Shown piece after piece: positions 1 to 16,462 of a stretch of DNA of 16,462 bases; positions within the stretch are counted from its first letter, which is position 1, and each line of letters opens with the position of its first letter. Position numbers and translations under genes: made by a program. This DNA is from Elusimicrobiales bacterium (GTDB lineage Bacteria; Elusimicrobiota; Elusimicrobia; Elusimicrobiales; UBA9959), in NCBI GenBank assembly GCA_049972095.1, contig JBMFKQ010000034.1:1-16462 (forward strand). Reading direction: 5' to 3'. The notes beneath the pieces were generated by a model. That model had not been told where the DNA came from, searched no databases, and saw only the letters and a list, made by a program, of their open reading frames with translations.

Positions 1-1
1 C

Positions 2-178
2 ATATCAGCTAAGATATACATATCAACCGACAAAAGGGTAAAAGGTGAAGAGGATATTAATGCTGACTATTCTATAAACCCTAATGAACAATTTAATAAC
101 ACATTAAACGAGATAACAACAGAGAGAAAGATTTACATATCCATCTACATTGAGGGATTAAAATTCTGTCTACAATAA
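2..178 (+). CDS. 3' end of a plus-strand hypothetical protein, truncated by the window edge (ISAKIYISTDKRVKGEED...IYIEGLKFCLQ*)
   Basis: Frame is open from base 2 to TAA at 176-178 (58 codons). Codon choice (ATA, AAG, GAG, AGA) resembles the real genes here. It converges on the 207-497 gene. Not in the ORF track. Confidence 0.6.
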   Translation: MSAKIYISTDKRVKGEEDINADYSINPNEQFNNTLNEITTERKIYISIYIEGLKFCLQ

Positions 179-206
179 TGATCTTTATCCAACAGGATTT
201 GGTATA

Positions 207-497
207 TCAGTCAAGATCCATTGGATTTAATGGAGGATTTGGGTCATCCTTTGCTTTCTTTTTATTCTCTTCAAATTTCTTTTCAAGCTCTTCTTTTCTC
301 TTTTTAATCTCCTCAGGGGCTTTGGAAAAGTAATCATCAAGCCTTTTTTTATTCTCTTGGCTCTTTTTTATCATATCTAAAAATGCATCAGCACTTTTTA
401 CATCTGGCTTTGGATAGCTATTAATTATCTTTCCTGTTTTTCTATCTATCTCAAGTCTTATCCCACATTCAGGACATTCTATTATGAAACTGTCCAT
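207..497 (-). CDS. Small hypothetical protein with an N-terminal CxxC (CPEC) knuckle and a charged coiled-coil C-terminus
   Basis: 96-aa ORF with ATG start, 19 bp downstream of rtcB. Contains IECPECG, a K/E-rich helical region and a Pro-rich tail ending NPMDLD. Confidence 0.8.
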   Translation of the reverse strand: MDSFIIECPECGIRLEIDRKTGKIINSYPKPDVKSADAFLDMIKKSQENKKRLDDYFSKAPEEIKKRKEELEKKFEENKKKAKDDPNPPLNPMDLD

Positions 498-516
498 AGT
501 ACTATCTTACAAAAAA

Positions 517-1950
517 CTATCCTTTTATAACACACAGAGGTTTTAATCTTGCAACCTTCTTTGATATAAGAGCTCTATCAACCACATCAACAACCCTGCT
601 TACATCCTTGTAAGCATCAGGGATTTCTTCTGCAAGGGTTGCTTTTGAATTTGCCATAACACTTATCCCTTTTTCTTCAAGCTCTTTTCTTATATCCCTT
701 CCCTTAGAGCTCTCTATAGCCTTTGTCCTTGAAAGAAGTCTTCCAGCCCCATGACAGCTTGAGGCAAAGCTCTTTTCAACTGCTGTTTCAAGCCCTACTA
801 AAACATATGAATATCTGCCCATATCGCCTGGTATTATTACAGGCTGGCCAAACTCTCTATAATCATCTGGTATATCCAAGCTTCCACCAGCAAACGCACG
901 GGTTGCCCCCTTTCTATGAACCACAACCCTTCTTATTACACCACCAACAGGATGTTCTTCTATTTTAGCTATATTGTGAGCAACATCATATACTGTGCGA
1001 AGTGAAAGTGATGACTTTGAAATTGACAATGCAGATAAAAGTGCTTTCTCTGTAAGATGCTTTAAAATCTGTCTGTTTGCCCATGCGAAATTTGCAGCAG
1101 AACACATAGCATCAAAATATCTCTGCCCCTCATCAGATCTAAAAGGAGCACATGCAAGCTCTCTGTCATAAAGTTTTATCCCATATTTTTCACTTGCCTT
1201 AAGCATAATGGAGGTGTATTCTGTTGCTATCTGATGTCCAAACCCCCTTGAACCTGTATGTATCATAACACACACCATACCCTTTTCAAGCCCAAAACCA
1301 TAAGCAACCTTTTCATCATAGAGCTCATCAACAAATGAAACCTCAACAAAATGATTTCCACTTCCAAGAGTGCCAAGCTGATTTTCACCCCTTTCTTTTG
1401 CTTTTCTGCTAACACCATATCCTTCACACAAAACACTTCCTTTTGACTCAATAAATTTAAGATCCTCTTCAGTTCCAAAGCCATTTTCACAAGACCATCT
1501 TGCACCCTTTTTTATAACCTGTCTCCAATCAGAATCCGAAAGTTTTATATAACCCTCGCTACCAACACCAAGTGGTATATTTCTGTAAAGATGAGATGTT
1601 ATGTCTTTTTTTTTCTTTTCAATATCTGAAATTCTAAGCGATGTAGCAAGAAGTCTTACACCACAGTTTATATCATATCCTATTCCCCCAGGTGATATTA
1701 TGCCGTTGTCAATATCAAATGCTGCAACGCCACCTATTGGAAAACCATAACCTTTATGTATATCAGGCATTACAATAACCCTACCAGCCACACCAGGCAG
1801 TGTCGCAACATTTAAAGCTTGGATAAGCGCTTGGTTTTCAATACCTTTCTCTATCTCCTCATCCGCATATATAACAACATCTGTTTTCATACCATTTTTA
1901 TGATCTTTGTCTATTAAAATTGTAAACGGGTCAACCCTTCTAATAGCCAT
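517..1950 (-). CDS. rtcB: RtcB-family RNA 3'-phosphate/5'-OH ligase (long, archease-associated type)
   Basis: Motifs PDIHKGYGFPIGG, GYDINCGVR, GTLGSGNHFVE, IHTGSRG, YDVAHN, HRKGAT, PGDMG and HGAGR (the guanylylated His). SD GGGAGGA just upstream (plus strand tcctccc, 1953-1959). Confidence 0.97.
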   Translation of the reverse strand: MAIRRVDPFTILIDKDHKNGMKTDVVIYADEEIEKGIENQALIQALNVATLPGVAGRVIVMPDIHKGYGFPIGGVAAFDIDNGIISPGGIGYDINCGVRLLATSLRISDIEKKKKDITSHLYRNIPLGVGSEGYIKLSDSDWRQVIKKGARWSCENGFGTEEDLKFIESKGSVLCEGYGVSRKAKERGENQLGTLGSGNHFVEVSFVDELYDEKVAYGFGLEKGMVCVMIHTGSRGFGHQIATEYTSIMLKASEKYGIKLYDRELACAPFRSDEGQRYFDAMCSAANFAWANRQILKHLTEKALLSALSISKSSLSLRTVYDVAHNIAKIEEHPVGGVIRRVVVHRKGATRAFAGGSLDIPDDYREFGQPVIIPGDMGRYSYVLVGLETAVEKSFASSCHGAGRLLSRTKAIESSKGRDIRKELEEKGISVMANSKATLAEEIPDAYKDVSRVVDVVDRALISKKVARLKPLCVIKG

Positions 1951-1961
1951 AGTCCTCCCAA

Positions 1962-2366
1962 TTATACATCTATTATCATCTCAAGATGTATCCTTTTATC
2001 CTCCTTTTTCATAACAAGATTATGAAAGGTTGCAGCTTTAAGTAATCTAATAACATATTCTTTTTTAATAATAAAACCATCAAGTAATGCATCAACTCTA
2101 TTATTATATACATCAAACCTTCCACTAACAGGCATAAAAGCATAAACATCAAAAAGGTATATAAGCTCATTCATATAATCAACCACAAGCAACTCTTCAC
2201 TTTGTGATTCAAGAAAAATCTTTTTTTTCTCAGATGCCTCATTAGAATAATCTCCTGCAATTATCTTTCTGAACGACAGCGTAAGAAGATGAAAGATCTC
2301 TTTCATATCCAAGGCATCTATATGAATCTCAATATCGTTGTTTAAAAAATACTTAATACTTCCCAT
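1962..2366 (-). CDS. Archease (RtcB activator)
   Basis: 134 aa with E-L-x-x-x-x-x-NELIYLFD, LKAATFH (cf. IKAVTYH) and terminal IIDV. Lies 11 bp upstream of rtcB. Confidence 0.88.
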   Translation of the reverse strand: MGSIKYFLNNDIEIHIDALDMKEIFHLLTLSFRKIIAGDYSNEASEKKKIFLESQSEELLVVDYMNELIYLFDVYAFMPVSGRFDVYNNRVDALLDGFIIKKEYVIRLLKAATFHNLVMKKEDKRIHLEMIIDV

Positions 2367-2401
2367 TCAATCAATATTCATTTATACGTAAATGTTTTTT
2401 G

Positions 2402-3772
2402 TCAGTTATTGAAATCATATCTTGCAGTATATTTTATTACCTCAGTTGAATTTTCTTTCACACTTACATCAAATTCTATATTGTTTGCATCCTTTTTAGT
2501 ATATCTATGTGTTGAATCAGTGATCTCCCACCTACCCCAAAGATACTCCTTAACCTTCACATCTATCTTTTCCTTCTTGTTATTTCTTATTTTTATCTCA
2601 ATTGTATCCTTATACACATTTGGCATGACTTTTTTGTGATCAACTATCCTTCTTTCCCCCTCAACATCAAAAGCCTTGCCTATCTTTATTTCAACATCTG
2701 AGTTAACAGGTGTGTTTTTTATACTATCCTCTCCTGCAAAGATATTGAATTCAGAACTTTTTTTATATATCCTCACCTTTCCCTCTGGAAGTGGTATATC
2801 CATTTGGTTTTCCTTGCTGTTCTTAAATCTGAAGATGACAGCAAGCTTTTTATCAGATCTGTAGTTTAAAATGTTATCATAAAAATACCAGTTATCAATT
2901 TGACCCTTGTAAACATAATATTTATTAAATCTCACACCCTTCCTCGAAAAAAGTTCATAGGATAGACTATCACCACTTTTAATCTCAAGATTATCTCCTG
3001 GAAGCCTATAAGAATAATAATCAATAACCTCATCAGGTTTAATCTCCATAGACTCAAAATCAGCCTTAGCCTCAGCTAAAGGCGCTGCCATAGCCTTAAA
3101 CACAGGGACATAATCAGCGTCCTTATTAACGCTTCCTGCAAGAAGGATGACAGATGCGTTTTTAAAATCATAACCTGTTGAGTTGTTTATATTAACCTTT
3201 GCTATCATATCAAGTGTTTTTTCATCCTCATCAATATAAGCATCATATGTGCATATCCAATTAAGCGAATTAACCATATATCTGGCCTCAAAAGAACAAT
3301 TATCCAGCAAGTCAGGTTTTGTAAAAACCCTTAAAGTTGCAGAGTTGCTAAGTTTATAAAAATACTCCTTTTCATCAAAGGAACCATAATTGATATACTT
3401 CACATACTTTTTGTTTAATGCAAGATAATCCCCTTTCTCATCAACAACCACACATGGATCTCCATCCTTTTTAAGCACCCCTTTTATAACTGTGTTGTCC
3501 TCGGTTAAAATCTCAACATTCCTTTTAAGATAACCTTCATCATCACTTCTATATACATAAGAATTAACTCTAAAACCCTTTGGCATCAAAATAGATATAC
3601 TGTCAGAAACAACTGTCTTTGGCATACCATAAATAACAATCTCACCATTTTTTGGGCATTTAGATTCGTATCTTTGACTAACTATGGAAAAATTATTATT
3701 ATAGACTGTAAGATATGTTTTCTTTACCTCCCAAGCATTCAAAAAAAGCACTGCCATCACAATAAAACTCAT
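2402..3772 (-). CDS. Exported DUF4139-like protein
   Basis: Hydrophobic N-terminus followed by LTVYNNNF, Y-x-x-x-x-LNW-x-x-x-Y, NNSTGYDF, PLPEGKVRIY and GEDSIKNTP. The start is more likely the ATG at 3772, which has SD GGAGG at 3777-3781, than the TTG at 3787 used by the ORF track. Confidence 0.8.
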   Translation of the reverse strand: MSFIVMAVLFLNAWEVKKTYLTVYNNNFSIVSQRYESKCPKNGEIVIYGMPKTVVSDSISILMPKGFRVNSYVYRSDDEGYLKRNVEILTEDNTVIKGVLKKDGDPCVVVDEKGDYLALNKKYVKYINYGSFDEKEYFYKLSNSATLRVFTKPDLLDNCSFEARYMVNSLNWICTYDAYIDEDEKTLDMIAKVNINNSTGYDFKNASVILLAGSVNKDADYVPVFKAMAAPLAEAKADFESMEIKPDEVIDYYSYRLPGDNLEIKSGDSLSYELFSRKGVRFNKYYVYKGQIDNWYFYDNILNYRSDKKLAVIFRFKNSKENQMDIPLPEGKVRIYKKSSEFNIFAGEDSIKNTPVNSDVEIKIGKAFDVEGERRIVDHKKVMPNVYKDTIEIKIRNNKKEKIDVKVKEYLWGRWEITDSTHRYTKKDANNIEFDVSVKENSTEVIKYTARYDFNN

Positions 3773-3809
3773 AAAACCTCCTATCAACTAAATCTTGTTA
3801 TCTAATCTG

Positions 3810-3837
3810 ATTATATAAAATTTTAACTGTTTTTCAA
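3810..3837 (-). promoter_or_regulatory. Putative sigma70 promoter for the DUF4139-archease-rtcB unit
   Basis: Minus strand TTGAAA (3832-3837), 16-nt spacer, TATAAT (3810-3815). Overlaps the last codons of the FtsH-like gene. Confidence 0.55.
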
Positions 3838-5451
3838 GTTTACAAGAGGTTTTTTACCATGTTTTTTAAAAACCTCAACAATCTCATCATACTCAAGCTC
3901 ATCTTTTTGAAGAAGAAGACTAACAAACTCCTCAACTATATGCCAGTTCTCTCTTAAGATTTTCTCAGCATTCTTCTTTTCATTATCTATTATCCTATGC
4001 ATCTCTTCATTTAGTTTTGTTACAAACTGCTGGGATATATGTTCTTGAGGAATCTTTGAAAAATCTGCAACGAAACCATCACTTCCCATTCCAAAACGCC
4101 ACACCATCGCATGAACTATCTTTGTAACCTCGCTAAGATCTACACTTACACCATCGCTTGTTGTGGAATATCTTATCATCTCACTAGCATAGCCTCCGAG
4201 TGAAACCCTTATCCCTGCAAGGAGTGTTTCTTTATCCTGAAGATAAAACTCATCCCTTGGCATTGAATGCACAACCCCAAGAACTCCACCACGATTGAGT
4301 ATTGAAACCTTAAAAACATCACGCGTTGGATGTGTAAGGTAAAGAATAACAAGATGCCCTACCTCATGATAAGCAGTCATCTCCCTTTCTTTCTCCGTCA
4401 TAACAACCCTATGTGCAAAACCAAGCTCTATTCTTTCAATCGCGCTTGTTATATCAGAATAATCAATAACATATTTATTCCTCCTTGCTGCAATTAACGC
4501 TGCTTCTTTAACTATATTTTCTATCTCAGCTGGAGTCTTATAAACCGTTTTTCTCGCAAGCCTTGAGATATCAATAGAGTGATCATACTTTACCTTGCTT
4601 AGATAGTATTCAAACAGTTTTTCTCTTTCATAAAGATTTGGTTTTCCTATGAAAATTTTTCTATCAAACCTCCCCGGTCTTAATAAAGCCTCATCAAGTA
4701 TCTCCTCAAGCGCATTTGTTGCCCCAAAAACTACCACATTTGCATCATCATCACTAAGCCCATCCATCTCAACAAGAAGCTGGTTCTGTGTTGAGTTCGT
4801 CTCCGCCCCACCACCAAATGCATCGTATAGTATTCTTCTTCTTCCTATAACCTCAAGCTCATCTATAAAAACTATACAAGCCCCATATATCTGCGCAAGA
4901 TATCTTGCCTCAGAAAAAAGCTTTCTAACCCTTGAAGCACCAACCCCAACGAAAACCTCCACAAACTCAGAGCCAGCAACAGAAATGAAAGGAACATCAG
5001 CCTCAGTTGCTATCGCCTTTGCAAGCAGTGTCTTCCCGCATCCAGGAGGGCCTATAAGAAGAACACCTTTTATTATCTTTCCACCTATACTTTTTAGTCT
5101 CTTTCTGTCTTTTATAAGCTGAACAACCTCCCAGGCCTCTCTTTTTGCCTGTTCAAGCCCTATTATATCTGAAAACCTCACATTTACTTTTTGAGATTTT
5201 ATCCTTGCTTTTTTGAATCTTGAAAAACCACCACCATAGTTAAGAAAATATAGAAGACCAACAAAAATAAGTGTCTGTATAACCATCCAAGGCATTGAAG
5301 CAACATTAACCCCAACTATATACCTTCTTGTATTTGGCTCAAGATTTGAAAGATAAATCACAGGAAAAACAAAGGATAGAAAGGCAAGGACAATAACAGT
5401 TATAAGTAGCCAGTTCTTTTTCAAAAAGAGCTTGATCTTAAACCACAACAT
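3823..5451 (-). CDS. FtsH-like membrane AAA+ ATPase / M41 zinc metalloprotease (divergent paralog with a short inter-TM loop)
   Basis: Two N-terminal hydrophobic helices, Walker A GPPGCGKT, pore loop FVG, Walker B IVFIDE, NQLLVEMDG, SRH ALLRPGRFDR and zinc motif AYHEVGH. Probable third zinc ligand in GVSVDL. Confidence 0.92.
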   Translation of the reverse strand: MLWFKIKLFLKKNWLLITVIVLAFLSFVFPVIYLSNLEPNTRRYIVGVNVASMPWMVIQTLIFVGLLYFLNYGGGFSRFKKARIKSQKVNVRFSDIIGLEQAKREAWEVVQLIKDRKRLKSIGGKIIKGVLLIGPPGCGKTLLAKAIATEADVPFISVAGSEFVEVFVGVGASRVRKLFSEARYLAQIYGACIVFIDELEVIGRRRILYDAFGGGAETNSTQNQLLVEMDGLSDDDANVVVFGATNALEEILDEALLRPGRFDRKIFIGKPNLYEREKLFEYYLSKVKYDHSIDISRLARKTVYKTPAEIENIVKEAALIAARRNKYVIDYSDITSAIERIELGFAHRVVMTEKEREMTAYHEVGHLVILYLTHPTRDVFKVSILNRGGVLGVVHSMPRDEFYLQDKETLLAGIRVSLGGYASEMIRYSTTSDGVSVDLSEVTKIVHAMVWRFGMGSDGFVADFSKIPQEHISQQFVTKLNEEMHRIIDNEKKNAEKILRENWHIVEEFVSLLLQKDELEYDEIVEVFKKHGKKPLVNLKNS

Positions 5452-5455
5452 ATTA

Positions 5456-6013
5456 TCACTGTTGAAGACCCGGAAGAATAAATGCTATGGGCCTGTCTCT
5501 GTTTGGAACATACTTAATAACCTCAAGCGCCTTCCCCGTTGTGCATATATAATCATAGCCTGCATAGCAGTAATTATTTTGAAACCTATCTACACAAACA
5601 GCCTGCTTGGGATATTTACATAAAAGCTTTATACCGGCTGGATTTGTATAAACCCTTATAGTCACAACATTCCAAACCATAGTCCTTACAATCTCAAGCT
5701 CAAGCCCATTATCTTTAAGATTCAAAAACCTTTTGATCGGGGTTGAATTAAAACCAATATAATCTGCAACCTTCTCCTTTATATCCTTTTTGAGCCAGGA
5801 CTCATCCCATGATTGAGCATATTTAACATTGAGATGTGATTCAAGCTGCCATCTTCTTGCAGCATAATATGCTGCTATCTCCATCTTTTGAACAAGAACA
5901 AGAAGTGCAAATATCTTTGCTATAAAAAACATCACTATCATAAAAACTGGGAAAAGCAAAACAACCTCTGTCATTGCCTGAGAGATTCTCTTCTTGCAAA
6001 AAAAATCTTTCAT
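5456..6013 (-). CDS. TadE-like pseudopilin (class III signal peptide)
   Basis: KKRIS|QAMTEVVLLFP: basic leader, Gln+1, Glu+5, a hydrophobic helix, then AAYYAARR (cf. TadE AAREGAR). Four Cys in the C-terminal region. Confidence 0.8.
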   Translation of the reverse strand: MKDFFCKKRISQAMTEVVLLFPVFMIVMFFIAKIFALLVLVQKMEIAAYYAARRWQLESHLNVKYAQSWDESWLKKDIKEKVADYIGFNSTPIKRFLNLKDNGLELEIVRTMVWNVVTIRVYTNPAGIKLLCKYPKQAVCVDRFQNNYCYAGYDYICTTGKALEVIKYVPNRDRPIAFILPGLQQ

Positions 6014-6029
6014 AAACCTTCCTCAAAAA

Positions 6030-7154
6030 CTATGGGTAAAGCCTTGTCTGATACTTTGGTGTAGGATTTGGCCAGACACAGTTATTCATACTATAAAGAT
6101 CAGGACATTGAGTTGTTATCTTTGCATGAACACACGGATGTCTCTCATCAGCACACTCCTTCCAGCTCTTTGCATCAAAATTAATATTGAAATAATTATT
6201 TCCAACATCAACAGGATGATAAAGTTCATAACCAAGCCCACTCTGTCTTAAAAGAGATGGCTCTACAGTGGTTAGCTGGAAAAGACCTGGCTCAGGAAAC
6301 TCAACAGGTGGCTCAGTTCTTGCAATCTCATAGGGTGGAAGCCCTCCTAAACGATACTTTGCCCACCACTTCATCCTCTTTACATAATGCAGTTTAACAT
6401 CGCTGTCCCTTTGCCACTTTCTTAAGCCCGAACCACTAAGAGCCTCATCTCCACATGTCTCAGGATAATCCTGACATTTTTTTGTAGCAGCATTGAGATA
6501 AAAAGATTTTCTAAAAAAACTCATCTTCTCAGTCAGCCTCTGAAAAACAGCAAACTGTGCTTCCTCCACTGTTCCAAGTGTCAAATAAACCTGAGCATAG
6601 AATTTATAATAGTTTAACGAAGGATCCCAGAATATATATATTCTTTGAGCCTGCTTTGGATTTATAAAAATTAGTTCATCGGGAAAACTTGGATTTGATG
6701 TGTTAAGATTCTGAGGTCTTGGATTTTCAACAAGCTCTGTAGGTTGTTGATTATATTCTATCTCCCACTTACCAGCATTATCAAAATGGGAGGATGGAGG
6801 AGGCTGCCCTATAACATCATCTTTCCAACTAGGAAAAACTCCTTGTTCCCAAAACATTGTATAAGGGCATACCATTCCTCTATCATCTGTTCTTTGAAGG
6901 AAGTCTTGAGAAGTTCTACAGTCCCACTCCTCTTTAAATATTCTGTAAGGAAAGGCTCCGTTAACATAGGCAGTTCTATTTAAAAAATTTGTATAGTCCT
7001 GCATCTGAACAAAGGCTGCTGAATCAAGAGCAAATTGAGTTCTTATTTTTTCCCTTGATATCTTTGTTGTTTCATAAAGAAGATAGATGAATATTATCAG
7101 AGATGGTATAACAAGAACAGAGGGAAGTAAAAGCTGTGCTTTTCTTCTATTCAT
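6030..7154 (-). CDS. TadG/Tad-domain-like large pseudopilin (possible tip subunit or adhesin)
   Basis: MNRRKA|QLLLPSVLV hydrophobic helix followed by TQFALDSAAF (cf. the Tad-domain Q-x-A-x-D-x-AA motif). No Glu+5. Eight Cys in the soluble domain. Confidence 0.72.
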   Translation of the reverse strand: MNRRKAQLLLPSVLVIPSLIIFIYLLYETTKISREKIRTQFALDSAAFVQMQDYTNFLNRTAYVNGAFPYRIFKEEWDCRTSQDFLQRTDDRGMVCPYTMFWEQGVFPSWKDDVIGQPPPSSHFDNAGKWEIEYNQQPTELVENPRPQNLNTSNPSFPDELIFINPKQAQRIYIFWDPSLNYYKFYAQVYLTLGTVEEAQFAVFQRLTEKMSFFRKSFYLNAATKKCQDYPETCGDEALSGSGLRKWQRDSDVKLHYVKRMKWWAKYRLGGLPPYEIARTEPPVEFPEPGLFQLTTVEPSLLRQSGLGYELYHPVDVGNNYFNINFDAKSWKECADERHPCVHAKITTQCPDLYSMNNCVWPNPTPKYQTRLYP

Positions 7155-7159
7155 AATTG

Positions 7160-7330
7160 CTACTTTGGAGTTCCTGCCCCAAGAATAAGCCCAACTATAG
7201 TAAAAAAAACACCTATGATCTTTTTGTAAAAAAGAACAAAAAATATAAGCGCACCACCCGCTATTGTTGCAAGCAAAAGGAGATATTCAACAGTGGTTTG
7301 AGCTTTTTTAAACTGAGTAAATCCCTTCAT
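7160..7330 (-). CDS. Flp-like / class III prepilin, 56 aa (MKGFTQFKKA|QTTVEYLLLLATIAGGALIFFVLFYKKIIGVFFTIVGLILGAGTPK)
   Basis: Translated by hand from ATG at 7330 to TAG at 7160-7162. Basic leader, Gln+1, Glu+5-Tyr+6 (the Flp EY motif) and a hydrophobic helix. Ends 5 bp before the Tad-like gene. Absent from the ORF track. Confidence 0.88.
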   Translation of the reverse strand: MKGFTQFKKAQTTVEYLLLLATIAGGALIFFVLFYKKIIGVFFTIVGLILGAGTPK

Positions 7331-7336
7331 AATTAT

Positions 7337-7365
7337 TTTATAGCACTAATTTTATGATTTTTCAA
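7337..7365 (-). promoter_or_regulatory. Putative sigma70 promoter of the pilin operon, probably leaderless
   Basis: TTGAAA (7360-7365), 17-nt spacer ending TGC, TATAAA (7337-7342), then 6 nt and the ATG. No SD sequence. Confidence 0.6.
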
Positions 7366-7383
7366 TAGAAAGTTTACTGATTT

Positions 7384-8034
7384 TTAAGGGGATATAGGGG
7401 ATATAAGTCCTTTTTCGATAGCCTTGACCACAGCCTCTGTTCTGTTCGTAACCCCAAGTTTATTGAATATGCTGTTGAGATGATTTTTTACGGTTTTTAC
7501 ACTGCATTTTAGCTCATGAGCTATTTCTTTGTTTGATTTTCCCCTTCCAAGAAGGACCATAACCTTCATCTCTGTAGGTGTAAGGGCTTCCGGAGAGTCT
7601 TTTATACCCTGTCTTAGTCCACTTATAAGCTTATTCATTATCGGTTGAGGGATCATAATAGACTCGCTTGTAAACGCTTTTAATGCATTTACAAGTTCAT
7701 TTGCTGGAAGCATTTTTGAAAGATATCCATTTGCACCTGCCTGAATTGCTTCTGTTATATGAGCCTCATCTTCATAGCTTGAAAGTATTATAACATTTGT
7801 CTGAGAGAATTTTTCTCTTATGATCTTTGTTGCAGTTATACCATCCATCTCAGGTATTTTTATATCCATAAGAACAACATCGGGTTTAAGCCTTTTAACC
7901 ATCTCTATAACCTCAGGACCTGTTTTTGCCTCACCTACTACCTTTATACCCTTCTCATCCTCAAGAAGATCTTTTAGTCCCTCTCTGAAAAGCGTCTGAT
8001 CATCAGCTATTAAAACTGTTACAATCTTTGCCAT
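7384..8034 (-). CDS. NarL/FixJ-family response regulator (REC + LuxR HTH)
   Basis: IADDQTLFREGL, phosphoacceptor VLMD, GANGYLSK, and HTH LTPTE...GKSNKEIAHEL...TVKNHLNSIFNKLGV. SD GGAGG at 8039-8043. Confidence 0.95.
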   Translation of the reverse strand: MAKIVTVLIADDQTLFREGLKDLLEDEKGIKVVGEAKTGPEVIEMVKRLKPDVVLMDIKIPEMDGITATKIIREKFSQTNVIILSSYEDEAHITEAIQAGANGYLSKMLPANELVNALKAFTSESIMIPQPIMNKLISGLRQGIKDSPEALTPTEMKVMVLLGRGKSNKEIAHELKCSVKTVKNHLNSIFNKLGVTNRTEAVVKAIEKGLISPISP

Positions 8035-8057
8035 ATGACCTCCTGTTTTTTACGCAT

Positions 8058-9209
8058 TTAAGTGCGGTTTTCATTCCCCTCTTCTTTTGCAAAAGGAATA
8101 GTGAAGCTAAATGTTGAGCCCTTTCCAATCCCTTCAGATTCAACCCATATCTTACCGTTATGTGCCTGAACTATCTCTTTTGATATGGAAAGTCCAAGCC
8201 CGAGTCTTCCATGACCTGCCTTTGAACCGGGTGGCTGATAAAAACTTTGAAAGAGATTTTTTAAAACATCCGAGGGTATCCCTTCTCCACTATCTATAAC
8301 ACTTACGCATACACTATCCTCATCATTGCTTTTTTTAACCCTTAATGTTATTTTACCGCCACGAGGTGTATGTCTTATAGCGTTTTCTAAAAGGTTTAAA
8401 ATCACCTGACTTATTCTTCTCTTATCTCCAAGAACCATTCTTAAGCCCTCTTTATCTATCTCACTACAAATCTCAATATTTTTCTGCAAAGCCCTTGTCC
8501 TAAGACCCACTATAAGTTCATCAACAAGTTTATCCATCTCAAAATAGTTCTTCTCAAGTCTAAACTTTCCTTGTTCTATAGACGCCCAATCAACAAGATC
8601 TCCTACCAATCTTGATATCTGTTGTATTGAGGTGTTTATAAAATTCATCTTTTTCTTCTGATCATCAGTTGTATTCTTTATTGATGCTGCAAGCATCTCA
8701 AAGCTTATTTGAAGTGTCATCAAGGCATTTGAAAGATCATGGCTTGCCATAGAGAGAAACTTTGATTTCATATTATTAAGTCTATCAAGCTCTTTATTTT
8801 GTTCTTTAAGAACATTTAAAAGCCTCTCATTCTCCTGCTCAAGCCTCAGTTTATCCTCCGCCCTTCTTATGGCATTCTTTAAGTAATTAAAATCAACAGG
8901 TTTTATGAGAAAATCATAAACTGATTCCTGAATTGCCTTTACTGCTGTATCAAGAGATGCATGAGCTGTCATCATAAGTATCTGACTGTCTTTATTAAGC
9001 TTTCTTATATCCTTTATAACCTCTATACCTGTTTTGTCTGTGAGATTAAAGTCCATCAGTATTATGTGAAAGAAATCCGAAGCAACCATACTCATTGCCT
9101 CAGCACCACTGGCTGCCTCAAAAACCTCATAGCCTTCCATCTCAAGCAAATCCTTAAGCGTCTCTCTCAAATGAGCATCGTCATCAACTATAAGTAGTTT
9201 TGATGGCAT
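8058..9209 (-). CDS. Cytoplasmic hybrid histidine kinase (REC-coiled coil-HisKA-HATPase_c)
   Basis: REC motifs IVDDD, ILMD, MMTAH and LIKP. H-box ASHDLSNAL, N-box NLLENAIRH, G1 DSGEGI, G2 LGLGL and GKGSTF. No TM segment. Confidence 0.93.
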   Translation of the reverse strand: MPSKLLIVDDDAHLRETLKDLLEMEGYEVFEAASGAEAMSMVASDFFHIILMDFNLTDKTGIEVIKDIRKLNKDSQILMMTAHASLDTAVKAIQESVYDFLIKPVDFNYLKNAIRRAEDKLRLEQENERLLNVLKEQNKELDRLNNMKSKFLSMASHDLSNALMTLQISFEMLAASIKNTTDDQKKKMNFINTSIQQISRLVGDLVDWASIEQGKFRLEKNYFEMDKLVDELIVGLRTRALQKNIEICSEIDKEGLRMVLGDKRRISQVILNLLENAIRHTPRGGKITLRVKKSNDEDSVCVSVIDSGEGIPSDVLKNLFQSFYQPPGSKAGHGRLGLGLSISKEIVQAHNGKIWVESEGIGKGSTFSFTIPFAKEEGNENRT

Positions 9210-9222
9210 AGATATAATTTTA

Positions 9223-10467
9223 TTAAAAATCAGAATACACAGGAAACATTTGGGTTAGCTTTTTAACCTTCTCCTTTATACCCTTAAGATAAGTGTCATC
9301 GTTTAGGTGTATAATGGCATCATCAATGTAGTCAGCTATCTCCTCCATCTCTTTTTCTTTCATACCTCTCGTTGTAACAGCAGGTGTTCCTATTCTTATT
9401 CCACTTGTAATAAGCGGTGGTTGAGGATCATAAGGTATGGTATTTTTGTTAACTGTTATACCCGCCTTATCAAGAGCTATCTCAGCATCTTTACCTGTAA
9501 CACCCTTTGCTCTTAAATCAACAGAGAAAAGATGGCAATCAGTCCCACCAGATACAATTCTATATCCTCTATTTTCAAGCTCTTTAGCAAGTTTTTGAGC
9601 ATTTCTTACAACCTGTTTTTGATAATCAATAAAATCTGGTTTCATCGCCTCATAAAAGCAAACTGCTTTTGCTGCAATAACATGCATCAAAGGACCACCC
9701 TGATTTCCTGGGAAGTTTGTTCTATCTATTGCCTTTGCATACACCTTCTTTGAGAGTATAAGTCCCCCCCTTGGTCCTCTAAGAGTTTTATGCGTCGTGG
9801 ATGTAACAACATCAGCATAAGGAATAGGGGATGGATATACTCCTGCGGCAATAAGCCCAGCATAGTGCGCTATATCACACACAAAATAACACTTCCAGTC
9901 ATCAGCCATCTTTTTAATTCTTGCCCAGTCCCATTTTCTTGAGTAGTTTGATGCACCAGCCATTATAAGTTTTGGCCTTTCTTTTTCAATGGTCTTTTCC
10001 ATCTCATCATAATCTATAAGCTCTGTATCTTTGTTTACATTTATACTCACTATTTTGAAATATCTTCCTGAAAAATTCAGTGGATGTCCATGTGAAAGGT
10101 GTCCGCCATGTGAAAGGTTCAGTCCTATAACAGTATCGCCTGGTTCTATCAGTGAAAGATATGCAGTTATATTTGCCTGAGTGCCACTGTGGGGTTGAAC
10201 ATTTGCATGTTCTGCTCCAAAAAGTTTTTTTGCTCTTTCAATCGCAAGGCTTTCAGCAAGGTCAACCCACTCACAACCTCCATAATATCTCCTTTTTGGA
10301 TAGCCCTCCGCATATTTATTTGTAAGCACACTTCCTAAAGCTTCAAGCACTGCCTTTGATGTATAATTTTCTGAGGCTATGAGTTCAAGATTATCCCTTT
10401 GTCTTGAAAGCTCACCCATTATTGCATGGTATATATCAGGATCAACCTTTTTTACCTCCTCATACAT
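9223..10467 (-). CDS. glyA: Serine hydroxymethyltransferase
   Basis: [30 protein letters not shown], the PLP lysine in [12 protein letters not shown], and [16 protein letters not shown] upstream. Confidence 0.99.
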
Positions 10468-10511
10468 AAATCCTCCATAGAGATCTTAAAATACCTTATC
10501 ATCTCAAATAA

Positions 10512-10539
10512 ATTTTATCAATTTTAAAATAAAATTCAA
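10512..10539 (-). promoter_or_regulatory. Putative sigma70 promoter of glyA
   Basis: TTGAAT (10534-10539), 16-nt spacer, extended -10 TGA-TAAAAT (10512-10520). Leadered, with an SD at about 10472-10476. Confidence 0.5.
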
Positions 10540-10543
10540 TGAA

Positions 10544-11668
10544 TTATGTCTTTGATATAATAGCAAGAAGTGCATCAACTGATCTTTTAATCTGCTTGAA
10601 TATCATCTCATAAAAAACATAATCCTTACCATAAGGATCATATATATCCCCTCCATAACCTGTATACTCATTTAGAGTAAAAACCTTTTTTGAATGCTCA
10701 GGAAAAAGAAGAAGAAGTTTATTTTTATGTTCCTTTGTCATTACAAGGATAATATCATTTAATTCTATAAAAGCTCTGTCTATTTGTTTTGGGGTGTGAA
10801 TGAAATTTTTTATCCCTTCATTTGAGATAAGCCTTAAAACATTCTCACCTACATTAGCATTCTCTTGAACCCAAAGCCCAGCTGAATCAAAAATAATATC
10901 CAATTTCCTTTCACTTGTTAGTTTCACTGCATAGGCAAAAGCCAATACACTTCTGCAGGTGTTTGAGCTAGATACAAATCCAACCCTTGATATTTTCTTC
11001 AAGATTTTATCAGGCTTTGAAAATATAACAGTTATCTCACCTTTTATCTCTTTCTTCTGCAAAAGAGCAGATAAAACATTGCTTACACTTCCCTTTATCC
11101 ACTCTTCATGAAGTTTTGTTAATTCTCTTGCCACAACACAGTCTATATCTCCAAAGTTTTCAAGAACAAGTTCAAGAAGTCTAATAACTCTATTTGGCGA
11201 TTCATATACAATAACCGGAAAATCATAGAGAATCGCTGAAAGCATCTTAATCATTCGAGATTTGGCTCTTGGTAGAAAGCCTAAAAAGACAAACCTGCTT
11301 CCATCAAAACCACTTCCTGCAATCCCAGCTATACAAGCAGAGTTAACACCAATAACTCTAACATCAATTCCTTTCTCTCTTGCAAGCTTTACAATTCTCC
11401 AACCAGGATCAGATATACAAGGAGTTCCTGCATCCGAAATAAGACATAGATTCATACCTGATGCCATCATCTGAACTATTTCATCAACTGATTCTTTTGA
11501 GGTTTCATTATATCTTAGAATCTTCTTACTTATCCCATAGTAAGAAAGAAGCTTCAAACTAACCCTTGTATCCTCACATATAACAGCATCACAATTCTTA
11601 ATAATGTCTAAGGCTCTTTGAGTTATATCACTAAGATTTCCTATTGGAGTTGAAACAACAAAAAGCAC
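10544..11668 (-). CDS. rsmI: 16S rRNA C1402 2'-O-methyltransferase RsmI fused to a C-terminal LMW-PTP-like domain (catalytic Cys replaced by Ser)
   Basis: STPIGNLSDIT, CEDTR, SDAGTPCISDPG, FLGFLP, YESPNR, ARELTKLHEE and KGEI, followed by FVSSSNTCRS, DSAG, DIILVM and DIYDPYG. GTG start. Confidence 0.92.
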   Translation of the reverse strand: MLFVVSTPIGNLSDITQRALDIIKNCDAVICEDTRVSLKLLSYYGISKKILRYNETSKESVDEIVQMMASGMNLCLISDAGTPCISDPGWRIVKLAREKGIDVRVIGVNSACIAGIAGSGFDGSRFVFLGFLPRAKSRMIKMLSAILYDFPVIVYESPNRVIRLLELVLENFGDIDCVVARELTKLHEEWIKGSVSNVLSALLQKKEIKGEITVIFSKPDKILKKISRVGFVSSSNTCRSVLAFAYAVKLTSERKLDIIFDSAGLWVQENANVGENVLRLISNEGIKNFIHTPKQIDRAFIELNDIILVMTKEHKNKLLLLFPEHSKKVFTLNEYTGYGGDIYDPYGKDYVFYEMIFKQIKRSVDALLAIISKT

Positions 11669-11673
11669 TTCTC

Positions 11674-12897
11674 TTACCTTGAAAAATCCTCTTCTTCAAT
11701 AAGCTCAAGAAAGGCATCAACAACCTTTGGATCAAACTGTTTCCCACTTCCTTTCTTGAGTTCCTCAATAGCCTTCTCTTTTGTAAGAGCTTTGCGATAG
11801 GGCCTATCGGATGTCATAGCATCCCATGCATCTATAACGCTGACTATTCTGGAACCAAGAGGTATCTCTTCCCCTTTAAGCCCCTCAGGATATCCCACAC
11901 CATTATACCACTCATGATGATAGAGAATTATCTTTGCAACAGGGATAAGAAACTCTATTGGAGAAAGTATCTGATAGGCTATCTCTGGGTGTTTTTTTAT
12001 CTCCTTATACTCTTCGTCTGTAAGCCTACCAGGTTTGGTTAAAATCTTCTCATTTATTCCTATCTTACCTATATCATGAAGAAGTGCAGCATATTCTATA
12101 GTCTTTATCATCTGATAGGGAACATTCAATTTCTTCGCAAGTTTAACAGCCCTCCCCCTTGCACGGGATGCATGGTCTAAAGTATAGGAATCCTTAGCAT
12201 CTATTATCCTTGCAAGTGTCTCAACCAGCTCAAGATAAAACCTCTCCAAGCTCTGATAAAGCCCTATATTCTCTATCATTACAGATATTTCATCTGAAAG
12301 TATTGTTAGAAATTTTAGATCCCATTCCGAAAACGATTGTTTGTTCTGGGGAAGATGCACATTTAACACCCCTAAAACTCCATCTCTTGATTTCAGCGGA
12401 AGTGATACAAATGCCTCCTTCTGCTCAGCATATCCCATATATTTTTCATAGCTTGGATTTGTTTCAGGTTCACTGACAAATATTATCTCACCCTTCTCAA
12501 AAGCTCTTCCTGCAACGCCTTGCCCTGGTTTTAGTTTCACAGCATCGATAAGTTCCTGCCTTATATTTTTACTTGCCACAATAACTAAACTACCTTGTTT
12601 TTCATCATAAAGCATTATTGAACCACGCTTCGACCCAACAATATCACAAGCTCTTTCAAGTGCCATTTGATAAAACTCCTTCTCCTTTCCACTTGAAACC
12701 CCTTTCATTCCATAGTTATGTATTGCCATCATATCAACAAGAAGCTCATCAAACCTTGTCCATATTTTTTTAAAATCTTCATCACTGGATTTTTTCTTTA
12801 TTTTGGAAGATATAACCTTAAGCCGATAGAGATGATTAAGAACAACGAAAAGCACAACAAGGAGAAATACATTAACAGCTGCAAGAGCATAAATCAT
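11674..12897 (-). CDS. Membrane-anchored GAF + HD-GYP protein (putative cyclic dinucleotide phosphodiesterase)
   Basis: N-terminal TM helix. GAF motifs GSIML, GQGVAG, SLPL and LGVLNV. HD-GYP motifs YTLDH, LHDIGK, KKHP, HHEWYNGVGYP and DAWDAMTSDRPYR. Confidence 0.93.
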   Translation of the reverse strand: MIYALAAVNVFLLVVLFVVLNHLYRLKVISSKIKKKSSDEDFKKIWTRFDELLVDMMAIHNYGMKGVSSGKEKEFYQMALERACDIVGSKRGSIMLYDEKQGSLVIVASKNIRQELIDAVKLKPGQGVAGRAFEKGEIIFVSEPETNPSYEKYMGYAEQKEAFVSLPLKSRDGVLGVLNVHLPQNKQSFSEWDLKFLTILSDEISVMIENIGLYQSLERFYLELVETLARIIDAKDSYTLDHASRARGRAVKLAKKLNVPYQMIKTIEYAALLHDIGKIGINEKILTKPGRLTDEEYKEIKKHPEIAYQILSPIEFLIPVAKIILYHHEWYNGVGYPEGLKGEEIPLGSRIVSVIDAWDAMTSDRPYRKALTKEKAIEELKKGSGKQFDPKVVDAFLELIEEEDFSR

Positions 12898-12903
12898 AAG
12901 ATT

Positions 12904-12933
12904 AGAATAGCAAAAAAACAGTCATAAATTCAA
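12904..12933 (-). promoter_or_regulatory. Putative leaderless promoter of the HD-GYP gene
   Basis: TTGAAT (12928-12933), 18-nt spacer ending TGC, TATTCT (12904-12909), then 6 nt and the ATG at 12897. No SD. Confidence 0.45.
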
Positions 12934-14312
12934 TCATCCACTGATGTTATAATGGATGTGGAAAGTTTTCTAAAAATTCCAGATATAGTTTGTGAAGGGA
13001 TAATTAATGTGTAGCTCCATGAAAAAGGATCACCTTTAATCTCTGAGAAAGGAATTGAAAAGCTAACTTCATTATCCCTCCTATTTAGAGAAAGTCTTTT
13101 AACAATCTGATAATCATGAAGGGTAGCGGAATAAAAAAGGACACTCTCTTTTGATATAATAAACGAATACTCCCATGCATTTCTATCATCCATCTTATAG
13201 CTTGTTGATATAATTGATCTATTTCCCTGACCAGCTCTTTTGTTTATATCAGCATATACCTGAATGTTTTGTGCAAGCGAGGTTGATGAGCTAACAACAA
13301 AAACTGCCTTATCTCCATCCCTTCTAACCTCAAATGAAACAGAATCTGAAAGATATCTTATATAATCTTTTGCTCTCTCAACACTAAAACGCCTAATATC
13401 TTCATCAAGAAAATCAGTATAAACAAAATAAGGTACATTCTTTGACATAAGAGCATAGATAGCCGATGTTACATCTCTAACCCTATTATAAAACTCATCA
13501 CTTGGTGTTAGATCATTATAATATGAGATAAGATCACAGAAGTAAGAAAAAACCTGATCGTTATTCTCATCACTTTGTAATAAAATATCCTCAGCAACAC
13601 GATTGAGATATGAAAGATAATTCTTCTTGCTTGGATTTAAAAATCGTGTATAACATTCAAAGCTACTGTCACTATTCGGAAAAACACTGTTTTCAATAAG
13701 ATAACCTACACTCTTTATACCATAACCTGATGATATTGCTGTAATAAATAGGCTGTAAATATCAACACCAGATCTTTCATCCAACAAAAAGAATGTTGAG
13801 GATGAAATGGATGATATAAACTGTTCTGTTGAGTTAACAATTTTAAAGACTACAACCTTTGTCTGAGATGAAGCATACACAAATGAATCTTCATTCTCTT
13901 TTGATATCCCTCCAGATATCCAGCTAAAAGTGGAAGGGAGATTTTCAACAAATCTTAAATTATGCATTGCATCTTCAAAAAAAAGAGCTTTTGTATCTAA
14001 TAAATATCCAGACGAATATACACAAGAAGCTATCTTATGATTGTAGGGTATCTTTTTAAAGTTTAACAGAGAGATATCGTTCAAACACACACCACTAAAA
14101 ACTGCATAAGGAAAGGTTATATAAGAAACCCTCTCGACTCTATCGGAACATGATTGTGGTAGTGGGCTCAAAACAGTAGAAAAAGATGCTGTTGGTGCTT
14201 CAAGATTTATATACTGGCAAAGACTATCAACTGTATGTGAGGAGGCAATTACAAGAACTCCAATATCTCTGGCAAAAAGAGTAGATAAAACTACAAAAAA
14301 TAATCCTGTCAT
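12930..14312 (-). CDS. Exported hypothetical protein with a C-terminal glucodextranase-C/DOMON-like domain
   Basis: 460-aa ORF with a signal-like N-terminus and an ATGA overlap with the upstream gene. The C-terminal IQVYADIN...AWEYSFII...SFSIP...GDPFSWSY resembles the sugar-binding tail of GH57 amylopullulanases (recognised by eye). Confidence 0.6.
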   Translation of the reverse strand: MTGLFFVVLSTLFARDIGVLVIASSHTVDSLCQYINLEAPTASFSTVLSPLPQSCSDRVERVSYITFPYAVFSGVCLNDISLLNFKKIPYNHKIASCVYSSGYLLDTKALFFEDAMHNLRFVENLPSTFSWISGGISKENEDSFVYASSQTKVVVFKIVNSTEQFISSISSSTFFLLDERSGVDIYSLFITAISSGYGIKSVGYLIENSVFPNSDSSFECYTRFLNPSKKNYLSYLNRVAEDILLQSDENNDQVFSYFCDLISYYNDLTPSDEFYNRVRDVTSAIYALMSKNVPYFVYTDFLDEDIRRFSVERAKDYIRYLSDSVSFEVRRDGDKAVFVVSSSTSLAQNIQVYADINKRAGQGNRSIISTSYKMDDRNAWEYSFIISKESVLFYSATLHDYQIVKRLSLNRRDNEVSFSIPFSEIKGDPFSWSYTLIIPSQTISGIFRKLSTSIITSVDD

Positions 14313-14776
14313 TTCACTGTTATTACAGAAACCTTTCTGTTTTCATAATAATCAAATGAAGGGTTTAAAGGATCAAGTATCTCTTTTCCATCAACAATGA
14401 ATATATATTTGTAGTTGCCTCTAATAAGTGGAACTGAATAAATCCATTCATCGTTAATCTTCTCCATACTCTGTGGTTTCCATTTTGTAAAATCACCTGA
14501 TATAAAAACCTTATCAGAGTTTATCCTCAATCTTATATCCACAACCCTAAACTCCTCCACATTCATATCTCCTTTATCAGATGTTCTAACATTAGGTATC
14601 TTTGAAACAATAGTCCTTTTTACAAATCTTATAGGCATCTCAGCCCATTTATCAAAAAAAGTAAAATAATCAAAAAACATACTCTTTACAATAACCACAG
14701 GAATAATAAGAATAATAAAAAGCAGGGTTGAAAGTATAATAAGATAATCTTTCTTTTCAGGTTTTCTCATACTCAT
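14309..14776 (-). CDS. Membrane-anchored CBM48/AMPK-beta-like glycogen-binding domain protein
   Basis: N-terminal TM helix and C-terminal VFISGDFTKW...M...W...GNYKYIFIVDG...DPLNP...SVITV. Start is uncertain (ATG 14776, ATG 14770 or TTG 14779). Confidence 0.85.
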   Translation of the reverse strand: MSMRKPEKKDYLIILSTLLFIILIIPVVIVKSMFFDYFTFFDKWAEMPIRFVKRTIVSKIPNVRTSDKGDMNVEEFRVVDIRLRINSDKVFISGDFTKWKPQSMEKINDEWIYSVPLIRGNYKYIFIVDGKEILDPLNPSFDYYENRKVSVITVK

Positions 14777-15404
14777 CAAGATAAGGTCTCATACGAAATC
14801 TTACACCAACTTCAAAAGCAAATCTTTTAACTGCATCAGTATCTACACCTTTAAGATCTACTGCTGTTACAACAACCTCCTCTACATTGTGTTTTGCTTT
14901 TTTAATAAAATCTATAACAGACTCAAAAGCTCCCTCTTTGTACTCATCAAAGGGGTTCATTATTTCATACCACTTTTCTTTATCAACAGTATTGAGACTT
15001 ACACTAACCGAGTTTATAAGACCTTTCATCTCAGGTGTTATATCTCTTTTGTTTACAAGATTACCAAGCCCGTTGGTATCTATTCTTATTCTAATATCAG
15101 AAGAAACATTTGATAGTTTTTTCTCTCTTATCGATGATACCACATCCCTAACACAATCCCACCTCATAAGAGGCTCACCATAACCGCAGAAAACAATCTC
15201 AGGATATTTTTTTCTCGCAAACTCTAAGTTAATAGCCTTAATGACCTCACTAGCGGATGGTTCTTTGTTAAGAGCAAGATTATAACCCCTATATCTCATT
15301 GACCATTTAGTTTTTATACAGAAACTGCAAAGATTAGGACATCTGTTTGTAATATTGATATAGAGCAATGATGAATATTCATAGACTATATGAGGTTTTT
15401 GCAT
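14757..15404 (-). CDS. Radical SAM protein of the TatD-associated family
   Basis: LYINITNRCPNLCSFC (CxxxCxxC), EIVFCGYGEP, IRIDTNG, SVSLN and C-terminal FRMRPY. 215 aa. Confidence 0.88.
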   Translation of the reverse strand: MQKPHIVYEYSSLLYINITNRCPNLCSFCIKTKWSMRYRGYNLALNKEPSASEVIKAINLEFARKKYPEIVFCGYGEPLMRWDCVRDVVSSIREKKLSNVSSDIRIRIDTNGLGNLVNKRDITPEMKGLINSVSVSLNTVDKEKWYEIMNPFDEYKEGAFESVIDFIKKAKHNVEEVVVTAVDLKGVDTDAVKRFAFEVGVRFRMRPYLDEYEKT

Positions 15405-15410
15405 ATAGAT

Positions 15411-15419
15411 ATTTTATCA
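15411..15419 (-). promoter_or_regulatory. Putative extended -10 leaderless promoter of the radical SAM gene
   Basis: TGA-TAAAAT (15411-15419), then 6 nt and the ATG at 15404. No SD and no good -35. Confidence 0.5.
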
Positions 15420-15457
15420 TTTTTGCAGATGAAGGAAATTTGCCTATGAATTATTCT

Positions 15458-16336
15458 TTATACCCATCCATTTCTAACTGATATATAACCCATAAGGCGA
15501 TAGATAAGTTTAGAGGCATTGAACTCAGTTATACTTGAATTTTTAATGGGACTAACCTCAACCACATCAAAGCCTACGACATTTTTTTTAAAACATACAG
15601 CCTTGAAAATTTTAAGTGCATCATACCATTCAAAACCACCTGGCTGAGGCGTGCCCGTAGCAGGCATAACTGAAGGATCAAAACCATCAACATCTATGGT
15701 CATATAAACATTGTCTGAAAGCTCTTTTAAAATTTTTGGTATAAGATTTTCAACATTAAGGCACTTATGCATAAGAAATGTTCTAACATTTCCTTTGTTT
15801 ATTAAATGTTTTTCCTCGCTTGCAATACTTCTTATACCCACCTGAACTATCTTTGATTTAAGAGAAGCAGGATGAAGAGCTGAGGCGTGACTATGAGGAT
15901 TACCTTCATATTCATTTCTAAGATCTGCATGAGCATCAAAATGAAGTACTGAAAGGTTTTTATACTTTCTTTCAAAAGGAGGTATCAACCCTTGAACTAT
16001 ACTATGCTCACCACCAATAAAAACAAAAACAGCATTATAAGAGTTAATAAGACATTCAACAAATTTTTCTATTCTATCAAAGAACTTTTTTTCTGATCTT
16101 GTGTGATTGAAATAATCAGCCGTGAAAATACCAACTTTATACACCTCCTTTTTTAATTCCTCATCCCAGAACTCCAGCTGATATGATGATTCAAGTATCT
16201 TTCTTGGTCCATATTTTGTTCCTTTTCCATAAGATGTTGTATGCTCATAGGGAATGGGAAGGATTATAAAAGATGCATCCTTAGGCTTAATATTGAACTT
16301 ACCAAGGAAAGGTAGAGGATTGGGTTTAATCTTCAT
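15458..16336 (-). CDS. speB: Agmatinase (ureohydrolase family)
   Basis: PYEHTTSYGKGTKYGP, GGEHS, DAHADLR, SHAS, DVDGFDP, PATGTP and FDVVE. Directly follows an arginine decarboxylase gene. Confidence 0.93.
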   Translation of the reverse strand: MKIKPNPLPFLGKFNIKPKDASFIILPIPYEHTTSYGKGTKYGPRKILESSYQLEFWDEELKKEVYKVGIFTADYFNHTRSEKKFFDRIEKFVECLINSYNAVFVFIGGEHSIVQGLIPPFERKYKNLSVLHFDAHADLRNEYEGNPHSHASALHPASLKSKIVQVGIRSIASEEKHLINKGNVRTFLMHKCLNVENLIPKILKELSDNVYMTIDVDGFDPSVMPATGTPQPGGFEWYDALKIFKAVCFKKNVVGFDVVEVSPIKNSSITEFNASKLIYRLMGYISVRNGWV

Positions 16337-16462
16337 TCAGAAAACAAAAACGGCTGCGGCCATAACAGTCGTCCATAAACCACTCACACCCACAGCTGAC
16401 TGGGTTATATTTGTTGTCTTAACTATCTTGCCACTCATCTTCCATATCTCTTCCTTCTGATC
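16337..16462 (-). CDS. pdaD: C-terminus of a pyruvoyl-dependent arginine decarboxylase (truncated by the window edge)
   Basis: Hand translation [41 protein letters not shown] matches the NITQSA...WTTVxAAAVF tail of this family. Its TGA abuts the speB ATG. Not in the ORF track. Confidence 0.8.

Follow-up and report, generated by a model that had tools for sequence, protein, structure and literature searches.

The genes flp, tadG-like, tadE-like and ftsH2 in the window, by which we mean the whole stretch of 16,462 nucleotides of Elusimicrobiales bacterium DNA analysed here, can tentatively be read (with a probability of about 0.45) as a separately promoted minor-pilin operon of an ordinary Elusimicrobia Tad pilus, with an accessory protease, FtsH2, appended to it and switched on with the Tad programme. 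The locus is not a new pilus system. The first-pass annotation had proposed one that does without Tad machinery; TadA, TadB/C, a secretin and a prepilin peptidase are indeed absent from the window, with all matches in the genome falling on other contigs, but the assembly machinery, which was supposed to be encoded elsewhere, proved to be complete on contig C24 (two flp genes, tadE, cpaB, a secretin, a tadZ-tadA fusion, tadB, tadC and a TPR tadD). The major Tad operon on this contig has flp and tadE genes of its own and no protease gene. In a genome that is 96.5% complete, an A24 prepilin peptidase was seen once (one PF01478 match, on contig C22, beside type IV pilus genes). The genome shares with known Tad/Flp (type IVc) loci the presence of flp, tadE/G-like genes, cpaB, secretin, tadA, tadB, tadC and tadD; it differs from the usual loci in that these genes are scattered over contigs, in the FtsH paralog inside a pilin operon, and in the single A24 peptidase found. 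Denise et al. (2019) drew attention to Tad systems of Elusimicrobia and, in the available part of their report, call scattered Tad genes very rare (PMC6668835).

Table 1. Features of the pilin-ftsH2 region and its upstream signalling genes in the window.
Feature	Position	Strand	Details
Sigma-70-type promoter, extended -10	7337..7365	-	TTGAAA 7365-7360, 17-nt spacer, TG-C-TATAAA 7345-7337
Flp-like prepilin	7160..7330	-	56 aa, Glu+5/Tyr+6; Class_IIIsignal E=0.005 (under gathering cut-off)
TadG-like minor pilin or tip protein	6030..7154	-	374 aa; no Pfam match of its own
TadE-like prepilin	5456..6013	-	185 aa, Glu+5; TadE PF07811 E=0.013 (under gathering cut-off)
FtsH2, second FtsH	3823..5451	-	542 aa; AAA and M41 domains
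Promoter-like site	3810..3837	-	11/12 consensus; overlaps ftsH2 stop codon, directed into DUF4139 gene
NarL/LuxR-type response regulator, Tad-linked signalling island	7384..8034	-	Response_reg and GerE; 72/80 related loci
Hybrid REC-HisKA-HATPase kinase	8058..9209	-	Domain matches; 69/80 related loci

The four-gene unit, with its gaps of 5, 16 and 4 bp, was reproduced from the open reading frames. The start of ftsH2 lies 4 bp past the tadE stop codon and has no Shine-Dalgarno sequence; among relatives the tadE-ftsH2 gap has a median of 18.5 bp and is at most 30 bp in 25 of 42 cases, while spacers longer than 100 bp occur in 11 of the 42, several of them with strong hairpins. The promoter-like element ahead of flp is real and recurs in relatives: its pattern matches 49/72 RR-flp junctions versus 1/77, 0/80, 1/44 and 0/69 for the four control junctions, a count that is partly circular because the pattern was drawn from those same RR-flp junctions. 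Across the 1.44-Mb genome the pattern has 161 matches. An earlier, stricter pattern, found at 19/72 RR-flp junctions yet also at 6/44 control junctions, was replaced, and a generic promoter scan of the window, which returned 52 sites versus 60 in shuffles and thus stayed at chance level, did not list the promoter upstream of flp. With a distance of only 6 nt from the -10 hexamer to the flp ATG, a leaderless flp mRNA is predicted at this promoter. The second promoter-like element, which had been taken to bound the unit, was rejected as an operon boundary: it points into the DUF4139 gene, outside the conserved unit, a promoter cannot end a transcript, and no terminator-like site was listed there. 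Of 80 related loci, one has DUF4139 behind ftsH2, and other window neighbours are likewise not conserved (glyA 4, rsmI 4, rtcB 1).

The labels given to the three presumed prepilins stood in part. They are plausible, with Glu+5 present in the Flp-like and TadE-like proteins, but the profile matches are weak and the TadG-like protein lacks Glu+5. Homologs of the Flp-like protein are present at 77 of the 80 related loci and those of the TadE-like protein at all 80. The TadG-like protein combines a single N-terminal TM segment with a long helix and conserved cysteines; a weak Tad match (PF13400, best E 0.017) was seen in 12/26 of its homologs, the named homologs are from Elusimicrobiota, and a Foldseek search of its structure model (pLDDT 79.6) gave no match. 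At L070 and L074-L080 the pilin genes sit at the end of a full tad locus.

On sequence grounds, the protein of 542 aa is a genuine paralog of FtsH, apparently intact and with predicted protease activity. It shares with FtsH (TIGR01241; PF00004 and PF01434), a hexameric membrane protease, the N-terminal membrane anchor, Walker A/B, the FVG pore loop, the SRH arginine finger and the HExxH zinc site. Profile searches recovered the AAA (E=9e-38) and Peptidase_M41 (E=1e-37) domains, the anchor comprises two TM segments a short distance apart, seen as a hydropathy peak at 6-38 and a weaker one at 45-64, and among 41 untruncated copies the HExGH motif and the arginine finger are found in 41, Walker A in 40 and the pore-loop pattern in 40. 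The downstream Asp of the M41 domain, which we take to be the third zinc ligand, is invariant in alignment A3. FtsH2 differs from FtsH in giving no match to the periplasmic domain FtsH_ext (PF06480) in the profile search, a domain that the housekeeping copy on contig C18 has, in forming a separate clade, and in the lipoprotein neighbour that is conserved in most of this clade. The housekeeping copy also removes the possibility that FtsH2 is the only FtsH of the genome. A paralog distinct from housekeeping FtsH, as first suggested, is further supported by 36% identity between the two proteins, by a TIGR01241 score of 465.6 bits, under the curated cut-off of 600, and by the tree, where housekeeping FtsH rows make up one side of a branch with support of 100 and FtsH2 lies outside. 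Most proteins returned by a search of 50% representatives have tandem domains, and just 2 of the 10 clusters looked up carry names.

Linkage of ftsH2 to the pilin genes is conserved in relatives, as the first-pass annotation expected: ftsH2 lies directly behind tadE in 44/74 informative loci (six further loci are too short), the same pilin operon occurring without it in 30/74, and pilin linkage is seen in 23/25 genomes, from six families, of what we call the crown lineage. By hand count, these 25 genomes comprise 22 with ftsH2 at most 2 kb behind the tadG-like gene, one with it directly behind tadE, one in which the contig ends and one, G056, in which ftsH2 is unlinked; three additional fetched genomes all agree with the crown arrangement. 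The wider claim, that the FtsH2 clade is consistently found beside pilin genes, holds for this subclade only, as 91 of the 117 FtsH2-bearing genomes fall outside the pilin-linked lineage. Nor does the distribution fit a pilus-dedicated factor. The clade extends across the whole phylum and in most cases goes with a lipoprotein rather than with pilins. Of the 91 non-crown genomes, 26 keep FtsH2 without a cpaB match, among them the near-complete G122 (99%, 3 contigs) and G168 (100%, 9 contigs). In families f3, f9 and f12, FtsH2 is present in 7/7 genomes and cpaB in 0/7. In the Elusimicrobiaceae-like family f2, where cpaB is present in 71/71 genomes and a tadG-like gene in all, FtsH2 occurs in one and was not found in the other 70 Tad-positive genomes. 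Sequence comparison identifies FtsH2 as an old paralog common to the Elusimicrobiota and their Omnitrophota-labelled relatives, and its tree follows the housekeeping FtsH tree, which is consistent with vertical descent. The quick tree of FtsH took every third FtsH2 copy from L003-L082 (89 of 117 candidate rows) and was calculated without FtsH from distant phyla, so that its root is not fixed.

Outside the crown lineage, ftsH2 precedes an unannotated lipoprotein gene in 76/91 genomes, and among the loci of an Omnitrophota-labelled relative it stands ahead of the lipoprotein gene in 66/79. The short periplasmic ES[FY] loop of FtsH2 tracks this partner (0/55 in the crown lineage versus 34/35): in the crown lineage, which holds the source genome, the lipoprotein was not found and the loop is altered. 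Profile search assigned the lipoprotein to no Pfam family, and its model (pLDDT 88) gave no Foldseek match at E<=0.001 and a best VIA Z of 6.8, among unrelated alpha/beta domains; Atlas matches came only from Elusimicrobiota and Omnitrophota clusters. For three copies of the FtsH2 TM region from the G151 lineage, a predicted complex with the lipoprotein scored 0.07 versus a mark of 0.32, which counts neither for nor against binding, and we infer binding only from gene order and loop co-variation.

Signalling genes are a further recurrent neighbour. In the sister family f4, 5/5 genomes carry, in this order, genes for a dCache kinase, a REC kinase, FtsH2, the lipoprotein and a NarL regulator (in G255 the dCache kinase is missing and the kinase shorter), and tad genes adjoin this kinase/regulator island in four of the five. 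Counted by hand, 18/35 non-crown loci, from 9 families, have a gene for a receiver or a kinase immediately ahead of ftsH2. The link to signalling genes is not universal, because 17/35 non-crown loci have no upstream receiver, including all nine fetched Endomicrobia-like f14 loci, and Omnitrophota-like ftsH2 loci are mostly beside unrelated genes. The hybrid kinase of the window is the best genome match of the kinases beside ftsH2 in f3, f4, f9 and f12, and its likely orthologs adjoin ftsH2 also in families without a tadG-like gene.

On our preferred reading of an accessory protease appended to a minor-pilin operon, an ancestral FtsH2 would have stood beside the lipoprotein, which the lineage would then have lost, with ftsH2 shifting three genes downstream to a position behind tadE. 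There the pilin promoter would drive its transcription, its translation would be coupled to that of tadE, and FtsH2 would form a hexameric membrane protease induced together with the Tad surface programme. Its substrates may be proteins of that programme, whether regulators or membrane proteins and with signalling components as the best candidates, whose degradation would give a feedback or reset; FtsH2 would be a dispensable tuning element, neither motor nor core pilus part. The link of FtsH2 to the pilus is circumstantial.

It is less probable, and in our judgement rather doubtful, that FtsH2, as a second protease for general quality control, came to lie behind tadE by local rearrangement within the island, acts on substrates unrelated to pili and stays for want of a promoter of its own. 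Such a passenger would fit the single origin of the linkage, the short stem (0.11) of the crown FtsH2 branch (SH-aLRT only 92) and a catalytic core for which the quick tree shows no episode of rapid change; it would also fit at least six gains or losses of FtsH2 on the pilin (TadG+TadE) tree, from which 9/80 loci were left out as short, with <500 bp downstream, or truncated, together with the genomes that keep FtsH2 without cpaB and the unlinked copy in G056. However, tadE and ftsH2 stay joined while their neighbours on both sides change, with the kinase-regulator pair separated in L047, L096, L100 and L101, different genes downstream of ftsH2 in L003-L007, and tadE-ftsH2 apart from tadG in G128. 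Even in the source genome, where the island is spread over five contigs, tadE and ftsH2 are still together. The pilin-ftsH2 linkage is old and real, but it is one inherited event, and kin are not independent.

Pilin turnover, restricted to the crown lineage, is unlikely: here the lipoprotein-free FtsH2 would have been co-opted to extract or degrade unassembled or surplus single-pass Flp, TadE-like and TadG-like proteins. The tight and long-lived coupling to tadE and a change of the periplasmic loop in precisely this lineage speak for such a role, and the missing periplasmic cap could ease access for small membrane substrates. In line with it, as far as the available parts of the two reports go, PilA1 co-purifies with FtsH4 in Synechocystis, for which the authors suggest co-localisation (PMC9860182), and twitching of Pseudomonas aeruginosa is reduced by ftsH1 deletion and further in a double mutant (PMC6629908). 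Against it stand the 30 loci with the pilin operon and no ftsH2, the 70 f2 genomes without FtsH2 despite cpaB and a tadG-like gene, and the protease-free flp and tadE operon on C24. Prepilin processing, moreover, leaves pilins almost without a cytoplasmic tail, so that FtsH would probably find little to grip. That FtsH2 instead of TadA powers a stand-alone pilus, as an ATPase gene ending a pilin operon in a window without TadA might suggest, is contradicted by the TadZ-TadA fusion, TadB, TadC, CpaB and secretin on C24 and by FtsH2 itself, whose protease site is retained and which many genomes lack, and is extremely improbable.

FtsH activity is commonly under the control of HflKC or of adaptors, e.g., LapB, and CpdR-ClpXP is another AAA+ protease under such control. 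As in these systems, the protease comes with a constant partner, here encoded by the lipoprotein gene, and a gene for a single-domain receiver often precedes ftsH2; in contrast to them, the FtsH2 partner has neither a Pfam family nor a clear structural match, and its binding is predicted only from gene order and loop co-variation. The second FtsH of P. aeruginosa clone C is likewise a dispensable addition to the housekeeping copy, but is, in the available part of that report, a xenolog that was acquired horizontally and has a periplasmic domain (PMC6629908), whereas FtsH2 is consistent with vertical descent. Within the literature searched (subscription papers and supplements excluded), no title or abstract concerned an FtsH-lipoprotein pair, FtsH in a tad operon or an FtsH paralog of Elusimicrobiota or Omnitrophota.

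More speculatively, and on the unlikely side, the FtsH2 subfamily of Elusimicrobiota and Omnitrophota may have swapped its periplasmic domain for a lipoprotein regulator on the ES[FY] loop, signalling the state of the envelope to proteolysis; one large lineage would then have dropped the lipoprotein, rebuilt the loop and rewired the protease to the Tad pilin operon, with Tad pilins or pilus-linked signalling proteins as new partners or substrates, i.e., a protease reset of a surface-sensing pilus. Membrane proteolysis would gain a new candidate mode of regulation in an FtsH subfamily of two phyla that lacks the periplasmic domain and is constantly accompanied by an unannotated lipoprotein. The window would represent the derived state, a protease without its former neighbour that is joined to the Tad pilin transcript, and thereby a clean natural exchange of partners, matched by an altered loop.

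The four minus-strand ORFs ending in ftsH2 lie 5, 16 and 4 bp apart, as described in the first-pass annotation, on contig C34, which is the window in full and belongs to a 1.44-Mb genome (96.5% complete); named homologs for the window genes come from Elusimicrobiota. The promoter proposed upstream of flp has an extended -10 element six bases 5' of the flp ATG, and its pattern occurs at 49/72 regulator-flp junctions, the same junctions from which it had been derived, versus 0-1 per 44-80 junctions of four other kinds. A second promoter-like site, proposed as the boundary of the unit, reaches a score of 11/12, yet it lies across the ftsH stop and points into the following gene, and the predicted sites include no terminator-like one there. 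The prepilin labels are tentative, drawn from sub-threshold profile matches and motifs, and the 374-aa protein lacks Glu+5.

The linkage to pilin genes is conserved in relatives: ftsH2 directly follows tadE in 44/80 tadG-like loci, 30 loci have no ftsH2, and in another 6 the sequence is too short to tell; ordinary window neighbours are present in only 1-4 of the 80. Among 251 phylum genomes searched, the tadG-like gene occurs in 106 (this genome counted), confined to families f1, f2, f5, f6, f7, f8 and f11 (the "crown"), and FtsH2 in 117 (E<=1e-110). Besides this genome, 25 crown genomes have FtsH2; hand comparison placed the gene no more than 2 kb downstream of the tadG-like match in 22, directly behind tadE in one, at contig ends in one and unlinked in one, and three additional fetched genomes fit this picture. 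The tadE-ftsH2 spacer has a median of 18.5 bp (<=30 bp in 25/42, >100 bp in 11/42). At L028, L031, L033, L057 and L069 the spacer holds GC-rich hairpin inserts (160-220 bp) that are related to one another and look REP-like.

FtsH2 consists of AAA and M41 domains, with no FtsH_ext match in the domain search, and scores 465.6 against TIGR01241 (cut-off 600). It is indeed a paralog and not the sole FtsH, a housekeeping copy with FtsH_ext (36% identical) being encoded on contig C18. Untruncated copies make up 41/44 of those linked; none of these 41 has lost HExGH or the SRH motif, and 40/41 match the Walker A pattern and 40/41 the pore-loop pattern. A quick, unrooted IQ-TREE of 89 rows, computed without distant phyla, separates housekeeping FtsH from FtsH2 with support of 100. 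A branch of length 0.11 and SH-aLRT 92 sets the pilin-linked copies apart from the rest, and the same families also cluster in the housekeeping subtree; the tree is consistent with vertical descent and a single linkage event. Tandem fusions with at least two FtsH2-like AAA+M41 units per chain, up to 1367 aa, were also seen (P0142, P0143, P0241-P0248), part of them labelled Omnitrophota; P0142 and P0143 retain both HExGH sites.

The supposed absence of Tad machinery applies to the window, and the assembly genes are indeed encoded elsewhere, on contig C24, with one A24 peptidase on C22; the proposal of a new pilus system was not supported. In relatives (L070 and L074-L080) the full tad locus ends in kinase, regulator and pilin genes; here this Tad/signalling island is scattered across C24, C4, C20, C34 and C10. 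Tad systems of Elusimicrobia have been reported already, in a paper that terms scattered loci very rare (PMC6668835).

Features in the window and at related loci
Feature	Location	Strand	Remarks
RtcB-like ligase beside 134-aa archease-like gene (presumed labels)	window 517-2366	-	present in 1/80 loci
Second promoter-like site	window 3837-3810
NarL regulator	window 7384-8034	-
REC-kinase	window 8058-9209	-
RsmI-like methylase fused with low-molecular-weight phosphatase domain	window 10544-11668	-	equal length in three close relatives
Tad locus	G000 (this genome):C24:9791-18131		two flp, tadE, cpaB, short secretin (238 aa), tadZ-tadA fusion (732 aa), tadB (512 aa, long N-terminal extension), tadC, TPR tadD; tadZ and tadD named from sequence and gene order
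Lipoprotein	L114:5213-5995 and relatives; L165-L243	- (L114)	directly after ftsH2; Elusimicrobiota and Omnitrophota-like contigs
ftsH2 copy with one in-frame TGA	G226:C37:53832-55439		possible loss under way, or assembly error
Low-complexity membrane protein and S41/PDZ lipoprotein	L010:10106-12793; L048:4263-6713		after ftsH2 or tadE in many f1 genomes; on C10 in this genome

Outside the crown, the gene next after ftsH2 encodes a lipoprotein of 250-300 aa with an invariant Cys, for which no Pfam family was found. Across 91 non-crown FtsH2 genomes it adjoins ftsH2 in 76, lies elsewhere in 12 and was not found in 3; 5/93 genomes with the lipoprotein have no FtsH2 match, and it was found in 0/107 crown-family genomes searched. 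The pair recurs in 66/79 metagenome loci, relatives of an Omnitrophota-labelled protein on contigs that themselves carry no taxonomy. A motif, [ED][SA][FY], in the short loop between the FtsH2 TM segments is present in 34/35 non-crown, 58/70 metagenome and 0/55 crown copies. The sole non-crown exception (G201) is also without the lipoprotein, and 11/12 metagenome exceptions are at loci unmatched by the lipoprotein profile, several such loci holding a divergent lipoprotein-like gene at the same place. The covariation, which amounts to a handful of events and not dozens, suggests a physical partnership, and the lipoprotein is a candidate FtsH regulator. Its structural model is confident (pLDDT 88), and comparison with known structures gave no clear counterpart. 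In Endomicrobia-like genomes, very large proteins (1500-2000 aa) often flank the pair (L103, L104, L113, L114, L116, L117); at L162 (G053:C22) it is divergent from a tad operon, and in six other genomes with both on one contig, hand comparison put them 70-116 kb apart.

In family f4 the pair sits between kinase and NarL regulator in 5/5 genomes, both with the window's own genes as best matches, and tad machine genes adjoin this island in 4/5. Families f3, f9 and f12 have ftsH2 beside the same kind of REC-kinase, and a receiver or kinase gene is immediately 5' of ftsH2 in 18/35 non-crown loci (hand count). In the simplest history, ftsH2 would ancestrally have been part of the signalling island, the crown ancestor would have lost the lipoprotein, and the protease gene may have come to lie several genes further downstream, controlled by the pilin promoter.

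Dedication to the pilus, as first envisaged, was not supported by the comparison of Tad-positive genomes without FtsH2 and FtsH2 genomes without cpaB. With the query used, FtsH2 was not found in 10/17 f1 and 70/71 f2 genomes, and all 71 of the latter have cpaB and the tadG-like gene; f3, f9 and f12 have FtsH2 in 7/7 and cpaB in 0/7, and 26/91 non-crown FtsH2 genomes, part of them incomplete, gave no cpaB match. On the TadG+TadE tree (71 loci), FtsH2 presence takes at least 6 changes to explain, 4 of these forced by strong branches. We tentatively favour, at a probability of about 0.45, a reading in which ftsH2 is co-transcribed with the pilins and its product would use ATP to degrade Tad-programme proteins, membrane or regulatory ones. 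FtsH2 is dispensable and has changed partner, its motifs are intact and its spacing is operon-like. That it is a passenger is less likely, and pilin-specific quality control is less probable again. PilA1 co-purifies with Synechocystis FtsH4, a result its authors read as co-localisation (PMC9860182). A role as motor is highly improbable for a protein so often missing from Tad-positive genomes. Another report describes a second, xenologous FtsH in P. aeruginosa clone C and reduced twitching on ftsH loss (PMC6629908); a search at title and abstract level found no publication on the FtsH2 subfamily. In this lineage ftsH2 is a real, conserved yet optional operon tail. The FtsH2-lipoprotein pair, no longer present in this genome, holds more promise as a lead.
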